The notes below the pieces were generated by a model that saw only the letters and a program-made list of their open reading frames with translations, was not told the origin of the DNA and did no database searches. From the NCBI GenBank assembly GCA_036500345.1, contig DASYCE010000031.1, positions 98,728-162,727 on the forward strand: DNA of 64,000 nucleotides, given 5' to 3'. The stretch comes from Gemmatimonadales bacterium. GTDB lineage: Bacteria > Gemmatimonadota > Gemmatimonadetes > Gemmatimonadales > GWC2-71-9. Made by a program: the position numbers and the translations under genes. This document shows, in pieces, positions 1 through 64,000 of the stretch. The number at the start of each line of letters is the position of its first letter. Positions within the stretch are counted from its first letter, which is position 1.

Positions 1-2787
1 CCGTCGATCGTGATCTCACAGATCTACGGCGGCGGCGGAAACTCGGGGGCCACGCTCACCAATGATTTCATCGAGATCTTCAATCCCGGTGCGGCGACGG
101 TCACCATCGACGGGTGGAGTGTGCAGTACGCTTCCGCGGCAGGAACGTCGTGGCAGGTCACCAACATCGTCTCCGGGTCGATCCCGGCGGGCGGCTACTT
201 CCTGGTGCAGGAGTCGAAGGGCGCCAACGGGACCCAGGCGCTTCCGACGCCCGACGTGAGCGGAACGATCGCGATGAGCGCGACGGCGGGTAAGGTCGCA
301 GTCGTCTCGTCGACGACGGCACTCACCGGCGCATGTCCGACGACGGCGATTGATCTGGTCTCGTTCGGCACGACTGCGAGCAACTGCGGCGCCAACACCA
401 CGGCGACCTTGACCAACACCACTGCGGCGTTCCGCGGCAACAGCGGCTGCGCCTACACGCAGGATCTTTCCGTCGATTTCACCACCGGCGCCCCGGCACC
501 GCGCAACAGTGCATCACCGGTAAATATCTGTCCCGACCAGGTTCCGGTTGGCCCACTCGATCATGTCAAGCTCACCGGACCGACGACCGTCGCTCCCGGC
601 GCCACGATCCAGCTGGTGGCAACGCCGCAGGATGTCAACAATCAGACCGTGACCACCGCGACGGTGGCCTGGGGGACAAGCGATGGGACGATCGCCACGG
701 TCAACCAAAGCGGTAACGTCACCGGCGTCGCAGCCAACGTGAATCCGGCGACAATCACTGCGACGGCAACCGACAACGGAATCACCAGGTTCGCGACGCT
801 GGGAGTCACCGTGGCAACGCCGGGAATCGGCTTCATCGACGTCAGCAGTTCGTCGACATCGTTCCCGCCAGGTTTCCAGACCCAGCTCTTCGCCACCGCG
901 CGCGTGTCGTCCGGCGGCACAGTGGTACCGGCGACCTTCACCTTCACCGCCGTCGATCCGACGCTCGCCACGATTGCCACCGTCGAAGGGACCGGCATCA
1001 TCAGCGGCGTCGCAGCACCAGCTGACGGCACGACGCGCCCCGGCTTCATGATCACCGCGACGCCAACCGGCGGCGGCACGCCATTCTCGTTCACCACTCA
1101 TTCGATCGCCATCGAGACGCCGCACCCGGCGCCGCTGTCGATCTACGCCACCAACGACGAATTCGGCGATCCGACTGCGGCATCGGCGAGCACACCCGAC
1201 GACTTCCTCATCACCCGACCGCAATACACCATCTCGTACAACCAGTCGCGCGGCACGCCGAACTGGGTATCGTATGAACTCGATGCGCGGCAGATGGTGG
1301 CGGGGCAGGATCGCTGCAACTGCTTCACCGCCGATCCGCTCCTCCCGGTTGCGAAGCAGATCCTCACGTCGGACTATACCAACGGCGGCTTCGATCGCGG
1401 GCACATGACGCGCTCCGCCGACCGCACTGCCGGCAACACCGACAACGCGGCGACGTTCTATCTCACCAACGTCGTGCCACAGACCGCCGACCTGAACGAA
1501 GGAGTCTGGGCGCAGTTCGAGGACGCGATCGCCGATTCCGCCGAAGCGGGGCGCGCGGTCTATATCATCACCGGCCCGATCTTCTCGCCCGGCCACTCGC
1601 TCACCTTCCTCAAGGGCGAAGGGAAAGTCGCGATCCCCGACAGCACCTGGAAGGTGGTCCTGATCGGTCCCCGGCCGAACGGCGTGCCATTCACGCACGG
1701 CAGCATCCAGACCTGGGATAACGTCGCCGGGCTCACGATTCTGGCGGTCAACATGCCGAACATCGCCGGCGTTCGCAGCGACCCGTGGCAGAAGTACCTG
1801 ACCACCGTCGACAGGATCGAAGCGTCAACCGGGCAGAACTATCTCTCGCTGCTCGGCCAACCGTTCCAGGACGCGCTCGAAGCCGGCGATCACGCACCGG
1901 TCGCGGCGTTCTCGGCCACCGGAACTCGCAACGAAGGTTCCTCGCTCACCTTCGACGCCTCCGCGAGCACCGATCCCGATCTTGGCCGCACCGACCTCGG
2001 ACGGACCGAAGCGCTCACGTATCTGTGGGCCTTCGGCGACGGATCGACCGCGAGCGGGAAGGTTGTCAACAAGGCGTATGCCGACAACGGTTCGTACACC
2101 GCCACGCTCACGGTGAGCGACGCATTCGGGTGGCAAAAGAGCACCGCGCAGACGATCGTGATCGCGAACGTGACGCCGACGGTCACCCTCGCTGCGACGA
2201 CGCCCCTCTCGATTCTCTCGGGCGATGCGGTGAGTGTCAGCGGTGGCTTCGCCGATCCCGGCGCCGACGCGCCGTGGCACGCGGTGCTCGACTGGGCCAA
2301 TGGCACGACGATACCGTCGACACTCTCGGCAGCGGGCGCGGCGGTCGTAACCGGAACGTCGACCTTCGACGCCATCGGCAGTCACACCATCACTCTCTCG
2401 GTCACGGACAAGGACGGCGCCACCGGCTCGCAAGGCGTCACCGTGACGGTGGCACGCCGCCCCGTCACCGCCGATGCCACCCCGTCGTCATTCGACATCA
2501 CTGATCCCGGCAATGGCGACATCAAGATCACGCTGCATTCCGACAGTCACGTCGACGTGTCGACGCTGAATCTTTCGTCGGTGATGATCGGGTCGGTTGG
2601 GCTGGGCGGGAAGAAGGTCAAGGTGCACTCCGAACCGCACGACGCCGGGACGATCGTGTTGCGGTTCGCGCGGAAGGATCTGGTCGATGCCGGCGTGGTG
2701 ACGAGCAGCACCACCGAGCTGGTCGTCACTGGAACGTTGAGCAACGGGATCGAGATCGTCTCACACGTTCCATTCGGCGCGGAATGA
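1..2787 (+). CDS. Secreted multidomain DNA/RNA non-specific endonuclease (lamin-tail-like domain, Big_2 Ig-like repeats, NUC beta-beta-alpha-Me nuclease, PKD repeats); 5' end probably cut by the window edge
   Basis: ORF 10..2787 begins at an internal GTG and the frame stays open to nt 1. N-terminal DFIEIFNPGAATVTIDGWSVQY is LTD-like. Big_2-like segments are present (PGATIQLVATPQD...VAWGTSDGTIATV). GFDRGHMTRSADR plus FYLTNVVPQ matches the Serratia NucA-family DRGH/Asn metal site. C-terminal FDASASTDPD...YLWAFGDGSTASG...YTATLTVSD is a PKD signature. Confidence 0.8.
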   Translation, partial: PSIVISQIYGGGGNSGATLTNDFIEIFNPGAATVTIDGWSVQYASAAGTSWQVTNIVSGSIPAGGYFLVQESKGANGTQALPTPDVSGTIAMSATAGKVAVVSSTTALTGACPTTAIDLVSFGTTASNCGANTTATLTNTTAAFRGNSGCAYTQDLSVDFTTGAPAPRNSASPVNICPDQVPVGPLDHVKLTGPTTVAPGATIQLVATPQDVNNQTVTTATVAWGTSDGTIATVNQSGNVTGVAANVNPATITATATDNGITRFATLGVTVATPGIGFIDVSSSSTSFPPGFQTQLFATARVSSGGTVVPATFTFTAVDPTLATIATVEGTGIISGVAAPADGTTRPGFMITATPTGGGTPFSFTTHSIAIETPHPAPLSIYATNDEFGDPTAASASTPDDFLITRPQYTISYNQSRGTPNWVSYELDARQMVAGQDRCNCFTADPLLPVAKQILTSDYTNGGFDRGHMTRSADRTAGNTDNAATFYLTNVVPQTADLNEGVWAQFEDAIADSAEAGRAVYIITGPIFSPGHSLTFLKGEGKVAIPDSTWKVVLIGPRPNGVPFTHGSIQTWDNVAGLTILAVNMPNIAGVRSDPWQKYLTTVDRIEASTGQNYLSLLGQPFQDALEAGDHAPVAAFSATGTRNEGSSLTFDASASTDPDLGRTDLGRTEALTYLWAFGDGSTASGKVVNKAYADNGSYTATLTVSDAFGWQKSTAQTIVIANVTPTVTLAATTPLSILSGDAVSVSGGFADPGADAPWHAVLDWANGTTIPSTLSAAGAAVVTGTSTFDAIGSHTITLSVTDKDGATGSQGVTVTVARRPVTADATPSSFDITDPGNGDIKITLHSDSHVDVSTLNLSSVMIGSVGLGGKKVKVHSEPHDAGTIVLRFARKDLVDAGVVTSSTTELVVTGTLSNGIEIVSHVPFGAE

Positions 2788-2833
2788 CGCACCGCGCGAT
2801 TGCTGGTGGCCCCGCCGCCGCTAGCTTTCGCGC

Positions 2834-3388
2834 ATGCGGAAAGCAGTTCTTGCAGCCCTGATCCCGTTCGCCTTCTCTCCCGCCGCGCGCGCGCAGCGCT
2901 CGGTGGGGGTGCAAGGAAGCACTCCACCCGCCGCGGCGTCGGCGTGCCGGGGAACGTTGACGGGAACCGTCCCGACGCCGTTCACCTGCACCGCCGCCTT
3001 CGCGCCGCGCCCCGGCATGCCGATTGGTGCTATCGTGTTCAATGGTACAGTGGAAGACACCAGGCGCCCGGTGATGATTTCGGTGAGCGTCCTCTTTGGC
3101 GAACAGCTCAAGGAGGGGAGTTACACCGAGGCATCGACCACGGCGGTGCGGTCGTTCTCGATCATGGCCGCTGAAGGAACGCGTCCCGCGTCGGCGTGGG
3201 TCGGGGCGTCGGGAACGGGTGATGTTCCTGCAGCCGGGAAGTTCGAGCTCAATATCTCCTCGCTCCTCCAGGAGACCTCACCGCAAGGACGCCCCGAGTA
3301 CATCGCGCACGGGACGCTGGTCGCGACCCTCCCTGCGGCGCCGGCGAGCGCCAGTCACAATCGCGCGACGCTCAAGATCACTTTCTGA
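2834..3388 (+). CDS. Hypothetical secreted protein
   Basis: 184-aa ORF with signal-like N-terminus MRKAVLAALIPFAFSPAARAQ. No recognisable domain. Competing ORFs in other frames are Arg/Pro-rich high-GC artefacts. Confidence 0.5.
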   Translation: MRKAVLAALIPFAFSPAARAQRSVGVQGSTPPAAASACRGTLTGTVPTPFTCTAAFAPRPGMPIGAIVFNGTVEDTRRPVMISVSVLFGEQLKEGSYTEASTTAVRSFSIMAAEGTRPASAWVGASGTGDVPAAGKFELNISSLLQETSPQGRPEYIAHGTLVATLPAAPASASHNRATLKITF

Positions 3389-4376
3389 ACGGCTTCGGGG
3401 CACCGTCGGTGTAGGGAGCGTGGGCGTCGCGGCCGGGCGGCGTGCCCGGGAGCTGGCCCGTCAGCGTGACGTTCCCATTCAATGCAACGAGCTTGATCTG
3501 CGGCCCACCGCCATTCAGGACCCGATGTTCGGTTCGCGACGCACTATCTCGCGGCGGCGTGAAGTAGTTCGCGCGCGACGGTACCCCGTCGATGTTCGCG
3601 ACATCAAAGCCGCCGGTCTTCGACGTTGTGAGGGAAGCCCAGGCATCGAGGACCTGGCCCCGATGCGCTTCAGCATCAATGGTGGCCTTGGTGTCGGCCG
3701 GAAATGCGAGCTGGACATTCCCGTTGCGGGCGAGAACGTTCACTGGTGACCTGAGCACGAACGCCGGATCCGACTGTGACGTACCGAGCGAAATCCACAC
3801 CTGACCGTCCCGGTTTTCAATGAGCGTCGGCCCGGTCGCCTGAAAGACTGACACCCGGCCTTTCTTCATCGTGATGGTCAGCCCACCGGCAAAACGCTGG
3901 ACCGCGACGCTTCCGTCCGCAGCGTCGATCTGCAACTCGGCGAGATCCGCCGGAATCGCGACCACCAGGTCGGTGTGATGCTCATGCGCGATCGAATCCG
4001 GGATGTCGAGACGAAGTTCGAATGCTCCGGGACCGCGTTCAGCAGTTATCCAGGTCAATGGCGAAGCTGTTGATCCAAACTGCCACGTCCATGGCAGCGT
4101 CGAACTGAACCACTCGATTGAATCGTTCAGCGCGGCGATAACCCGGATTGAAGCCCCGGTCGTCGATACCCGGAGTGCCTGATTCGGAGCGGAGTGTCGA
4201 GGCACTCCGCTCACGCGGGCGTGAGCCATGTCGGCCAGGCACCTGATGTCCACGGAATCGCCAGTACAGCGCCGGACCGGACCGGCCAGCCCTTGCACCA
4301 ATTGACCGTTTCCACGGTGCGCCATCAGCGCCATCGTCGACGCGCCGACAACCGCCACGAACGCATTCCCTCGCAT
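3378..4376 (-). CDS. DUF4097-like beta-strand-repeat protein (putative adhesin-like), last gene of the ECF sigma operon
   Basis: ORF-track entry 3378..4832 trimmed to internal ATG at 4376 (MRGNAFVAVVGASTMALMA, signal-like). The upstream 152 codons are Arg/Gly/Ala junk that overlaps the anti-sigma gene. Repetitive motifs of the type GRVSV, NGNVQLAF, NGNVTLTG are typical of DUF4097. Confidence 0.6.
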   Translation of the reverse strand: MRGNAFVAVVGASTMALMAHRGNGQLVQGLAGPVRRCTGDSVDIRCLADMAHARVSGVPRHSAPNQALRVSTTGASIRVIAALNDSIEWFSSTLPWTWQFGSTASPLTWITAERGPGAFELRLDIPDSIAHEHHTDLVVAIPADLAELQIDAADGSVAVQRFAGGLTITMKKGRVSVFQATGPTLIENRDGQVWISLGTSQSDPAFVLRSPVNVLARNGNVQLAFPADTKATIDAEAHRGQVLDAWASLTTSKTGGFDVANIDGVPSRANYFTPPRDSASRTEHRVLNGGGPQIKLVALNGNVTLTGQLPGTPPGRDAHAPYTDGAPKPFRK

Positions 4377-4408
4377 GATCCGCCGCCCTTCCCTGTAGGT
4401 CTGTCGCT

Positions 4409-5032
4409 TCAAAACCCCGCCACCTGCTGCGCCTCGAGCCGCACCGTCGAATCGAGATCGCGCCGGCCGAGAAATCGCTCCACGATTCGCGCACGCACCG
4501 CCGCGTTGAGCCGCTGCACGCTCCGCAGCATCTCTGTCTGCACGAACGGCGATCGCTCCGCGCCGAATGACCGCCGCGCCGCCTCGGCGAGCGCCGCCGG
4601 CGTCGCGATCCGCCCCAGCGCCGCCGCCGCCGCCACGCGCACGTTGGTGTTCGAATCCGCGAGCAGCGCATGAATCAGCGCGGTGACGACCGAGTCGTCT
4701 CCCAGCTTCGAATTCCCGGCATTGTTCACCGCCTCGAACCGTCCCGGCGCCGGCAGCGTCGCCAGCGCCTTGGAGAGCTCCGCCCGCAGCGCGGCAATCT
4801 CCCCTTCCCGCCGGTTCCGGTCGATCCACCACCCCGCCACCACCGCGACGAAGAGCGCCGCAGCCATCGAGACGATGATCCAGTTGCCGATCGACCGCCG
4901 GGTCCCTGACTCTGCCGCCAATCGCCGATGGAACTCCGCGGCCAGCCCCGGCGTCACCGGGAGCGGTGGCAGATCGTGCAGCGCGTCGAGGAGCTGCTGG
5001 TCGCTCTCCGACAGGAATGATTCGTCAGTCAT
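4409..5032 (-). CDS. Anti-sigma factor, single-pass membrane protein with HEAT-repeat-like periplasmic domain
   Basis: Trimmed to ATG at 5032 (MTDESFLSESDQQLL), which forms an ATGA overlap with the sigma-factor stop (5029..5031). One TM segment (IGNWIIVSMAAALFVAVVAGWWI). C-terminal DSNTNVRVAAAAALGRI is HEAT-like. Position immediately downstream of an ECF sigma gene. Confidence 0.6.
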   Translation of the reverse strand: MTDESFLSESDQQLLDALHDLPPLPVTPGLAAEFHRRLAAESGTRRSIGNWIIVSMAAALFVAVVAGWWIDRNRREGEIAALRAELSKALATLPAPGRFEAVNNAGNSKLGDDSVVTALIHALLADSNTNVRVAAAAALGRIATPAALAEAARRSFGAERSPFVQTEMLRSVQRLNAAVRARIVERFLGRRDLDSTVRLEAQQVAGF

Positions 5033-5583
5033 CGTGTGTCTCCTGCGAGCGTTGCCCACTCGCGTTTGAGCGCCCTGAGCGCGCGGTGGACGCGGACCCG
5101 TGCCGCCCCCTCGCTGCACCCCAGGGCAAGCGCCAGATCGCGATGCGACAACCCCTCCATTCCGCGGAGGAGGAGGACTTCGCGATGGGCAAAAGGGAGC
5201 GCCGCGAGGGCGCGATCGAGCTGTTGCCGGTCTTCGCCGACGATCAGCGTATCAAGCGCCGACGGATTGTCGTCGGCCCAGTCATCAGGCTCCGGCGAGG
5301 TCGGCTTCTGGCGGCGGAAATGGGTCGCCGCCGTGTTGCGGGCGATCCGGAAGAGCCAGGCGAGGAAGTCCCGCGACGGGTCGAAGCGAGACCGGTACTT
5401 GAGGATCCGGAGGAAGACTTCCTGGACCAGGTCGTCGGCGGCATCCCGGTCGCCGGTGAGCCTGGCGAGGAACGAATGGACTCGGGGGTGATGCCGGACG
5501 AAGAGCGCCTCCAGGGCGATGGTCTTCCCGCCCTGCAGCTCCCGCATCAGATCGCGATCCGATTCCTCTACCAATGCCGTCAT
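5029..5583 (-). CDS. ECF-type RNA polymerase sigma factor (sigma-70 family, group 4)
   Basis: 184 aa. Region 2 DDLVQEVFLRILKYRSRFD...FLAWLFRIARNTA and region 4 REVLLLRGMEGLSHRDLALALGCSEGAARVRVHRALRAL. Confidence 0.9.
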   Translation of the reverse strand: MTALVEESDRDLMRELQGGKTIALEALFVRHHPRVHSFLARLTGDRDAADDLVQEVFLRILKYRSRFDPSRDFLAWLFRIARNTAATHFRRQKPTSPEPDDWADDNPSALDTLIVGEDRQQLDRALAALPFAHREVLLLRGMEGLSHRDLALALGCSEGAARVRVHRALRALKREWATLAGDTR

Positions 5584-5617
5584 CGCCGGTGCACACCGAA
5601 CCTATGTCCGGATTGTT

Positions 5618-5645
5618 ACCACGCGCGCTCTGTGGAAAAGTTCGA
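5618..5645 (-). promoter_or_regulatory. Candidate ECF-type autoregulated promoter (minus strand GAAC-N16-CGT)
   Basis: The minus strand reads TCGAAC TTTTCCACAGAGCGCG CGTGG. GAAC corresponds to plus 5640..5643 and CGT to plus 5621..5623, about 38 nt upstream of the sigma ATG at 5583. Pattern match only. Confidence 0.25.
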
Positions 5646-5859
5646 ACGCACCTGTGAGCGTGATTTTAGCGGTGTGGACAAACGCTGCAATCGATCGAAG
5701 CCACCATGAAGTCGCTTCGATATCACCTGATCCAACCTACACGGCACCAATATCTTACGACGCTATCGCCGGCAGGCCACTTCATGTAAAGGATGAGCGT
5801 TTTTCAACACTCGCGGCCATGTTGGGGACGTTGGTCCTTGTTGGAAAACCCGATCGCTC

Positions 5860-7173
5860 TCAGACCTTCCTGCCGATGATCCCTTCCAGCTGCGCCTTCG
5901 CCAATAGATAGGAGTACCTCGCCTGCACCGCAGCCCCCTGCGCCGAGAGGAGTTGCTGCTGCGCGGTGAGAACATCGGTGATCGTCGAGACGCCGGTCCG
6001 GTACTGGTCGGTCGCGATCCGGAGGTTGAGCTCCCCGGTAGTAACCGACGCCTGGGTGACAGCGATCGTCTCTTCAGCGGTCGACAGCGCCGCGAAGACC
6101 TGGTTGACCTGCGCCGCGAGGAAGTTCCGTTGGTCGGCAAGTTCCACTTCGGCGTCGGTCACCTCGATCGACGCCTCTTCCACCTGGGTCTCACGCTGGA
6201 GCGAAGTCCAGGGACTGAAGGAGAAGCCGAGGTTAAGGCTCCGGCGCGGCGTGAGGGTGAAATTGTTTTCCTGGTTCGCCGTCCAGTTGTCGCCGGCCGA
6301 GACCGCGATCGTCGGGAAATAGGTCGACTTCGCTGATTTGTACGCCTCATGCGCCGCGGTCACGTTCGCGGCGAGGCTCCTGAGGCTCGGCGCCGACGCC
6401 ATCACCTCAAGGCGCACGGCGGCGGTGTCGACCGGAGGGGGAAGGCGGTAGAACGTCGAATCATCGAGCGCAGCGACCCGGCCCGGCATCCCGACGAGCC
6501 GCCCGAGATTGCTCTCCCCGTTCACCAGATTCGACTGCGCCTGCAGGACGCCGAGCTTCGACTGGAGGTAGGTCCCCTGCGCCGTGAGCGAATCGGAGAG
6601 CCGCCCCGATCCCGCGTGCAGTTTCGCCGTCGCCAGCTTGAGCTGCGCCTCGGCCGATGCCACGTTGCTCTGCGCCACGACCACCAGCTGCTGGTCGGCA
6701 AGTGCAGCGAAGAACGCCTGCGTCGCACCGTAGTCGCTGGCGAAAATCGTGCTGGTGAGCGACGCGTTGGCCGCGGCTTCGAGCGCCCGCTGCCGCCGCA
6801 ACTGATAGGTGCGCATGAACCCATCAAAGATCGTGTATGTCGCGTTGAGCCCGAATGAATAGGAGAAGGTGCTCTGGTTGCCGCTGATCAGCTCCGAGGT
6901 CACCGGGTCGAGGCGTGCCTGTCCCGACGAAAGGAGGAGGTTCGCGCCTGGCGTGAGTGTGAGCGCCGGGATGTACTGCCAGAGCGCGGACCGGGTCTCG
7001 AGTTGGGCGGCCCGTGTTGATCCCTGGGCAGTGACCACGGTTGGCGACGCCGCGCGCGCCAGCCGGATCGCCTGTTCGAGCGTCACCGCCTGGACCGGTT
7101 GCTGCGCATCAACGTGGCCGGCGGCGATCATCCCGAGCAGCACGGCGCCCGCAATTCGTCCTCTCCAACTCAT
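5860..7173 (-). CDS. TolC-family outer membrane efflux protein
   Basis: ORF-track entry 5860..8379 trimmed to ATG at 7173 (MSWRGRIAGAVLLGMIAAGHVDAQQ, signal peptide). This ATG overlaps the RND stop (7173..7175) by 1 nt. Coiled-coil/beta-barrel repeat pattern typical of OMF proteins (TLEQAIRLA..., YRTGVSTITDVLTAQQQLLSAQ). Confidence 0.85.
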   Translation of the reverse strand: MSWRGRIAGAVLLGMIAAGHVDAQQPVQAVTLEQAIRLARAASPTVVTAQGSTRAAQLETRSALWQYIPALTLTPGANLLLSSGQARLDPVTSELISGNQSTFSYSFGLNATYTIFDGFMRTYQLRRQRALEAAANASLTSTIFASDYGATQAFFAALADQQLVVVAQSNVASAEAQLKLATAKLHAGSGRLSDSLTAQGTYLQSKLGVLQAQSNLVNGESNLGRLVGMPGRVAALDDSTFYRLPPPVDTAAVRLEVMASAPSLRSLAANVTAAHEAYKSAKSTYFPTIAVSAGDNWTANQENNFTLTPRRSLNLGFSFSPWTSLQRETQVEEASIEVTDAEVELADQRNFLAAQVNQVFAALSTAEETIAVTQASVTTGELNLRIATDQYRTGVSTITDVLTAQQQLLSAQGAAVQARYSYLLAKAQLEGIIGRKV

Positions 7174-10100
7174 CAAGCGCTCCTCCTCGCGTTCGACCGC
7201 GCCAATCCCATCAGCATCGCCGGCATGACGAACATCACTCCGAGCGTGCCGGCAATCGTTCCGCCTGCGGTCGCGAGCGCGATCGCTCCGAAGATCGAAT
7301 CGGACTTGGTGCCGACCGCCATCGGAATCAGCGACGCCAGCGTCGTCAGCGTCACCAGCACGATCATCGTGACGCGATCGGTCGCGGCGTGGAGCGCGTC
7401 GCCGAAGGTGAGCCACGTTCCACTGCGGCGCGATTGCAGCGCGGCGTCGATCAGGAGGATCGAATGATTGACCGCGAGCCCGACGACGAGGATCACGCCG
7501 ACCGCCGCCTGCCTGGTGAACGCCGTATGGGTGAACCAGAACGCCGCGATCACTCCGCCGAGCGCCATCGGCAGCGCCAGGAGGACCATAGCCGCCGCCC
7601 ACACCGAGTTGAAGACGATGGCGACGGCGAGGAGGACCAGGATGATGCCGAGCGCGAAGACCCGGTTGAGCCCCTTGGCGGACTCGTCTGCCTGGTAGTT
7701 GTAGGTCTCGTCGGCGACAGTATATCCCGGCGGCGTGGTGATTGAATTCATGAACGCCTTGTGCACCCGGTCGGCAAGCTTCTGCGGTCCGCGGAAATCG
7801 TAGGTCAGCGTCCGGACGTACTGCTGGTCGCGCCGATCGATCTCCGAAAGTCCCACCACTTCGCCGACGGTGCTCACGTCGCCGATCCGCGTCGGAACGC
7901 CGCGCGGATTCGACACCAGCGCGTCCGACAGCTGCCCGATATCTCGCTCGCTTGCCCCTGCCGCACGGAGCAAGACCTCCACTTCGTCGTCGCCCTCCTG
8001 CAGCGTGGTCGAGCCAGAAATGCCCCTGATCTGCCGTGATACGCTGTTCGAATAGTCCTGCGCCGATGCGCCGATCCGGCCGAGTGCGGTACGGTCGGGG
8101 GCGAGTGATACGCTCACTGCGTGCTCGCTGCCGTACGAATTGCCACCGTTCACGTCGACGTCGCGCACCCGCGGGATCCGCTCGAGTCGCGCCTTGAGGT
8201 CGAGCGCCATCTGCAGCACACCTTCGTACGAGTAGCCGAGGATCGTAATCCGCCGCGACACTGAGCCGCTCCCGCCCGACGAACTGTAGAATCCCGGCCC
8301 TTCCGGCTTCGAGACAGAGACATTGTCCGTACCGCCAACGAGCACCGCACGTTCGGTGAGCTTGTCCGATACCACCCACGGCGCATCCGACGCGCTCCCC
8401 TCTGCGGTGAATTCGACGTTCACATTGCCGTTCCGCCGATTTCCAGTCGACCGGACCAGCGCCACCCCCGGCTGTCCCACCGCATCGGCTTCGAGCTCGG
8501 AGATGATGTGTTCCACCGCCGCAGGATCTGATCCCCGCGGAAAACCGACGCTCGCGGTGATCGTCGTTCTCGGTGCGCCGAAGTCGCGCCCCCAGTCGAC
8601 GCGCGGCACCTTCTTGATGAACCCCCAGGTCAGCACCGCGAGCGCCACGACTGTGAGGCCGAGGGTCAGGTACCTCCAGCGAAGCGTCGCCGCGACCATC
8701 CGTTCGTAGAGCCTGCCGAGACGTGGCCAGCCGAGCGCGCGTCCTTCTTCCCCTCTGCCGACTGCGGGGACGAAGACCAGCGATGTCCCGACCGACCAGA
8801 AGAGCGCCAGCGCAAAGGCGATCGCGAACGGCGCGAACGCGGCGCGCGTGTTTCCCTGCAGATAGAGAAATGGAAGGAGGACGACCGTCGTGGTGAGGGT
8901 CGAACCGAGTACCGCCGGCGCAATCCGCGCACCGGCATCGGCGCGGCCATCGGGTGTGTTCCGTGCCGCACGCAGCCGTTCCACCACCACGAGCCCATTC
9001 TGGACCAGGATGCCGACCCCCATGCCGAGGCCGGCGAGGGTCAGCAGGTTCGCGGGGATGTGCATCAGGTAGAGCGACAGCGCCGCCCCCGCGATGGCGA
9101 CAGCGGCACTTCCGATCACCAGCAGCGCGCGCGGCCCACTCCGGAGGGAGAGCAGCAGGACGAGAAAGACCGACGCAAAGGCGATCGCGCCGCGGGTGAC
9201 CAGGTCGTCGAGTTCGTGGGCGAGATCCTCGCTCTCATCGCTGTTGACCCTGAGCCGCACGCCGGGCGGAACGAGCGCCTTCAGACCCGGAAGCGCTGCG
9301 CGGGCGAGCGCCGCGGTCCTGATCGCATCGGCGCCGGGCTCGCGGTAGAGCGAGATCGACACGGCGGTCTGGCCATTCAGTCGATAGAACTGGCCGTTGG
9401 CATCTTCCTCGGGGCGAATCGCCGCCACCTGTCCCAGCGAGAACGTTCTCCCTCCCGGCGCGATGACTGGAAGGCGCGCCAGGTCCGCGACCAGATGTGG
9501 CTGATCGTGGATCGATACGCTCATCGCGAGCGAACCGCGGCGGATCTCGCCGAGCGCCTGGACCTGCCTGGCGCTCGCCAGCGCAGTGCTCAGCGCGGTC
9601 GGCTGGATGTTGAGCTGATGCAGCAGGGTTGGATCGTACTCGACCGTGATCCGGTTGTCGGCGCCGCCGTTCTCATTCACGCCGGCAATGCCGGGAATGC
9701 TCGACAGCTTCGGTTCGAGAATGTCGCGAACGACGCGCGCCAGCGCCCCAGGCGTGTACGGTCCGACAACGTTCACTTCAAGCAGTGGTTGTTGCTGCAG
9801 ATCTTTCGGTACCCAGTTGGACACCGACACATTCGCCTGCGCCGGAAGGTCCCGCTTCAGCGTCTGGATTCGTTCGAGGATGCCAAGGCGCGCCAGAGTA
9901 ATGTCGGCGCCGGGATCGAGGTCGACGGTGACCGTCGAAGCACCCTCCTCGGAGGTCGACGAGGTACGCCGTACACCACGAACACCCTGGACCACGCCCT
10001 CGATCGGCGCGGTGAGGTACGTCTCGATCAATTCCGGCGAGGCACCCGGGAACGATGCGTTGACCTGCAGCCGAGGGAATTCGATGGTGCTGCGCGTCGC

Positions 10101-10196
10101 CAGCGGAAGCTTGCCGAACGCCACGGCACCCGACACGAAGATCCCGGCTGCAATCGCCCAGAGGACGGCGGGACGATGTGCCGCCCAGCGAATCAT
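7173..10196 (-). CDS. RND efflux transporter permease subunit (second of two tandem RND genes)
   Basis: 1007 aa. N-terminus MIRWAAHRPAVLWAIAAGIFVSGAVAFGKLPL...FPRLQV. 12-TM/large-loop organisation typical of the AcrB/MdtC family. ATGA overlap with the upstream RND gene at 10193..10196. Confidence 0.9.
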   Translation of the reverse strand: MIRWAAHRPAVLWAIAAGIFVSGAVAFGKLPLATRSTIEFPRLQVNASFPGASPELIETYLTAPIEGVVQGVRGVRRTSSTSEEGASTVTVDLDPGADITLARLGILERIQTLKRDLPAQANVSVSNWVPKDLQQQPLLEVNVVGPYTPGALARVVRDILEPKLSSIPGIAGVNENGGADNRITVEYDPTLLHQLNIQPTALSTALASARQVQALGEIRRGSLAMSVSIHDQPHLVADLARLPVIAPGGRTFSLGQVAAIRPEEDANGQFYRLNGQTAVSISLYREPGADAIRTAALARAALPGLKALVPPGVRLRVNSDESEDLAHELDDLVTRGAIAFASVFLVLLLSLRSGPRALLVIGSAAVAIAGAALSLYLMHIPANLLTLAGLGMGVGILVQNGLVVVERLRAARNTPDGRADAGARIAPAVLGSTLTTTVVLLPFLYLQGNTRAAFAPFAIAFALALFWSVGTSLVFVPAVGRGEEGRALGWPRLGRLYERMVAATLRWRYLTLGLTVVALAVLTWGFIKKVPRVDWGRDFGAPRTTITASVGFPRGSDPAAVEHIISELEADAVGQPGVALVRSTGNRRNGNVNVEFTAEGSASDAPWVVSDKLTERAVLVGGTDNVSVSKPEGPGFYSSSGGSGSVSRRITILGYSYEGVLQMALDLKARLERIPRVRDVDVNGGNSYGSEHAVSVSLAPDRTALGRIGASAQDYSNSVSRQIRGISGSTTLQEGDDEVEVLLRAAGASERDIGQLSDALVSNPRGVPTRIGDVSTVGEVVGLSEIDRRDQQYVRTLTYDFRGPQKLADRVHKAFMNSITTPPGYTVADETYNYQADESAKGLNRVFALGIILVLLAVAIVFNSVWAAAMVLLALPMALGGVIAAFWFTHTAFTRQAAVGVILVVGLAVNHSILLIDAALQSRRSGTWLTFGDALHAATDRVTMIVLVTLTTLASLIPMAVGTKSDSIFGAIALATAGGTIAGTLGVMFVMPAMLMGLARSNARRSA

Positions 10197-13100
10197 GCCG
10201 GCTCCGCCACCGATGCGACGGCCACCGTCTTCCGCGCCTTGCTCCGTTCGATCATCGCATACAGAGCCGGCATCAGGAAGAAGGTCACCGCGAGCTGCGT
10301 CACCGACCCACCGAGCACCGCGGCGCCGAGCGGCTGGTAGAGGGCGCCGCCACTGCCGAGGTTGAGGACGAGCGGGATGACGCCGGCGATTGCGGTGAAC
10401 GTCGTCATCGTGATGGCGCGGAGTCGCTTGTGTCCGCCGCGAAGGACCGCTTCATCGATCGGATAGCCGAGGTCGCGGTAGCGGTGGATCGCGTCAAGCT
10501 TGACGACCGCTTCGTTGTCGGCCATCCCGATCATCACCACTATACCAATCAATGAGACAGCGTTGAGCGACTGCCCGGTAAGCCAGAGGAGGATCACGCT
10601 CCCCGCGCCGGCGATCGGTACGGTGGTCATGATGATCAGCGGCGAGGTGAATGAGGAGAACTCACCGGCGAGGACGAGGAACATCAGCGCCGCGGAGAGA
10701 ACGGCGACGAGGGAGAGCTGCTTCGTCGTCTTGCGCTGCTCCTGGTCGGCGCCGGTGATCTGCCATTCCACCCCCGGCGCGAGAGTGAGCTTCGAGACCG
10801 CCTTGTCGACGGCGTCCGACGCGCGCGCCGTGCCGCCGCGTTCGACCACCGCCTCGACGACGGAGACCGGCCGCTGGTCGACGCGGACCACTTCCACCGG
10901 TGCACGCGTCTCCTCGACGGAGACGAGTTCGCCGAGAGGAACACCCTGCACCGTCGACGCGAGCGCCGTCTGAAGATTCTCGTTGGCACTCCCGGCGTAG
11001 CGGACCCGGATCGGTGTGCGACGATCGGTCTCACGGAGGTCGCTCGCCTGCACCCCGCCCAGCGCGCCTTGCAGCGAGTTGAGTACCGCGCTGATCGGGA
11101 GCCCTCGGCGCGCGATCCGGTCGCGCAGCAGCGACACCTCCATGATCGGCTCGGTCCCGGTGAAGGCGTCGCGCACATCGGCGAGGTCGGGGACCGTAGC
11201 GACCGCGGCACGCACCTGGGCTGCCGCGCGCTCTGCATCGCCATCCTTCTGCGCGGAGACCTCGACACGAACGGTGCGCCCTTCACGCCCGATCAGCGAA
11301 CCAAACTCCGATTGCCCGGCGAGGTCGATCGCCAGCGCGCCCTGCGCGAGATCGGGGACCGCTCGGCGCAGGCGGTCCGCGAACGCCGGCGCGTTGGTTC
11401 CGTGGGGGACCGGAAAGACGAACATCGCCGTCGCCGGCGAGCCGGGCTCTGCGCCGCTCAGCACTTCCTCGTCGCTCGCCGACCCGATCCTGGCGTAGGT
11501 GCCGACGCTGCCGAGCGATGCGGCGGCCGCCTGCAGCCGCCCCGCCTGACGAATCGTCTCCTCGATCGCAGTCGCCGGCGGGAGGCGCAGTTCTGCGGTC
11601 ACGCTCCCCTCGTCGACCTGCGGCAGGATCTCGCGCGGCAGGTGGACGAGGAGATAAACGGTGAACGCGACGCATACCACCGCCATCGCTATCACGCGTC
11701 CCGGATAGCGGAGCGACCAGGTGAGGCCCACTTCGTAGACCCGCGTGAGCCGGAACCCGACGCGGTCGAGAAAGGAGGCATTAGCCGGAAGCGCGTGCAT
11801 GTGTGGCTGGTGCGCCATTTCGGGGCGCCAGCGTTCGTCGGCGTGGTCCTCGGCGTTGGCCTTGTCATCCCGAGCGACCGGCCCTGAGCCTGTCGAAGGG
11901 CGAGGGACCGGGTCGCTCTTCTTCCGCCCCCACAATGTCAGCACCGGCATCAGCGTCAGCGCCAGCACCAGCGACGCCATCAGCGTCACCACCACCGAAA
12001 TCGACAGGTCACGAAAGAGCGCCGCCGACAGCCCCTGCACGAAGACGATCGGCCCGAAGACGAGCGCAGTGGTGAGCGTCCCGGCGATCAGTGGCGCCGC
12101 AACTTCGTCAGTCGCGACGCGTGCCGATTCGCGCGTCCCTTCGCCGAGATCGCGACCCCGCTCGGTCGCCTCGGCCACCACGATACTGTTGTCGACCAAC
12201 ATCCCGACGGCGAGTGCGAGTCCGCCGAGGGAGAAGATGTTGATCGTGACATGGAAGAGCTGCATCAGCGTGAGCGACACGAAGACCGACAGCGGCACCA
12301 TCACGCCGATCGCGAGCGACATCCGCACGTCGCGCAGGAAGAGGACGATGATCAGGATCGAGAGGATCCCGCCGACGACGATCTCCTGCCAGAGGTTGGA
12401 GAGTGCCGCGCTGACGAACTTTGCCTGCGCCGCGACGATGCGGACGTGTACATCGGGGAACTGCTTCGCCAAGAGATCGAGGGTCTTCTGCAATTCTGCC
12501 GTGACGGCGACGGTATTGGAACCGGCGTCCTTGTAGACAACGAGCCCGATCGCGGCCTTCCCGTCGAGGCGCACCACGGTGCGCGGGTCGGCACTCGCCG
12601 GAGTCACCGTGGCGATATCGGAGAGCTTGATCCCCTGCGCCGCCGGGCCGACCGGGACGTCGCGGATCTGCGCCGGGTCCTGCAATTCGGTGAGCGTTCG
12701 CACCGAAAAACGGAACTGGCCGCGGCGCACGGTGCCGCCATTGTCGATCGCATTGGCGTTGCTGATCGCGGTGGCGACGTCGTCGGGGGTGATTCCCAGC
12801 GCTCGGGCGCGATCGGGATCGACATCGACGCGGATTTCGTCGGTCGGGTCACCGACGACCGCGACGCTCGCGACGCCGGCGATCTGCTCGAGGCGCCGAG
12901 CGTGGACATCCTGGCCGGTGCGCGCGATGGCGCGGAGGTCACCGGGACCGGTGAGCGCCAGGACTGCGATCGGCCGCTCACCGGGGTCCGAGGTCAGCAG
13001 CGTCGGCCGGTCGACGCCGGTGGGAAACGATGTGGATGCGTTGTCGAGGTGCTCGCGCACGGCGAGGACCGTCTTCGCCATGTCGGTCCCCCACGCGAAC

Positions 13101-13381
13101 TGCAGCGTGGTGTTGTCCTCGCCGTTGCGACTGACCGAGCGCATGCCGGTGAGGCCGGGAATCGCGCCGATCGCCTTCTCGATCGGTTCGGCAACGAAGC
13201 GCGACACCTCTTCGGCAGCGGCTCCCTTATATACGGTGCGCACCGCGAGCACCGGCAGCGTGACGTCGGGGAGGAGCGACACCGGCATCTGCGAAATCGA
13301 CACCGCGCCCAGGAGGACGAGGGTCATCGTGGCGGCGATGGTGGTGACGGGGCGGCGGAGCGCCGCGGAGCTCAGCGACAT
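10193..13381 (-). CDS. RND efflux transporter permease subunit (first of two tandem RND genes)
   Basis: 1062 aa. LRRPVTTIAATMTLVLLGAVSISQMPVSLLPDVTLPVLAVRTVYKGAAAEEV is the canonical AcrB-family N-terminus. Contains an unusual inserted hydrophilic loop (KKSDPVPRPSTGSGPVARDDKANAEDHADERW). Confidence 0.9.
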   Translation of the reverse strand: MSLSSAALRRPVTTIAATMTLVLLGAVSISQMPVSLLPDVTLPVLAVRTVYKGAAAEEVSRFVAEPIEKAIGAIPGLTGMRSVSRNGEDNTTLQFAWGTDMAKTVLAVREHLDNASTSFPTGVDRPTLLTSDPGERPIAVLALTGPGDLRAIARTGQDVHARRLEQIAGVASVAVVGDPTDEIRVDVDPDRARALGITPDDVATAISNANAIDNGGTVRRGQFRFSVRTLTELQDPAQIRDVPVGPAAQGIKLSDIATVTPASADPRTVVRLDGKAAIGLVVYKDAGSNTVAVTAELQKTLDLLAKQFPDVHVRIVAAQAKFVSAALSNLWQEIVVGGILSILIIVLFLRDVRMSLAIGVMVPLSVFVSLTLMQLFHVTINIFSLGGLALAVGMLVDNSIVVAEATERGRDLGEGTRESARVATDEVAAPLIAGTLTTALVFGPIVFVQGLSAALFRDLSISVVVTLMASLVLALTLMPVLTLWGRKKSDPVPRPSTGSGPVARDDKANAEDHADERWRPEMAHQPHMHALPANASFLDRVGFRLTRVYEVGLTWSLRYPGRVIAMAVVCVAFTVYLLVHLPREILPQVDEGSVTAELRLPPATAIEETIRQAGRLQAAAASLGSVGTYARIGSASDEEVLSGAEPGSPATAMFVFPVPHGTNAPAFADRLRRAVPDLAQGALAIDLAGQSEFGSLIGREGRTVRVEVSAQKDGDAERAAAQVRAAVATVPDLADVRDAFTGTEPIMEVSLLRDRIARRGLPISAVLNSLQGALGGVQASDLRETDRRTPIRVRYAGSANENLQTALASTVQGVPLGELVSVEETRAPVEVVRVDQRPVSVVEAVVERGGTARASDAVDKAVSKLTLAPGVEWQITGADQEQRKTTKQLSLVAVLSAALMFLVLAGEFSSFTSPLIIMTTVPIAGAGSVILLWLTGQSLNAVSLIGIVVMIGMADNEAVVKLDAIHRYRDLGYPIDEAVLRGGHKRLRAITMTTFTAIAGVIPLVLNLGSGGALYQPLGAAVLGGSVTQLAVTFFLMPALYAMIERSKARKTVAVASVAEPA

Positions 13382-13394
13382 GTGAGCGGGGCCG

Positions 13395-14531
13395 TCAGGG
13401 CGTGTCGCCGGTGCGCTTCTTGATGAGCTGGATCGGCGCCTGGTGCGTGAGCGTCAGCTGGCCGTCGGTGAGGACGATGTCGCCCGGTTTGAGCGGGATC
13501 TGGCCGCTGGCGCTGTCGGGAAGGATTTCGGTGTCGATACCGTTGCTGCGCCCGGCATTCACATAGACCCACTGCGCCTGGCCGTTCTGCGCCACGAAGA
13601 CGAGCGGCCGATTGTCGCGTTCGATCACGGCGCGCGCGGGGACGAGAATCCGGTTCGGCAACCGGTTCGCCTCGAGCTTGATGTCGGCGTACATCCCGGG
13701 GCGGAGCGTGCCGTCGCCGGCGATCCGGATGATCGCGCGCCCCGCACGGGTCACGGTGTCGACAAGCGGCAGCAGTGCTGCGATGGTGCCGCGCACCGGC
13801 TTGTCGGGAAATGCGGCGATGGTGACCCACGCTTCGCCGCCGACGCGAAGGAGCGGGAGATCGTGCTCGAGGACCTGCGCTTCGACACGGAGGTCTTTCA
13901 TGTCGACAACAGTGGCGATGTCGGCGCCGGCGGAGATGTGATCGCCGACTGCAACTGATACGTTTTCGATCACGCCGTCGAACGGCGCGGTGATCACGGC
14001 GTGCTGGCGTGCCAGCGTCGCCTTGTCGAGGGCGACCTGCGCGCCGTCGACGCCGGTCGATGCGCGGACGAAGGCGCGCCGCTCGGGACGGATCTGTCCC
14101 TCGACGGTGGAATCGGTGTAGACCTGCGTGTTGTAGTTCACGATGTCGGCGTTGAGCGACGCCTGCGCAGCGCGCACATCGAGGTCGAGCGGTGTCGGAT
14201 CGAGCTTGGCGAGGATCTCGTTGCGGGTGACATGGTCGCCGGCGCGGATCGGCACTGCCTGCACCGTTCCGGTCGCCTCGGCCTTCACATCGGTGCGGGC
14301 GTCGGTGCGGATCTGCCCGGTGGCGTTGACGGTGAGGACGAGGTCGCCCTTGCGCACCGGCTCGCCGACGACGGGAAGGGCGAGGGTGCTGCCGGCCTTG
14401 GAGGAATCGACGGCGGCGGTGATCGGATCGCCGGTGGTTGAATCGTTCGCCTTCGACTTGCACGACGTCAGGGTCGCGGCGGTGGCGAGCGTGGCGGCGA
14501 TGGCGGCGTGCGGGAATCGCGAACCGATCAT
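13395..14531 (-). CDS. RND membrane fusion protein (HlyD/AcrA family lipoprotein)
   Basis: 378 aa. Lipobox-like ATLTSC. Barrel-sandwich/hairpin motifs (GTVQAVPIRAGDHVTRNEILAKLD, ITAPFDGVIENVSVAVGDHI). First gene of the efflux operon. Confidence 0.85.
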   Translation of the reverse strand: MIGSRFPHAAIAATLATAATLTSCKSKANDSTTGDPITAAVDSSKAGSTLALPVVGEPVRKGDLVLTVNATGQIRTDARTDVKAEATGTVQAVPIRAGDHVTRNEILAKLDPTPLDLDVRAAQASLNADIVNYNTQVYTDSTVEGQIRPERRAFVRASTGVDGAQVALDKATLARQHAVITAPFDGVIENVSVAVGDHISAGADIATVVDMKDLRVEAQVLEHDLPLLRVGGEAWVTIAAFPDKPVRGTIAALLPLVDTVTRAGRAIIRIAGDGTLRPGMYADIKLEANRLPNRILVPARAVIERDNRPLVFVAQNGQAQWVYVNAGRSNGIDTEILPDSASGQIPLKPGDIVLTDGQLTLTHQAPIQLIKKRTGDTP

Positions 14532-14693
14532 GGGACCTCGAAACGGGCGCAGTGACGGCGCAGCGTGAAGCGCGGCGCACGCGCCGAGCTCTGGCGGCGT
14601 CGACGGTATTCGCTGGAATCGCTGGTATCTGATAGATCGGTCGGAACGGCGCGGGATGCAAGGGGGAGAGACGCGCCGATCCAGCGATCGGTA

Positions 14694-15743
14694 CTACATA
14701 CTGCAATAGAGGATCCCGTCGACCCATCCAGGCGGTGTTGCATCGCCGATTCCTGCCACGCATGCATATGATGAGCCCTTGGCGAGCGCCGTCCCCACCC
14801 AGCCTCGCCGGCTGGTGGCCAGCACGCGCACGTCCGCCACTGGCGATGCTGCGAGCCCGAGCGAATCATCCGTCGACACATAGTGTCCGGCGCGGTCCTT
14901 CACCCGCTCGGCGGCCATCAGCGCCCGGAAGAGTGCGGAACGAGTGGCTGCGGCAGTCGGCGCAACCGGCGGCACCGGAGACGCACATGCCTCATGGGGC
15001 GCAGGGCGTTGCAGTGGCCGTGCCAGCGAAAAAAACTCGATCCGGTCGAGCGAGTCACTCGCCGAGACACCGAGAATGCCGGTCTCCGTGACCCTGAGCG
15101 GAGTAAACCCGACCGGCAGTTCGCTCTGGGCAATCCGCCGGCCATCGGCGGATGCTATCGCAAATACATGCCCTGCCAGCGGTGCGGACCAGAACAATGA
15201 TCCATCCTGCAGCGCAACGCGAACGGTGGTATCCGGGTAATGCGAGGCGAGTTGCCGGACGCAGGCGATCGCAGGAGCGTCCTCGACGCGTGACATAGTG
15301 CGGTTGACAAAGATTAGCCGACGGGACTGACTCCACTGATCCCCCTTCTGCATTACTCCCATCGGCGCGCCGGTCTTGCCATACCATTGCGTAGAACTCG
15401 TCGCAGGATCGTGCGCGCCCACAGAATCGCCGCTGGCAACGAGCTCAATGGTGACCGACTTTGCCTGAGCGCCTCCATCGATCGCGGTGCGGCGCACCAA
15501 CGCTCCGCTCCGGCGATAGACCCGGACCTCTCGCGGCATCGAGTACGCGATGGCAACCAGATCATTCCCGAGAAGTGCAGCATCGCTCACGCCGCTCGCG
15601 CTCGGCACGCCCCCCTTGGCGGAGGCGATGATCGACCACTGCGGATGCGTGGCGACCTTCCAGCTGGGTTGCTGCGCATCAAGCGACCCGAGATGGGTCC
15701 CCATGAGCATTCCAGCTGATGCGACGAATCGAACTCTGTTCAT
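14694..15743 (-). CDS. Hypothetical secreted protein, last gene of Cys-peptide/propeller cassette 1
   Basis: 349 aa with signal-like MNRVRFVASAGMLMGTHLGSLDAQQ. Its start overlaps the stop of the upstream propeller gene by 4 nt (15740..15743). No confident domain call. The C-terminus has a Cys pair (YACVAG...ILYC). Confidence 0.55.
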   Translation of the reverse strand: MNRVRFVASAGMLMGTHLGSLDAQQPSWKVATHPQWSIIASAKGGVPSASGVSDAALLGNDLVAIAYSMPREVRVYRRSGALVRRTAIDGGAQAKSVTIELVASGDSVGAHDPATSSTQWYGKTGAPMGVMQKGDQWSQSRRLIFVNRTMSRVEDAPAIACVRQLASHYPDTTVRVALQDGSLFWSAPLAGHVFAIASADGRRIAQSELPVGFTPLRVTETGILGVSASDSLDRIEFFSLARPLQRPAPHEACASPVPPVAPTAAATRSALFRALMAAERVKDRAGHYVSTDDSLGLAASPVADVRVLATSRRGWVGTALAKGSSYACVAGIGDATPPGWVDGILYCSM

Positions 15744-16888
15744 CGGGCTGCCTCCCTCACGCCGTTGCCGTCACCACGAATGAAACCACCGGTAGGCACC
15801 CAGTCGCATCCGGTTGGGGATACCACATACGAGTAAACGACCGATCGGACGCGATTCTGGCTGTTGACTTGTCGCGCCAGGACGCTCACCGTGTCGCCCC
15901 GAAAGAACGGGATCGGCGTGACATCTGTTTCAACCGGAAGTTCTGCGTCGACACACGCGTGATTGCCGTCCGGCGCGAGGAGTGCCAAATACGTTCGAAA
16001 CGCGCCGTATCGGCCGCCATGCCCGGCGGTACCGAGCATTTCCATGTCGACGTAGGCGATGAGGTAATTCCCGTCCGCCTGCCGATTGAGACCAGCTGAC
16101 GCCGATGCCAGCACCTGATTCGCATCGGTGGGTCGAAGCTTCTGTTGCCGCGCAACAAGATCGTCTGGCTGGCCCCGCCGCCGGGCTGCCGGGATCGGAA
16201 CGCTTCCCAACCACGCCCCGGCCGAATCCACAAAGTCGAGGCCGATTTCACCCGGCAGCAGCATCGCGAAGCCGGCGTCGTGAGGTGCAAGTTCCGAGAC
16301 GCCATACCCCATGAGCACGCCTGAGGCTCCGCGAAATCTCGTCGGCATCCGACCGATTGCATGAACGGAGTCGTGGGTCCATACCCATCGCCCCGCAATC
16401 CCCTCGGTCATGTGGAGGGCGAAGTACACAGTGTCGCCTTCGACCTGCCAGTCCTGACCAATGTCCTGCGCAGGTAGCGCTACCATTCGGTCAAAGCCGC
16501 CGGTCGACGCATCGAACACCTCCATTGCGTGCCGATTGACATCGACCACCGCCAGCAGCGAGTCGTGGGCGACCAGATGCAGCGGTCCGGGAAGCTGGAA
16601 TTCCCCGGGCCCACTCCCCGGCTTGCCAACGACACCAGCGAAGGCGCCGTTGCCACGAAAGTGCAGGACTCTCCGCGATTGCATGTCATTGACGAAATAG
16701 TCGCCGCGACCCGAATGCGCGACAAAGGCCGTGTACGCACCAAGCGGCATGGAGTCAGGGTCCTGCAGGACAACCGAATCGACCAGAGTGACCGTTGCGC
16801 CACGGCTGGATTTCGGCACTCGACGAATATGCGAGTCACCGTGGCACCCCATCACGACCACCACGGCGACCACGGTACGAAGACGCAT
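15740..16888 (-). CDS. 6-bladed beta-propeller family lipoprotein (TolB-like/NHL-like propeller)
   Basis: ORF-track entry 15740..17059 trimmed to ATG at 16888 (MRLRTVVAVVVVMGCHGD, lipobox). Family hallmark VVGKPGSGPGEFQLPG is shared with the proteins at 22090..23223 and 47986..49200. Confidence 0.65.
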   Translation of the reverse strand: MRLRTVVAVVVVMGCHGDSHIRRVPKSSRGATVTLVDSVVLQDPDSMPLGAYTAFVAHSGRGDYFVNDMQSRRVLHFRGNGAFAGVVGKPGSGPGEFQLPGPLHLVAHDSLLAVVDVNRHAMEVFDASTGGFDRMVALPAQDIGQDWQVEGDTVYFALHMTEGIAGRWVWTHDSVHAIGRMPTRFRGASGVLMGYGVSELAPHDAGFAMLLPGEIGLDFVDSAGAWLGSVPIPAARRRGQPDDLVARQQKLRPTDANQVLASASAGLNRQADGNYLIAYVDMEMLGTAGHGGRYGAFRTYLALLAPDGNHACVDAELPVETDVTPIPFFRGDTVSVLARQVNSQNRVRSVVYSYVVSPTGCDWVPTGGFIRGDGNGVREAAR

Positions 16889-17001
16889 TGCGTGATCCAG
16901 GAGGAAGTTCCAGCGCTGGTGTCGGAGAAACCCGGGTGTCACAACATAGCAACCAACCGCCTGGCGCACACCTCGAGCGAGGTGTGCGCCAGGCCATCTA
17001 C

Positions 17002-17214
17002 TTACTGAAAGCAGTTGCACTTGCAGTCCGGATTGGTCTCGCATCCGGCGAGGTCCCAATCACAGACCCATACGCAGTCCTGAAATCCGAACACACCGAC
17101 CCAGTGAGTTTGCCGTGTGGTATCGGCGTGCGCCCGCGGCATGTGGCCCGCACCAAACACCAACATCGCTGCGACCGCCGCTGCGCCGAACCATCCGCTG
17201 CTCTTACGTGTCAT
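17002..17214 (-). CDS. Small secreted six-cysteine peptide (70-aa precursor)
   Basis: Trimmed to ATG at 17214, preceded on the minus strand by GGAGGACGCA-ATG (strong SD). MTRKSSGWFGAAAVAAMLVFGAGHMPRAHA is signal-like. The predicted mature part DTTRQTHWVGVFGFQDCVWVCDWDLAGCETNPDCKCNCFQ has 6 Cys in the last 25 residues. Confidence 0.55.
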   Translation of the reverse strand: MTRKSSGWFGAAAVAAMLVFGAGHMPRAHADTTRQTHWVGVFGFQDCVWVCDWDLAGCETNPDCKCNCFQ

Positions 17215-17704
17215 TGCGTCCTCCGGGAATGGGGTTGGATGAATCACCAACGGGGGGAAGGTGGAACAACTGGCGGAGAAACGGTCGCGCTTCCGAGACC
17301 GTGACCGGTTTCGCAAAATGTCCACGGACGAATGGCAGTACTGCAGGTGAATCACTATGGATGACCAATGAGCGTCCTGCGATCACTGCGTCCGGAACCT
17401 CATGCTGAAGCGCCAGTTGCCGGCGTTCATAGTCCGTTGGCGGCCTCGACAGCACGAAAGCGACCGCCCCGGGATGCCGACGGCGCGCTTGCAGCAGGGA
17501 GTAGAGCGGACGATCGCAGCTGAGGCAGTCAGCCGGATCGACGACGACGATCGCGAACGCATCCGTATCGGTAACCACGGCCTGGAGCACTCGCCCATCG
17601 ACCAGCCGCGTGCTTGCCACCGATCGCGACCGTCCGCAAGACCACGCAGCACACACCACGGCCGCCCCGAGTGCAATTTTCCGCAGCGCTGATTGTGATC
17701 GCAT
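17204..17704 (-). CDS. Thioredoxin-fold-like CxxC protein with signal peptide/possible lipobox
   Basis: 166 aa. MRSQSALRKIALGAAVVCAAWSCG is signal-like. AIVVVDPADCLSCDRPLYSLL has the beta1-CxxC-alpha1 arrangement of TlpA/redoxin-type proteins. 11-nt overlap with the Cys-peptide gene. The domain call is tentative. Confidence 0.5.
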   Translation of the reverse strand: MRSQSALRKIALGAAVVCAAWSCGRSRSVASTRLVDGRVLQAVVTDTDAFAIVVVDPADCLSCDRPLYSLLQARRRHPGAVAFVLSRPPTDYERRQLALQHEVPDAVIAGRSLVIHSDSPAVLPFVRGHFAKPVTVSEARPFLRQLFHLPPVGDSSNPIPGGRNDT

Positions 17705-17900
17705 GGTAGCAGATTCGGAAAGGATTGCAAATCATGCAATACTCCAACTTTGCAATGCCCCAGTTGGTCTCTTCCCTATGGCCGGGGCTGGCGCGGTCCA
17801 ATCGTCGGTCCCATACTAGATCGAGCCCATTTCAGCCCGGGTCATGGAGGAGCCGATGGTTGTCAACGGCCGGCGCGCTCAAATCGAGGGGAGTCCAATT

Positions 17901-18209
17901 ATGCGTAACTTGCGCACGGAGGAATTGCCACATCTGCCAATGTGGTTGACATGCGATGAACTCAACTATGTATGCGACCAGCTTAACTGCATGACTCATC
18001 AGCAACGTCGCATTTTCGCGCACTACGCGGCGTTTTACGTCGCAAAGGAAATTGCCGAAGCATTGGGCCTATCAAGCACCACGGTCCGACGGTATACGGC
18101 GGCGATGGTCAAACGGGCCCCGGGGTGCAGCGGAGTACGAGGCCTGATGCAAAACGCGCTTAGACTTCTGGTCGCCCGTAATCACGATGAATTCGACGCA
18201 ACTTGCTGA
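17901..18209 (+). CDS. Small HTH regulator (LuxR/GerE- or sigma-70 region-4-like)
   Basis: ORF 17844..18209. I prefer the ATG at 17901 because GAGGGGAG lies 8-15 nt upstream. HTH segment: THQQRRIFAHYAAFYVAKEIAEALGLSSTTVRRYTAAMVKR. Sits in a visibly lower-GC patch, divergent from cassette 1. Confidence 0.55.
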   Translation: MRNLRTEELPHLPMWLTCDELNYVCDQLNCMTHQQRRIFAHYAAFYVAKEIAEALGLSSTTVRRYTAAMVKRAPGCSGVRGLMQNALRLLVARNHDEFDATC

Positions 18210-18234
18210 AACAAGCAGACAACGGCTATCGCAG

Positions 18235-18777
18235 ATGCAGTTGAACCGACTCTCGCTGATTGCGTTCCGCGCCGCGACAATGGTAACGCTCGCCAACCCT
18301 GTCACCGCCGCCCAACACGCCACGCCGCCGCTCCAAGGCTTCTGGCATCGCACCTCGCTGCAATGCGCGCCCGGCGCCTCGGCCGCGTGCCACTCGCTGA
18401 AACTTCCACTCGACGCCGATCTCGCCATCGCAATCACCGGCGACACCGTCGTGACGACGCGCCCTGATCGCGATGCCGTCTTCGCGGCGACGGTGGCCGC
18501 CGATACCCTTGTCATCGATTCGCGACGAAGCCATTGGCTCGCCGGACATCGCGGCTACTCCGCTCCCACGATATCCGTTGGTCCTTTGGCCCACACTGAG
18601 CGCGACGATACCACGTACCATGTCTATCGTGGCTCAAATCGATCCGCGCCAGCATTTTCGCAATCGGGCGCGCAATGGACCGTTTCCGCCGATGGCCGGA
18701 CGTTGACCTGCCGGCAGGAATACTTCAATGACGGCGCCAGTGTCGTGGTGGTGCAGAGGTATCACCGGTCGGCGTGA
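18235..18777 (+). CDS. Hypothetical secreted protein
   Basis: ORF 18187..18777. The internal ATG at 18235 gives a clean signal peptide, MQLNRLSLIAFRAATMVTLANPVTAAQ. A start at 18187 is also possible. No recognisable domain. Confidence 0.5.
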   Translation: MQLNRLSLIAFRAATMVTLANPVTAAQHATPPLQGFWHRTSLQCAPGASAACHSLKLPLDADLAIAITGDTVVTTRPDRDAVFAATVAADTLVIDSRRSHWLAGHRGYSAPTISVGPLAHTERDDTTYHVYRGSNRSAPAFSQSGAQWTVSADGRTLTCRQEYFNDGASVVVVQRYHRSA

Positions 18778-18822
18778 CCGGAATCGATCTTTGCCTATGC
18801 TCATCCCCTCGCGCGCGATATA

Positions 18823-21800
18823 TTGCACCCCACTTCCCCACCCAATCCGGCAGGTTCGTTGACCGATCTCCGATCGCGCGTTCAAGAGTCGCTGGCGGGG
18901 AGCTATACCCTCGAGCACGAGCTCGGCGGCGGCGGGATGTCCCGCGTCTTCGTCGCCCAGGAAAACCGCCTCGAACGCCGGGTGGTGGTCAAGGTCCTCT
19001 CCCCCGAACTCGCCGCCGGGATGTCGCTGCCGCGGTTCGAGCGCGAGATCCGCGTCGCCGCCTCGCTGCAGCAGGCCAACATCGTCCAGGTCCTCGCCGC
19101 AGGCGACATCGACGGGCTGCCGTACTACACGATGCCCTACATCGAGGGCGAATCGCTTCGCGCCCGCCTCGGCCGCGGCGCGCTGTCGATCGCCGAGATC
19201 GTCAGCATCCTCCGCGACGTGTCGCGCGCGCTGGTCTACGCCCACGAGCGCGGCGTGGTCCATCGCGACATCAAGCCCGACAATGTCCTGCTCTCCGGGC
19301 ACACTGCGGTCGTCACCGATTTCGGCATTGCCAAGGCAATCAGCGCCGCCCAGACCGGCGGCGATCGCCCCGATGGCGGGGTTGCGCAGGCGACGCTCAC
19401 CCAGCTCGGCACCGCCATCGGCACCCCGGCGTACATGGCGCCGGAACAGGCCGCCGGCGATCCGTCGACCGACCATCGCGCCGATATCTACGCCTTCGGC
19501 TGCATGGCGTACGAGCTGATCGCGAGCCGGCCGCCGTTCCCGAACCTCCCGCCGCACAAGCTCGTCTTCGCGCACATGAGCGAAGCACCGCAGCCGGTCG
19601 GCGAACTCCGCGCCGATTGCCCGCCGGCGCTCGCCGCGCTGGTGATGCAGTGTCTCGCGAAGGATCCTATCCAGCGCCCGGCGAATGCCACCGAGCTGCT
19701 CCATCGCCTCGATGCGGTGGCATCGACATCCGGTACCGGCGGCGCCCTCCCGGCGATCCTGATCGGCGGGCCGAGGACGATCTGGCGCGCGCTGGGGATT
19801 TATGCCCTCGCGTTCGTCGCGGTCGCGATTCTCGCTCGTGCGGCGATCATCGCGATCGGTCTCCCCGACTGGGTCTTCACCGGCGCCCTCATCGTGATGG
19901 CGCTGGGACTCCCCGTGGTCCTCTTCACCGCGTACACCCAGGTCATCGCGCGCCGAGCAGCGACCGCGACGCCGACCTTCACCCCCGGCGGCACACAGGC
20001 CGCAGCACCGCAGGGAACGATGGCGACGCTCGCGATCAAGGCGAGCCCGCACCTCTCGTGGCAGCGCACCGCACGCGGCGGGATGATCGCCGTCGGTGTC
20101 TTCGTGCTGCTCGTCGCCGGCTTCATGACACTCCGCGCCCTCGGCATCGGCCCCGCAGGGTCGCTCCTCGCTGCCGGGAAGTTTGCTGCCAACGACAAGA
20201 TCGTCGTCGCCGCATTCGACTCGCCCGGCGCCGATTCGTCACTCGGATCGACGATCGCCGAAGCGGTTCGGACCACGCTCTCCGAGAGCCGCGCGCTGCA
20301 CGTCATACCGACCACGACGATCGTCTCGACACTCGAACAGATGAAGCGCCCCGACACCGCGCGTGTCGACTTCGCCACGGCGCGCGAGATCGCCCAGCGC
20401 AACGGTGCCAAGGCGGTCGTCGCCGGAACGATCGTCCCGGCTGGAAGCGGCTACGTCATCACGATACGGCTCGTCGCGGCCGAGAGCGGCAATGAGCTCG
20501 CGTCGTTCAGCGAATCGGCCAACAACACCGGCGACCTGATTCCCGCGGTCGATCGGGTGACCAAGTCGCTCCGTCGCAAGATCGGTGAATCGCTCAAGTC
20601 GGTGCGCGAGTCGCCACCGCTCCAGCAGGTGACGACGGCGTCGATTGGCGCCCTCCGCAGCTACGCCGCGGCGATGCGCACCAACGATGTGGTCGGCGAC
20701 TACCCGGCCGCGATCCGTCAATTCCACGACGCCATTCAGCAGGACAGCAACTTCGCGATGGCCTGGGTGCAGCTCGCCTATTCGCTGCAGACCCTTGGCG
20801 GCGCCGCCAACATCGCGGCAACCCACGCCGCTCTCACCACTGCCTTCCGACTGCGCGACCGGCTGCCTGAGCGGGAGCGGTACAACGTCGAGGGTGGCTA
20901 TTACCTCGACGTCCCGAATGATCGCGCCAAGGCGATCGTCGCCCTCCGTCGCGCAGTGGAGCTCGACTCCACCAACGACGACGCGGCGAATACCCTTGCC
21001 GTGACACTCGGTGAAACGCGTGACACCGGTGCCATCGCGGCGTACCGGCTCGCGTTGCGATCTGACTCGGCCGACGGCACGATCCTCTACAACCTCGCGA
21101 CGGAGTTCTCCCAGATCGGGCACCACTCGGGGGTCGATTCGATATTGGCGCTCCTTGCCAGCCGGCATGTGCCGTTTCCAACCGGCCCGATCCGATTCCC
21201 CGAATACTGGCAGCGGCGACAGTACGATTCGGCAGGGCTTGTCGCCCGTGCCGGCGTCGATTCCGCATCTCCGTTCCGCGTGGCGACGTCACTGGGCGGA
21301 CTGAGCCAGCTCGCGTCGGTGGAAGGGCGCCTGCACGACGCCGAGCGACTGTATGCTCAATCGAATGCCGGCAAGGCACGCGCGCGCGGCGATACCGTCA
21401 GTCCATACCAGGTGGCGTACGTCCAGGCGCTCTACGATGGAATTGACCGTCGAGACGTTCCGCGCGGTCTCGCCGACCTCGACTCCACGATGCGCGCAAC
21501 CCCTGTGGGTTCCACTCCGGTCGCCACTGACCAGAGCAATTGGGCGGCGCTGGCGTACGGCCTTCTGGGAAACGCCACCAGAGCGCGCGAGATACTCAAC
21601 CAGCATGAGGCTCGGCTCGATACACTGGCGCGCCGTCAGCAAACGGTGATGTCGGCGCGGGTACGTGGAACGATCGCGATGGCCGAGGGGAAGACCGACA
21701 GCGCCGTCAGCTGGTTCCGTCGCGGTGACGTCGAGGCCGATGGGTTGCCGACCGGCAAGTGCGAGGTCTGCACGCCGTACCTGATCGGCCTCGCGTTCGA

Positions 21801-22068
21801 TCACGGTCACCAGGCCGACTCCGCGCGGAAGTACTGGACCCAGTTCGTCGAGATGAACGGCAATGGCCGCATCAGCGCCGACCCGTATTTTTTGGCCCCG
21901 ACGCTCTACCGTCTCGGCGAGCTCTACCAGCAGGCGGGAGACTCGAAGCACGCCATCGGGTATTACAGTCGGTTTGCTGATCTCTGGGCGAAGGCCGACC
22001 CGGACCTGCAACCGCAGGTCGCCAAGGCGCGTGCACAGGTGGCGGAGTTGCTCAAGGCGAAGGGATAG
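18823..22068 (+). CDS. Serine/threonine protein kinase with transmembrane segments and C-terminal TPR-repeat region
   Basis: 1081 aa. Hanks kinase motifs LGGGGMSRVF, VVKVL, HRDIKPDNVLL, DFGIAKA, GTPAYMAPEQ. TM helices around IWRALGIYALAFVAVAILA. Long TPR-like C-terminus. The start codon is non-ATG (TTG at 18823; an in-frame TTG at 18859 is an alternative). Confidence 0.9.
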   Translation: MHPTSPPNPAGSLTDLRSRVQESLAGSYTLEHELGGGGMSRVFVAQENRLERRVVVKVLSPELAAGMSLPRFEREIRVAASLQQANIVQVLAAGDIDGLPYYTMPYIEGESLRARLGRGALSIAEIVSILRDVSRALVYAHERGVVHRDIKPDNVLLSGHTAVVTDFGIAKAISAAQTGGDRPDGGVAQATLTQLGTAIGTPAYMAPEQAAGDPSTDHRADIYAFGCMAYELIASRPPFPNLPPHKLVFAHMSEAPQPVGELRADCPPALAALVMQCLAKDPIQRPANATELLHRLDAVASTSGTGGALPAILIGGPRTIWRALGIYALAFVAVAILARAAIIAIGLPDWVFTGALIVMALGLPVVLFTAYTQVIARRAATATPTFTPGGTQAAAPQGTMATLAIKASPHLSWQRTARGGMIAVGVFVLLVAGFMTLRALGIGPAGSLLAAGKFAANDKIVVAAFDSPGADSSLGSTIAEAVRTTLSESRALHVIPTTTIVSTLEQMKRPDTARVDFATAREIAQRNGAKAVVAGTIVPAGSGYVITIRLVAAESGNELASFSESANNTGDLIPAVDRVTKSLRRKIGESLKSVRESPPLQQVTTASIGALRSYAAAMRTNDVVGDYPAAIRQFHDAIQQDSNFAMAWVQLAYSLQTLGGAANIAATHAALTTAFRLRDRLPERERYNVEGGYYLDVPNDRAKAIVALRRAVELDSTNDDAANTLAVTLGETRDTGAIAAYRLALRSDSADGTILYNLATEFSQIGHHSGVDSILALLASRHVPFPTGPIRFPEYWQRRQYDSAGLVARAGVDSASPFRVATSLGGLSQLASVEGRLHDAERLYAQSNAGKARARGDTVSPYQVAYVQALYDGIDRRDVPRGLADLDSTMRATPVGSTPVATDQSNWAALAYGLLGNATRAREILNQHEARLDTLARRQQTVMSARVRGTIAMAEGKTDSAVSWFRRGDVEADGLPTGKCEVCTPYLIGLAFDHGHQADSARKYWTQFVEMNGNGRISADPYFLAPTLYRLGELYQQAGDSKHAIGYYSRFADLWAKADPDLQPQVAKARAQVAELLKAKG

Positions 22069-22089
22069 CCGCAGGAATCGCAGCGAGAA

Positions 22090-23223
22090 CTACTGTCGCG
22101 CGAATCTCGCCCGATACAGATCGATGAACCAGTAGCCGCCCTGCGTCTCGCGCAGCTCATAGACGGTGCTGTCGTCGACGAACCCTCGGAGCGGACGGTC
22201 GATCCGCGCAGTCAGCAGCAGATCACCGGTGTGACTATCGAGCAACTGGATGATTCCGTCGTACGAACCGATGTGATAGAGATCGTCAGGACGCGTCGGC
22301 TTCGCATCGGCAGCGGTTTGATCCGCGCGCCAATCCGCTGCCGCCACATCGTACAATCCCCAGAGCACACCATCCTTCGTTTCGCGCACGCCGTGCATCT
22401 GCGGGAATGGCCGCTCGGCGCGGTCGCCTGCGTCGACCACTCGGTTGAATCGCGCGGTGTCGTACGGTGTGAACCAGTCGGGTGATCGGTCGATCGATCG
22501 TTCCAGCGTGCCGTCGACGTTCCAGAGTTCGAAATGCAGCTTGTAGTAGAGCGGTGCTGCCCAGAAGGTGTGCGCTTCATTCCCCGGGCCGAGGGCGTAA
22601 TAGCGGCCGTGGCCGTGCGGATCGCGTGGCGCCGAGGTTCCGATCCACCGGCGATCGCTGCCGTTCGAATCGATCACCACCAGCGGCTGTTCCTCGTAGA
22701 ACGCGTTCGCCACCACCACGCCATCATCGGGGAGAGTGACGCCGCGGTTGAGCAGCCACGGTTTCGCCGTGCGCGCGGTCGTCTCACGCATCGAGCTTCC
22801 ATCGAGCCATCCGAGCCGGTCGCCGGCCCCCAGGAGGAGGACGCGGTCGCCATGCCAGTGATAGGCACCCCGCACCAGCTGGTTTTCGCCGGGTCCCTGA
22901 CCGCGACGGCCAATCGCCCGGGCCGGCGCGCCGACCGAATCGAAGAGCGCCGCGACGCCGTCGACGACGGTCGGTGCCACGATGTATCGCCCATCATCGA
23001 GTCGCGTGAGAAAGGCTCGGCGATCGAGGAGGATCGAATCCGACGGCGAGCCGAGCGTGCCAATTCGCGTGAGTGCAAGGGTGCAGTCGACGCAGGTCAC
23101 TCCGCGCTCGATCACGGTGGCGCCGATCGCCGATTCGTACCCCGCGCTCGGCGCGGCCGCGTTGCGGCAGCCGGTAGCGAGGAGCGCGAGTGCGGCGGTG
23201 CGAGCCGCCGAAGCGTGCGTCAC
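22090..23223 (-). CDS. 6-bladed beta-propeller family lipoprotein
   Basis: ORF-track entry 22090..23310 trimmed to GTG at 23223 (VTHASAARTAALALLATGC, lipobox). This GTG shares 1 nt with the TAG stop of the upstream Cys-peptide gene. Motif IGRRGQGPGENQLV is paralogous to 15740..16888 and 47986..49200. Confidence 0.7.
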   Translation of the reverse strand: MTHASAARTAALALLATGCRNAAAPSAGYESAIGATVIERGVTCVDCTLALTRIGTLGSPSDSILLDRRAFLTRLDDGRYIVAPTVVDGVAALFDSVGAPARAIGRRGQGPGENQLVRGAYHWHGDRVLLLGAGDRLGWLDGSSMRETTARTAKPWLLNRGVTLPDDGVVVANAFYEEQPLVVIDSNGSDRRWIGTSAPRDPHGHGRYYALGPGNEAHTFWAAPLYYKLHFELWNVDGTLERSIDRSPDWFTPYDTARFNRVVDAGDRAERPFPQMHGVRETKDGVLWGLYDVAAADWRADQTAADAKPTRPDDLYHIGSYDGIIQLLDSHTGDLLLTARIDRPLRGFVDDSTVYELRETQGGYWFIDLYRARFARQ

Positions 23224-23468
23224 TAGTTGGGGCAAGCCTGGTGGATTTCGCACCCCGCCTGCGCCGGAGATCCGTGGCAGCCGAGGTTGTCGCCGATGCA
23301 GGTGCGGCACTCGGAGCCGGTGGGAGTGCTGCTGAAGTAATGGACGATATCCTCTTCGTCGATGCAGTGCCCGTAGGTCCCAGTCTCTTCGGCCTTGACT
23401 CGCGCCGACCGGATCATCGCAGCGCCAGCCAGTACAGTGATTGCTGCCAGAATCTGCCTTGTTCGCAT
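23223..23468 (-). CDS. Small secreted six-cysteine peptide (81-aa precursor)
   Basis: ATG at 23468 is preceded on the minus strand by CAGGAGGATATCTCG-ATG (strong SD). MRTRQILAAITVLAGAAMIRSARVKA is signal-like. The mature part contains 6 Cys (GHC...SECRTC...LGC...AGC...QAC). Confidence 0.6.
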   Translation of the reverse strand: MRTRQILAAITVLAGAAMIRSARVKAEETGTYGHCIDEEDIVHYFSSTPTGSECRTCIGDNLGCHGSPAQAGCEIHQACPN

Positions 23469-23732
23469 CGAGATATCCTCCTGTCGTGGTTTGCCATGGA
23501 GCGGGGTCTCAGAGAGGTATCGGGCGCGCCGCCCCAGTACGAGACACCATAAGGGACGTGCAGTATCAGGAGGGGTGGCACAAGGGGGGGGCGCAGTCGC
23601 GCCCTCTGTGCCAGGGGGGCCGGCGGCCCCTCAGGTTGAAAGTCGCGCAACTGTTACCGGGTAAATGCCCGACACCGCGGTCCGGGACGGTATACTCTGC
23701 GGCTCGAAGTGAACGGCCGACCGGGGGGACGG

Positions 23733-23960
23733 ATGCCGGACGACGACTCGCTCGACGGCTTGGAACCGGGGTTCGATCCTGCCGACCACTGGTGGGCGTG
23801 GCGACGTATCACACTGTGGTCAGATGAACGACTCGAAGCGAAGATCGTGTCATTGCGCGCGGCGTCCCTGCAGACCACGGATCAGACTTCGCTGCTCGCC
23901 TTTCTGGAAGATGCGTGGCGCTCCCGCCAGCAGCCGCGGCACCCGCGATACGTGCGCTAG
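23733..23960 (+). CDS. Small conserved-motif protein (WSD...DQ...FLE family, paralog of 29344..29568)
   Basis: ORF 23709..23960. ATG at 23733 is preferred (G-rich SD-like GGGGGGACGG upstream). ITLWSDERLEAKIVSLRAASLQTTDQTSLLAFLEDAWRSRQQPR aligns without gaps to the 29344..29568 product. Confidence 0.5.
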   Translation: MPDDDSLDGLEPGFDPADHWWAWRRITLWSDERLEAKIVSLRAASLQTTDQTSLLAFLEDAWRSRQQPRHPRYVR

Positions 23961-23977
23961 ATCTGCTGTTCGTTATC

Positions 23978-24550
23978 TCAAATAATATCCGTGGCGGCAG
24001 GAGTCCCGAGTCGTGCGGGTTCGTGTCGGTCTCCCGCCGAACCGATCTTTGCGATGCCAGCGCCGGAGAGTGCGCCCCAGAAGGCGAACCGAGGGATTGT
24101 CGCAATTGCAAGTGCAATCCATACGGTCGCTACTGGCGAGATCACGCTCGCTGTGATTCCCGCGAGGCATGCGCCGGCCAGCGCGCCTGCGATCATGCCA
24201 TACGCTGCCCCGCGCAACGTCGTCAGCTGCGACTCGGGGCGGCGGCGCTCAGCAAATGACACGAATGCGCTGAACAAGAGTCCCACGGTGAATCCGACGA
24301 TTGCGGTAGCGATGGTGAACAGGAGGAAGACGACTCCCCACCAGGGACTGTGGTGTGGCCATCTGACGGAAACGATTCCGATCCATCCGGCGGCATGCAG
24401 GACGACTTCCCCTAGCACCCAGGAGATTCCCCAGATTGAGGCGACGCGCCAGCCGGCGATGATCCGTCGTGCAAGCCCGGGTGTACCGAGCCGCGCGGGC
24501 GGTGGCGGCGAATCCGAACGCGCCAATCTCACTGCGCGACCCCGACCCAA
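23978..24550 (-). CDS. Hypothetical integral membrane protein (about 4 TM helices)
   Basis: 190 aa with hydrophobic segments (WGVVFLLFTIATAIVGFTVGLLFSAFV, AAYGMIAGALAGACLAGITASVI, VWIALAIATIPRFAFWGAL). Overlaps the upstream gene end by 22 nt. No family recognised. Confidence 0.45.
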   Translation of the reverse strand: MGRGRAVRLARSDSPPPPARLGTPGLARRIIAGWRVASIWGISWVLGEVVLHAAGWIGIVSVRWPHHSPWWGVVFLLFTIATAIVGFTVGLLFSAFVSFAERRRPESQLTTLRGAAYGMIAGALAGACLAGITASVISPVATVWIALAIATIPRFAFWGALSGAGIAKIGSAGDRHEPARLGTPAATDII

Positions 24551-25464
24551 TCAGTGAGCGGAACTTCCCGTGTTCCGAGAGTCCCCTTCGACCGGCCGAG
24601 CAATTCATTGAGCGACACGCGATTGGCAGCGAAGCCGGATAGGTCGTCGGCCTTTACGCGGAGGGTGAACGCGCGCTCGCCGGTGCGGGCGCAGAAGCTG
24701 CCGGAGCCATTCAGCATTTCATCACTCTTCAGTGTCACGTCGATGCGAAAGCCGAATTGCGGAGTGCCGTGCTGTACGGTGTTGCCGATCGAGCGGAGGA
24801 GTGGCGCGATCCCCTCGCGCACCAGCGTTCCAACCCTCGTTGGAAGTGCATCGGTGCATGCGTAGGTCGGCTCGCCGGTCCGGAGGGCGAGATAGCGGAC
24901 GCCATCGAGCGTGTCGACGCGAATGGTGTCGCCGGGGGTGTATCTCCGGAGGACGCGGCGAAGTTCGTGGCGCGCCAGTGTATCGCCCGCGGCGGCGGCG
25001 GCGCCGAGGAGCCGATCGATGGCGAGGTCTTCAGCGGCGGCCTGGACCTGCGCACTATCAGCGGAAGTGGCAAATACCTGATGCACGAGCCACGCGGAAT
25101 CGCGCGCGGCGAGGTCGAGCCGCATGGTGCCGCCGCCGTCAAGAATGATGCTGATCCGCGCCGGCGCGACGCGCCGAACGGAAGTCACGCGCCACGGATG
25201 CGGGAAGGTCAACCCGATTCCAGGCCATCCGGCGGAGCCGTTGACCAGAAGATCGTTGCCGCGGCGGTCGAGGGCGGCCGTGTAGAGCGGGAAGCCGGTT
25301 GAATCGCGCTCGGCGTGGAAGGTAGCCATCGGCAGGCGGACGGCGACCGCAATGTGCGGTGCGGCGCGGAGAGGCTGCTGGGCGTGGAGGAGGAGGGGCA
25401 GGATCAGGATTGCGGTGAGCATCAATCCAATTGCGGTTGGCGTTATGTCTAATTTGTTCTTCAT
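24529..25464 (-). CDS. Hypothetical secreted protein
   Basis: ORF-track entry 24529..25653 trimmed to ATG at 25464 (MKNKLDITPTAIGLMLTAILILPLLLHAQQ, signal peptide). 311 aa, no recognisable domain. Confidence 0.55.
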   Translation of the reverse strand: MKNKLDITPTAIGLMLTAILILPLLLHAQQPLRAAPHIAVAVRLPMATFHAERDSTGFPLYTAALDRRGNDLLVNGSAGWPGIGLTFPHPWRVTSVRRVAPARISIILDGGGTMRLDLAARDSAWLVHQVFATSADSAQVQAAAEDLAIDRLLGAAAAAGDTLARHELRRVLRRYTPGDTIRVDTLDGVRYLALRTGEPTYACTDALPTRVGTLVREGIAPLLRSIGNTVQHGTPQFGFRIDVTLKSDEMLNGSGSFCARTGERAFTLRVKADDLSGFAANRVSLNELLGRSKGTLGTREVPLTDWVGVAQ

Positions 25465-25662
25465 CGATGGGCCCACTTTCGCGGAAGCCGAACGCAACAG
25501 CATCAAGCCAATTACCCGTATTGTCTTGCGAGGTGGCCGTGGCGGACTCGAGTCGGATCTTGCAGAAATCAGTCGCGGTCGTCCGAGCCACGCGGCCGCC
25601 GCTCGCAGCCCCGTCCGCCCGCGACACTGACGACTCGCGATCCTAGGACACAAAGCGGGGCA

Positions 25663-26364
25663 TCATCCGATTGACCACCACCAGCTCGACTGGTAAATCG
25701 TCATGGCGCGTTCCTGCCAAGTGGCTTTCTGCCACATCGCTTGGCGTGGCGAGCCACCGTTTTTTGCGGACTCCTCTAGGCGATTGTAAACATCCTCAGT
25801 AATAATTGACGCATAACTCCCATCGCGCAGGCCGCACAGCTTGGCTGCATAATTCGCCGCCCGACCAACCCACACTAAGTCGTTAGTGCCGCGAATGCCG
25901 GTGCGGGCCACGAACAACTTGCTTGTGTCAATGCCGACTACGTGCTGGACCTTGTACGTTGTGCTGGTGTAGCGCTTTTGAATCTCCGTATTCAGGATAT
26001 TCTTTACGGCCCAGTTGAGCTTGAGGGCGGTCTTCGCGGCCTGTGAATTCTTTGACTCTCCGATGTACACAGCCATCACACGATCGCCGTCAAACGAAGT
26101 AATATCACCGCCGTTGTCACGGATGATCCGACATGCCAGCCTCAGGTAGCTCTTGTAGACCTCAGCAGCAAACCAATCCTTGTAGCCGTTAACAAGATCC
26201 GTCGAGTCAACAAGATCCGCATAGAGCACGGTCGCGTCCAGCTCGACCCCATCGTTATCTAGTTTCACCGACTCCGTCGTGGGAATCGTGGCACCCTTGC
26301 GACGCTTCCACTCCGACGAAAGAATCGCGATCACTTCTGCCCGCAGCTCAGCCGCATTGGCCAT
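25663..26364 (-). CDS. Stand-alone class III nucleotidyl cyclase (Pycsar PycC-like candidate)
   Basis: 233 aa. Cyclase core motifs: ATVLYADLVDSTDL (metal Asp), GDITSFDGDRVMAVY (second Asp), VARTGIRGTNDLVWVGRAANYAAKLC. No sensor or TM domain. 8 nt downstream of a cNMP-binding effector gene. Lower GC than the flanks. Confidence 0.85.
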   Translation of the reverse strand: MANAAELRAEVIAILSSEWKRRKGATIPTTESVKLDNDGVELDATVLYADLVDSTDLVNGYKDWFAAEVYKSYLRLACRIIRDNGGDITSFDGDRVMAVYIGESKNSQAAKTALKLNWAVKNILNTEIQKRYTSTTYKVQHVVGIDTSKLFVARTGIRGTNDLVWVGRAANYAAKLCGLRDGSYASIITEDVYNRLEESAKNGGSPRQAMWQKATWQERAMTIYQSSWWWSIG

Positions 26365-26372
26365 ACCAACTC

Positions 26373-27338
26373 CTATCGTCTTCCCAGTCTATCGATGTCA
26401 GCGCGAATTCTCGCACAACAAGGCGCCAGTCTCTGTGCAAGCGGCTTGGGGCCGCGACGCACATAGGGCACGCAAGTGACTCCGAGTAAATCGGACGGCA
26501 GCCGAAGGTCCGTCCCCTTGGGCAACAGCACGAACACGCGCTCGCGACCAAGCGCACCCATGAGCAACCCAATTTCGAAGATCACGTTGTCTCGCGGAGA
26601 CGGCTTCTTCTTGCCCCGGGACACTGTAATATCGTCAGCAGTCAGCAGCAGAGCGGCGCAATCCGCATCCTTTGAAAGCTCAACCAGGCTTTCAATGAAC
26701 GTGCGGGACGTCTCGAACACCCCGTCACTCCATAGCCGTACTATCAGATCCGCACCCTGAACAGCATCCCGGATGCCGGTCGCAACCGGCAATCCTTCAG
26801 TCGAAGACCCGATAAACAGAATCGGTTGATCGTTTGGTGTTCGAATAAATCGATTCCGATCCCTGAGGCGGCGGGCAATTTCCACCGCAATCCGTCTCCA
26901 CAGAATGGGATAGTCGTCTGCGATGCGCGAAAACTTGTCCTCCGTGATCCGCATCGCGGTCACCCGTTCTGTCGCTGTGATCGTAGCGCTCCGCCGCGCT
27001 AGCGAGTCAACAAGGGCCAGCTCACCGACATGCGTCCCCGCCTCACGCGTTGCGATGTCACGGCCGTTTACACTGATTGCGACGGCACCGGAGAGCAACA
27101 GAAACAGATCGTTGTCCGATGCATTCTGAATCGAGAGCGACTCGCCGGCGTTGTAGTGGCGGATCGTACCCGCTTTGATCAATAGGCTAGCGAGTGCAGC
27201 ATCGCCGGAAACGAGGGTTTGCTGTTCGACAACTTGGCGCAAGCGCCGTTTACCGGACTTGCCCGTAAACGTGAGGCCAGGATTCGTCGACCGCTGCTTG
27301 GCTGCGCGGCGCGGCCGAAGCTGACGGCTCCTCATCAT
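26373..27338 (-). CDS. Cyclic-nucleotide-binding domain fused to a TIR-like (PF10137-type) domain; predicted cNMP-gated NADase-type effector
   Basis: 321 aa. CNB fold with phosphate-binding cassette GTHVGELALVDSLARRSATITA. C-terminal ILFIGSSTEGLPVA...AALLLTADD...PRDNVIFEIGLLMGALGRERVFVLLP matches the bacterial TIR-like pattern, including the conserved Glu. Confidence 0.85.
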   Translation of the reverse strand: MMRSRQLRPRRAAKQRSTNPGLTFTGKSGKRRLRQVVEQQTLVSGDAALASLLIKAGTIRHYNAGESLSIQNASDNDLFLLLSGAVAISVNGRDIATREAGTHVGELALVDSLARRSATITATERVTAMRITEDKFSRIADDYPILWRRIAVEIARRLRDRNRFIRTPNDQPILFIGSSTEGLPVATGIRDAVQGADLIVRLWSDGVFETSRTFIESLVELSKDADCAALLLTADDITVSRGKKKPSPRDNVIFEIGLLMGALGRERVFVLLPKGTDLRLPSDLLGVTCVPYVRRGPKPLAQRLAPCCARIRADIDRLGRR

Positions 27339-27797
27339 GCCCTAGAGATACGATTGGAGGAAAATGATGACATGCGCTCTTCGCCTAACTTCCCCTTCGA
27401 TCCGATCGCCAATGGTGTAAATGATTTGGACATCGTACCGATTGATTGGACGACTGGTCTGCCTCACATCGTCAAATTCCTGAACCGACAGAGATTGGAT
27501 CTCCGACCGATAGCATGTCATGCGGTGTGCCGTGAAGTGGCCAAATCCAGATGGACTGAAAGTTTCAGGTGAAACGCTATTCCAGGATCTGGATGAAGTC
27601 CCTCAACCTTCCTGTTCAGCGGCAGCTAGTTTGCGACTGACTCGCGCCCGTGGGACCCGGATGTACATCAGGATGCCAATCAGGGGACTGAATGCCCTGA
27701 GAATCAGCGTTTCCAGATCATTTGGCGCAGCTGCACCAAATAGCGCCATAACAGATTGCTTCCGCGCTAAATCTTCTATTCCCATTGTCTTAGGAAA

Positions 27798-27871
27798 TAG
27801 CTGGGGCGGGACTCGAACCCGCGACCCCGGCATTATGAGTGCCGTGCTCTAACCAGCTGAGCTACCCAGCC
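27798..27871 (-). tRNA. tRNA-Met (anticodon CAT; elongator-like, though lysidine-modified Ile2 cannot be excluded); no encoded CCA
   Basis: Minus strand: GGCTGGG TA GCTC AGCTGGTTA GAGC A CGGCA CTCATAA TGCCG GGGTC GCGGG TTCGAGT CCCGC CCCAGCT A. This is a full cloverleaf. The anticodon lies at plus 27835..27837. Close to the E. coli elongator tRNA-Met pattern. G1-U72 wobble at the acceptor end. Confidence 0.9.
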
Positions 27872-28005
27872 ATACATACCACTGTACCGCCGCCGAGAAC
27901 TTGGCGGACCGTCAGCCAATCCTCAAGTGGCGGCTGGGTCGGCAACCAAGGGGCATCCGGCCGGGCGAACGGCCCACTCGAGGCTCGAATGCTTAGCTTT
28001 TCTTC

Positions 28006-28218
28006 ATGCCAGCGAAGCCGCCCTCATACTTGATCGACGCCTTCACCGGTTTACTGCTCTATCTCGCGATCACGACCGGCTTCGACGAAATCGCCGGCGA
28101 CCCGATTCGCTGGGGCCGGAGCATCGCCATTGCAACCTTGTGGGCGCTGATCTTTACGGCGCTGCAGATGCGCCGTCGCGACCGCGCCGAACCCCAGGAA
28201 CCCCATGGCACCAAATAG
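28006..28218 (+). CDS. Small hypothetical membrane protein (2 TM)
   Basis: 70 aa. High third-position GC consistent with host coding. Hydrophobic segments AFTGLLLYLAITTGF and SIAIATLWALIFTAL. No SD seen. Confidence 0.4.
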   Translation: MPAKPPSYLIDAFTGLLLYLAITTGFDEIAGDPIRWGRSIAIATLWALIFTALQMRRRDRAEPQEPHGTK

Positions 28219-28234
28219 CCAGTACCTTTCCCGC

Positions 28235-28411
28235 ATGCCCAAACCGACCCGGCAGCAAATCCGCCAACTCTCGATATTCTATGTCGTGGTCCTCATCGGC
28301 GCGGCCCGCTGGCGACCGCAGACCCTTCCGGGGACCGTTTTCGCCCTGATCGTAGTATTCGTTATCGTCCCGTGCCTGGTTTTGAACCGGGTTTCCGCCG
28401 CCGGGCACTGA
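28235..28411 (+). CDS. Small hypothetical membrane protein (2 TM)
   Basis: ORF 28205..28411; ATG at 28235 (MPKPTRQQIRQLSIFYVVVLIGAA...VFALIVVFVIVPCLVL) or at 28205. Weak evidence beyond hydrophobicity and codon bias. Confidence 0.3.
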   Translation: MPKPTRQQIRQLSIFYVVVLIGAARWRPQTLPGTVFALIVVFVIVPCLVLNRVSAAGH

Positions 28412-28496
28412 TCTCCATCGGCAATCCGGACCATCTCGCATCTAGTCCGACCGCTCCCAGCGCATGCCCGCACCGATCCGCGCCTTGTCCTCCCCC

Positions 28497-29121
28497 TCCC
28501 CGACCATGTCCACGACATCCCGGCCTCGTCCCGCGGCGTCCCGGCCCAGTCCACCTGACTCCCGCCCTCGCACTTCTACTTCACGACCATGTCCACCGTG
28601 ATCCAGCGTTGTCCAACACAAACCCGGCCTCGCACTTCTACTTCGCCGCCATGTCCATCGACGCCCGGCCCATGTCCACCCTCGCCCGGCGCATTCCGTC
28701 GGTGACCCGACCTCGGCCCACTTAATTCACGCCCAAGTCCACCATCGCCCACCCTCGTCCATCAACAGCCCGCCCTCGCCCCGATTGACCCGGCCGATGT
28801 CCAGTGTCTCCCGGCCGATGTCCACAGTCGCCCGGCCAATTCCCGCGGCGACCCGGCCCCGGTCCACTGACTTCCCGGCCATGTCCACCGTCGACGCTCC
28901 TTGTCCATCGGATTCCCGGCTTCGGCCAACTACTCCCGGCGATGTTCCAGTGAATCCCGGCCTCGTCCCACTGACTCCCAGCCCCGTCCCACTGACTCCC
29001 GGACCTGTCCATGTGACTCCCGGCCTCGTCCAATAATTCCCGGCTCTTTCCAACTGACTTCCGCCCTTGTCCAACGAACTCCCCGTATTGTCCAGGTGAC
29101 TCCCGGCCTTGTCCCACTGAC
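28497..29121. repeat. Degenerate tandem array with 21-bp period, about 30 units, consensus near TCCCGGCCNNGTCCACNNNGA(C)
   Basis: Phased by hand into 30 consecutive units starting at 28497, 28518, 28539 ... 29101. 25 units are 21 nt and 5 are 20 nt, giving 625 nt. Conserved CCCGG and GTCCA cores at fixed phase. Examples: 28955 tcccggcctcgtcccactgac, 28976 tcccagccccgtcccactgac, 29101 tcccggccttgtcccactgac. No single ORF spans it. Confidence 0.85.
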
Positions 29122-29343
29122 TCACGCGTTTGCCCGCGTGAATACCGACTATCGCAACTTCGGCAACTCCCCTCACACGCCGAGCTGCGACGTTCACACG
29201 TCGCTACGATACCATCCAGATCTCACCATGGGGTTTTCATCAATCGACGAGCGATGACCGCCAAGCATCCACCCAGCCCACGCAGCAGCGTCTCAGGGGG
29301 TGAGCCCGCTACCCGCGGCGAGGGCAAATCATTCGCCCCCTTT

Positions 29344-29568
29344 TCACTCTATCGGTGGTGAGCCGCGCCGCTTCGCCCGCTCGGCGCGCGCCTCTTCGAG
29401 GAAGTGCAGGACCGCATCCTGGTCCGGCGTACGTTGCGACAGATTCCGCATCGCATCAAGCAGTATATCCAGCTCCGCATCGGACCACGCTGCCAGCGAG
29501 TGACTGTTGCCTTGCCGCCGATGCGCTGAACCTCCCGTGTAATCCCCTGCTCCAGATTCGGGCGTCAT
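29344..29568 (-). CDS. Small conserved-motif protein (WSD...DQ...FLE family, paralog of 23733..23960)
   Basis: 74 aa. ATG at 29568 is preceded on the minus strand by GGAGGCGTT-ATG (strong SD). LAAWSDAELDILLDAMRNLSQRTPDQDAVLHFLEEARAERAKRR aligns gap-free with the 23733..23960 product. Confidence 0.6.
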   Translation of the reverse strand: MTPESGAGDYTGGSAHRRQGNSHSLAAWSDAELDILLDAMRNLSQRTPDQDAVLHFLEEARAERAKRRGSPPIE

Positions 29569-29694
29569 AACGCCTCCGATCTGACAGCGACGATGATCGC
29601 GCCGTCAACCGGGGTGACGTCTCAACATCGTGACCTGCACGTTTTTGACAGGTTTGGCCGCAACGTTTTCATCTGCGCGAATTGCACAACACAC

Positions 29695-32752
<3,058 letters not shown>

Positions 32753-32791
32753 CGGCTCGCCTGGATTGTCGCAGCCATTTCCTTCACACAA

Positions 32792-33751
32792 TCAGACCGG
32801 ATGGCGAAAGCCGGCGATCGCGTGAGCGACGCCGCGCAACGTCGTGTGCACGCCGTTCCCCTCGCGCACCGTGCCGATCCGCGTGAGCGCAACACCGGTG
32901 GCACGACGGCAGGCCGGAAATGAATCGAACCCCGCCGGCATCGTGACAAGCAGCTCGTAGTCTTCGCCGCCGGTTGCCGCGAAGACGGCGGGATCCTGGC
33001 CGGCACGCTCCGCCGCTTTCGGCACGCCGGGATGGGCCGGGATCGACTCGAGCGCGATGTCGAGCAGCACGTTCGACGCCGCCGCGAGATGCTCCGCGTC
33101 GCCGCCGAGGCCGTCGCTGATATCCATCATCGCGGTGGCACCGTGCTCGGCGAGCCAGAGCCCGGCGGCGATCCGCGGCTCCGGATGCGCGAAGGCGTAG
33201 CGCGCTTCGGCGTCGGGGTCATGACCAGCTTTCCACGATTCGACTGCTGCATGCGCCCCGCCGAGGCTACCTGTGACCCAGATCCCGTCGCCGGGACGCG
33301 CCCCGCCGCGGCCGATCTCACGTTTGGCGCGACCGAGGACCGTGACCGCGATCGACCAGACCGAACCGCTGGAGAGATCGCCGCCGAGAACACGGGCACC
33401 GACCGCATCACACGCCGAACCGACGCCACGCATCACATCCACGACCATCGCTGCTCCGTCTGCCGACGGCACGATCAGCGCCGTGAGCACGCCCACCGGT
33501 GTGGCACCCGCGGCAGCGAGATCGGATAGCGCGCTCGCCGCGGCGCGCCAGCCGACCTCTTCCATCGAGATCCAGTTGCGCTTGAAGTGGACATTCTCGA
33601 CCGTCGCATCGACCGACACGACGAGAGATCCATCTCCAACAGGAATCGTTGCGGTGTCATCGCCGATCGGCGCCAGCGTATCACCCAGTACCGTGGCGAT
33701 CGCGCGAATCCGGTCGAACTCGCCGCCGGAGCCCAGCGCGACGCGTGTCAT
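32792..33751 (-). CDS. thiL: Thiamine-monophosphate kinase
   Basis: Trimmed to ATG at 33751 (ATGA overlap with the upstream stop). MTRVALGSGGEFDRIRAI...GDDTATIPVGDGSLVVSVDATVENVHF...GGDLS...GGEDYELL is the AIR-synthase-related ThiL pattern. 319 aa. Confidence 0.85.
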   Translation of the reverse strand: MTRVALGSGGEFDRIRAIATVLGDTLAPIGDDTATIPVGDGSLVVSVDATVENVHFKRNWISMEEVGWRAAASALSDLAAAGATPVGVLTALIVPSADGAAMVVDVMRGVGSACDAVGARVLGGDLSSGSVWSIAVTVLGRAKREIGRGGARPGDGIWVTGSLGGAHAAVESWKAGHDPDAEARYAFAHPEPRIAAGLWLAEHGATAMMDISDGLGGDAEHLAAASNVLLDIALESIPAHPGVPKAAERAGQDPAVFAATGGEDYELLVTMPAGFDSFPACRRATGVALTRIGTVREGNGVHTTLRGVAHAIAGFRHPV

Positions 33752-35343
33752 CGCTCGAGCAGGTAGCGGACCAGCCCGCGCCGCGTGCCGATCCAGAGAT
33801 AGTCGTCGCGCACCGCGATCGCGGTGACCTGGTCGGGGATCTGGCTCGGCGCGAGGAGGACGCGAAGCGGCGGTGTCATCGGTCGCACCAATCCGACGCC
33901 ACCGGGGCCGCCGAGCCAGACGCCATCGTTGGTGGCGGCAAATGCCTGCAGCGATCCGAGCGTGCCGGAGAGAACCGGACCCTCGGTCCATCCACCCGAC
34001 ACGGGACTGCGCCAGACCAGCCGATCGGGCGTCATCACCACCATCGTGTCGGCGACGTAGCCGATGCCGAGAATCGGAGTGTTCGCTGCATCGAGGATCC
34101 GATATCCCTCGGCGATCTGGAGTTGATCCGTTCCCGGCATCCACGCGAAGAGGCCGTGCGCGGTGCCGACCCAGAGCGTATCGCCGCGGGAGAGAAGCGA
34201 ATAGACCGGATCAGTGTAGGTCGGAATCGGACGACGGAATCCCGAATCGCCGTGCGCAACCGAGAGGCCGTGCATCGTCCCGGCGACGACAGCGCCGCGA
34301 TGCGTCGCGATGGTGAAGACACGATCGTCAGCAAGGCCGTTGGTTGCGCCGAACCGCGCGACATCTCCGCCGTTGCTGCTGACCCGCACCGCGCCCTGAT
34401 CGGTCGCGAGCCAGATCGCGGCGCCGTCGATCGCAACCTGCCGCGCGAGATTGAACGGAAGTCCAGTGGTCGCGGAGCCGGCGACATCGAGTGATGACGA
34501 GAGGTCGGGGGCAAGACGCGTGAGCGCCGCAGCGTGGCGGAGGTCGGCGTCGGTCTCGACCCAGATTCCTTCGGCCGTCGCGGTGATCGCGCCGATTGCT
34601 TCGCCGCGAAGCCCCAGCGGAATCGGCCGCGCGTCAGAGGCGGTGCGATCGAAGAAGACGAGGCCGCGCGTCGAGGTGCCGAGAAACCAGCCGTTCCCCT
34701 GCGGATCGGGGGCGGCGGCGGTGAGCTGCCCCTGCGTCATCCTGGGGCCGAGGGCAACGTGAGGAGCGAGACCGCGAAGCTGCGGAAGGTCGCGCATCGC
34801 GTCGTCGACCGTCGGCGCATATCGCGGATTCCGCGGCGGCGGCGCCGGTGCCGCGAATCCACCGACTCGCGGTACGCTCACCCATCCGCTGGCGGTACGA
34901 TACCAGACGCCGGCGCCGGGGTTCGAACCTTCAAGCGCGATTGCTTCGGCAGGCGCCGGAAGCGCTCCTTGATCCCAGCGATTGGGAAGCGGATCGTAGT
35001 GAATCCACTGCACACCGGCGGCGAGCCAGAGCGAACGGTCGACTGGATCGACGATCGCCTGGTTCACTCCGCGGAGTGCAGTCGGAGTCGGCGGCGTGCG
35101 CGGCACATCCCAGCGGCGTTCGAGCGGGAGCCAGTAGGCGACCGCATCGGGAAAGACGACGTAGACGCGGTCCTGTGCCGAGGCGATCGCGAGGACGCGG
35201 GAGAAATCACCGATGACGACACGATCGGCGGGATTGAAGCCGTTGACTGGCGTCGGAATCGACGGACCCGGCGCGCCGCCGCACGCGGTGAGGATCAACG
35301 CAGTGGTTGCGGCGAGGAGCGTGGCGCGCGTCGGAGCGATCAT
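33748..35343 (-). CDS. Lipoprotein with beta-propeller (two-component-regulator-propeller-like) repeats
   Basis: The 932-aa ORF-track entry trimmed to ATG at 35343 (ATGA overlap with the nnr stop). MIAPTRATLLAATTALILTACGG lipobox. Repeats of the type DRVFTIATHRGAVVAGTMHGLSV and LWVGTAHGLFAW. The upstream 400 codons are Arg-rich artefact. Confidence 0.65.
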   Translation of the reverse strand: MIAPTRATLLAATTALILTACGGAPGPSIPTPVNGFNPADRVVIGDFSRVLAIASAQDRVYVVFPDAVAYWLPLERRWDVPRTPPTPTALRGVNQAIVDPVDRSLWLAAGVQWIHYDPLPNRWDQGALPAPAEAIALEGSNPGAGVWYRTASGWVSVPRVGGFAAPAPPPRNPRYAPTVDDAMRDLPQLRGLAPHVALGPRMTQGQLTAAAPDPQGNGWFLGTSTRGLVFFDRTASDARPIPLGLRGEAIGAITATAEGIWVETDADLRHAAALTRLAPDLSSSLDVAGSATTGLPFNLARQVAIDGAAIWLATDQGAVRVSSNGGDVARFGATNGLADDRVFTIATHRGAVVAGTMHGLSVAHGDSGFRRPIPTYTDPVYSLLSRGDTLWVGTAHGLFAWMPGTDQLQIAEGYRILDAANTPILGIGYVADTMVVMTPDRLVWRSPVSGGWTEGPVLSGTLGSLQAFAATNDGVWLGGPGGVGLVRPMTPPLRVLLAPSQIPDQVTAIAVRDDYLWIGTRRGLVRYLLER

Positions 35344-36884
35344 ATCGCCCGGGGTGCCGGCAGCTCGACGAGAATCGGCGGGCGGGGCACCGGCGGCGTT
35401 CGTCCCCACGCACGCCAGACATCCTGCAGCCCGGTCACGACGTCCATCGGCCGCATCGCCCGCGCGGTGACGCGGCGTGCAGCGTTGTCGGCCGCTTCGC
35501 CATGGGCCTGCGCGCCGACGGCGGCGGCATCGGGAAGAGGGACCTGCTGCGCCAGGAGCGATGCGATGATCCCGGTGAGCACGTCGCCGCTCCCGCCGGT
35601 CGCGAGACCGGGATTCCCGGCGGCGACGGTCAGCGTCGCAGCTCCTCGCGATGCCACAACGGTCGGCACTCCCTTGAGGAGCACGGTGGCGCCGGTCGCT
35701 TCGGCGGCGCGCTGTGCCGCTTCCCACGGTGCCGTTTCGAGATCGGCGCCGAAATCGGGAAAGAGGGTGCGGAACTCGCCGACGTGCGGCGTGAGCACCA
35801 GCGCCCGATCGGCGGCAAGGGCGGCGAGGGCGGCGACTTCTCCCTTGAGCATGGTGAGTGCATCGGCGTCGATCACGGCGCGCGAAGCGTGATCGAGTAC
35901 CGCGAGGATGAACGGGATGCGTTCCTTCTCGCGGCCAAGCCCGGGGCCGATCGCCACGGCGTCGGCGCGCTTGAGGAGGTCGATGCATTCGGCGCTGAGC
36001 GGCAACGCGAAGTTGTGCGCCAGCGTCTGCACATCGGGTTCGGCGAGGCGGAGCGCCGCGAGTGACTCTTCCGGCGCAATGACGTGCACGAGTCCTGCGC
36101 CCGCGCCGAATACCGCGCGCGCAGCCATTCGAGCGGCACCGAGCATCGCCGGCATCCCGCCGACAATGACGACGCGCCCGCGACTGTTCTTGAAGGTGTT
36201 GGCCGCGAACGGCGGCACGCGCTGACGGGACCACGGATCGTCGACGAGTCGCGACCACGCGGCGTCGGCCGCCGGCAGGCCGATATCGACCACGATGAGA
36301 TCGCCGACCTCGTCGCGCGCCAGGAGATGACCGCGCCGCGCGCCGCCGAACGTCACGCTGCAGTTGGCGTGGAGCGGGCCGTGATGCACGCCGGTGTCGA
36401 GGTCGAGACCGGTTGGTCCGTCGACCGCGACGACAGCAACGTGCAGGTCGACGATTCGCTGCAGCAGCGGCATCATCTCGCCGCGCGGCGCGCCCGTGGC
36501 ACCGGTGCCGAGGAGCGCATCGATCGCGATGCCGACGCCGGGCCACGGTCCGTCGGCGGCGACAAGTCGGACTCCGTCACGCAATGCGGCCGCGCGCGCC
36601 CGGGATGCCGGTCCGTCACTTGGCGACACGAGCTCCGTCACCCAGACGCCGACACCGGCGGCATGCAGCGCGCGCGCCGCGACCCAGCCGTCGCCGCCAT
36701 TGTTCCCGGATCCGCACGCCACCAGCACGCCACGCTGCACCGTCATCGCGAATCGATCGCAGGTGATCCGTGCGACCGCGCGCCCGGCGCTCTCCATCAA
36801 GGCATCGATGCTGGCGCCGGGGGAGGTGGCGGCGAGGTCCCACGCGCGCGACTGCGCGGCAGTGAGGACGGGGACGGGGGACAT
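35340..36884 (-). CDS. nnr: Bifunctional NAD(P)H-hydrate repair enzyme (epimerase/ADP-dependent dehydratase, YjeF family)
   Basis: 514 aa. The N-terminal YjeF_N motif VLVACGSGNNGGDGWVAA. C-terminal carbohydrate-kinase-like motifs AIGPGLG and GGSGDVLTGII. Confidence 0.9.
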   Translation of the reverse strand: MSPVPVLTAAQSRAWDLAATSPGASIDALMESAGRAVARITCDRFAMTVQRGVLVACGSGNNGGDGWVAARALHAAGVGVWVTELVSPSDGPASRARAAALRDGVRLVAADGPWPGVGIAIDALLGTGATGAPRGEMMPLLQRIVDLHVAVVAVDGPTGLDLDTGVHHGPLHANCSVTFGGARRGHLLARDEVGDLIVVDIGLPAADAAWSRLVDDPWSRQRVPPFAANTFKNSRGRVVIVGGMPAMLGAARMAARAVFGAGAGLVHVIAPEESLAALRLAEPDVQTLAHNFALPLSAECIDLLKRADAVAIGPGLGREKERIPFILAVLDHASRAVIDADALTMLKGEVAALAALAADRALVLTPHVGEFRTLFPDFGADLETAPWEAAQRAAEATGATVLLKGVPTVVASRGAATLTVAAGNPGLATGGSGDVLTGIIASLLAQQVPLPDAAAVGAQAHGEAADNAARRVTARAMRPMDVVTGLQDVWRAWGRTPPVPRPPILVELPAPRAI

Positions 36885-36940
36885 GGGGGAAAACTACTAG
36901 ATCCAGGTGGTGCGGGGCGGCAGACGGTCGTTCGACAAGC

Positions 36941-37336
36941 TCAGGACGAGGGGAGCAGCGGCCCCTTGATTTCGTAGGTGCTGTCGAACGCCTCGCAGAA
37001 TTCGTAGACGTCGGAGAAATCCGACTCGGTGTCAGCCGGCTGCGTGGCGAGGAGTTCGATCCCGACGAGCGCGTAGACGATCGCGCCCCAGTCTGCAGTT
37101 GACGAGACATTCCAGCAGGAGAGAACGTGGCGAGCGAGCAACCCGAACCGTTCCTGCGCCAGGTCGCGGCACGCCCACGCCAGTTCGACGCCGCTCACAT
37201 GCCGGCGCACCTCGAACTTCCCCTGCAGGTACTCCACCGCCGCGAGGACGAAGAGATACGCCTTCTCATCGAACTGCTTCCCGCCGCGAGCGTGAATTCG
37301 CGCGAGAACGCCATCGGCGAATTGGAGTTCGTACAT
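36941..37336 (-). CDS. Conserved hypothetical protein (resembles Minf_1886/TIGR04138-type small proteins; from memory, not verified)
   Basis: 131 aa. The start ATG shares 1 nt with the glyA stop (TGATG at 37334..37338). Non-artefactual composition (YLFVLAAVEYLQ...RHVSGVELAWACRDLAQERFG). Confidence 0.55.
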   Translation of the reverse strand: MYELQFADGVLARIHARGGKQFDEKAYLFVLAAVEYLQGKFEVRRHVSGVELAWACRDLAQERFGLLARHVLSCWNVSSTADWGAIVYALVGIELLATQPADTESDFSDVYEFCEAFDSTYEIKGPLLPSS

Positions 37337-38610
37337 CAGATCGAGAAGTGCCAGGAGGGATAGAGCGGAAAGCCCGACGCGAGCGACTCGACATCATGGC
37401 GGACCTTCGCGAGCGAATCGGGATCGCGCGCGGTGAGCGCCGTGTCGATCATCACCGCGATCTGCTTCATCTCCGCCGTCCCCATTCCGCGGGTGGTGAG
37501 CGCCGGCGTGCCGACGCGGATCCCGCTGGTGACGAACGGCGACTGCGGATCATCGGGGATGGTGTTCTTGTTGACGGTGATCCCCGCCACGCCAAGCAGC
37601 TTCTCCGCTTCCTTGCCGGTGAGCGACTTGGCACGAAGATCGACGAGCATCAGATGGGTGTCGGTCCCACCGGAGACAATCGCGAGTCCGCGCTCGATCA
37701 GTGCAGCCGCGAGGACGCGCGCATTCTCCACGACCTTCTGCGCGTAGGTCTTGAAATCGGGCGACAATGCTTCGCCGAACGCGGCCGCCTTCCCGGCGAT
37801 CACATGCTCGAGCGGCCCACCCTGCCCGCCCGGGAAGACCGACTTGTCGATCGCCTTGGCGTGCTCGGCATGGCAGAGAATCAACCCGCCACGCGGTCCC
37901 CGCAGCGTCTTGTGCGTGGTGCTGGTGGTGACGTGCGCATGTGGCACCGGCGACGGATACATCCCGCCGGCGACGAGCCCGGCGAAGTGCGCCATGTCGA
38001 CGACGAGGAACGCACCGACCTCATCGGCGATCGAACGGAACGCCGCGAAGTCGATCACGCGCGCGTACGCCGATCCGCCGGTGACGATCACCTTGGGGCG
38101 CGTCTCGCGGGCGATGTCGCGGATCTGGTCGTAGTCCATCAGCCCGGTGTCGGGGCGTACGCCGTACGAATGCGACTTCCACACCTGCCCGGTGTGACTC
38201 ACGGAGGTCCCGTGCGACAGATGCCCGCCGTGCGGCAGCGACATGCCGAGAAGCGTTTCGCCGGGCGGCATCAGCGCCATGTAGGCGCAGAAATTCGACT
38301 GCACGCCGGAGTGCGGCTGCACGTTGGCATGATCGGCGGAGTAGATCTGCTTGACGCGATCGATCGCGAGCTGCTCGACCTGGTCGACGATCTCGCATCC
38401 GCCGTAGTAGCGCTTTCCGGGATATCCCTCGGCGTACTTGTTGGTGAGGCACGACCCCATCGCTTCGAGGACGGCGCGCGAGGTGAAATTCTCGCTGGCG
38501 ATCAGCTCCAGGCCGTCGCGCTGGCGCAGGAGTTCGCCGTCAATCAGCCGCGCAATGGTGGGATCGGACTGGGAGAGCGGTGCGTCGTGTTCGAGGTGCT
38601 GCTGGGTCAC
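37336..38610 (-). CDS. glyA: Serine hydroxymethyltransferase
   Basis: 424 aa. [40 protein letters not shown] and the PLP-Lys motif [15 protein letters not shown]. Confidence 0.95.
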
Positions 38611-39047
38611 TCGGCGTTCTCGATCTTGGCGATCCGCTTGACGTGCCGGCCACCTTCGAAGGGCGTATTGAGAAAGGTCCGCACGATTTCACGGGCAGTC
38701 CCCTCGTCGATGAAGCGCGACGGCAGGACGAGAACGTTGGCGTCGTTGTGCTGGCGGGCGAGGCGCGCGATATCCGGCGACCAGACCACCGCCGCGCGAA
38801 TCCCCGGATGCCGGTTGGCGGCGTAGCTCATGCCGAGTCCCGAGCCGCAGAGGAGGATGCCGCGGTTCGCTTCCCCCTCCTCGATCTCGCGGGCGACGAC
38901 GTGCGCGTAGTCGGGATAGTCGGTCGGCGCGGTGGTGTGCGACCCGACATCCTCAACGTCGAAGCCCTGCGCGCGGAGTTCGTCCGCGATCATCGCCTTC
39001 ATCTCGAAGCCGGCGTGATCCGCGCCGATCGGTATCCGTTCAGGCAT
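38607..39047 (-). CDS. rpiB: Ribose-5-phosphate isomerase B
   Basis: 146 aa. [11 protein letters not shown]...[24 protein letters not shown]...[13 protein letters not shown]. 4-nt overlap with the glyA start. Confidence 0.9.
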
Positions 39048-39068
39048 GGGGGAAAGATAAAACCCTTG

Positions 39069-40136
39069 TCATCGGTCCCCGGCGATCCACATCCGCTTGA
39101 GGGCGGCGACCGACCGGATCCGTTCTTCGGCGAGCCGATCGGCGGCCTCGAACGACGGCACGCCGTCGCGGCTGGCGATCGCGAAGACGCGGAGGATCGT
39201 GTCGTAGATCTCCTGCGCCTTCCGCTTGGCGCGCTCGTGCGTCCATCCCTGCAGTTCGCCGAAGACATTCACCACGCCGCCGCCGTTGATGACGTAGTCC
39301 GGGGCGTAGAGAATCCCCTTCTTCTCCAGTTCGATCCCGTGCCGCGTCTCGGCGAGCTGATTGTTGGCGCCGCCTGCCACGATCTCGACCTTGAGCCGCT
39401 TGATCGTGTCGTCGTTGATCACGGCACCCAGCGCACATGGCGCGAAGATGTCGGCCTGGACATCGTAGATCGCATCGGGCGCCACCGCCGTTGCGCCGAG
39501 CTCGTCGACGACGCGCTTCACCTTGTCGGCGTCGATGTCGGTGGTGATCAGCTTGGCGCCCTCTTCCTTGAGGTGCTTCATCAGGTAGAAGGCGACTTTC
39601 CCCGCGCCCTGCACCGCGATCGTCTTGCCGGCGAGCGAATCCTTCCCCCACTTGAGCTTCGCCATCGCCTTCAGGCCGACGTAGACGCCGTAACTCGTCA
39701 CCGGCGACGGATCGCCCGACAGCGAGAGGAGGCCGGCGACGTGCTGCGTCTCGCGCTTGACGAATTCCATGTCGGTCGGCGATGTGCCGACATCTTCGGC
39801 GGTGATGTAGCGGCCACCGAGCGTTTCAACGAAACGACCGTGCGCGCGGAAGAGCGATTCGCGATCGGGGCGCTTCGGATCGGCGATGATCACCGCCTTG
39901 CCGCCGCCGAGATTGAGTCCCGCGACCGCCGACTTGTAGGTCATCCCGCGCGACAGGCGAAGGACATCGCGCAGCGCTTCATCGGTCGAGCCGTACGGCC
40001 AGACGCGCGTCCCGCCCAAGGCGGGGCCGAGCGTGGTGTCGTGGATCGCGATGATGCCGAAGTAGCCGCACGACGGATCGTGCGAGAAGACGACCTGCTC
40101 GTGCCCGCGCGACTTCATCTCGTTGAAGATGTCCAT
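39069..40136 (-). CDS. Leucine dehydrogenase (Glu/Leu/Phe/Val dehydrogenase family)
   Basis: 355 aa. [21 protein letters not shown]...[29 protein letters not shown] is nearly colinear with Bacillus LeuDH. The start shares 1 nt with the hbd stop. Confidence 0.85.
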
Positions 40137-40987
40137 TAAGCCTTCGCCCCGTAGTTGAAGAAGCCCTTGCCACTCTTCCGTCCGAGATCACCGGCTGCCA
40201 CCATCTTCTTGAGGAGCGGGCACGGACGGTACTTGTCGTCGCCCAACCCCACATGCAGCACGTCGAGAATCGCGAGACAGACATCGAGGCCGATGAAATC
40301 CGCCAGCGCGAGCGGCCCCATCGGATGTGCCATCCCGAGCTTCATCACGGTGTCGATTGCTTCAGGCGTGGCGACACCTTCGAAGACGCAGAAGATCGCT
40401 TCGTTGATCATCGGCATCAGCACGCGATTGGCGACGAACCCTGGATAGTCGTTGACCTCGACCGGAGTCTTGCCGAGTGCCGTGGCGGTCTCGAGAACGG
40501 TCTTCGTGGTGGCGTCGCTGGTGGCGTAGCCGCGGATCACTTCCACCAGCTGCATCACCGGCACGGGATTCATGAAGTGCATCCCGATCACCTGCGGGGC
40601 GCGCTTCGTCTTCGCCGCGATCTCGGTGATCGAGATCGACGACGTGTTGGTGGCGAGAATGGCGGCAGGGTTGCAGAGCTGGTCGAGCCTGGTGAAGAGA
40701 TCGAACTTGATCGCGGGGTTTTCACTCGCGGCCTCGACCACCAGTGCCGCGTCCTTCGCGAGCGCGAGGTCGGTGCCGGTGGTGATCCGTCCGATGATCT
40801 CTCCGGGTGCTTCGGCGGTGATCGTCCCCTTCTTCACCTGACGATCGAGATTCCCCTTGATGGTAGTGAGCGCCTTGTCGAGCGCGCCCTGATTGACATC
40901 GATCAATGCGACGTCGTGCGAATGCTGCGCGAAGACGTGGGCGATGCCGTTGCCCATCGTGCCGGAGCCGATGACGGCGATCTTCAC
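40136..40987 (-). CDS. hbd: 3-hydroxybutyryl-CoA dehydrogenase
   Basis: 283 aa. [20 protein letters not shown] Rossmann motif. NTSSISIT and [14 protein letters not shown] motifs of the 3-hydroxyacyl-CoA dehydrogenase family. Confidence 0.9.
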
Positions 40988-42171
40988 AGTGCCTCTACCG
41001 ACAGTGCCACCGCGTTGCCGCCGCCGAGGCAGAGGGTCGCGAGTCCGGTGCGCGCCTTCCGGTCGCGCATGGCGTAGAGCAGCGTCGCCAGGACGCGCGC
41101 GCCGGACGCACCGATCGGATGGCCGAGCGCGATGGCTCCGCCGTTGACGTTGACGCGATCCCAGTCCCAGCCGAGGGCGCGGCCATCGGCGAGCGCCTGC
41201 ACCGCGAACGCTTCGTTCGCTTCGATCAGGTCGTAGTCGCCGATCGACGTCCCGGCCTTCTTCATCAGAGATTCGACCGCGGCGACCGGCGCGAAGAAGA
41301 GATCCTTCGGCTCACCGCCGCCGGTTGCATACGCCGTGATCCGCGCCATCGGAACGAGACCGTGCGCCTTGGCGAATGCCAGCGAGGTGACGACGGTGGC
41401 GGCGCCGCCATCGTTGAGACCAGGGGCATTCCCTGCCGTCACCGTGCCGTCTTTCCGGAAGACCGGCTTGAGCTTGGCGAGCGAATCGGGCGAGGTGTCG
41501 GCGCGCGGTGATTCATCGGCGCTGACCGTGGTGGTGCCCCCCTTCCCCGCGATCTCGACACCGACCATCTCCGCGTCGAACTTCCCCGCCTTCTGCGCCG
41601 CGACCGCGCGACGATGCGATTCGGCGGCGTAGGTGTCCTGGTCCTGCCGCGACACCTTCGCCTTCTCGGCAGTGTACTCCGCGTACTCACCCATGTGGTT
41701 GTTGCCGAACGAATCCCAGAGTCCGTCGTGGATCATGCCGTCGACGATCGTCTGGTTTCCCGCCTTGATCCCGCCCCGGTAGTTGTAGAGGTAGTGCGGC
41801 GCGTTCGACATCGATTCCATCCCGCCGGCAACGACGCACTCGGCGTCGCCCGCCTTGATCGCCTGCGCGGCGAGCATCACGGCCTTGAGTCCCGAGCCGC
41901 AGACCTTGTTGATCGTCACGGCGGGGATCCGCGCGGGGAGGCCGGCGTGGATCATCGCCTGGCGGGCCGGCGCCTGGCCGGTACCGCCCTGGACCACGTG
42001 GCCCATGATGACGTCGTCGATTGCCTGGGGGTCGATTCCGGCACGGCGGACCGCTTCCTTGATCGCCAAGGCACCGAGTCGCGTCGCAGGGATGGAGGAG
42101 ATGGCGCCGAGGTACTTGCCGATCGGGGTCCGGCAGGCGCTGAGAATGACAGGAGTTGTTGCGTCGGTCAC
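40984..42171 (-). CDS. Acetyl-CoA C-acetyltransferase (thiolase II)
   Basis: ORF-track entry trimmed to GTG at 42171 ([20 protein letters not shown]). Active-site motifs [27 protein letters not shown] and [14 protein letters not shown] overlap with hbd. Confidence 0.9.
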
Positions 42172-42257
42172 TGGTTCAGATCCGTGATTGAAACGCGCGA
42201 AAGATACCCGGATCGTGACATCCCCTTGTCTTTCGGTTTTTATTCGGTTAACTGTTC

Positions 42258-42977
42258 GTGCCCGATCGACCGGATCCGACCCTGCCCGCGACTGCCACTG
42301 CCCTCGACCTCCGTAACCAGCTCGCCAAGCGCTTCCCCGATGCGATTCCGCTGGCGGGTCGGCGGGAGAGCGGCGTGGCGACCGGGATCGAGCTTTTTGA
42401 TCGAGTCCTCCCGAATGCCGGCCTCCCGCGGGGGCGTCCGACAGTCTGGAGCACCCCGGCAAGCGGGGCCACGGCGATCCTCTCCCACGCCTGCCGGGCG
42501 ACCCTCGCCTCCGGTCTCAGGGCGGCATGGATCGACGGCGCCAGGACCCTTGGACCGGGGTGGGTGTCGGGGCCGCTGGTCCTGCGACCTCGCACTCCAT
42601 TGCTGGGGCTCCGCTTCGCCGAGCTGCTCCTCCTGTCGGGAGGGTTCTCGCTGGTGGTGCTGAGCGGGATCCCCGCCGATCGGACCACCCTCTTCCGTCT
42701 CGCGCGCGCGGTGCACGAAGGGGGCGGCGCCTTCGCCATGCTGGCGGCGGGATCGCTCCCGGCGGCGCTGCGGATCACCTCGCGCTACCTGCCGGAGCGA
42801 TTCGTCTACGCGCCCACGCCGTTTGGTGATGCCGCCATGGTGCGCACCGTCGCCGTTGCCATCGATGCTACTTCCTCGGGGTGGAACGCCTCGACCACAC
42901 TCTCTCTTCCACTCGAGTCCCATGACGTTCGTAGCGCTCTCGATCCCGGATTGGCCGACCGGCGCGGCAGCGAATGA
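42258..42977 (+). CDS. imuA: ImuA-like protein (RecA/SulA-fold component of the ImuA-ImuB-DnaE2 mutasome)
   Basis: 239 aa, GTG start. ATGIELFDRVLPNAGLPRGRPTVW...GATAILSHA... resembles ImuA. Position immediately upstream of imuB and dnaE2. Confidence 0.65.
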   Translation: MPDRPDPTLPATATALDLRNQLAKRFPDAIPLAGRRESGVATGIELFDRVLPNAGLPRGRPTVWSTPASGATAILSHACRATLASGLRAAWIDGARTLGPGWVSGPLVLRPRTPLLGLRFAELLLLSGGFSLVVLSGIPADRTTLFRLARAVHEGGGAFAMLAAGSLPAALRITSRYLPERFVYAPTPFGDAAMVRTVAVAIDATSSGWNASTTLSLPLESHDVRSALDPGLADRRGSE

Positions 42978-44214
42978 CCTGCTGGCGCAGCTGCTCGCCG
43001 TCGCACCGCGCGCCGCGGTAAGTCCCACCGAGCAGCTGGCGTGGCTCGACGCGCGCTCGCTGCAGCCGGCGGCGCTGGCCACCAGTGCGCGCGCGGCACT
43101 GGGGAGCAGCGGGATCGCCGTGCAGGGAGCAGCGGCCGCCCAGGTGCCGATCGTTGCGGCGATCGCGGCGCGGCGTGGTGACGCGCAGGGATGGATCGAC
43201 ATCGCCCCCGGTGCGGAGCGGAGCTATCTCGCGCCGCTGCCGCTCACCGTCCTCGGTGGCGAGGGAGCGGTCCACCATCTCCTCTTCGGCATCGGCGTCA
43301 CCCGCTGCGGTGAGCTCGCGCCGCTCAGCCGAGAATCGGTGGAAGTGCGCTTTGGCCGCGACGGCATGACGCTCTGGCGAATGGCGCGTGCCGACGATCG
43401 GCGGCGGCTCTTCTCGGCGCGCCCTCGCGAACTTCCCTCGGCGTCACTCGACTGGACCGAGTTCTCCACCACCGATCTCGAGCAGCTGATCTTCGTGCTG
43501 CATTCGCTGCTCAAGACGGTCTGCGATCAGCTGATCACCGCCGGGATTGGCGCGCGCACGCTGGAGATCACCCTGTCGCTGGAGAATCGCACCACGCTGA
43601 TCGAGCGCGTCACCGCCGCGCGCGGGACGTCGCAGCGCACCACCTGGCTGCGGCTGGTGCGGCGCACGCTGGAGAAGGTCGATCTCCCCGACCGGATCAC
43701 CGGGATCGCGGTGCGCGTCGACGCCGCCGGACCGCCGACGGTGCGGCAGGGAGATTTCTTCGACCTGGGCTTTGCCTCCGAAGAAGCGGCCGAGAGTGCG
43801 GTGAGTCATATCCTCGACCTGCAATCGGATGCGGTGATCGTCCCGGCGTTGCAGGCGCATCCGTTGCTCGAACGGCGCGTCGCGTGGCAGGCGCACCCCG
43901 AGGGGATGCCGGCGCGCGACGTCGATGCAGCGGACCTGCCGGCGGCATTGCAGCCGCAGCTTCTGCCGACTGCGCGCGCCGTGGATGTGACGACGCGCGA
44001 GCGGCGGAGTTTCCTGACGCCGGTGCATTACACCGACAACGGCGTGCGGCATCCGCTCCGCGAATCACTCGGCCCGCGTTGCGTGTCGGGGATGCCGTGG
44101 GAAGCGCCGATCGCGCGGGAGTATCACCAGGTGGTGCGCGACGACGGCGTGGTGGTGCTGCTCTATCGTGATGCATTGATCGATCAATGGTATCTGGCGG
44201 GATGGTGGGACTGA
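42922..44214 (+). CDS. imuB: ImuB, Y-family DNA polymerase-like accessory protein
   Basis: Trimmed to ATG at 42922 (MTFVALSIPDWPT). LAPLPLTVLGGEG...LFGIGVTRCGELAPLSRESVEVRFG is the Y-family little-finger/thumb pattern. C-terminal ...DQWYLAGWWD is typical of ImuB. Overlaps the imuA end by 56 nt. Confidence 0.75.
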   Translation: MTFVALSIPDWPTGAAANDLLAQLLAVAPRAAVSPTEQLAWLDARSLQPAALATSARAALGSSGIAVQGAAAAQVPIVAAIAARRGDAQGWIDIAPGAERSYLAPLPLTVLGGEGAVHHLLFGIGVTRCGELAPLSRESVEVRFGRDGMTLWRMARADDRRRLFSARPRELPSASLDWTEFSTTDLEQLIFVLHSLLKTVCDQLITAGIGARTLEITLSLENRTTLIERVTAARGTSQRTTWLRLVRRTLEKVDLPDRITGIAVRVDAAGPPTVRQGDFFDLGFASEEAAESAVSHILDLQSDAVIVPALQAHPLLERRVAWQAHPEGMPARDVDAADLPAALQPQLLPTARAVDVTTRERRSFLTPVHYTDNGVRHPLRESLGPRCVSGMPWEAPIAREYHQVVRDDGVVVLLYRDALIDQWYLAGWWD

Positions 44215-47200
44215 CCGAACTCCGGTGCCATTCCGCCTATTCCTTTGGCGATGGCGCCGTCTCACCCGAGCGGCTGGTGGAGCGCGCGGCGGCACTTGGC
44301 TATACGTCGCTCGGCCTCACTGACACCGCCGATCTGGGCGGGATCGTGCGCTTCGGCAGCGCCTGCGCCAGGCACGGTGTCGCCCCGGTGGTGGGGGCGG
44401 AGCTGGTGGTCGATGGGCGGCCGCTCGCGGTGCTGGCGCGGAGCAAGACCGGCTACAACAACCTCGCCGCGCTGGTGACGCGATCGCGCAGCAGCGAGCT
44501 GCTCGGCCCCGACGCGTCGCGCCCCGACCGCGGACGTCCGCGTCTCTCCTCCGACGATCTCCTGCCGCGCAGCGACGGATTGCAATTGCTCACCGGCCCG
44601 ACGTCGGGAATTCTCGCGACACTGGTGCGCGACGATCGCCGCTTCGAGGCGATTCGCCTGCTGCATCAGTGGCGCGAACAATTCGGCGGGCATGTCGCCG
44701 TCGAAGTCCATTGGCATCAGACCGGCAGCGACGAACTCGCCCTCGCCGATGCGCTGATTGCCCTCGCCGGCAAGGCCCGGGTGCCGTGGTTCGTGGCGCA
44801 GGACCCGCGCTACATCGATTACGGCTCGCGGATGGTGCACGAGATGCTCACGGCACTCCGGCAGAAGATCACCTTCGACGAACTCACCCGGCGCGGCCTG
44901 GGACACAGCAACGGCGGGTGGCAGCTCCTCGACCCCGACACGTTGCGCACCCGCTGGCGCGAGCGCGACGCCGGCCTGGCGGAGAGCGCCGCGATCGCCG
45001 CGACGTGCGCCTTCGAGATGCAGTGGATCCGGCCACCGCTGCCAACATTCGATGTCGAACCGGGACACGACGACGACTCGTATCTCCGCGTCTGCGCACT
45101 GGCAGGTGCCCGCGAGCGGTGGGGTGACACGCTGAGCCGGGTGCAGCAGGAACAGCTCGATCGCGAACTCGAGGTCATTCGCGGGCTGGGATTTGCCGGC
45201 TTCTTCCTGGTGATGTGGGACGCAGTGCGCGAAGGGCGGCGCCTCGGCATTCTCTGCCAGGGACGCGGCAGCGCCGCCAATTCCGCCGTGGTCTATTGTC
45301 TCGGCATCACCGCGATCGATCCGGTGGCCAACGGACTCCTCTTCGAACGATTTCTTTCGCCGGCGCGCACCAACGGGATGACCGAAGCCCCGGACATCGA
45401 CGTCGATTTCGAGCACGACCGGCGCGAAGAGATCCTCGACTACATGTACGCCAGGTACCACCGCAGCGGATCGGCGATCACCGGGGTGACGCAGATCTAC
45501 AGCGCGCCAACAGCGCTGCAGGACGGGATGCGCGCACTTGGGCTTCCGGCGGAGCTGGCGTTCAAGCTCTCCAAGCGGCTGCATCACAGCAGCGCCCAGC
45601 ATGGCGCGGAGCGGCTGGTCAAGGAGATCGGACCGCGATTCTCCTTCGACACCACGACGCCGCGGGCGAAGGTCCTCCTCACCATCATGCGCGCCTGCGA
45701 GGAGTTGCCGAGGATGCGGTCGACGCATCCCGGGGGATTCGTGCTCTCGTCGGAGCCGCTGGGGAACTATGCGCCGGTGGAGTGGACCACCATGGGGCGG
45801 TCGATCATCCAGTTCGACAAGGACGATCTCGACGAAGTGGGGATTCCGAAGTTCGACTTCCTCGGCCTCGGTGGCCTCGCGGTGGTGCGGCGCGCCTTCG
45901 ACGCGATCGAGGCGGAGACCGGTGATCGCCCGGAGATGTACCGGATCCCGATCGACGACCGGCCGACGTACCAGATGATCTCGCGCGGCGACACGCTGGG
46001 GACCTTCCAGATCGAGAGTCGCGCGCAGATCTCGTCGATCGTGCTGACGAGGCCGGAGCAACTCTACGACATCACGGTGCAGGTGGCGCTGATCCGTCCG
46101 GGGCCGATCCAGGGGAAATTCGTGCGGCCATACACCGACCGGCGGCGCGGGCGCGAACCGGTGACATATGCCGATCCGCGACTGGAGCCGATCCTCAAGC
46201 GGACGCAGGGGATCCCGATCTTCCAGGAACAGGCGATGGCGATCGCGATCAACCTCGCGGGCTACACGCCGACCGAAGCCGACATGCTGCGGCGCACGAT
46301 GGGAAACCAGCGGAAGGAAGCGAAGCTCACCGCGGCGCTGGTTGAGCTGCGCGAACGACTGGTGGAAGCGAAGCTCTCGCCGGAGGTCGCGGCACAGATC
46401 GAGTCCGACCTGCGTGGCTTCGCGAACTACGGCTTTCCGGAATCGCACGCCTGGAGCTTCGCGCTGATCGCCTACGCCACGGCGTGGCTCAAGCAGAATC
46501 ATCCGACGGCGTTCTACTTCGGCCTGCTCAATTCACAGCCGATGGGGTTCTACTCGGTGGGAACGCTCCTGCAGGACGCGCGACGTCACGGCGTGCCGCT
46601 GCTGCCGCCGTGCCTTCGCGACGGCGAGCGGCATTGCACCATCGAGGCCGCAGCAGCGGGAGAACTCCCGCCGCTGCGAATCGGCTGGCGCTTTGCGCGT
46701 GGACTCGGCGATCGGCAGCTCGATGCCCTCGATGCCGCCCAGCAGGCGGCGCGATTCACCAGCATCGCCGATGTGGTGCAGCGCGGCGCGCTCGACCGGA
46801 GCGCCACGGTGGCGCTGGCGCGCGCGGGGGCGTTTGCCGCGTGGGAACCCGATCGCCGGCGGGCGGCGTGGGAAGCACTCCGTGCCGCGGGTGACACGAT
46901 GCCGCTCGCGCCGGCGCGCGACACGGAGTTCATGCCGAAGCCGATGAGCGGCCGGCATCGCCGCCTCCTCGACTATTTCGCCAACGGCTACTGCCTCGAC
47001 GGCCATCCGATGCAGGACCTGCGCGAGCAGCTGCAGAAGTGGGGAGTGGAGGACAGCATCACCGTCCAGCAGCGGAGGAACCGCGACACGGTGGTGGTGT
47101 GCGGGCTGATCATCGCGCGGCAGCGGCCGCAGACGGCGAAGGGGACGATCTTCCTCCTCCTCGAGGACGAGCATGGCCATATCAACGTGATCGTGCCGGT

Positions 47201-47366
47201 GAGTGTCACGGGGAAGGATCGCGACGCGATGCTCTCCGCGATCGTGATCATGGTGCAGGGGCGGGTGGACAAATCGAGCGACGACGCGATCCAGCAGATC
47301 GTGGGAGAGCGATTCCAGGAGTTGCAGGTGGCAGGGCTGACGCAGACGAGCCGGGATTTCCACTAG
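44202..47366 (+). CDS. dnaE2: Error-prone DNA polymerase III alpha-type subunit DnaE2
   Basis: ORF 44187..47366; ATG at 44202 gives MVGLTELRCHSAYSFGDGAVSPERL (PHP domain). Motifs FFLVMWD, GRGSAANSAVVYCLGIT, PDIDVDFEHDRREE, GIPKFDFLGLGGL. Cassette context with imuA and imuB. Confidence 0.9.
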   Translation: MVGLTELRCHSAYSFGDGAVSPERLVERAAALGYTSLGLTDTADLGGIVRFGSACARHGVAPVVGAELVVDGRPLAVLARSKTGYNNLAALVTRSRSSELLGPDASRPDRGRPRLSSDDLLPRSDGLQLLTGPTSGILATLVRDDRRFEAIRLLHQWREQFGGHVAVEVHWHQTGSDELALADALIALAGKARVPWFVAQDPRYIDYGSRMVHEMLTALRQKITFDELTRRGLGHSNGGWQLLDPDTLRTRWRERDAGLAESAAIAATCAFEMQWIRPPLPTFDVEPGHDDDSYLRVCALAGARERWGDTLSRVQQEQLDRELEVIRGLGFAGFFLVMWDAVREGRRLGILCQGRGSAANSAVVYCLGITAIDPVANGLLFERFLSPARTNGMTEAPDIDVDFEHDRREEILDYMYARYHRSGSAITGVTQIYSAPTALQDGMRALGLPAELAFKLSKRLHHSSAQHGAERLVKEIGPRFSFDTTTPRAKVLLTIMRACEELPRMRSTHPGGFVLSSEPLGNYAPVEWTTMGRSIIQFDKDDLDEVGIPKFDFLGLGGLAVVRRAFDAIEAETGDRPEMYRIPIDDRPTYQMISRGDTLGTFQIESRAQISSIVLTRPEQLYDITVQVALIRPGPIQGKFVRPYTDRRRGREPVTYADPRLEPILKRTQGIPIFQEQAMAIAINLAGYTPTEADMLRRTMGNQRKEAKLTAALVELRERLVEAKLSPEVAAQIESDLRGFANYGFPESHAWSFALIAYATAWLKQNHPTAFYFGLLNSQPMGFYSVGTLLQDARRHGVPLLPPCLRDGERHCTIEAAAAGELPPLRIGWRFARGLGDRQLDALDAAQQAARFTSIADVVQRGALDRSATVALARAGAFAAWEPDRRRAAWEALRAAGDTMPLAPARDTEFMPKPMSGRHRRLLDYFANGYCLDGHPMQDLREQLQKWGVEDSITVQQRRNRDTVVVCGLIIARQRPQTAKGTIFLLLEDEHGHINVIVPVSVTGKDRDAMLSAIVIMVQGRVDKSSDDAIQQIVGERFQELQVAGLTQTSRDFH

Positions 47367-47384
47367 GGATTGCTATCGTTCGGG

Positions 47385-47954
47385 ATGCCACGATCCGCCG
47401 CCACTCCGCCTCCCCGCCCCACGCGCGCCGAACTGGAAGCCGCCAACGACAAGACGATCCGCGACATCATTGCGCCGGGGCTCGACGTCCTCTTCTGCGG
47501 GATCAACCCTGGACTCTACTCCGGGGCGACCGGCCATCACTTCGCGCGGCCGGGGAACCGTTTCTGGGGAGCGCTCCATGCCGGCGGATTCACCGCGCGC
47601 ACGCTGCACGCCTGGGAAGAGCGCGAGCTGCTCGATGTCGGCTGCGGGATCACCAACCTCGTGGCGCGCACCACGGCGACGGCGGCCGAGCTCGACCGCG
47701 AGGAATATCTCGCCGGGCGCAAGCAGCTGGAGCGGAAGGTCCGGAGGTACACGCCGCGCTGGGTGGCGTTCGTGGGGATCGGCGCGTACCGCACCGCGTT
47801 CGAGCGGGCCAAGGCGACAATCGGCGAGCAGGAGGAAGTGATCGGCGAGAGCCGGATCTGGGTGCTGCCGAATCCGAGCGGGCTCAACGCGAATCATCAG
47901 GCCGCCGACCTGGCGCGGATGTTCGGGGGGTTGCGGCGGGCGGTGGAAGGCTGA
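47385..47954 (+). CDS. mug: G/U mismatch-specific uracil-DNA glycosylase (Mug, UDG family 2)
   Basis: ORF 47370..47954, ATG at 47385. LFCGINPGLYSGATGHHFARPGNRFW is the family-2 UDG active-site motif. NPSGLN near the C-terminus. Confidence 0.8.
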   Translation: MPRSAATPPPRPTRAELEAANDKTIRDIIAPGLDVLFCGINPGLYSGATGHHFARPGNRFWGALHAGGFTARTLHAWEERELLDVGCGITNLVARTTATAAELDREEYLAGRKQLERKVRRYTPRWVAFVGIGAYRTAFERAKATIGEQEEVIGESRIWVLPNPSGLNANHQAADLARMFGGLRRAVEG

Positions 47955-47985
47955 CGGGTCGCATCCACCGCGGCCCGTTCCCCGG

Positions 47986-49200
47986 TCACTGACCGGCGGC
48001 CAGGCGGAATATCTCCACGCTCTCCACGTCGCTGTCGTCGCGGGCAATCCCGAGGACGTAGTCCGCACCGATCTCCGTCGGCGTGAACCGCGCGGGCATG
48101 ACCACATCGTCGACCCATAGGCCCTGCGGGTCGAACACGGACCACGTGGTCGGCGTGTCGGAGCTAGGGCTGGAGCTCCATCCGTCACCCATACCTGCTT
48201 CGCGAACCCAGAGCCTGCCAACGCGATCGGCAATCAGCTGCGAAAACGCAGGGAGCGTGGCAAACGACGGGGCAGCCTTGATCGCCGCCAACACAGTTGC
48301 GGAATCGGCAGATCCCCGGGTCGACGACTGCAGGATCGCAAAACTGTCGATGACCGCCCTGGTCACCTTCAGCGGCGACCATTGGCGACGAATGATGTGA
48401 TCCAGGTGCCCGCTGAGTGAATAGACGCGGATGGAATACTCTGCCGAAAAACCCGCGAACACCGCTCCACGATTTGCCGCGAAGAAGGCGGCCGGAGCGA
48501 AGAGCGGTGCGACCGGCTCATCGTGCGCCATTTGCAGCACGTACGCAGGGAACGCACCGATCGACCCGGCGACAGCATTCTTGCCGCCGACGATCGCCAG
48601 GTAATAGGAGTCGACCAATCGCATACCCGGAGACGGCATCGCTGGCCTTTTCGTGCTAGCGATGAGTCGGTAGCCACCAGGCATGAGCGCAAGCACCAGG
48701 CGGTTCCCCGGGGTGATCTGAATGGGCGGATTGATCGCGTCGAGAAAATGGATGAAGCGACCGGTATTGGTGAAGTACTCGATCGAACCCCAGGGATCGC
48801 CGGCCGCGAGGGTGTCGCCCGGAAGAATCGAAAATGCCCCCAGTGCACCGAATTCCCCGGGGCCGTCTCCTTTTCGTCCGACGGCCTTGATGAAACCACC
48901 TGCAGGAGTGAAGAATCGAAGTTGTCGAGACCCGGCGTCCGCGACGACGATCCGGCCATCGGCGAGACGGCCAGCTCCGGCGATCCGGCTGAATTGGTGG
49001 CTGGTGTCTGCATTCGGGCCGATGATCAACAGCGGAGATGCAAGCAAGCGCTCCGCATGGGCGCCGGCACGCTGCGGACGTGAGTTTTCCACGATCCGGA
49101 TGCCGGCGCTGTCGCGGCTTCCCTGCGCGCTCAGACCGTGCAATCGGCCACCCGCGCATAGCACGATTGCGACGACAACGCCGGTGCCCGACCGTCTCAC
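47986..49200 (-). CDS. 6-bladed beta-propeller family protein (secreted)
   Basis: 404 aa with signal-like MRRSGTGVVVAIVLCAGGRLHGLSAQ. Hallmark VGRKGDGPGEFGALG. Paralog of 15740..16888 and 22090..23223, but with no adjacent Cys-peptide gene. Confidence 0.7.
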   Translation of the reverse strand: MRRSGTGVVVAIVLCAGGRLHGLSAQGSRDSAGIRIVENSRPQRAGAHAERLLASPLLIIGPNADTSHQFSRIAGAGRLADGRIVVADAGSRQLRFFTPAGGFIKAVGRKGDGPGEFGALGAFSILPGDTLAAGDPWGSIEYFTNTGRFIHFLDAINPPIQITPGNRLVLALMPGGYRLIASTKRPAMPSPGMRLVDSYYLAIVGGKNAVAGSIGAFPAYVLQMAHDEPVAPLFAPAAFFAANRGAVFAGFSAEYSIRVYSLSGHLDHIIRRQWSPLKVTRAVIDSFAILQSSTRGSADSATVLAAIKAAPSFATLPAFSQLIADRVGRLWVREAGMGDGWSSSPSSDTPTTWSVFDPQGLWVDDVVMPARFTPTEIGADYVLGIARDDSDVESVEIFRLAAGQ

Positions 49201-49235
49201 TTGCCGCTCACAGGATCATCCATCGGGTCGTTCTC

Positions 49236-51191
49236 CTACGGCGCCAGCGCCCGACTCCTGACCTCCGCCAGCAGCCGCGCGGCGAATTCCTCGACCGGCA
49301 CGATCTCCTGCTTGTTCCCCGCTCCGCGCACCCGCACCGCGACGGTTCCCCCATCCGCTTCACGCTGACCGATCACCGCCATGTACGGCACGTGCATCAG
49401 CTCGCCGTCGCGGATCCGGTAGTTGAGCGTTTCGCCACGGTCGTCGAGATGGGCGCGAAGCCCGGCATCGCGCAGCCGCTCCGTGACCGCGCGCGCGGCA
49501 TCCAGCTGGGTATCGCCGATCGGAAGGATCCGCACCTGCTCGGGTGCGAGCCAGAGCGGGAACGCCCCGGCGAAGTGTTCGATCAGGATCGCCATGAACC
49601 GCTCGAACGAGCCGCTCACGGCGCGGTGGATGATCACCGGACGGTGCTCGGTGTTGTCCTCGCCGACGTACGAGAGGTCGAAGCGCTCGGGGTTGGAGTA
49701 GTCGAGCTGGATGGTGCCGAGTTGCCATTTCCGGCCGATCGCGTCCTCGACGTCGAAGTCGATCTTGGGACCGTAGAACGCACCATCGCCGGCCTTGAGT
49801 TCGTACGGCAGGCCAGTTGCCTCGAGGGCGTGACGAAGGGAGCGCTCCGCTTCATCCCACATCTGGTCGGAGCCGATCCGCTGCTCCGGCCGCGTGGCGA
49901 ACTTGAGCGCCGCCTTGAGGCCGAAGGTGGCGTAGTACTTGAGGATGAACTGCACCAGTCGATGCACCTCGGCCTGGATCTGCCGCTCCATCAGGAAGAT
50001 GTGGCAATCGTCCTGCTGGAACTGGCGCACGCGGGTCAGCCCGGAGAGCGCGCCGGAGACTTCGTTGCGATGCAGCACGTCGTACGTGTTGTAGCGCAGC
50101 GGCAATTCCTTGTACGAATGCTTCTTTGCCTGATACAACAGGTAGTGCGACGGACAGTTCATCGGCTTGAGCGAGAAGTCGTGCTCGCCGGTTTCCTTGT
50201 CGAGGACCAGGAACATGTTCTCCTGGTACTTCCCCCAATGTCCGGAGATCTCCCAGAGCGCCTTGTTGAAGAGGAGCGGCGTGCGCACTTCGTGGTAGCC
50301 GTCGCGCTGCAGCTCGCGGAGGTAGCCGTTGATCTCGTTGATCATCACCGTGCCGCGATCGGTCCAGAAGGCGGCGCCCGGCGCGAAGGGATGGAACAGG
50401 AAGAGATCGAGATGCCGGCCAACCACGCGATGGTCGCGCTTCTTGGCTTCATCGAGCCGCGAGAGATGCTGGGCAAGATCGTCCTTCTTGAAGAAGGCAG
50501 TGCCGTAGATCCGCTGCAGCATCTGTCGCGACGAATCGCCACGCCAGTACGCGCCCGCGCCCGACAGCAGCTTGAAGTGCTTCAGCTTCCCGGTGCTCGG
50601 CACGTGGGGGCCGCGGCAGAGATCGACGAACGGACCGTCGGTGTAGACGGTGATCGTCTCGTCGGCGCCGAGTTCGGAGATGCGCTCGAGCTTGAGTGGA
50701 TCGTCGGCGAACCGGCGATTCGCCTCGTCGCGGTCGACGACTTCGCGCACGAACGGATAGTCGTTGGCGACGACGACGGCCATCTTCGCCTCGATCTCCT
50801 CGAGATCCTCTGGCGTGAACGGTCGCGGCACGGCGAAGTCGTAGTAGAACCCCTCGTCGATCGCGGGGCCGAAACCGATCCCCGCGTCGGGAAAGACCTC
50901 GCGCACCGCCGTCGCGAGGATGTGCGCGGCGGAGTGACGCAGGACGCCGAGGGAGTCGGCATCGCGCTCGGTGAGAATGGCGACGCGATCACCGTCCTCC
51001 AGAGGGCGGGAGAGATCGCGGATCTGGTCGTTCACCCGGATCGCCACGGCGGCGCGTGCGAGGCCGGGGCCGATCGCCGCCGCCAGCTCCGCTCCGGTCG
51101 TCCCGGGCGCGACTTCGCGCACGGAGCCGTCGGGAAGGGTGACGCGGATCGGACCGGACATCGCGGGTGCTGCGCTCGCAGTTGGCACCAT
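49236..51191 (-). CDS. thrS: Threonine--tRNA ligase
   Basis: Trimmed to ATG at 51191 (AGGAG at plus 51195..51199 on the minus strand). TGS domain (IRVTLPDGSVREV), editing domain (HSAAHILATAV), and class II core (FRGEESLREH-like, HRAVSGSFERF). A start at 51161 is also possible. Confidence 0.95.
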   Translation of the reverse strand: MVPTASAAPAMSGPIRVTLPDGSVREVAPGTTGAELAAAIGPGLARAAVAIRVNDQIRDLSRPLEDGDRVAILTERDADSLGVLRHSAAHILATAVREVFPDAGIGFGPAIDEGFYYDFAVPRPFTPEDLEEIEAKMAVVVANDYPFVREVVDRDEANRRFADDPLKLERISELGADETITVYTDGPFVDLCRGPHVPSTGKLKHFKLLSGAGAYWRGDSSRQMLQRIYGTAFFKKDDLAQHLSRLDEAKKRDHRVVGRHLDLFLFHPFAPGAAFWTDRGTVMINEINGYLRELQRDGYHEVRTPLLFNKALWEISGHWGKYQENMFLVLDKETGEHDFSLKPMNCPSHYLLYQAKKHSYKELPLRYNTYDVLHRNEVSGALSGLTRVRQFQQDDCHIFLMERQIQAEVHRLVQFILKYYATFGLKAALKFATRPEQRIGSDQMWDEAERSLRHALEATGLPYELKAGDGAFYGPKIDFDVEDAIGRKWQLGTIQLDYSNPERFDLSYVGEDNTEHRPVIIHRAVSGSFERFMAILIEHFAGAFPLWLAPEQVRILPIGDTQLDAARAVTERLRDAGLRAHLDDRGETLNYRIRDGELMHVPYMAVIGQREADGGTVAVRVRGAGNKQEIVPVEEFAARLLAEVRSRALAP

Positions 51192-51225
51192 ATCTCTCCT
51201 GATTCGAGGCTTGTAGTTTATCACC

Positions 51226-51669
51226 ATGGCGCGCATCACAGTACGCAGCACGACCGATCGGAGTCACCCGGCGGCAACCATCGGCGTGGTGGTTGCCGGT
51301 CTCGGGCTGGGCCTGGCGGTCGGATTCATTCTCGGCGAACTCGCCGGTCCGCTAGCCGCGCGAACGATCCGCCGGCGGGGAAATGGGGCCGTTCCGCGGC
51401 CGGTAGTCGCCGACCTGGTGCGTCGGGCCGAAGATGCCCTCGCGCTCGACCCGTCGCTCGACGCGCTGGCGCTCGACGTGGTCGCGGTGCGATCGGGTGG
51501 CGTCGAGCTGCACGGCTGGGTCACCGATCGCCCGATGCGGGTACAGGTGCTCCGGCGCGTCGCCGAGGCGATTCATCCCGCGGCAGTGATCGACTGCCTT
51601 CGTGTCACCGGCGAAGACGACGAGGAGTCGTTGCCGGTCGAGTACGCCGCCGGTCCATGCATCGCATGA
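51226..51669 (+). CDS. BON-domain-like membrane protein
   Basis: 147 aa. TM helix IGVVVAGLGLGLAVGFILGELAG. LDVVAVRSGGVELHGWVTDRPMRVQVLRRV is BON-like. The stop overlaps the valS start (ATGA at 51666..51669). Confidence 0.5.
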   Translation: MARITVRSTTDRSHPAATIGVVVAGLGLGLAVGFILGELAGPLAARTIRRRGNGAVPRPVVADLVRRAEDALALDPSLDALALDVVAVRSGGVELHGWVTDRPMRVQVLRRVAEAIHPAAVIDCLRVTGEDDEESLPVEYAAGPCIA

Positions 51670-54335
51670 CTGCTCCGCTCGCACCGCAATTCGATCCGAA
51701 GGAGATCGAAGGGCCGCTCTATCGCTGGTGGCTCGAGCAGCGCCTCTTCCACGCCGATCCCGACGCTCCCGGCGACCCGTACGTGATCCAGATGCCGCCG
51801 CCGAACGTGACCGCGCGGCTGCACATGGGCCACGGGCTCAACGACACCGTCCAGGATGTCATCATCCGCTTCGAGCGGATGCGCGGTCGCAACACGCTCT
51901 GGATGCCGGGGACCGACCACGCCGGCATCGCCACGCAGAACGTGGTGGAGAAGCAGCTCGCCCGCGAAGGGCTGACGCGCTTCGATCTCGGGCGCGACGC
52001 CTTTGTCGACCGGGTGAAGGCGTTCGTCCGCGAGACCGGCGGCGAGATCCTCACGCAGCTCCAGGCGCTCGGCTGTTCGGCGGACTGGGATCGCACCTAC
52101 TACACACTGTCGCCGGAGCTCTCCTCGACGGTCCGCGAAGTCTTTGTGCGGCTCCACGAAAAGGGGCTGATCTATCGCGGGAAGTACATCGTCAACTGGT
52201 GTCCCCGCTGCCTGACGACGCTGAGCAACGAAGAGGTCGAGAAGGAAGAACAGCCATCCTCGCTCTGGCACTTCCGGTATCCGCTGGCAAACGGCGTGGG
52301 GAGCATCGTGGTCGCCACGACACGTCCGGAGACGATGCTCGGCGACACCGGGATCGCGGTGCATCCTGATGATCCGCGCTACCAGGCGATCATCGGAGAA
52401 CTGGTCCAGCTGCCGCTCACCGACCGGCAGATTCCGATCGTTGCCGATGCAGCGGTCGATCCCGCGTTCGGAAGCGGTGCGGTCAAGGTCACGCCGGCGC
52501 ACGATCCGATCGACTTCGAGATCGGGCAGCGCCACGGATTGATGACGATCGACGTCATGACGCCGGAAGCGCGGATGAGCCAGACCGTGCCGGAATCGTT
52601 CCAGGGACTCGATCGCTACGACGCGCGGCGACGCGTCGTCGCGGCACTCGACCAGCTCGGATTCCTGGAGAAGATCGAGCCGCATACCCACGCCGTCGGC
52701 CACTGCTATCGCTGCGGCACCGTCGTCGAGCCGCGGCTCTCCGATCAATGGTTCGTCAAGATGGCGCCGCTCGCCAAGCCGGCGCTCGCGGCGTATCGCG
52801 ACGGCACGCTTCGCTTCATTCCCGAGTTCCAGGGCGGTGTGTACGCGCACTGGCTGGAGAACATCCGCGACTGGTGCATCTCGCGACAGCTCTGGTGGGG
52901 ACACCGGATTCCGGTCTGGTACTGCCAGCACGACGGCTGCCGCCAGATGATCGTCGCGCGTGAAGATCCGGCAGCGTGTCCATCGTGTCACGGCCCGGTG
53001 GTGCAGGACGAGGATGTGCTCGACACCTGGTTCTCGTCGTGGCTGGTGCCGTTCACGTCCCTCGGCTGGCCGGAGCGGACAGCGTCGTTGCAGCGATTCT
53101 ATCCCAGCCACACGCTGATCTCGGCGCCGGAGATCATCTATCTCTGGGTCGCGCGGATGATCATGTCGGGGATCGAGTTCATGGGCGAGGTTCCCTACAC
53201 CACGATCTACCTGCACGGCACGGTCCGCGACACGCAGCATCGCAAGATGTCGAAGTCGCTCGGCAACGGGATCGATCCGGTTGCCGTGATCGACCGATAC
53301 GGCGCCGACGCGCTGCGCTACACCGTCGTCAGCGGGATGTCGGTGGGGACCGACGTGATCCTCGATCCCGACGACCTCGAGACGTCGTTCGCCTCGGGGC
53401 GGTACTTCGCCAACAAGCTGTGGAACATCGGACGGCTTCTCCTCGGACATCTGGCGGACGGAGCGGCGCCACTCGATGCCATCGCGCCGGAACGACTGAC
53501 CCTCGCCGACCGCTGGATCCTGTCGCGGCTGCACGACGCGATCGGCGAGGCGACCTCGTCATACCAGTCGTTCGAGCTCAATCACGCGACCGCGGCGATC
53601 TACCATTTCCTCTGGACCGACTTCGCCGACTGGTACCTGGAACAGATCAAGCCGAGGCTCTACGGCAACGTTGACGGCGGAGATGTGGCGCGAGCCATTG
53701 CCGCGCATGCGTTCGACGTCGCCCTGCGGTTGCTGCATCCGGTGATGCCGTTCATCACCGAAGCGCTCTGGCAGCGGCTGCCGAACCACGAGGGCGGCGC
53801 ATCGATCGTCCGCGCGGCGTGGCCGGCGGGCAGCTCCGCGCGGCTGGATGCCGCGGCCGTCGAAGACTTCACCACGGTACAGCGACTGGTCGATGCGATT
53901 CGCGGCGTGCGCGCCGAATACAAGGTGCCACCCGGGACGCCGGTGCACGTCACCATCGCCGATGCGAGTGCACTGGCGCAGCGTGCCATTGCCGCCGAAG
54001 GTGACACGATCCGCCGGCTGGCAAAGGCGAGTGCACTCGAAGCCGGAAGTGGTGGAGGGCAATCGGGAGGCACGGCGGTCCTCGACGACGGGACCAAGAT
54101 CATCGTCCCGCTGGGCGATCTCGTCGACATCGAGAAGGAGTGCGCCCGGCTCGGCGCCGAGGCCGACAAGCTCGACAGGCTGATCGCGTCGCAGGAAGGG
54201 AAACTGGCGAACGAACAGTTCGTCTCCCGCGCGCCGGCCGCGGTGATCGAGAAGGAGCGGGAGAAACTGGTCGCGTGGCGTGCGCAGGTGGCTGCCATGC
54301 GCGATCAACGGCGCACGCTGGGATGTGCCGGCTGA
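51666..54335 (+). CDS. valS: Valine--tRNA ligase
   Basis: The 1765-aa ORF-track entry (49038..54335) trimmed to the in-frame ATG at 51666: MTAPLAPQFDPKEIEGPLYRWW...PPPNVTARLHMGHG (HIGH), KMSKSLGN (KMSKS), C-terminal coiled coil. 889 aa. The upstream 876 codons are antisense to thrS and are artefact. Confidence 0.95.
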   Translation: MTAPLAPQFDPKEIEGPLYRWWLEQRLFHADPDAPGDPYVIQMPPPNVTARLHMGHGLNDTVQDVIIRFERMRGRNTLWMPGTDHAGIATQNVVEKQLAREGLTRFDLGRDAFVDRVKAFVRETGGEILTQLQALGCSADWDRTYYTLSPELSSTVREVFVRLHEKGLIYRGKYIVNWCPRCLTTLSNEEVEKEEQPSSLWHFRYPLANGVGSIVVATTRPETMLGDTGIAVHPDDPRYQAIIGELVQLPLTDRQIPIVADAAVDPAFGSGAVKVTPAHDPIDFEIGQRHGLMTIDVMTPEARMSQTVPESFQGLDRYDARRRVVAALDQLGFLEKIEPHTHAVGHCYRCGTVVEPRLSDQWFVKMAPLAKPALAAYRDGTLRFIPEFQGGVYAHWLENIRDWCISRQLWWGHRIPVWYCQHDGCRQMIVAREDPAACPSCHGPVVQDEDVLDTWFSSWLVPFTSLGWPERTASLQRFYPSHTLISAPEIIYLWVARMIMSGIEFMGEVPYTTIYLHGTVRDTQHRKMSKSLGNGIDPVAVIDRYGADALRYTVVSGMSVGTDVILDPDDLETSFASGRYFANKLWNIGRLLLGHLADGAAPLDAIAPERLTLADRWILSRLHDAIGEATSSYQSFELNHATAAIYHFLWTDFADWYLEQIKPRLYGNVDGGDVARAIAAHAFDVALRLLHPVMPFITEALWQRLPNHEGGASIVRAAWPAGSSARLDAAAVEDFTTVQRLVDAIRGVRAEYKVPPGTPVHVTIADASALAQRAIAAEGDTIRRLAKASALEAGSGGGQSGGTAVLDDGTKIIVPLGDLVDIEKECARLGAEADKLDRLIASQEGKLANEQFVSRAPAAVIEKEREKLVAWRAQVAAMRDQRRTLGCAG

Positions 54336-55735
54336 AGCGGTGGGCGCTCTTCGCTCTCACCGCGGGTGTGATCGCGTGTGCGCGGATGGAAGCACCTCCC
54401 GGTGGCCCACCGCGGTTCATCGCGCCAGTCCTGCTGAGCACCTTCCCCGCCGATACGACCTGCGTCGCACCGCTCCGCGGCGACGCGGAGTTCGTCCTCG
54501 ATGAGGTGGTGAGCTACGGCTCGCAACCGAATTTCGGCCTTGGTACCGGCGACATCGAGAAATTGGTCCTGCTCTCGCCGGACACGCTTATCCCTGCGGT
54601 GGCGTGGCAACGAAATCGGATCGGCGTGCGGCCACGCCATGGCTGGCGGCCGAACACCGCCTACCGGATCGAACTCCTCCCCGGTCTGCGCGACGTCCAT
54701 CCCCGCCAGAACCAGATGAAGACCGGCGGCGTCATTTCCTTCAGCACCGGCGGCGCCTGCCCCACTCGGTCGCTGTCGGGGCGGGCCGTCGACTGGGCGA
54801 CGCGACGCGGCGTCCCGCAGGCATTCGTCGACGCGATTCACCTTCCCGATTCGTTGCATTACCGGACCATCGCCGACTCGACCGGACGCTTCGTGATGCA
54901 GCGGCTCCCCGACGGGATCTTCCTGGTGCGCGCAGTGATCGATCAGAACCAGGATCATCGCTGGCAGGTGACCGAGTCATGGGATACGGTGCGCGCGGGT
55001 CCCGGCCGAGATTCGGTGGGCGAGATCTGGGCATTCCAGCGCGACACATTCCCGCCAAAGATCCAGACAGCCGCGCGGCAGGACTCGAACACCATCGCGG
55101 TCACGTTCACACGGCCGGTCGATCCGTTCCTGCGGCTGGACAGCACCGCGATGCGGGTCGTGGTGATCCTGCCATCGGGCGATTCGGGGTCGATCGGGCC
55201 GATCGAGGCGATGCCGAAGGCGCTCTACGATTCGCTGCATCCGGCGGTCGCGGCGCACTCGGCTGCGAAGGACAGCGCGGCGGTGCGGGATTCGGTCGCG
55301 AAGGATTCGGCGCGGAAGGCCGAGGCACTCCGGCCGACGCTCACCAAGATCATCAAGGCACCGCCGGTGGTCGACGACTCGCCGAAAGAGAAGCGGCCTG
55401 AGCTCGGCACGATCATCGTGATCCGGACGCGCGGCAAATTGCAGCTGGGGGAGAAGTACGTCATCGAACTGAAGGGAGTGAAGCTCGCCGGCGGGGCGAC
55501 AGGAAATCCTCCGCTCTATCCATTTGAGGTGCCGAAACCGACGGCGGCGGATAGTGCGAAGGCGAAGACCGATTCGATCGCCAAGGTGAAGGCCGATTCG
55601 ATCGCTCGCGCGAAGACAGACTCACTCAAGACAGCGCGGGATACCACCCGGAAGCCGACGCGGCCTGACTCCGGCACCCCCGTGATACCGCCGCCGGTGA
55701 AGGCGGACACCCACCGCGTGGTCCGGCATCGATGA
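54323..55735 (+). CDS. Lipoprotein with Ig-like (SbsA/Big_5-like) domains and a Lys/Asp/Ser-rich C-terminal tail
   Basis: Trimmed to ATG at 54323 (MCRLKRWALFALTAGVIACA, lipobox). The C-terminus has short repeats AKTDSIAKVKADSIARAKTDSLK. The domain call is tentative. Confidence 0.55.
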   Translation: MCRLKRWALFALTAGVIACARMEAPPGGPPRFIAPVLLSTFPADTTCVAPLRGDAEFVLDEVVSYGSQPNFGLGTGDIEKLVLLSPDTLIPAVAWQRNRIGVRPRHGWRPNTAYRIELLPGLRDVHPRQNQMKTGGVISFSTGGACPTRSLSGRAVDWATRRGVPQAFVDAIHLPDSLHYRTIADSTGRFVMQRLPDGIFLVRAVIDQNQDHRWQVTESWDTVRAGPGRDSVGEIWAFQRDTFPPKIQTAARQDSNTIAVTFTRPVDPFLRLDSTAMRVVVILPSGDSGSIGPIEAMPKALYDSLHPAVAAHSAAKDSAAVRDSVAKDSARKAEALRPTLTKIIKAPPVVDDSPKEKRPELGTIIVIRTRGKLQLGEKYVIELKGVKLAGGATGNPPLYPFEVPKPTAADSAKAKTDSIAKVKADSIARAKTDSLKTARDTTRKPTRPDSGTPVIPPPVKADTHRVVRHR

Positions 55736-56280
55736 CGGGCAACGGATCGCCGCGGCGCGCCGTCTTCCTCGATCGTGACGGGACGCTGATCGACGATCCG
55801 GGATATGTCGACGATCCCGCACGAGTCCACCTGCTCCCTGGAGTCGCCGAGGCGCTGCAGGCGCTCGAGCGGGCCGGGTTTCTCCGAATCATCATCACGA
55901 ATCAATCGGCGATCGGTCGCGGGTGGATTACCTCCGATCAATACCTCACGATCCAGCGGGAAGTCGAGCGGCAACTCATCGCTGCGGGCGCGTCGATTGA
56001 CGCTACGTATCACTGTCCCCACACGCCGGACGCCGGATGCACCTGCCGCAAGCCCGGGACTGCACTCCATCGGGAAGCGGTCGCCAGCTGGACGATCGAT
56101 GTCGCTGCAAGCTGGTGCGTCGGCGACCAGATCCGCGACCTCGAACCGGCGCGGGAGCTGGGCTGCCGGTCGCTCCTGGTCCGCACCGGGAAGGGAGCCG
56201 CCGCAGTTGATGAGGCGGTCGCCCTGGGGGCTGCCGTCGCTGACGATCTCGCCGCGGGGATCGGGCTCCTCACTCGTTAG
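55732..56280 (+). CDS. gmhB: HAD-IIIA phosphatase, D-glycero-D-manno-heptose-1,7-bisphosphate 7-phosphatase-like
   Basis: 182 aa. FLDRDGTLI (DxDxT), ITNQS, the Zn-loop CPHTPDAGCTCRKP, and GDQIRD. ATGA overlap with the upstream stop. Confidence 0.7.
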   Translation: MTGNGSPRRAVFLDRDGTLIDDPGYVDDPARVHLLPGVAEALQALERAGFLRIIITNQSAIGRGWITSDQYLTIQREVERQLIAAGASIDATYHCPHTPDAGCTCRKPGTALHREAVASWTIDVAASWCVGDQIRDLEPARELGCRSLLVRTGKGAAAVDEAVALGAAVADDLAAGIGLLTR

Positions 56281-56290
56281 ATTTGCGCCC

Positions 56291-56887
56291 GTGACGTACC
56301 GGGTGGCGGTCGCGGCCTCCGGCCGTGGTAGCAATTTCAGTGCACTCTGCGACGCGCTGGCGGGAAGCGACACCGCTCGAGTGGTGCTGCTGATTACCGA
56401 TCGAGATGCACCGGTAATGAGCGCCGCCACAGACCGCGGCGTCGCCTCCCACCGGCTTGTTGATTCCGCCAGCGCCGACGAATGGCGCCGGGCACTCGTC
56501 GAGGTGTCGTGCGACCTCCTCGTTCTCGCCGGCTACCTGCGACTGGTGCCGGCGGGGGTGGTCGAGGCGATGCGCGGACGGATCATCAACGTTCATCCGG
56601 CGCTGTTGCCGGGATACGGTGGCAAGGGGATGCACGGCGATCGAGTACACGCCGCGGTGCTCGCCGCCGGCGATCGAGAGAGCGGTGCCACGGTGCATCT
56701 CGTCGACGAAGTTTATGACCGCGGCGAGATCCTGGCGCAGGGGCGGGTTGCCGTGCCGCCGGGAGCGACCAGCGCGGAACTGGCGCGAGCGGTGCTGGCC
56801 GTCGAGCACCGAATTCTTCCCGCCGCGGTGCTCGCCGCCGCAGCGGCCGGACGACCGGTACGATTCGAGTTTGCTGATGCTGTCTGA
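56291..56887 (+). CDS. purN: Phosphoribosylglycinamide formyltransferase
   Basis: Trimmed to the in-frame GTG at 56291 (VTYRVAVAASGRGSNFSAL). INVHPALLPGYGGKGMHG and SGATVHLVDEVYDRGEIL motifs. 198 aa. Confidence 0.85.
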   Translation: MTYRVAVAASGRGSNFSALCDALAGSDTARVVLLITDRDAPVMSAATDRGVASHRLVDSASADEWRRALVEVSCDLLVLAGYLRLVPAGVVEAMRGRIINVHPALLPGYGGKGMHGDRVHAAVLAAGDRESGATVHLVDEVYDRGEILAQGRVAVPPGATSAELARAVLAVEHRILPAAVLAAAAAGRPVRFEFADAV

Positions 56888-56893
56888 TCGGAG

Positions 56894-58432
56894 ATGCCGC
56901 TGATGCCGCGTGCGCTGATTTCGGTGAGCGACAAGCGTGGAATTCTCGCCTTTGGCGAAGGCTTGGCGCGCCTGGGGTGGGAGCTGGTCTCCACCGGCGG
57001 GACGGCGGCGCTCCTGCGCGAGGGCGGTGTCGATGTGACGACGGTCGACGAGGTGACCGGCTTCCCCGAGATCCTCGACGGGCGCGTCAAGACGTTGCAT
57101 CCCGCGATCCATGCCGGGCTCCTCACCCGTCCCGATCGCACCGAACATCTCCGGCAGATGGACGAATTCGGCTTCGACCGGTTCGACCTCGTCGCGGTCA
57201 ACCTCTATCCGTTCCAGGCGACGATCGCGCATCCGGGCGTGACGTTCGAGGATGCGATCGAGAACATCGACATCGGCGGTCCCTCGATGTTGCGATCGGC
57301 AGCGAAGAACTTCGAGTACGTCCTCCCCGTCGTCGATCCGAAGGATTACGCCCGGGTGCTCGACCTCCTCAGCCGCGGCGAGATCGATTTCGAGACCCGC
57401 CGCGAATTCGCCGCGAAGGTCTTCATTCATACCGCCGACTACGACAGCGCGATCGCCCACTACCTCACGCCGTGGCAGGACACGCTGCCGCCGCGGGTGA
57501 CGCTGTCGATGGAGCAGCGGCAGGTGCTGCGCTACGGCGAGAACCCGCAGCAGCGCGCCGGCCTCTATGTGACCGAGGAGCCGCGGGGCATCGGTGACCT
57601 GACCCAGCGGCAGGGGAAGGAACTGTCGTTCAACAACATCCTCGATATCGACGCCGCGATGCTCGCGGTCGCATCGTGGAGCAACGAGGTTGCCTGCGCC
57701 GTCATCAAGCACACCACACCGTGCGGCGTGGCACTGGGGCGGTCGGTCGCCGAAGCGTTTCAGCGCGCCCGCGCATCTGATCCGGTGTCGGCGTTCGGGT
57801 CGGTGATCGCGTTCAACACGGTGGTTGATCGAACGGCGGCGGAAGCGATGAGCGACCTGTTCATCGAGGTGGTGGTCGCCCCGGCGTTCCACGCCGATGC
57901 CCTCGCCGTCTTCTCGGCGCGGAAGAATCTCCGGGTGGTGGAGTTGCCGGTGACGCGGGCCCCGCACGGGCTCGACTGGAAGAAGATTCGCGGCGGGTTC
58001 CTGATTCAGGACCAGTTCACCTTCTCACCGGCCGAAGAACACTGGCGCGTCGCGACCACGCGTGAACCGACCGAGGAAGAGATGAATGACCTCCGCTTTG
58101 CCTGGGCAGCGGTGGCCACGGTGAAGTCAAACGCCATTGTGCTGAGCCGCGACCGGCAGACGATCGGGATCGGCGCCGGGCAGATGAGCCGGGTCGACGC
58201 TGCCTTTCTCGCGATCTACAAGGCGCGCCAGTCGGGACACCCGACGGCGGGCGCCGTGCTCGCCTCCGACGGCTTCTTTCCGTTCGCTGACGGCGTCGAG
58301 CAGGCGGCATCGGCCGGGGTCCGCGCAATCATCCAGCCCGGCGGATCGGTCCGCGACGCCGAAGTCACCGAAGCGGCTAACAAACTGGACATTGCGATGG
58401 TATTGACCGGTGTCCGGATGTTCCGCCACTAG
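56894..58432 (+). CDS. purH: Bifunctional AICAR transformylase / IMP cyclohydrolase
   Basis: 512 aa. [11 protein letters not shown]...STGGTA...[15 protein letters not shown] (MGS-like domain). C-terminal AICARFT motifs ([19 protein letters not shown]). Confidence 0.95.
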
Positions 58433-58438
58433 GGAATC

Positions 58439-60826
58439 ATGGTTTCTCAGGAGCACCACTTGAACGAAGATCGCGACACCCGCCCGCCCTATCTCTACGC
58501 GGCGCTGACCTTTCTGGTCATCTTCATCATCTACTGCTTCACGCTCTCCCCGACCACGGCGTTCTGGGATACCTCGGAGTACATCGCGGCGGCCAAGGTG
58601 CTCGGCATCCCGCATCCGCCGGGGAATCCGCTCTTCACGCTGATGGCGCACGTGTGGGGGATGATGCCGCTGGCGGGGAACTACGCCAAGCGGATCAACT
58701 ACTTCGCGGCGTTCACCAGCGCGGCGGGCGCCGGGTTCTGGTTTCTCGTCGCGGAGCGGTGGATGCGCGGGATCCTGCCGGCGCGCGGTCCGCGGATTGC
58801 CGCGGCGTTCGCCGGGATCTTCGCCAGCGCGATGGCGTGGACGGTGTGGAACCAGTCGACGGTGAACGAAAAGGTGTACACCGTCTCGATGCTCAGCATC
58901 GCGATGATCACCTGGTGCATGGTGCGGTGGGGCGATCTCGAGGATTCGCCGCGGCGCAACAACCTGCTCATCCTTGCGGCGTATCTCGGGGCGCTGACGT
59001 CCACTAACCACATGATGGGCGTCCTCGGTATCCCGATGATCGCCTTCTACGTGCTGTGGAGCTCACCGCGCCTCGCGATCCAGCCGTGGGTACTGCTGAT
59101 GGCGTGGGTGCTCCTCCTTGGCGTTTCGGGAATTCTCGGCGACTCCCTGGCAATTCTCACGCACGGTGGCGGATGGGGAAATTCGGCAGCCACCCTGACC
59201 TATCCGTCCAGCTCCGACTCGTCGTCGTTCACCGCGCTCACCCGCATCGGCGGGATGCTGATCATGGTGGCGCTCGCCGGCTGGGGGATCTACAAGGACC
59301 GGAAGAATCCGCTGCTCTACATCGGCGTCCTCGCGGTGCTGATCGGCTTCACGCTCAACTACATCTACCTCCCGATTCGCGCGGCGCAGCATCCATCGAT
59401 CAACGAAGGGGAGCCGACCGGATTCTTCTCGCAGGCGCTCAGCGACGTCATCAACCGGATCCAGTACGGCAAGGGCCCGGTCTCCCAGCGGATGTCGCCG
59501 TTCGGCGCGCAGCTCGGGATGTACTGGCACTACTGGAGCTGGCAGTGGGCCAAGGATATCGGCGGCTTCGCCAGCGCCGCGACCGGGATCTTCACGGCGC
59601 TCTGCGCCTGGGGACTCGGGATGCTCCTTGCCAAGGACAAGAAGAGCGGGACCGCCGCCGCGATCATGCTCGTCATCCTGACGCTGGCGCTGATCTACTA
59701 TCTCAACTTCCGCTACATGTACACCTATCCCGGCGTGTCGAACGACGACAAGGAGGTCCGTGAGCGCGACTACTTCTTCGTCGCGTCATTCGCCTTCGTC
59801 GGCGTCCTGATTGCGGCCGGATTTGCGGCGGCCATTCGAGCGACTGCCGAGTGGCTCGGCGGCCGGGTGAGCGAACAGAAACGATGGCTCGCCGGCACGC
59901 CGGTCCTGGCGCTGGCGCTGATCCCGCTCCTCGGCAATCGCGGCAGCGCTCCGCGCAACAAGGAGACGCTCGCGAGCGACTTCGCCGTCGACATGCTGCA
60001 GTCGGTCGACCCGTACGGAATCCTGATCACCGCTGGCGACAACGACACGTTCCCGCTCTGGTTTGCGCAGGAGGTCCTCGGTGTACGTCAGGACGTGACG
60101 CTCGCGAACCTGTCGCTGATGAATACCGATTGGCACCTGCATCAATTGGAACGGCGCGTCACCCCGCCGTTCAATCCCGCCGATGCACCACCGATCTGGC
60201 GACTCGGCACCGATTCCAACGGCGTCCCGCTGACCGGCGGAGCGCCCGAAGCCCATTGGGAGATGCCGCACGGGTCGGTCCTCAATGAATCGATCGGGAC
60301 CCTCGATTCGATTCCGGAGCTGAACCAGGTCAGCGGCGACTCGCTGACGATCGGCGCGATCGGGATGAAGCTCGGCACCACGACCCTGACCAAGAGCGAT
60401 ATCGCCACACTGCTCCTCATCAAGGACAACCTCGGGAAGCGGCCGATCTTCTTCTCGTGGAGTGACGGCAACTATCCCGACCAGACGTTCGGCCTGTCGA
60501 ACTACCTCGTCGGCCAGGGGATGGTGCGGAAGCTGATGACCGCGCCGGTAGTGGTGCATGGGCCGATCACGAACTCGGCGATCGGATTCGTGGACCTCCC
60601 CAAGTCCCGCACGCTGCTCTTCGACGTCTACCATCCGGAGGCTGCAGCACACGATCGTCCGCTCGGCTGGTTCGATCCGCCGTCGGCATCGATTCTCTGC
60701 CTCTACGAAATCGTCTACAGCGGGTTCGGACAGGCGCTGCTCCAGGCCGGCGACACCACGCACGCCGCCAAGGCCGAGTCGGTTGCCTCACGGGTGCAGC
60801 GGTCAATCAGCGGTCAATGCGCGTGA
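58439..60826 (+). CDS. DUF2723-family polytopic membrane protein (glycosyltransferase-like, TMEM260-type)
   Basis: 795 aa. FWDTSEYIAAAKVLGIPHPPGNPLF is the DUF2723 signature as I recall it. About 10 TM helices followed by a soluble C-terminal domain. Confidence 0.75.
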   Translation: MVSQEHHLNEDRDTRPPYLYAALTFLVIFIIYCFTLSPTTAFWDTSEYIAAAKVLGIPHPPGNPLFTLMAHVWGMMPLAGNYAKRINYFAAFTSAAGAGFWFLVAERWMRGILPARGPRIAAAFAGIFASAMAWTVWNQSTVNEKVYTVSMLSIAMITWCMVRWGDLEDSPRRNNLLILAAYLGALTSTNHMMGVLGIPMIAFYVLWSSPRLAIQPWVLLMAWVLLLGVSGILGDSLAILTHGGGWGNSAATLTYPSSSDSSSFTALTRIGGMLIMVALAGWGIYKDRKNPLLYIGVLAVLIGFTLNYIYLPIRAAQHPSINEGEPTGFFSQALSDVINRIQYGKGPVSQRMSPFGAQLGMYWHYWSWQWAKDIGGFASAATGIFTALCAWGLGMLLAKDKKSGTAAAIMLVILTLALIYYLNFRYMYTYPGVSNDDKEVRERDYFFVASFAFVGVLIAAGFAAAIRATAEWLGGRVSEQKRWLAGTPVLALALIPLLGNRGSAPRNKETLASDFAVDMLQSVDPYGILITAGDNDTFPLWFAQEVLGVRQDVTLANLSLMNTDWHLHQLERRVTPPFNPADAPPIWRLGTDSNGVPLTGGAPEAHWEMPHGSVLNESIGTLDSIPELNQVSGDSLTIGAIGMKLGTTTLTKSDIATLLLIKDNLGKRPIFFSWSDGNYPDQTFGLSNYLVGQGMVRKLMTAPVVVHGPITNSAIGFVDLPKSRTLLFDVYHPEAAAHDRPLGWFDPPSASILCLYEIVYSGFGQALLQAGDTTHAAKAESVASRVQRSISGQCA

Positions 60827-61881
60827 GGATCTCCTCGGCGTCGATGGCGATGGCGATGGCGGCCGCAATGCTCGTCGCCGCGAGCGGCAGCGGTCAGCAG
60901 CCACGCGTCACCGAACAGACGAGCGGCGTCCGTTCGCTGTTGCAGTCGGTCAGCGCGGTCAACGAAAAGGTCGCGTGGGCCGGCGGCGCGAACGGGACCG
61001 TCGTTCGCACCATTGATGGCGGCGATCACTGGGAGCGGCGGCCGATCGATGGTGCCGCGCGCCTGGAATTCCGGGGCATTCACGCGATCAGTGGCAACGA
61101 AGCGTGGGCGCTGAGTGCCGGGAACGGCGGCGCGTCGCGGATCTATCACACGACTGACGGCGGCGACCACTGGACGCTGCAGTTCACCAACACCGACTCC
61201 ACTGCATTCTTCGACTGCATCACCTTCTTTGATGCACGGCATGGCGCGGCGTACAGTGACGCGTCGCAGGGGCGCACAACGGTGCTGCGCACGGAAGACG
61301 CCGGCGCACACTGGATGCTGCTGCCGCAGAGCGCCGTTCCCGCGCCGCTCGCCGGCGAAGGCGGCTTTGCATCGAGCAACAGTTGCATCGTCAGCGTCGA
61401 CGGGCGGCACGGTTGGATCTCCGCCAGCGAGCCCGGCGCGCGGATCTTCCACACCGTCGACGCCGGAGCCACCTGGACGATCGCCGCGGCGTCCACTCCG
61501 TTCTTTCACAGCAGCACCGGCGGGATCACGGCGATCTCGTTCCGCGACGCCAAGCACGGGATCGGCGTTGCGGCGCGGGTCGATGCCGCGATGGCGCGCG
61601 ACACCACCTCCGCCAGCGTTGCCACTACCGATGACGGCGGCATGACCTGGACGTTGCGCACGCGGCCGCCGCGCGCGGGGTCGCTCTCGGGCGTGGCGCT
61701 CGTGCCGAAGGCCGGCGACAGGACCGCAGTTGTGGCGGGATATGGCGGACTGTTCGTGACCCGTGACAACGGCCAGACGTGGGATGTGGCGACGACGAAT
61801 GGCTATTGGGCGGTTCGCGCGGCAGGAAAGCGCGCATGGGCCGTTGGCCCCGGCGGCAGGATTACCCGGCTCGATTTCTGA
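60817..61881 (+). CDS. Secreted BNR/Asp-box repeat beta-propeller protein (Ycf48-like)
   Basis: 354 aa with a signal peptide. Six Asp-box-like motifs: TIDGGDHW, TTDGGDHW, TEDAGAHW, TVDAGATW, TDDGGMTW, TRDNGQTW. Confidence 0.7.
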   Translation: MRVRISSASMAMAMAAAMLVAASGSGQQPRVTEQTSGVRSLLQSVSAVNEKVAWAGGANGTVVRTIDGGDHWERRPIDGAARLEFRGIHAISGNEAWALSAGNGGASRIYHTTDGGDHWTLQFTNTDSTAFFDCITFFDARHGAAYSDASQGRTTVLRTEDAGAHWMLLPQSAVPAPLAGEGGFASSNSCIVSVDGRHGWISASEPGARIFHTVDAGATWTIAAASTPFFHSSTGGITAISFRDAKHGIGVAARVDAAMARDTTSASVATTDDGGMTWTLRTRPPRAGSLSGVALVPKAGDRTAVVAGYGGLFVTRDNGQTWDVATTNGYWAVRAAGKRAWAVGPGGRITRLDF

Positions 61882-62914
61882 GCAGGGTGCGCGCCAGCTT
61901 CACGTAGAGTTCCACACCTTCGAGCAGATCGCCGATCGGCATATGCTCGTGATCGGTGTGGGCGACGTGAATCGTCCCCGGGCCGAACTGGTAGCAGGTT
62001 CCCCACGATCCGTGATAGGCGAGATCCGAGGCGTACGCGACCGTCGTTGACGGCCAGCCGGGAAGTGCCGGTGCCGTTGCCATCGGAATCCCCCCGGCGA
62101 CCGTGACGTCGATCTGGTCGCCTGCCGCGGCGGTGATCGCCGCAACGATCGGTTCGGCCGGACCGACCAATCGAACATGAATATCTGCGCGCGCCGACGG
62201 GGCGATCACATTCGGGGCTTCGCCTCCGCTGATCCTGCCGATGTTCAGCGTGCAGGGGCCGAGGACCGGATCCACGGGGAGTGGGAGGGCGCGAATCCGT
62301 GCGAGTGCGTCAAGAAGGCGATTGATCGCCGAATCGCCAAGCTCGGGATAGCCGGAATGCGCCGCCCGTCCGCGCGCGCGCAGTACGACCTTGCAACTTC
62401 CCTTCTGCGCCGTGACGAGCTTGTTCTCTGTCGGCTCTCCGTTGATGAGAAACGACCCCTTCGGCTCCAGCGACGCCGCCGCGATCGCGCCCGCCGAGCC
62501 GTCTTCCTCGTCCACCACGAAGAGCAACCCGACGCGCTCTTCGCCCTCGGCCACCAGTTGCTCAGCGGCGGCAATCATCGCGGCGGCGATCCCCTTCGCA
62601 TCGCAGGCGCCGCGACCGCGAATCATCTCGGCGTCGACCGAGATCGGCAGCTGCGGCGGCACCGTATCGAGGTGCGTCGAGAAGACGACCACCGGTGCAC
62701 CGCGATGCGCGTAGACATTGTCGCGTCCCGGCGCCACTTCCTGACGCTGCACTCGCCACCCACGCCGCCCGAGAAACCAGGCGATGTATTCGACGACGTC
62801 GCCCTCGGAGCGGGTCTCCGACGGGATGGCCATGAGGTCGCGGGTGAGTGCGACCGGATCGATGATTGAATGGGTCACGCGAGAGAAGTTATCGAGGGGG
62901 CCGGTACAGCGCAT
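61862..62914 (-). CDS. M20-family metallopeptidase (ArgE/DapE-like deacylase)
   Basis: The 607-aa ORF-track entry trimmed to ATG at 62914 (GTG at 62878 is an alternative). LMAIPSETRSEG, STHLDTVPP, GRGACDAKG, DEEDGSAG, GEPTE, HSGYPELG. The upstream extension overlaps tRNA-Ser and is artefact. Confidence 0.8.
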   Translation of the reverse strand: MRCTGPLDNFSRVTHSIIDPVALTRDLMAIPSETRSEGDVVEYIAWFLGRRGWRVQRQEVAPGRDNVYAHRGAPVVVFSTHLDTVPPQLPISVDAEMIRGRGACDAKGIAAAMIAAAEQLVAEGEERVGLLFVVDEEDGSAGAIAAASLEPKGSFLINGEPTENKLVTAQKGSCKVVLRARGRAAHSGYPELGDSAINRLLDALARIRALPLPVDPVLGPCTLNIGRISGGEAPNVIAPSARADIHVRLVGPAEPIVAAITAAAGDQIDVTVAGGIPMATAPALPGWPSTTVAYASDLAYHGSWGTCYQFGPGTIHVAHTDHEHMPIGDLLEGVELYVKLARTLLRNRAG

Positions 62915-63013
62915 CGCCGGCCCTGACGGCGCTCTGACCCGTGCCGACTGCCGCGCCGAGGGCGTAACGACCAAGCTCAAGCAGTTGTCGGCGGGCTCAC
63001 ACCGGAGGGACCA

Positions 63014-63550
63014 ATGCTCAACCGGATGATCACGATCATCGCCATGGCCTTGTCGATCGGTGCGGCACACGCCGACGCTCAGACGGCGCCACCACCGGGA
63101 CCGCCGCCTGCGCCGTGCAAGGCGGACTCCAACGCGCGACGCTTCGACTTCTGGGTCGGCGAGTGGAATGTCACGCCGGCCAACGCCTCGGTCGTGGTGG
63201 GGCACAGCCAGATCCAGGTCATCAGCGGCGGCTGCGCGCTCCTCGAGAACTGGACAGCGACGAACGGCTCCGACGGCAAGAGCATCAACACCTACAACCC
63301 GCAGTTGCACCACTGGGAACAGTTCTGGGTCGGCTCCGGAGGAACGGTAACCGAGTATCGTGACAGTGAGTGGCGCGGCGACACGCTGGTCTACCTGGCG
63401 CGTTCGATGGGTCCGCCGGGCGGGATGCTGCAGCGCCTGAGCTTCGCGCCAGTTGATCGCAGCACCGTCAGGCAACTTGGCGAAATGTCGATGGATGGCG
63501 GGAAGAGCTGGACGGTGGGATACGACCTCCTTTACCACCGCGCGCAATAG
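63014..63550 (+). CDS. Hypothetical secreted protein
   Basis: 178 aa. Signal peptide MLNRMITIIAMALSIGAAHADAQ. Core FDFWVGEWNV...LLENWTA... No confident family. Confidence 0.55.
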   Translation: MLNRMITIIAMALSIGAAHADAQTAPPPGPPPAPCKADSNARRFDFWVGEWNVTPANASVVVGHSQIQVISGGCALLENWTATNGSDGKSINTYNPQLHHWEQFWVGSGGTVTEYRDSEWRGDTLVYLARSMGPPGGMLQRLSFAPVDRSTVRQLGEMSMDGGKSWTVGYDLLYHRAQ

Positions 63551-63606
63551 CCATTCTTCCGTCCCCCTTCCCGAGCCAACTACCCCCTCCGTAGGTTTCA
63601 GGACGG

Positions 63607-63693
63607 GGCGTGGTGGCAGAGCGGTCGATTGCACCGGTCTTGAAAACCGGCAGGCCTTCACGGGCCTCGTGAGTTCGAATCTCACCCGCGCCG
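63607..63693 (+). tRNA. tRNA-Ser (anticodon TGA), long variable arm, no encoded CCA
   Basis: GGCGTGG TG GCA GAGCGGTCGAT TGC A CCGGT CTTGAAA ACCGG CAGGCCTTCACGGGCCTC GTGAG TTCGAAT CTCAC CCGCGCC G. The acceptor pairs 7/7 (one G-U). The anticodon lies at 63641..63643. The class II variable arm is typical of tRNA-Ser. Confidence 0.85.
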
Positions 63694-63729
63694 TGCCATT
63701 TCGCGTTTCTCAAACCGAGGTGATGACCG

Positions 63730-64000
63730 ATGCGCCGCATCCTCGCAGGCTCGATTCTCTCGCTCTTCTCTGCCCTTCCCCTGGCGGCCCAGTTTGAGGG
63801 GTCCGTCGTGATGGACATGCCCGGCAGCGCGGCAGGCGGGCAGATGACCTACTACATCAAGGGGAGCATGCTCGCCGCGAAGTTCTCGATGAATGGCGGC
63901 GGTGCGGTGCACGAAGGGCGGATGATCTTCGACATCCCCAATCACAAGATGACGGTGCTGGTACCCATGGCGATGAACGGCATGAAGGGGATGAAGATGG
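63730..64000 (+). CDS. Hypothetical secreted protein, 3'-truncated by the window edge (DUF4412-like, tentative)
   Basis: Not in the ORF track because no stop lies inside the window. My translation from ATG 63730: MRRILAGSILSLFSALPLAAQFEGSVVMDMPGSAAGGQMTYYIKGSMLAAKFSMNGGGAVHEGRMIFDIPNHKMTVLVPMAMNGMKGMKM... Confidence 0.5.
   Translation, partial: MRRILAGSILSLFSALPLAAQFEGSVVMDMPGSAAGGQMTYYIKGSMLAAKFSMNGGGAVHEGRMIFDIPNHKMTVLVPMAMNGMKGMKM

Follow-up and report, generated by a model that had tools for sequence, protein, structure and literature searches.

A two-gene unit encoding a secreted Cys/His-rich mini-protein and a beta-propeller lipoprotein recurs in Gemmatimonadota

A soil Gemmatimonadota bacterium carries a two-gene operon that encodes a secreted Cys/His-rich mini-protein (called here pep2) and a beta-propeller lipoprotein (called here propeller 2), both found within a stretch of 64,000 nucleotides, the window, to which all coordinates refer. 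The pairing of such peptides with such propellers is conserved and recurrent across the phylum: the pep2-type pair is kept in four lineages (the window, L002, L001 and L066), small Cys-rich secreted ORFs are enriched immediately upstream of propeller genes, and the class of the peptide follows the clade of the propeller. We describe the two genes and the evidence for their association, and then consider what the pair may do.

The pep2 gene and its exported product

The pep2 gene (23223..23468, minus strand) encodes a precursor of 81 aa, MRTRQILAAITVLAGAAMIRSARVKAEETGTYGHCIDEEDIVHYFSSTPTGSECRTCIGDNLGCHGSPAQAGCEIHQACPN, and is supported by the ORF itself, independent gene calls, GC3 and dN/dS. 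A preliminary description of this DNA had pointed out an AGGAGG Shine-Dalgarno sequence, a signal-like N-terminus and six Cys, and each was found as stated. The Shine-Dalgarno sequence (23477..23482, minus strand) lies 8 nt 5' of the ATG, and the Cys total exactly six (C35, C54, C57, C64, C73 and C79), all located C-terminal to the hydrophobic N-terminus. By pattern, the latter matches the Sec signal layout, in which a positive n-region precedes 10-15 hydrophobic residues (the h-region) and small residues occupy positions -3 and -1, and it reads MRTRQ, ILAAITVLAGAAMI, then RSARVKA/EE. The signal peptide would thus cover about residues 1-26 (23391..23468, minus strand), with cleavage predicted at VKA/EE by the -3/-1 rule, leaving a mature region of ~55 aa (23226..23390, minus strand). 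The same layout is repeated in L001 (PVRA/TQ) and L002 (TLKA/DT). The AlphaFold2 (AF2) model of pep2 was poor (pLDDT 54.5), its sole confident part being a helix spanning residues 2-28.

The TAG stop of pep2 (23223..23225, minus strand) shares one nucleotide, G23223, with the GTG start of the propeller 2 gene (22090..23223, minus strand; 377 aa, ORF and independent gene calls), which opens VTHASAARTAALALLATGC; here again the preliminary description was right. In six public contigs of identical sequence, gene callers give exactly these two genes, of 81 aa and 377 aa, with the 1-nt overlap. From this arrangement it had been proposed that the two genes are translationally coupled, a reading that the stop/start overlaps in the window (TAGTG, 1 nt) and in L002 (GTGA, 4 nt) may support, as does a 4-nt overlap in L056, which carries a long-form pair (see below). 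By contrast, spacers separate the peptide and propeller genes in L001 (49 nt), L066 (93 nt) and L058 (47 nt); an overlap is thus not a feature of every pair.

Upstream of pep2, a putative leader or promoter (23469..23595, minus strand) is conserved with ~88% identity to L002 over about 125 nt, beyond which the similarity ends abruptly. This leader contains a CCTCC stretch able to pair with the Shine-Dalgarno sequence. No covariation was found in it and its fold is not significant (folding z-score -0.35). A search of the region against Rfam matched no family, and a promoter and terminator scan of the region gave nothing informative.

The pep2 ORF is a real gene under purifying selection. Its relatives, with an aa identity of 84% in L002 and of 46-48% in L001, and with a further one in L066, all retain the six Cys together with H43, H65 and H76. 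Compared with L002, dN/dS is 0.17 for the whole peptide, 0.10 for its mature part and 0.12 for the propeller. Codon usage is that of a coding sequence, with a GC3 of 0.76 exceeding GC1 and GC2. Spurious ORFs abound in high-GC DNA, and the ORF listing does contain a 406-aa frame starting at GTG 23310 that overlaps the 81-aa ORF; pep2 might then have been a chance frame and the true propeller start might lie upstream, at that GTG. This can hardly be credited. The extension (23224..23310) is non-coding in its GC pattern (GC1 0.86, GC3 0.59), in contrast to pep2, and it would place 29 extra residues before the lipoprotein signal peptide. Independent gene callers agree on the 81-aa gene, whose six Cys and three His have all been retained in relatives of 46-85% identity, with the low dN/dS given above. 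The same evidence bears out the earlier view that the mini-ORF is genuine.

We define here, as a so far unnamed family, the Cys/His-rich propeller-associated secreted proteins, which carry the motif C...H-x-F...G-x-H...C-x(2-5)-H-x2-C after a signal peptide, are encoded beside a DUF5128-type propeller and exist in short and long forms. Every residue of this motif is present in pep2. In the short-form set (pep2 and its counterparts in L002, L001, L066 and L016), C9, H17, F19, C31, H39, C47, H50 and C53 of the mature numbering are invariant. The Cys counts of the five proteins are all even (6, 6, 6, 6 and 4), and the two Cys that L016 lacks have gone jointly, which is what the loss of one disulfide would give. 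Short and long forms are moderately linked by hhalign (E = 7e-5, 63% probability; E = 2.7e-4, 41% probability). Scans of Pfam and NCBIfam (at E <= 0.1) and PADLOC returned nothing for pep2, for the cassette-1 peptide pep1 described below or for propeller 2, and scans of the same three collections returned nothing for the long-form proteins; a PDB sequence search with the long-form profile gave no match. With the short-form profile, PDB matches to gamma-carbonic anhydrase were only marginal (E = 0.07) and were treated as chance.

Propeller 2, a divergent branch of the DUF5128/NHL propellers

The N-terminus of propeller 2, MTHASAARTAALALLATG followed by C19 (codon 23167..23169, minus strand), fits by pattern a lipobox of the PROSITE type. 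A Cys after the hydrophobic segment is found in all eight of the closest relatives in which the N-terminus is included (the other two of the ten lack this region), and distant members of the family have ordinary signal peptides. The AF2 model (pLDDT 90.6, pTM 0.87) is nearly all beta strand, with 25 strands and two short helices, and the fold can be confidently predicted as a beta-propeller. In a Foldseek search of this model the best matches were NHL propellers with a TM of just 0.46-0.51, seven-bladed WD40 proteins scoring alike. A profile of the 40-member propeller-2 family matched solved NHL-repeat propellers in the PDB (6d69, E = 1e-27; TRIM3, 1.6e-23; 4raa, 2e-7).

Propeller 2 itself matched no Pfam or NCBIfam family at E <= 0.1 and did not reach the gathering score of PF17170 (DUF5128, '6-bladed beta-propeller'), a family matched by 24 of its 40 relatives (best E = 2.2e-9). 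A word-indexed homologue search returned only propeller 2 and one relative, so that an exhaustive HMMER search was required, which gave 2115 representatives of the branch at 50% identity. Some long matches of this search were considered as peptide-propeller fusions and rejected, as their N-terminal extensions resemble miscalled starts. Judging from a scan of genome contigs and an alignment of 10 sequences, the branch is almost entirely confined to Gemmatimonadota.

Two features mark the family alignments. At the start of the propeller lies a CxxC (C44-V-D-C47; 23083..23094, minus strand), of which C47 is invariant and C44 is present in at least 90% of the 40 family members, both being invariant in the 10 closest. 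In the first NHL-like blade, the signature GxGPGE (G108-Q-G-P-G-E113; 22885..22902, minus strand) has G108, G110, P111 and E113 invariant, and this stretch is the region common to propeller 2, the cassette-1 propeller and a third propeller. The conserved columns are Gly, Trp, Pro and Asp in addition to the CxxC; neither a His nor any other catalytic set is conserved. Since these columns are structural rather than catalytic, a scaffold fits propeller 2 better than an enzyme. On sequence grounds, propeller 2 belongs to a divergent branch of the DUF5128/NHL propellers that has expanded in Gemmatimonadota and is marked by an N-terminal CxxC. It resembles the PF17170/NHL propellers, such as the 'putative exported protein' 4raa and the NHL domains of TRIM2/3/71, Brat and Thin, in its fold, its GxGPGE-type blade signature and its exported or lipoprotein context, and differs from them by the lack of a Pfam match of its own, the near-invariant CxxC and the phyletic restriction of the branch. 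Membership in PF17170 would in any case explain little, because this family has no known function.

Recurrence of the pairing across the phylum

Of 19 candidate ORFs for small, Cys-rich, secreted proteins in 48 sequences, nine have their 3' end no more than 600 nt upstream of a propeller; zones of this kind account for 6.7% of the total length (binomial p = 1.4e-6). The order of the genes and their overlap are conserved across lineages whose flanks differ. Furthermore, the four propellers with short-form partners constitute an exclusive clade, and the long-form partners are concentrated in a single propeller clade of 19 members. An upstream enrichment of Cys-rich mini-ORFs and a correspondence between peptide classes and propeller clades, both raised in the preliminary description, are therefore present. 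Scans of metagenome contigs found no relatives, and a literature search returned nothing on DUF5128/PF17170 or on the pairing of peptides with propellers.

The propeller family is much larger than its set of peptide partners. The 507 kb examined contain 108 propeller-family ORFs, often arranged in tandem. About 13% of the propellers (about one in seven or eight) have a Cys-rich neighbour and about 85% do not, indicating that such a partner is not generally needed by the propeller. The pairs number roughly 15 in total. Many of the propellers without this neighbour still carry the CxxC. The neighbours are themselves of several kinds: in addition to the Cys/His-rich class, propellers adjoin pep1, the class formed by the L021 and L059-64 peptides, and the peptides L059-56, L017-69 and L011-97. 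The idea of one diversifying peptide family with cognate propellers holds insofar as class follows clade, and fails in that at least four or five unrelated classes are involved.

Another cassette of the window, cassette 1, had been described as having the same architecture. It does consist of a secreted six-Cys precursor, pep1 (17002..17214, minus strand; 70 aa, GC3 0.70, an ORF also present as a JGI gene call at L003 16255-16467), followed by a DUF5128 propeller lipoprotein (15740..16888, minus strand; 382 aa, PF17170 E = 3e-7) that has no CxxC; about 113 nt separate its two genes, which do not overlap. Pep2 shows no similarity to pep1 (BLASTP E = 0.99), in agreement with the first reading, and pep1 is not visibly a member of the Cys/His-rich class that includes pep2. 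Regarding the propellers, which had been called paralogous, the term stands at the superfamily level and no closer: the kinship of propeller 2 with its cassette-1 counterpart is no more than distant, as BLASTP between them gave E = 0.003 and hhalign with the propeller-2 family (E = 6e-9) was confined to the first ~113 columns. The recurrence of the gene pair at a distance of 6 kb had been taken as a sign of function. Given the abundance of the propellers, their tandem arrangement and the small share that is paired, two nearby cassettes are weak evidence alone; it is the conservation in four lineages, the upstream enrichment and the tracking of clade by class that make the pairing non-accidental. 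A 166-aa CLSC lipoprotein of cassette 1 and a 179-aa CPHC protein of L059 were considered as thioredoxin-fold proteins and set aside, their matches being sub-threshold and the two proteins having no mutual similarity.

In L001 and L066, a dsbA gene lies directly upstream of the peptide and propeller genes. In L062, dsbA directly precedes a sister propeller without a peptide, which shows that the propeller can stand alone. No adjacent dsbA is present in the window or in L002. Genes for an ECF sigma factor and for a TonB-dependent receptor are further members of the L059 cluster. In the neighbourhoods examined, no maturase gene was found, whether MauG-like, radical-SAM or other.

A possible two-subunit complex and its alternatives

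The reading that we favour, at somewhat less than even confidence, is that pep2, folded by DsbA, serves in the periplasm as a mini-subunit bound to the propeller lipoprotein with which it is co-translated. The first gene would give a pre-protein of 81 aa exported by Sec, whose mature form of ~55 aa would be held by three disulfides and display the three invariant His. Translation of the second gene would begin by reinitiation at the TAG/GTG overlap, and its product would be a lipid-anchored, six-bladed NHL/DUF5128-type propeller with the near-invariant CxxC in its first hairpin. Both products would meet in the periplasm and, we infer, form a roughly 1:1 complex in which the propeller acts as a membrane-anchored scaffold and the mini-protein as an accessory subunit needing oxidative disulfide formation. 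Such a need would account for the dedicated dsbA at the head of related operons. The His triad on its disulfide-rigid core would most likely bind a metal ion or another small ligand; that it may bind metal is suggested by the His pattern only.

Several known systems offer partial parallels. In methylamine dehydrogenase, a propeller heavy chain (MauB) is combined with a small disulfide-rich light chain (MauA), with MauD as a thioredoxin-like helper. The likeness, which would be one of architecture, lies in a periplasmic propeller with a small multiply disulfide-bonded subunit and a thioredoxin-fold gene in the operon; no sequence similarity to the pair was found. MauB has seven blades and is not known to be a lipoprotein, and the light chain has two Trp forming TTQ, about 12 Cys and mauG/mauD/mauE as neighbours. 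Pep2 was rejected as a light chain of this type, as it has no Trp, only six Cys and no MauG/MauD/MauE or amicyanin neighbours. The arylsulfate sulfotransferase AssT of E. coli is a periplasmic propeller with a dedicated DsbL/DsbI pair and no known small partner subunit. Its gene, like some of those described here, lies beside that of a dedicated DsbA paralogue; no AssT-family homology was seen in the Pfam scan, however, and dsbA adjoins only the propeller genes of L001, L066 and L062, not that of the window.

Small six-Cys precursors are also known elsewhere. The heat-stable enterotoxin STa has a Sec signal peptide and DsbA-dependent folding, and SCIFF, a radical-SAM RiPP not known to have a signal peptide, has six Cys in forty-five residues; to our knowledge, neither is paired with a propeller. 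Pep2 has no sequence similarity to either and has three invariant His in addition. Its assignment to SCIFF or to the radical-SAM RiPPs was discarded in view of its Sec signal, the lack of a radical SAM gene nearby and the lack of an NCBIfam match. In Bacteroides, small NVEALA proteins (PF14055) are annotated beside DUF5128/BF3164 propellers in multi-copy arrays. Here too a gene for a small exported protein adjoins that of a DUF5128-type propeller, in a different phylum; pep2 and pep1 are not NVEALA members, as they have no Pfam match at E <= 0.1. NVEALA was mentioned in none of the papers listed by the literature search on this subject.

That several unrelated classes of Cys-rich secreted ORFs adjoin a large, fast-diverging family in tandem arrays, with class following clade and with an ECF sigma factor and a TonB-dependent receptor in the L059 cluster, could also be expected if the mini-protein were an exported disulfide-rich effector (a bacteriocin-like toxin or signal) and the propeller its immunity, receptor or export/maturation factor, the two being diversified by strain conflict. 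We consider this unlikely, without dismissing it: comparison of the window with L002 gives a low dN/dS for the mature part and reveals no diversifying selection, there is no dedicated exporter and no GG-type leader, no toxin or immunity domain was matched in Pfam, NCBIfam or PADLOC, and translational coupling, where it occurs, would suggest matched stoichiometry rather than an excess of toxin. An enzymatic role of the propeller appears improbable. It would make the propeller a peptide-modifying enzyme, either akin to peptidyl-alpha-hydroxyglycine lyase (PAL), an NHL-fold propeller enzyme that modifies peptides, or of the cofactor-forming amine dehydrogenase type, with the mini-protein as its substrate or cofactor-bearing small subunit. 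The invariant aromatic, His and Cys residues of the peptide, a weak match of the family profile to the PAL domain of PAM (3fvz, E = 0.0013) and the resemblance in architecture to methylamine dehydrogenase would suit such a role, whereas the propeller conserves no set of His, Tyr or Arg from which a PAL-like Zn site could be built, pep2 does not have the Trp pair needed for TTQ or CTQ, and the neighbourhoods are devoid of maturase genes.

There is a rather small chance that the two genes are functionally independent and merely share a promoter, their recurrence arising from propeller abundance. The density and tandem arrangement of the propellers, the majority without a Cys-rich neighbour and the dsbA-propeller pair of L062 are what this would predict. 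By contrast, the enrichment allows for the propeller density, order and overlap persist where the flanks differ, and peptide class co-clusters with propeller clade. If the pairing were mere co-transcription, the result would be the ordinary annotation of two hypothetical proteins.

Returning to the two-subunit reading, its most extended version, which we put forward as quite doubtful, is that these pairs would be a new class of Gemmatimonadota-specific periplasmic two-subunit proteins, in which a mini-subunit with a His triad, folded by DsbA and held by disulfides, bears a metal or a protein-derived cofactor and is docked on the NHL-type propeller lipoprotein. The CxxC of the propeller could either complete this site or take part in disulfide exchange with the mini-subunit, and the short and long forms would have co-evolved with their propeller clades.

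Exported DUF5128/NHL-type propellers are among the most expanded families without known function and form tandem arrays in Gemmatimonadota, a phylum abundant in soil and little studied. The present work also brings to light about five families of small secreted Cys-rich proteins that lack annotation and are largely missed by gene callers and databases. For at least one clade of propellers, a conserved, co-diversifying small partner and a dedicated dsbA lead to a testable hypothesis, that of a heteromeric, disulfide-dependent and possibly metal-binding complex. If the most extended version of the two-subunit reading is true, it would provide the first functional handle on the very large DUF5128 propeller family.

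Overlapping genes of the cassette-2 pair

The minus strand of the window carries at 22090..23468 the gene pair that the preliminary description had reported, namely the 81-aa ORF of the mini-protein pep2 (23223..23468), with AGGAGG 8 nt 5' of its ATG, and a lipoprotein gene (propeller 2, 22090..23223) whose GTG start shares its first base (23223) with the G of the pep2 TAG stop. The N-terminus of pep2 consists of two Arg followed by a 14-residue hydrophobic stretch with VKA/EE at its end, and the six Cys are C35, C54, C57, C64, C73 and C79. Read from the GTG at 23223, propeller 2 is 377 aa long and begins MTHASAARTAALALLATGC. A 406-aa propeller frame from 23310 was rejected as the start, the extra 87 nt having a GC1 of 0.86 and a GC3 of 0.59. 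GC3 of the pep2 frame is 0.76. The identical sequence is found on six public soil-metagenome contigs, on which the gene callers placed an 81-aa and a 377-aa gene overlapping by 1 nt. The pep2 mini-ORF is a real gene.

A word-indexed search with pep2 returned its own peptide and two relatives, and one further relative (locus L066) was reached via the closest propeller representatives. The peptide of locus L002 is 84% identical to pep2 and shows a GTGA stop/start overlap, that of L001 is 46-48% identical and that of L066 about 28%; the six Cys and H43, H65 and H76 are kept in all three. L016 supplies a fifth short member, from which two Cys have been lost together. Comparison of the window with L002 (Nei-Gojobori) gave a pep2 dN/dS of 0.092/0.526 = 0.17, with 0.10 for the mature part and 0.12 for propeller 2.

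The leader of about 125 nt upstream of pep2 (window 23469..23595, minus strand; L002 9875..10000) is about 88% identical in these two lineages, which differ at 38% of synonymous sites. Beyond about 125 nt 5' of the ATG the similarity stops abruptly, so that leader, pep2 gene and propeller gene move as one unit. The leader contains a CCTCC able to pair with the Shine-Dalgarno GGAGG, and it showed no covariation and a folding z-score of -0.35; it may act as a promoter or in the control of translation.

Some 2 kb 5' of cassette 2 lies a complete Pycsar anti-phage pair (25663..27338, minus strand) composed of the PycC cyclase (25663..26364; PADLOC PDLC00766, E = 7e-97) and the cNMP-binding TIR effector PycTIR (26373..27338; PADLOC, E = 7e-98); it is missing at the equivalent position of L002. 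On the other side, a convergent Ser/Thr kinase gene with TPR repeats (about 1070 aa, 18823..22068, plus strand) ends 22 nt from the propeller gene. This kinase is also found in L002, which may be simple synteny.

Propeller 2 and the other propellers of the window

Propeller 2 alone matched nothing in Pfam or NCBIfam. A two-sequence propeller profile, searched exhaustively with HMMER, yielded 2115 representatives (E <= 1e-3), which with few exceptions are 350-400 aa long, and 24 of the 40 best relatives match PF17170 (DUF5128, six-bladed beta-propeller). Against the PDB, the family profile matched NHL-repeat domains (E = 1e-27) and the Bacteroides exported protein 4raa (2e-7). The AF2 model is confident (pLDDT 90.6, pTM 0.87) and beta strand almost throughout, and its top Foldseek matches are NHL propellers, with modest TM scores. 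Conservation falls on Gly, Trp, Pro and Asp columns and on the GxGPGE signature, and a CxxC in the first hairpin is near-invariant; the alignments reveal neither a conserved His nor another catalytic set. Propeller 2 belongs to the uncharacterised DUF5128/NHL family as a divergent member. With one genome taken per species, its relatives occur almost only in Gemmatimonadota MAGs (Gemmatimonadales and Longimicrobiales).

Direct matches to PF17170 were obtained for the propeller of cassette 1 (15740..16888) and for a third propeller (47986..49200). By BLASTP these two resemble propeller 2 in the first blade(s) only (E = 0.003 and 2e-4); hhalign of the cassette-1 protein to the propeller 2 family gave E = 6e-9 over 113 columns. 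They are therefore distant paralogues, so that the relationship described earlier as paralogous stands as a remote one, and both proteins lack the CxxC. The gene of the cassette-1 propeller overlaps by 4 nt the next gene 3' of it (14694..15743, minus strand), whose 349-aa secreted product matched no family, was missed by the propeller HMM and may represent a further partner or a strongly diverged propeller. A gene for a predicted lipoprotein of 166 aa that contains a CLSC motif (17204..17704, minus strand) overlaps by 11 nt the 5' end of the pep1 gene of cassette 1 (17002..17214). A role as thioredoxin-like helper is possible for this lipoprotein, but it matched nothing in Pfam, NCBIfam or PADLOC and has no likeness to the CPHC protein of locus L059. 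Gemmatimonadota MAGs (L049, L020, L047, L055 and L013) also contain DUF5128-type propeller genes in tandem arrays of four to six, most of these propellers having neither CxxC nor Cys-rich neighbour.

Association of propellers with Cys-rich peptides

An HMM of 40 members detected 108 propeller ORFs, often in tandem, in 507 kb (the window and the fetched loci). Since the family is so abundant, the recurrence of two cassettes 6 kb apart, previously taken as evidence of function, proves little alone. In the window and 47 loci picked by propeller alone, 19 ORFs passed a screen for Cys-rich secreted products (40-200 aa, a signal-peptide-like N-terminus, at least 4 mature Cys, GC3 > GC2 and GC2 < 0.6), and nine of them end no more than 600 nt 5' of a propeller domain, where these upstream zones make up 6.7% of the sequence (binomial p = 1.4e-6). 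Of the other plausible ORFs, most follow closely 3' of a propeller (L009, L019, L017). Such a neighbour accompanies only about 13 of the roughly 100 propellers.

The pep2 class, defined by C...H-x-F...G-x-H...C-x(2-5)-H-x2-C, comprises short forms with a mature part of about 55 residues (window, L002, L001, L066, L016) and long forms of about 140 (L009, L011, L025, L026, L033, L040 (two), L045, L059, and two each in L019, L056 and L058), the latter carrying an extra C-terminal domain with an invariant R...Q...GC motif. Homology between the two forms is plausible from hhalign (E = 7e-5 at 63% probability; E = 2.7e-4 at 41%). In long-form proteins (e.g. L059 4001-4429, L056 4001-4528) the mature Cys are odd in number (5 or 7), and the single invariant Cys of their C-terminal domain, within Q-L-x-G-C, could stay a free thiol or form an intermolecular disulfide. 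This Cys/His-rich class matched nothing in Pfam, NCBIfam or PDB sequences, and a database-wide profile search found only 12 proteins, all unnamed.

The other neighbouring peptides (pep1, the class of L021 and L059-64, L059-56, L017-69 and L011-97) are unrelated in sequence to the pep2 class, and among them only L021 and L059-64 resemble each other, as judged by eye. The dissimilarity of pep2 and pep1 is thus confirmed, and the single diversifying family formerly suggested gives way to several peptide classes. The proposed comparison of propeller phylogeny with peptide class showed agreement for the short and long forms: when 58 full-length propellers were arranged by neighbour joining, the four that have a short-form partner made up an exclusive clade, and those of eight long-form partners fall within one 19-member clade, most members of which have a long-form neighbour. 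A functional link between pep2 and its propeller has statistical and phylogenetic support, drawn from sequence comparison.

Dsb neighbours and possible role of the pair

A DsbA/Thioredoxin_4 gene lies directly 5' of the pair in L001 (3905-4555) and L066 (601-1275), giving the order dsbA-peptide-propeller (the L066 propeller, P0011, follows an 82-aa short-form peptide; P0002 of L001 has the same layout), and directly 5' of propeller P0006 in L062 (217-882), which has no peptide. P0011, P0002 and P0006 are the closest database relatives of propeller 2, and they agree with the clade pattern of the tree. An adjacent dsbA is absent from the window and L002. The genes of a larger cluster (L059 609-7667; also L060 and L061) encode, in order, an ECF sigma factor, a protein of 281 aa, a secreted six-Cys peptide of 56 aa and a 179-aa CPHC protein; next come a propeller with CxxC, a long-form Cys/His protein, an 808-aa protein resembling TonB-dependent receptors and a six-Cys peptide of 64 aa. 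The L061 version has an additional DsbA. Its content hints at surface signalling or uptake.

Both products of cassette 2 carry export signals. Stop/start overlap was seen in three of the six peptide-propeller pairs examined, and the short forms have even Cys counts, a paired loss in L016 and three invariant His. From the export signals, propeller fold, conserved adjacency of the pair, dsbA of the sister lineages, even Cys and invariant His, we infer that mature pep2 would be oxidatively folded into a three-disulfide core and would bind the co-translated propeller lipoprotein in the periplasm, its His triad binding a metal or small ligand. Modelled alone, pep2 gave no confident fold.

A rival is that pep2 and the propeller are merely co-transcribed. 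Alternatively, pep2 could be a secreted effector with the propeller as immunity protein or receptor, or the two could form an enzyme-substrate pair; both readings are less likely because dN/dS is low, exporter or maturase genes are absent and the propeller lacks catalytic residues.

A literature search on DUF5128/PF17170, NVEALA and Gemmatimonadota cysteine-rich or propeller proteins found nothing relevant. In methylamine dehydrogenase, the heavy chain is a propeller, the light chain is small and disulfide-rich, and MauD is thioredoxin-like; AssT has the dedicated DsbL/DsbI. Cassette 2 recalls both in overall arrangement but shows no defining feature of either. The pep2-propeller pair is real, conserved and previously unannotated, and with pep2 as periplasmic partner of its propeller, the theme varied here would be that of a periplasmic propeller that has a dedicated Dsb protein and a small partner rich in disulfides.

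Follow-up and report, generated by a model that had tools for sequence, protein, structure and literature searches.

The Pycsar system of Burkholderia cepacia LK29 was described by Tal et al. (2021), as that work is cited in PMC11224242 and PMC9117128. [quoted passage not shown] The product of the B. cepacia PycC is cUMP, which activates the NADase of the B. cepacia PycTIR in vitro (PMC9117128). Residues Y50, D94 and R97 of BcPycC select for a pyrimidine (PMC11224242). The enzymes of PycC clades A–D make cUMP and those of clade E make cCMP, for which the determinants in EaPycC are F100, R142 and Q144; clade A enzymes have two domains, clade D enzymes carry a C-terminal zinc ribbon (C221/C223/C260/H263), and there is no sensor or TM domain in clades B–E (PMC11224242). 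In PsPycTIR (Pseudovibrio sp., 8JSK) the contacts to cUMP are made by G86, E87, A89, R97, S98, R138 and N143, and oligomerization depends on R12 and E114 (PMC11224242).

Two other systems share parts of this architecture. Pucsar (PfPucC/PfPucTIR) has the same two-gene logic, with cGMP as the signal, CNBD-TIR or 3-TM effectors and a filament-activated NADase (bioRxiv 10.64898/2026.08.12.744502). The CBASS Cap12 and TIR-STING proteins (Cap12 9LMQ; SfSTING 7UN8) have a PF10137 TIR NADase in which NAD+ hydrolysis is activated by ligand-induced oligomerization; their sensor is a STING or SAVED domain, which recognizes the cyclic di- or oligonucleotides that a CD-NTase produces. Nine residues of the NADase pocket were defined in SfSTING (PMC9402430).

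The stretch of DNA analyzed here, termed the window, has a length of 64,000 nucleotides and contains a pair of genes that is, with a probability of about 85%, a canonical Pycsar anti-phage operon with two genes and an effector of the PycTIR type. Judged by its residues and by characterized homologues, the system would signal with cUMP, deplete NAD+ and act by abortive infection. The closest characterized relatives are 48% (cyclase) and 34% (effector) identical. The features of the pair are as follows.

26373–27338, minus strand: pycTIR, a 321-residue ORF for the effector (N-terminal extension, cyclic-nucleotide-binding domain and TIR NADase domain)
26835–27269, minus strand: N-terminal extension and CNBD, residues 24–168, from the 8JSK alignment with residue roles from PMC11224242
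26463–26816, minus strand: TIR (PF10137) NADase domain, residues 175–292, from Pfam and the alignments to 7UN8 and 9LMQ
26370–26373, minus strand: GGAG ribosome-binding site of pycC, from reading of the sequence, overlapping the TAG stop codon of pycTIR
25663–26364, minus strand: pycC, a 233-residue ORF for a stand-alone class III-type nucleotide cyclase

The positions of the two minus-strand ORFs and the gap of 8 nt between them (26365–26372) are those of the original prediction, and all of the peptide motifs quoted there are present in the translations. Gene structure, domain content, family membership and the conservation of published functional residues can be read directly from the DNA. 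Both reading frames are complete. The junction of pycTIR and pycC is cgaTAGGAGttggtATG, in which the GGAG Shine-Dalgarno site lies over the TAG stop codon of pycTIR. Given the short gap and this ribosome-binding site, the two genes are assigned to a single operon. Between codon 2 and codon 33 (a TTG) the pycTIR frame contains no ATG, GTG or TTG, and homology to the solved PycTIR structures begins at residue 24. On these two grounds the ATG at 27338/27335 is taken as the true start of pycTIR, and the JGI gene call of 289 residues is considered too short.

The 233-residue PycC is matched over its full length by the PADLOC models PDLC00766 (7.2e-97) and PDLC02367 (1.1e-92). It has a single cyclase domain and no other domain, which agrees with its earlier description as a bare cyclase free of sensor, TM and regulatory domains. 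The best PDB match is BcPycC (7R65), with an E-value of 1.3e-56 and, across the 222 residues aligned, 47.7% identity. Among the other PDB entries, class III adenylate cyclases are matched at about 1e-5 and the clade D enzyme AnPycC (8JSZ) at 6.6e-4; the clade A (6YII) and clade E (8JSF) structures are absent from the hits at E ≤ 0.01. By these PDB scores the nearest relative of PycC is probably BcPycC, a uridylate cyclase of clade B. Nothing was obtained from Pfam for PycC at E ≤ 1, so PF00211, one of the models earlier named for a check, does not detect it; PF00027 and PF10137, which were named as well, were both found in the effector.

The metal-binding residues D50 and D94 of PycC correspond to D52 and D96 of BcPycC, and Y48, D92 and R95 correspond to the pyrimidine-selecting Y50, D94 and R97. 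None of the five varies among 80 relatives. Four positions ahead of the second metal-binding Asp, the window PycC has Ser (S90) and most relatives have Ala. PycC belongs to a tight 233-residue subfamily found in Acidobacteriota, Verrucomicrobiota, Planctomycetota, Gemmatimonadota, Leptospira and others, with about 60% identity across phyla. BcPycC lies outside this subfamily and is 47–56% identical to its members.

The 321-residue PycTIR is matched end to end by the PADLOC PycTIR model PDLC02371 (1.5e-87, residues 24–320), and the PADLOC Effector/TIR models give 7e-98. Its best PDB matches are themselves PycTIR structures: NpPycTIR from Novosphingobium pentaromativorans (8JSJ; 2.7e-45, residues 24–317) and the CNBD of PsPycTIR with cUMP (8JSK; 3.6e-26). 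With end-to-end matches to curated models of both proteins and solved PycC and PycTIR structures as the best hits, the earlier proposal of a Pycsar-type abortive-infection pair is supported at its core. Pfam places PF00027 (cNMP_binding) at residues 60–142 (E 1.6e-12) and PF10137 at residues 175–292 (E 3.8e-28).

The CNBD is aligned to 8JSK without gaps. The phosphate-binding cassette consists of G105, E106, A108, R116 and S117, whose identities were verified, and it is intact, as originally reported. The base-contact residues are R157 and N162, the latter equivalent to N143 of PsPycTIR, and the oligomerization residues are R31 (R12 in PsPycTIR) and its salt-bridge partner E133 (E114). The complete set of PsPycTIR cUMP contacts and both oligomerization residues are therefore kept in the window protein, which has the domain order of PsPycTIR and NpPycTIR (PMC11224242) at 34–36% identity. 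The differences are at the N-terminus, where R4 of PsPycTIR is replaced by Thr (T23) and where the window protein has 23 extra basic residues that most homologues lack.

In the TIR domain, the conserved Glu noted earlier is the catalytic E255 in the alignment with the SfSTING TIR domain (7UN8) and Cap12 (9LMQ). Together with F175, S179, W203, F208, L218, R249, N251 and D283 it makes up the pocket, and 9/9 of the SfSTING pocket residues are identical in PycTIR. The active-site pocket is thus common to PycTIR and the CBASS proteins, whereas the sensor is a CNBD rather than STING or SAVED. The NCBIfam Cap12 equivalog models reach 102 bits against a cut-off of 450, over the TIR part only (residues 173–295). 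Membership in CBASS Cap12 was rejected on the CNBD sensor and on the neighboring gene, which encodes a class III cyclase and not a CD-NTase. A search of a phage collection with PycTIR gave no match.

For the trigger, the nucleotide produced, the activation of the NADase and the defense phenotype, the characterized homologues suggest the following mechanism. PycC would be a homodimeric class III-type cyclase that is silent until phage infection. On infection, UTP would be converted to 3′,5′-cUMP with the aid of metal-binding D50 and D94, and Y48, D92 and R95 would narrow the base pocket so that purines are excluded. The CNBD of PycTIR would bind cUMP, with the cyclic phosphate and ribose held by G105, E106, A108, R116 and S117 and with the uracil stacked on R157 and hydrogen-bonded to N162. 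Binding is expected to cause dimerization of the CNBD and filament-like oligomerization through the N-terminal extension and the R31–E133 salt bridge. The TIR domains would thereby be joined into composite NADase sites, each with the catalytic E255 and with D283 from the partner. Depletion of NAD+ would then halt growth of the infected cell or kill it before any phage progeny emerge. The locus offers no new handle on the cue sensed by the cyclase or on the assembly of full-length PycTIR into filaments.

The predicted signal is cUMP, since the published UTP-selecting residues of the cyclase and uracil-reading residues of the receptor are conserved. The product nucleotide had previously been considered unreadable from the sequence; the specificity residues appear to point to cUMP. 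The same architecture might be used with another signal, either 3′,5′-cGMP as in Pucsar or cCMP, with the CNBD-TIR effector tuned to that nucleotide, although this is unlikely. Pucsar is the sister group to Pycsar-1, and in its loci, too, a stand-alone cyclase is accompanied by an effector of the CNBD-TIR or 3-TM type (bioRxiv 10.64898/2026.08.12.744502); both effector types also occur in the 233-residue subfamily. The guanine-reading R136 and R140 of PfPucTIR (bioRxiv 10.64898/2026.08.12.744502) have counterparts in R157 and R161 of the window protein; the stacking R157 and this second Arg four residues on are invariant among the subfamily relatives. N162 is variable among the same relatives. 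However, PsPycTIR, which is proven to be specific for cUMP, also has an RN pair (R142-N143), and the Asn is retained in the window PycTIR.

The cyclase argues against cGMP as well. In Pucsar cyclases the restrictive Y/D/R pocket is missing and guanine is read by Glu118 and Lys195, whereas the window cyclase has Y48/D92/R95, the BcPycC residues that are said by the Pucsar authors to exclude guanine sterically (bioRxiv 10.64898/2026.08.12.744502), and S90, Ala in most relatives, in place of Glu118 of PfPucC. Judged from the published Pucsar residues, a permissive pocket of that type is not found in the window PycC. The cCMP determinants of EaPycC (F100/R142/Q144) have no match in the window cyclase, and the PDB scores set clade B at 1e-56 against no clade A or clade E structure at E ≤ 0.01.

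The signal may not be uniform within the subfamily, given that only 31 of 63 partner effectors, about half, retain the uracil-reading Asn (Ser in 16, Gly in 7 and other residues in 9). There is a slim chance that some members replace cUMP by another nucleotide or recognize cUMP differently, and that this locus is one of them despite its Asn. No convincing co-variation was detected between the cyclase columns and the state of effector Asn162, a comparison that is confounded by phylogeny.

The predicted cUMP-signaling operon also has to be weighed against a decayed or silent relic, in which genes that look intact are unexpressed or non-functional. The region upstream of pycTIR and its neighbors are listed here.

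27339–27796, minus strand: presumed promoter-bearing intergenic region, computed GC 0.51, upstream of pycTIR
27797–27872, minus strand: tRNA-Met (CAT), from ARAGORN and Rfam RF00005 (70.6 bits), a backbone landmark with the cassette starting just 3′ of it
27219–27572, plus strand: small ORF of 117 residues with no Pfam or PADLOC hit, probably spurious
27603–27833, minus strand: small ORF called in the intergenic region, probably spurious

A scan for the sigma-70 consensus upstream of pycTIR gave no promoter match, no obvious Shine-Dalgarno site for pycTIR was seen on reading of the sequence, and no terminator-like hairpin was found 3′ of pycC on its own strand, the terminator-like hits being located within coding regions or on the opposite strand. 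These results fit a relic, but the scan covers one promoter type only, both genes have complete frames, all of the catalytic and ligand-binding residues that were checked are conserved, and an identical copy of the cassette is present on four independent metagenome contigs. A relic is therefore quite improbable.

The cassette forms a low-GC patch of 2.1 kb, with a GC content of 0.548 for pycC, 0.586 for pycTIR and 0.507 for the upstream intergenic region versus 0.658 for the window. The low-GC patch beside a tRNA in the original prediction is thus confirmed, the range being 0.507–0.586 and the tRNA-Met at 27797–27872 lying on the same strand as the pair. A metagenome scan with the enolase was used to collect related loci; 80 were fetched, of which 66 include 400 nt or more of flank on the downstream side. 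None of these 80 enolase-matched loci, the closest relatives by enolase, carries Pycsar, and the enolase/DivIC-tRNA-Met order is present in 17 of the 66. A metagenome scan with the neighboring 324-residue ORF gave no match. In this uncultured Gemmatimonadota-like genome, a variable region lies downstream of the conserved tRNA-Met, and the cassette is a small insert there that was acquired horizontally. The slot downstream of the enolase-DivIC-tRNA-Met backbone is variable in that lineage.

No att repeats were found when the regions around 25.0–28.3 kb and 22–30.5 kb were searched for inverted repeats and for directly repeated copies of the 3′ end of the tRNA-Met. The only candidate, a 26-nt repeat of 73% identity (25520–25545 with 27784–27809), lies inside the neighboring ORF and was judged to be due to chance. 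No integrase is present in the region, and an Rfam scan of 22–31.5 kb returned the tRNA only. The downstream ORFs of 324, 182, 81 and 377 residues and the small upstream ORFs, all without a match in Pfam or PADLOC and with a host-like GC content, were rejected as extra components of the system.

Elsewhere, the pair is kept in synteny in 64 of 80 species genomes spanning many phyla. It also occurs on a conjugative plasmid, where its neighbors are an integrase, an HNH endonuclease, a UvrD helicase and an AAA ATPase. The patchy distribution, the plasmid neighbors, the absence from relatives and the atypical GC content are typical of mobile defense cargo. A housekeeping or regulatory cyclic-nucleotide signaling pair with no immune role, which the public annotation of the cyclase ("class 3 adenylate cyclase" or "adenylate/guanylate cyclase domain-containing protein") might suggest, is scarcely credible for a receptor whose output is a TIR NADase domain with an intact catalytic pocket rather than a DNA-binding or kinase domain, and for a pair that is patchy across many phyla at about 60% identity, is carried on conjugative plasmids beside mobile and defense-type genes, is absent from the closest enolase-matched relatives and is atypical in GC.

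The operon is an intact, ordinary copy of the known Pycsar system, with a gene order and a TIR type that are usual for the family and do not mark a new variant. Both had been put forward as possible signs of an undescribed variant. The Pfam name of PF10137 is "CAP12/Pycsar effector protein, TIR domain", and this is the defining domain of PycTIR. With regard to gene order, PycTIR lies immediately upstream of the cyclase, in the same orientation, in 64 of the 80 species genomes with this cyclase subfamily, and an effector is downstream in 0 of 80. In the other 16 genomes, a 3-TM effector is upstream in 11, no recognizable effector is present in 1, and the locus is cut off in 4. The effector is also listed before the cyclase in a figure legend for Pucsar, which gives an order of listing and not of genes (bioRxiv 10.64898/2026.08.12.744502). 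Adjacency to a tRNA was rejected as a trait of the family, with a tRNA within 4 kb in only 2 of 60 related loci. With this locus an uncultured Gemmatimonadota-like genome from soil or sediment gains an intact Pycsar-TIR operon, which has little import beyond annotation. In this PycC subfamily the effector comes first as a rule, a point of use to writers of detection rules, and the same order is present on an annotated Agrobacterium plasmid.

The genes for the effector (PycTIR) and the cyclase (PycC) are both present on the minus strand exactly where the original prediction placed them, and all of the peptide motifs quoted from them were found in the two open reading frames (ORFs).

26373-27338, minus strand: effector gene pycTIR, 321-aa ORF, upstream
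25663-26364, minus strand: cyclase gene pycC, 233-aa ORF, downstream
27219-27572, plus strand: 117-aa ORF annotated by JGI, opposite strand, spanning the start of pycTIR

The 8-nt spacing is read directly in the junction sequence, cgaTAGGAGttggtATG. Together with a GGAG ribosome-binding site that overlaps the pycTIR stop codon, it makes this an operon-type junction. No in-frame ATG, GTG, or TTG occurs between codon 2 and codon 33 (TTG) of pycTIR, and the alignments to solved PycTIR structures cover the protein from residue 24 onward, so the start is placed at the ATG at 27338/27335. The JGI gene call of 289 aa, with the TTG of codon 33 as its start, drops 27243-27338 (minus strand) and, as judged from the alignments, cuts off a functionally important N-terminal extension; the 320/321-aa form is the right one. 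The 117-aa ORF is probably spurious.

The effector was matched by two Pfam domains, PF00027 (residues 60-142, 1.6e-12) and PF10137 (residues 175-292, 3.8e-28), and by the PADLOC PycTIR model (residues 24-320, 1.5e-87). The best solved relative is NpPycTIR from Novosphingobium pentaromativorans (8JSJ, 2.7e-45, 34% identity over 294 residues), followed by the cUMP-bound cyclic-nucleotide-binding domain of PsPycTIR from Pseudovibrio sp. (8JSK, 3.6e-26, 36% identity), for which the alignment is gap-free. Residues G86, E87, A89, R97, S98, R138, and N143 of PsPycTIR contact cUMP, and an R12-E114 salt bridge is required for oligomerisation (PMC11224242). All of the contacts are kept in the window effector, as G105, E106, A108, R116, S117, R157, and N162, and the salt-bridge pair is kept as R31-E133. 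The NADase pocket of SfSTING is formed by F6, S10, W33, F37, L47, R78, N80, E84 (catalytic), and D110 (PMC9402430). In the alignment with SfSTING (7UN8) all nine residues are identical (F175, S179, W203, F208, L218, R249, N251, E255, and D283), which places the expected catalytic glutamate at E255.

A Pfam search of the 233-aa cyclase matched no domain. The PADLOC PycC models match it over its full length (7.2e-97 and 1.1e-92), and its closest PDB relative is 7R65, with 47.7% identity across 222 residues (1.3e-56); this is the structure of BcPycC, the clade B uridylate cyclase of Burkholderia cepacia LK29 (PMC11224242). The next PDB matches are ordinary class III adenylate cyclases (~1e-5) and the clade D enzyme AnPycC (6.6e-4); clade A and clade E PycC structures are absent from the PDB matches at E ≤ 0.01. 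The family is large: 7,300 proteins in the database reach E ≤ 1e-10, and more than 100 show 56-65% identity. The metal-binding aspartates D52 and D96 of BcPycC correspond to D50 and D94. Residues Y50, D94, and R97 of BcPycC are reported to select pyrimidines and to keep guanine out sterically (PMC11224242; bioRxiv 10.64898/2026.08.12.744502), and they correspond to Y48, D92, and R95. These five positions are invariant across 80 related cyclases of different species. The B. cepacia enzyme makes cUMP, which switches on the NADase of B. cepacia PycTIR in vitro (PMC9117128). The product nucleotide had been considered unreadable from the sequence; from these published determinants it is predicted to be cUMP.

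The sister branch Pucsar, described in a 2026 preprint, has the same architecture but uses 3',5'-cGMP, and a signal of this or another non-cUMP kind is an improbable alternative for the pair. The Pucsar cyclase is said to be devoid of the restrictive Y/D/R pocket and to read guanine with Lys195 and with Glu118, which stands four positions ahead of the second metal-binding Asp (bioRxiv 10.64898/2026.08.12.744502). When compared by these published residue descriptions, the window cyclase retains Y/D/R and carries Ser90 at the Glu position. In the Pucsar effector PfPucTIR, guanine is stacked on R136 and contacted by R140 (bioRxiv 10.64898/2026.08.12.744502). The equivalents R157 and R161 do not discriminate, because the same arginines are found in the proven cUMP receptor PsPycTIR. 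Of the 63 partner effectors in the cyclase subfamily, only 31 retain the uracil-reading Asn, so a few members may use a different signal or read cUMP in another way, which is improbable for the window effector; the Asn is present there as N162.

The conserved cyclase, ligand-binding, and NADase-pocket residues make the pair look catalytically competent, and the locus is best read as an intact, ordinary Pycsar operon of PycTIR and a clade-B-like PycC. The cyclase would signal with cUMP, leading to NAD+ depletion and cell killing. The original identification as Pycsar was correct. The suggested novelty was overrated: the system type is already known and the locus adds one further member. PF10137, named "CAP12/Pycsar effector protein, TIR domain" in Pfam, is the defining PycTIR domain and not the sign of an undescribed variant.

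The effector-first order, also proposed as such a sign, is the norm for the cyclase subfamily. Gene order was surveyed in 80 species-representative genomes carrying cyclases that share 52-63% identity with the window protein (Acidobacteriota, Verrucomicrobiota, Planctomycetota, Gemmatimonadota, Leptospira, Myxococcota, and Chloroflexota, among other groups).

Element next to the cyclase in the 80 genomes
PycTIR homologue immediately upstream, same strand: 64 (58 of these <100 nt apart)
PycTIR homologue downstream: 0
Three-TM ORF of 120-220 aa (PycTM-like) immediately upstream: 11
Upstream sequence too short to judge: 4
Effector not recognisable: 1

The pair is therefore syntenic elsewhere. On a conjugative Agrobacterium plasmid an annotated "TIR domain-containing protein" is followed 5 nt on by the cyclase, and the pair adjoins an integrase, an HNH endonuclease, a UvrD helicase, and an AAA ATPase. 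In two PycTM-type loci, L019 (2813-3607) and L026 (237-1040), a second cyclase-like ORF of ~265 aa, in which a motif resembling '...ACVYIDMVNS' is seen, lies ahead of the three-TM effector and PycC, which fits the remark on multiple cyclases in one locus in the Pucsar preprint. The same cyclase family is found with a different effector/regulator arrangement at the Sulfitobacter plasmid locus L166 (NZ_CP139711.1, 1235-3675). There a PycC homologue (50% identity) follows a WYL-domain protein and a 209-aa protein with only a cyclic-nucleotide-binding domain (no TIR domain), and another cyclase gene, the larger of the two, is divergently oriented.

The surroundings of the pair include the following features.

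27797-27872, minus strand: tRNA-Met (CAT), same strand as the pair
22090-25503, minus strand: four co-directional ORFs (324, 182, 81, and 377 aa), downstream of pycC
18859-22068, plus strand: Ser/Thr kinase, 1069 aa, with TM and TPR regions
23709-23960, plus strand: small ORF, 83 aa, paralogue of the 74-aa ORF
29344-29568, minus strand: small ORF, 74 aa, paralogue of the 83-aa ORF

The low-GC patch against a tRNA was borne out: GC is 0.548 in pycC, 0.586 in pycTIR, and 0.507 in the 458-bp upstream spacer, versus 0.658 for the window and 0.64-0.675 for neighbouring genes. The order enolase-DivIC-tRNA-Met recurs in enolase-matched relatives (enolase identity up to 81%), with the tRNA 40-174 nt after enolase/DivIC in 10 of 17 loci and 1.8 kb away in the window. 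The sequence after the tRNA varies between these loci, and neither PycTIR nor PycC was found in any of 80. From the low GC, the absence from relatives, and this variation, the Pycsar cassette is a 2.1-kb low-GC insert (25663-27796) in a region that is variable and lineage-specific, on the downstream side of the tRNA. Neither an integrase nor att-like repeats nor a sigma-70 promoter consensus was found at or around the cassette, an RNA-family scan matched only the tRNA-Met, and a search of a phage collection with PycTIR gave no match. Only 2 of 60 related loci have a tRNA within 4 kb, so tRNA adjacency does not characterise the family. Four metagenome contigs carry an identical copy of the cassette, the largest of them 340 kb long (JGI sample 3300036781), and the nearest named cyclases are from Gemmatimonadales and Acidobacteriota MAGs.

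The four ORFs at 22090-25503 are one lineage-specific block. They gave no Pfam or PADLOC match, the 80 enolase-matched relatives contain no homologue of any of them (0/80 for the 324-, 182-, and 377-aa proteins), and their GC3 is intermediate (0.67-0.76 versus 0.83-0.86 for enolase and the kinase). The 1069-aa kinase matched the PADLOC PD-T4-6 kinase models (2.6e-82) in its kinase domain only (residues 11-296). The match most likely reflects the similarity that Hanks kinases share in general, and not a role in defence. Degenerate tandem repeats of ~700 bp at 28414-29153 have a 21-nt unit of roughly GTCCACTGACTCCCGGCCTCG, with a period of 62-63 also seen, and their plus strand is rich in C (GC skew as low as -0.385). 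They lie between tRNA-Met and DivIC/enolase, an interval that is usually just 40-170 nt long in relatives, and the ORFs across them look like low-complexity artefacts. The 83- and 74-aa ORFs gave no Pfam or PADLOC match; they are 36% identical over 44 aa (E 2e-7) and have the motif WSD..L...FLE(D/E)A in common. They point toward each other and flank ~5.4 kb with the Pycsar cassette, the tRNA, and the repeat array.

Follow-up and report, generated by a model that had tools for sequence, protein, structure and literature searches.

The window, a stretch of 64,000 nucleotides analysed here as a whole, comes from an uncultured, soil-type member of the Gemmatimonadales, as judged from enolase homologues. 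Read along the minus strand, eno (29994-31274) is followed by divIC, an orphan reading frame (ORF74), a tandem repeat array, two small ORFs on the opposite strand, a tRNA-Met gene and a low-GC islet with a Pycsar pair. The features around the array and its two orthologous copies are:

29695..29997, minus strand: divIC/ftsB, 100 aa, the upstream boundary of the insert that holds the array
29344..29568, minus strand: ORF74, an orphan ORF of 74 aa, Shine-Dalgarno sequence GGAGG, in the same lineage-specific insert as the array
29320..29340, minus strand: hairpin GGGGGCGAA-TGA-TTTGCCCTC, directly after the ORF74 stop codon, found from the alignment with the relative L006
29132..29210, minus strand: array-adjoining block, better conserved than the spacer beyond it
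28497..29131, no strand assigned: tandem array, a partial unit plus 30 direct units; plus-strand unit GTCCA-N6/7-CCCGGCC-N2/3
28205..28411, plus strand: 68-aa ORF, a second small hydrophobic protein with a membrane-spanning look (by eye), in a 256-bp stretch missing from L006
28006..28218, plus strand: 70-aa ORF, a small protein with a membrane-spanning look (hydrophobic stretches, by eye), between the array and the tRNA gene
27797..27872, minus strand: tRNA-Met (CAT), the ancestral immediate neighbour of divIC across Gemmatimonadales, with the insert on its 5′ side
L006 12140-12780 and L098 about 625-1259: orthologous arrays, from alignment

In most of the Gemmatimonadales loci examined, tRNA-Met lies within a few hundred base pairs of divIC. 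The spacer is 36 nt in a relative with 96% enolase identity (L007), and the two genes are also close in L010, L011, L016-L020, L022, L023, L028 and L096, with the proviso that L018 ends before the surroundings of the tRNA become readable, so that proximity is uncheckable there. More DNA separates the pair in L008, L009, L024 and L093. Given the tight spacing in most loci, the 1.5-1.8 kb that contain ORF74, the array and the small ORFs constitute a lineage-specific insert. The islets on the 3′ side of tRNA-Met differ between strains that share the array (Pycsar in the window, a type IIG restriction-modification set in L006), and the array is separate from this variable defence islet. The initial annotation, made from the letters of the window, had placed the repeats beside the tRNA-linked islet; they lie instead 5′ of tRNA-Met, within DNA common to strains with different 3′ islets.

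ORF74 is conserved in both relatives that carry the array, L006 and L098, with an in-frame 3-bp indel in L006. Its substitutions are flat by codon position (4/5/5), and its 125-nt centre is almost invariant. Searches returned no homologue among 5.8 billion proteins and no match in Pfam, NCBIfam or PADLOC; phmmer hits to alpha/beta-hydrolase haloperoxidases (E = 0.7-1.1) are at chance level and were discarded. AF2 models ORF74 as a hairpin of two helices, for which Foldseek finds no significant PDB neighbour (best E-value 1.7). A ribbon-helix-helix protein that binds the array was considered for this ORF and rejected, the model showing a helical hairpin only and the Foldseek and HMM searches giving no match. 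The hairpin behind the ORF74 stop codon shows pairing-preserving changes in L006; it has no U-tract and is not listed by the terminator scan. Over the whole spacer between ORF74 and the array (29126-29343), identity to L006 is only 68.5%, against 83% over 58 nt (BLAST) in the array-adjoining block, which encloses an inverted repeat (GCGACG-TTCACA-CGTCGC, 29187-29204) and in which a consensus scan finds no promoter. The 70-aa ORF on the far side of the array is conserved in L006, with substitutions distributed 12/7/19 by codon position.

Anatomy of the tandem array

The array (28497-29131) consists of one partial unit and 30 complete, head-to-tail direct units of 20-22 nt, in a single orientation throughout. 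With GTCC as the anchor, the 30 units occupy 28508-29131 and the partial unit (28497-28507) stands in front of them. Twenty units are 21 nt long, eight are 20 nt and two are 22 nt, for a mean of 20.8 bp. Base-match autocorrelation over 28476-29140 peaks at lags 21 (0.547), 42 (0.498) and 63 (0.470), while in 500 shuffles the maximum over lags 1-70 averaged 0.347 and never exceeded 0.384. TRF also recovers the array, but in pieces with periods of 21 and 62, because the units are only about 65-75% alike; higher-order periods of 42, 62-63 and 83-84 bp are present as well. The roughly 30 tandem units with a 21-bp period first reported for this locus are thus real and their periodicity significant. 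The total of 30 stands, and the original division into 25 units of 21 nt and five of 20 nt is replaced by the one given here.

Two cores dominate each unit, in agreement with the GTCCA and CCCGG motifs described earlier around variable positions. GTCC (columns 1-4) carries 1.2-2.0 bits and is followed by a weaker A, CCCG (columns 13-16) carries 1.1-1.4 bits, and column 18 adds 1.2 bits. The remaining columns mostly hold ≤0.7 bits, and the spacers are near-random among the paralogous units. Core starts are 12 and 9 bp apart within the unit, which brings a TCC/GGA triplet around about once per helical turn. This sub-period of 10-11 bp is visible in the lag-10 autocorrelation (0.363 versus 0.304 ± 0.017 in shuffles) and in the GGA/TCC intervals, most of which are 10 or 11 nt. 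The initial annotation had further proposed that the distance between the cores moves by 1 nt from unit to unit against a constant 21-nt period. The sub-spacings correlate at -0.38 (n = 9) and -0.22 (n = 13), weak support for such a shift, and clean units are too few for a compensated shift to serve as proof of a constraint on the period.

The plus strand of the array is 45% C and 20% G (GC skew -0.32 to -0.41), and the minus strand is correspondingly G-rich. Predicted intrinsic curvature is ordinary and not above background: a wedge model, indicative only, places the end-to-end/contour ratio at 0.897, rank 38 of 101 genomic windows. The units abut without spacers at a period of 21 bp, and a CRISPR array, in which repeats of 21-48 bp alternate with unique spacers of similar length, was discarded on these grounds. 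With at most one mismatch, CCCGGCCNNGTCCA matches nine times in the window, and eight of the nine matches fall inside the array, compared with 0.84 by chance. Outside the array, the bipartite motif occurs seven times in the 64-kb window, against 9.2 expected for the whole window, which is nothing beyond chance; a regulon of dispersed single sites is not visible within this span.

Orthologous copies and selection on the cores

Four contigs assembled independently of one another, two of them from JGI metagenomes and two from Logan runs, agree at 100% identity over a 2-kb segment spanning the array. The off-length units are therefore real, assembly error being excluded, and the copy number is constant among these four assemblies of the same population. 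Two diverged relatives, L006 and L098, carry an orthologous array that aligns unit for unit with that of the window. L006 has an enolase 99% identical at the amino-acid level, with a third-codon divergence from the window of 82/426 (19%). L098 is a mosaic contig of 1259 nt in which window-like and L006-like stretches alternate, which indicates that recombination occurs at the array locus. Inside the array, the window and L006 differ in length only by 42, 21 and 20 bp, that is by whole units, and these changes preserve the helical phase. L098 matches the window in number of units and has a single nucleotide deleted from a run of G. Because L006 has the 20- and 22-nt units in matching positions, the breakage of reading frames through the array predates the divergence of the two lineages.

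Two short cores per unit, GTCC and the CCC within CCCGGCC, are kept by selection. Across the window, L098 and L006, the nine high-information columns accumulate 0.119 substitution events per site and the other columns 0.286, a 2.4-fold slower rate for the cores (Fisher p = 1.4e-6); for GTCC by itself the count is 7/108 substitution events in this three-sequence comparison. Between the window and L006, the variable columns differ by 21% and the cores by 11.7%, next to 19% at enolase third positions, and by this yardstick the variable columns are close to neutral in their rate. Because the choice of core columns relied on the paralogous units within the window and made no use of the orthologues, the paralog and ortholog evidence is independent. 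In the minus-strand reading, the most constrained bases are GGAC and GGG. It is mainly this core constraint, a new finding, that makes the array interesting.

The present array is non-coding. As first noted, no reading frame spans it, and each strand offers only staggered ORFs, 45-156 aa long. The array also lacks 3-nt periodicity, a codon-type substitution pattern between the window and L006 is absent in every frame on both strands, and substitution events are distributed 42/30/47 by unit column modulo 3. None of the array ORFs has a Pfam match.

So far the array is a feature of one narrow lineage. An enolase query yielded 80 loci, the nearest species representative being 81% identical, and none of these 80 enolase-centred loci from other genomes (about 1.3 Mb) holds such an array; it is absent from relatives with enolase identity ≤96%. 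A DivIC query against genome contigs returned no relative. An exact 20-base pattern, which matches both known arrays twice each, found no further copies in JGI metagenome contigs; L013, which fits the pattern, is an unrelated low-GC array of 21 bp. No array match occurs in 72,556 plasmid records, and the unit was not found in phages or viral contigs, where the single match (L095) is an unrelated 10-bp iteron-like array. A mobile-element origin has no support from these plasmid, phage and viral-contig searches.

Candidate roles of the array

Bipartite direct-repeat operators and iterons work by side-by-side binding, with two successive major grooves contacted per unit. A direct bipartite unit every two helical turns has the anatomy of an iteron or a two-box operator, and on this analogy we tentatively favour a reading at the level of DNA, in which the array may be a helically phased series of putative bipartite protein-binding sites. 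We infer, with the same reserve, that a binding protein mediates the constraint, which would then act on double-stranded DNA. The array would then be a non-coding minisatellite held by selection on GTCC and on the CCC within CCCGGCC. Its cores, about 12 and 9 bp apart, would place one contact per helical turn, all on one DNA face, and could make up a platform with about 60 half-sites, two for each of about 30 bipartite sites. A DNA-binding protein with sequence specificity might occupy these sites side by side, using two successive major grooves per 21-bp unit.

The strict 20-22 bp phasing over 630 bp, with two cores and near-random spacers, suits such a platform, as do the 10-11 bp sub-period, the slower change of the cores, the non-coding character of the array, the whole-unit length changes, which keep the phase, and the lack of support for a structured RNA, set out below. 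Against it, thirty sites are far above known operators or iterons, and the strand asymmetry would fit a role at the RNA level no less well. In principle, conserved cores might also be produced by gene conversion between units, and the array is confined to one narrow lineage, with no regulon visible in the window. No rep, par, AraC-type or other DNA-binding gene is found within 10 kb on the conserved side, and a candidate partner is not obviously encoded nearby. Of the initial view of the locus as a non-coding, DNA-level protein-binding array, the non-coding and constrained parts hold; the protein-binding part, with its iteron-like or centromere-like role, is conjectural and has no rep, par or DNA-binding neighbour to lean on.

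Known systems resemble the array in part. Iteron sets usually comprise 3-10 helically phased direct repeats of about 17-22 bp, and the gamma origin of R6K has contiguous iterons of 22 bp. The array shares with them direct repeats of about 20-22 bp on the same helix face and a conserved core with looser flanks, but it has 30 units, is chromosomal and single-copy, and comes without a rep gene, DnaA boxes or an AT-rich unwinding element. Partition centromeres are built from 11-bp iterons in R1 parC, 20-bp repeats in pSK41 parC and 12 repeats of 43 bp in F sopC. Like these, a long phased array would allow co-operative coating by a small protein, and a small ORF adjoins it; unlike these, it has no ParA, ParM or TubZ nearby, ORF74 has no ribbon-helix-helix or DNA-binding match, and there is no sign of a separate replicon. 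Operators of AraC/XylS regulators with two HTH motifs consist of box A, N6/7 and box B, repeat at 21 bp centre to centre and occur as 2-4 units near a promoter. The unit of the array likewise combines two different boxes about one turn apart in a direct 21-bp repeat; here the number of units is 30, no such regulator gene is nearby and no promoter is evident.

To our knowledge, long non-coding arrays under position-specific selection are rare in bacterial chromosomes. Those that are understood (iterons, centromeres, titration sites and sponge RNAs) govern copy number, segregation or how much of a regulator is available. The anatomy of the present array is clear, with two cores per 21 bp in about 30 units, and the evolutionary evidence indicates that the cores matter without a protein product. 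A partner protein, if found, would make a new DNA-protein or RNA-protein recognition pair in a poorly studied phylum, the Gemmatimonadota, for which we know of almost no molecular genetics. Should there be no partner, the array would still be a clean case for how bacterial minisatellites persist. The reach of the finding is limited because it concerns a single narrow lineage of uncultured bacteria.

A role at the RNA level is possible, if clearly less probable than the DNA platform. A G-rich minus-strand transcript, in the same sense as eno, divIC and tRNA-Met, could act as a protein sponge or form G-quadruplexes; alternatively, the C-rich plus strand could be a rut tract that loads Rho and stops antisense transcription into divIC-eno. 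The minus strand contains 43 GGA triplets (shuffles: mean 25, maximum 38), mostly 10-11 nt apart, as well as 41 GGG runs, and three of the six canonical G4 motifs of the 64-kb window lie inside the array. The GC skew and the position of the most constrained bases, GGAC and GGG on this strand, point in the same direction. However, consensus scans detect neither promoters nor terminators, and only one of the two small ORFs expected to feed a transcript from the plus strand is conserved. For both strands, folding is on a par with shuffles (z = -1.2 and -0.7) and no Rfam family matches, Csr/Rsm families included, which leaves a structured RNA unsupported. No csrA is present in the window or in the Gemmatimonadota loci examined, a very small sample. 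Closely and evenly spaced GGA motifs in large number on a single strand are also a feature of the Csr/Rsm sponge RNAs (CsrB/RsmZ), where they are displayed in hairpin loops; the array differs in that its motifs are not presented on hairpins, in having no Rfam match, promoter or terminator, and in that no csrA was seen. The RNAs of type III toxin-antitoxin systems (ToxI-like) consist of tandemly repeated units, about 34-48 nt each, that immediately precede the gene for an endoribonuclease toxin. Such repeats were rejected here: the unit is 21 nt, repeated 30 times, no toxin gene lies downstream on either strand and the neighbours have no PADLOC match.

We give about the same modest weight to a functionless minisatellite, in which a 21-bp unit was expanded by slippage while unequal exchange or gene conversion reset the cores to the consensus. 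The array does qualify as a minisatellite or VNTR in form, its repeats being head-to-tail and non-coding and its unit number differing from that of L006 by whole units, as is usual among relatives for bacterial VNTRs. The higher-order periods, the whole-unit indels, the mosaic structure of L098, the confinement to a single lineage and the lack of an evident partner gene would all follow. Yet orthologous units retain their own spacers, whose divergence is close to neutral (0.286 events per site over the three sequences; 21% versus 19%), and frequent conversion would push spacer divergence above the neutral figure. Paralogous spacers are near random while the cores stay at 1.2-2 bits. To produce this, selection would have to act over the long term or conversion would have to be restricted to 4-5 nt, and the latter would be unlike conversion tracts. 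The neutral explanation is weakened because the spacers evolve at, not above, the neutral rate and because near-random spacers flank kept cores. Unlike young, homogeneous VNTRs, the array has units only about 65% alike, position-specific conservation and unit-by-unit persistence between orthologues, and its copy number is invariant among the four assemblies of one population.

A more specific version of the DNA or RNA reading, and a somewhat less probable one than either of the two preceding alternatives, is a new kind of chromosomal organiser or titration locus. One specific protein would be sequestered or polymerised beside divIC and a tRNA gene, either on about 30 phased bipartite sites or on their G-rich transcript, which contains about 43 GGA. 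If true, this would be a natural counterpart of the synthetic operator array, with a unit and a partner both undescribed so far.

The initial annotation had offered, as its second reading, a frameshift-decayed heptad-repeat gene. For the present array we find nothing to support this: relatives hold no intact orthologous ORF, no related protein turned up and 3-nt periodicity is lacking. A remnant of a minus-strand gene for a heptad-repeat protein (xAGSx[W/L/M]D) whose frame was lost long ago is improbable. It would account for a 21-nt unit equal to seven codons, for a frame-a consensus with G or C at six of the seven third positions and for core changes that are in some cases conservative in frame a (GAC to GAA). 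Heptads of the form xAGSx[WLMV]D are indeed present in frame a, interrupted by length changes and by TAG and TAA codons. Ten units are off-length and four in-frame stops occur across the units, the off-length units being common to L006, and the cores are still constrained after the frames broke. An uninterrupted heptad ORF under purifying selection was sought at the orthologous loci in L006 and L098 and does not exist in either.

Protein searches agree. Against 1.84 billion representative proteins, phmmer with the 156-aa ORF, a query that itself changes repeat frame, detected no related heptad protein; its five marginal matches (best E = 2.9e-5) are all unrelated simple repeats. The sole suggestive protein match (P0005, locus L005) proved to be a spurious ORF over another, unrelated 21-bp array. 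The sister lineages L008 and L009 have a different 21-bp array with 3-nt periodicity and long open frames, which is probably coding, and heptad-coding arrays therefore do occur near the locus. As a homologue of the present array it was rejected: the two PWMs correlate at 0.23, less than the mean of 0.32 for shuffled columns, and the arrays are unrelated.

A replication element, whether iterons of an integrated replicon or a DnaA-box cluster (oriC or datA-like titration), is very unlikely. Iterons are typically direct repeats at intervals of two helical turns, (A/T)TGTCCAC can be read in several units, the GTCCA of the array resembles the core of what we take to be the high-GC DnaA box, TTGTCCACA, and cumulative GC skew over the window is lowest near 30-34 kb. 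However, the position after GTCCA is random (A8, C9, G6, T7) and the next is mostly C, so that the CACA half of a DnaA box is missing. All units point in the same direction, the second core, CCCGGCC, is left unexplained, the called genes within 10 kb include no dnaA or rep, and no dnaN is nearby. GC content is ≥0.6 around the array, with no AT-rich unwinding region. The skew minimum is produced by the composition of the array itself, and gene orientation does not switch there. An oriC or DnaA-box cluster was rejected on the missing CACA half and on this origin of the skew minimum; moreover, the array is absent from close relatives, which is impossible for an oriC.

Least credible of all is a live gene in the longest array ORF (156 aa, 28727-29197, minus strand, about two thirds of the array), which would encode a Gly/Trp-rich repeat protein: although an ORF of similar span is open in the same frame in L006 (146 aa), the 156-aa ORF has no homologues, is not called in L001 or L006 beyond fragments of 38-53 aa and is shortened to 88 aa in L098 by the 1-nt deletion. 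In its frame, 43 codons have changed non-synonymously and 14 synonymously, and the substitutions are spread 23/24/26 over the three codon positions, where enolase from the same genome pair gives 6/3/82.

Strain differences across ORF74 and the array

The orphan 74-aa ORF beside the main array, ORF74, contains an inner stretch of about 125 nt (29375-29500) over which the window hardly differs from L006, a diverged relative that carries the main array: there are 3 differences, against about 8 synonymous changes expected. Changes in the N-terminal part of the ORF are mostly non-synonymous. Taken together, these two patterns suggest a constraint acting besides, or instead of, one on the protein. 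A further contig with the main array, L098 (1-1259), is a mosaic: it matches L006 exactly at the divIC end and in the spacer, it matches the window exactly from ORF74 to about window position 29010, and the remainder carries variants of its own. This mosaic pattern points to recent recombination between strains within this 1.3 kb.

The tRNA-Met locus

The 3′ end of tRNA-Met is adjoined in the window by a low-GC islet (GC 0.50-0.59), which bears a complete Pycsar anti-phage pair (25663-27338, minus strand).

Pycsar genes at the tRNA-Met 3′ end
25663-26364, minus strand: PycC cyclase (PADLOC E = 7e-97)
26373-27242/27338, minus strand: PycTIR effector, with cNMP-binding and TIR domains

Four ORFs past the pair (22090-25503) had no match in Pfam or PADLOC. 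This tRNA-Met gene is also a hot spot for integration. The islet found there in L006 (13137-21000) differs from that of the window and encodes HTH_17, an Eco57I-type N6-methyltransferase and a faint match to Rep_1. In L007 (5339-5565), a relative that lacks the main array, a fragment of the tRNA 3′ end is duplicated at 5532-5565, about 120 nt past tRNA-Met, and looks like an att scar. Directly past tRNA-Met in another Gemmatimonadales genome (L021, 11850-11910) lies a heptanucleotide microsatellite, (CTCCCTA/CTCCCTG)n; 7-nt arrays resembling it also occur in L023, L028, L039 and L089.

A second 21-bp-period array in sister lineages

Downstream of divIC in the sister lineages L008 and L009 (88-90% enolase identity) we found a second array with a 21-bp period, unrelated to the main array.

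Positions of the second array
L009, 6450-7060
L008, 12990-13520

Its unit is about CTCTTCGGNCGGATCGGCTCC, with a higher-order period of 84 bp, and the L008 and L009 arrays form one family (PWM r = 0.90). Because the L009 copy shows 3-nt periodicity and frames open across about 500 bp, it may code for a heptad protein, acidic or rich in proline, for which gene callers gave no clean annotation.

GC skew and unrelated repeats

Cumulative GC skew (window 1-64000) dips to a shallow minimum at about 30-34 kb, which we do not interpret as an origin. The C-richness of the main array itself largely accounts for this minimum, and the switch in gene orientation comes only at about 40-44 kb.

Searches for related repeats met several unrelated arrays. 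An unrelated low-GC metagenome contig (L013) holds two in succession (113-427 and 430-580): 15 near-perfect 21-bp units, GGGAGTCATTCGGACGTCAGT, each built from two similar 10.5-bp halves and containing the palindrome CTGACGTCAG, with strong predicted curvature, and then a repeat of ~42 bp, with a membrane-protein gene downstream. L005 carries a non-coding 21-bp array (2904-3139) of 11 copies of CGTCCTGGTCTTTCCGGGACG, with an imperfect inverted repeat inside; the source annotation takes this array into a 311-aa 'protein', P0005. On the IMG/VR viral contig L095 (2059-2466 and 3428-3566), oppositely oriented clusters of 10-bp repeats, CGGCCACGCA and GCCGTGGTCC, resemble an iteron- or centromere-like region.
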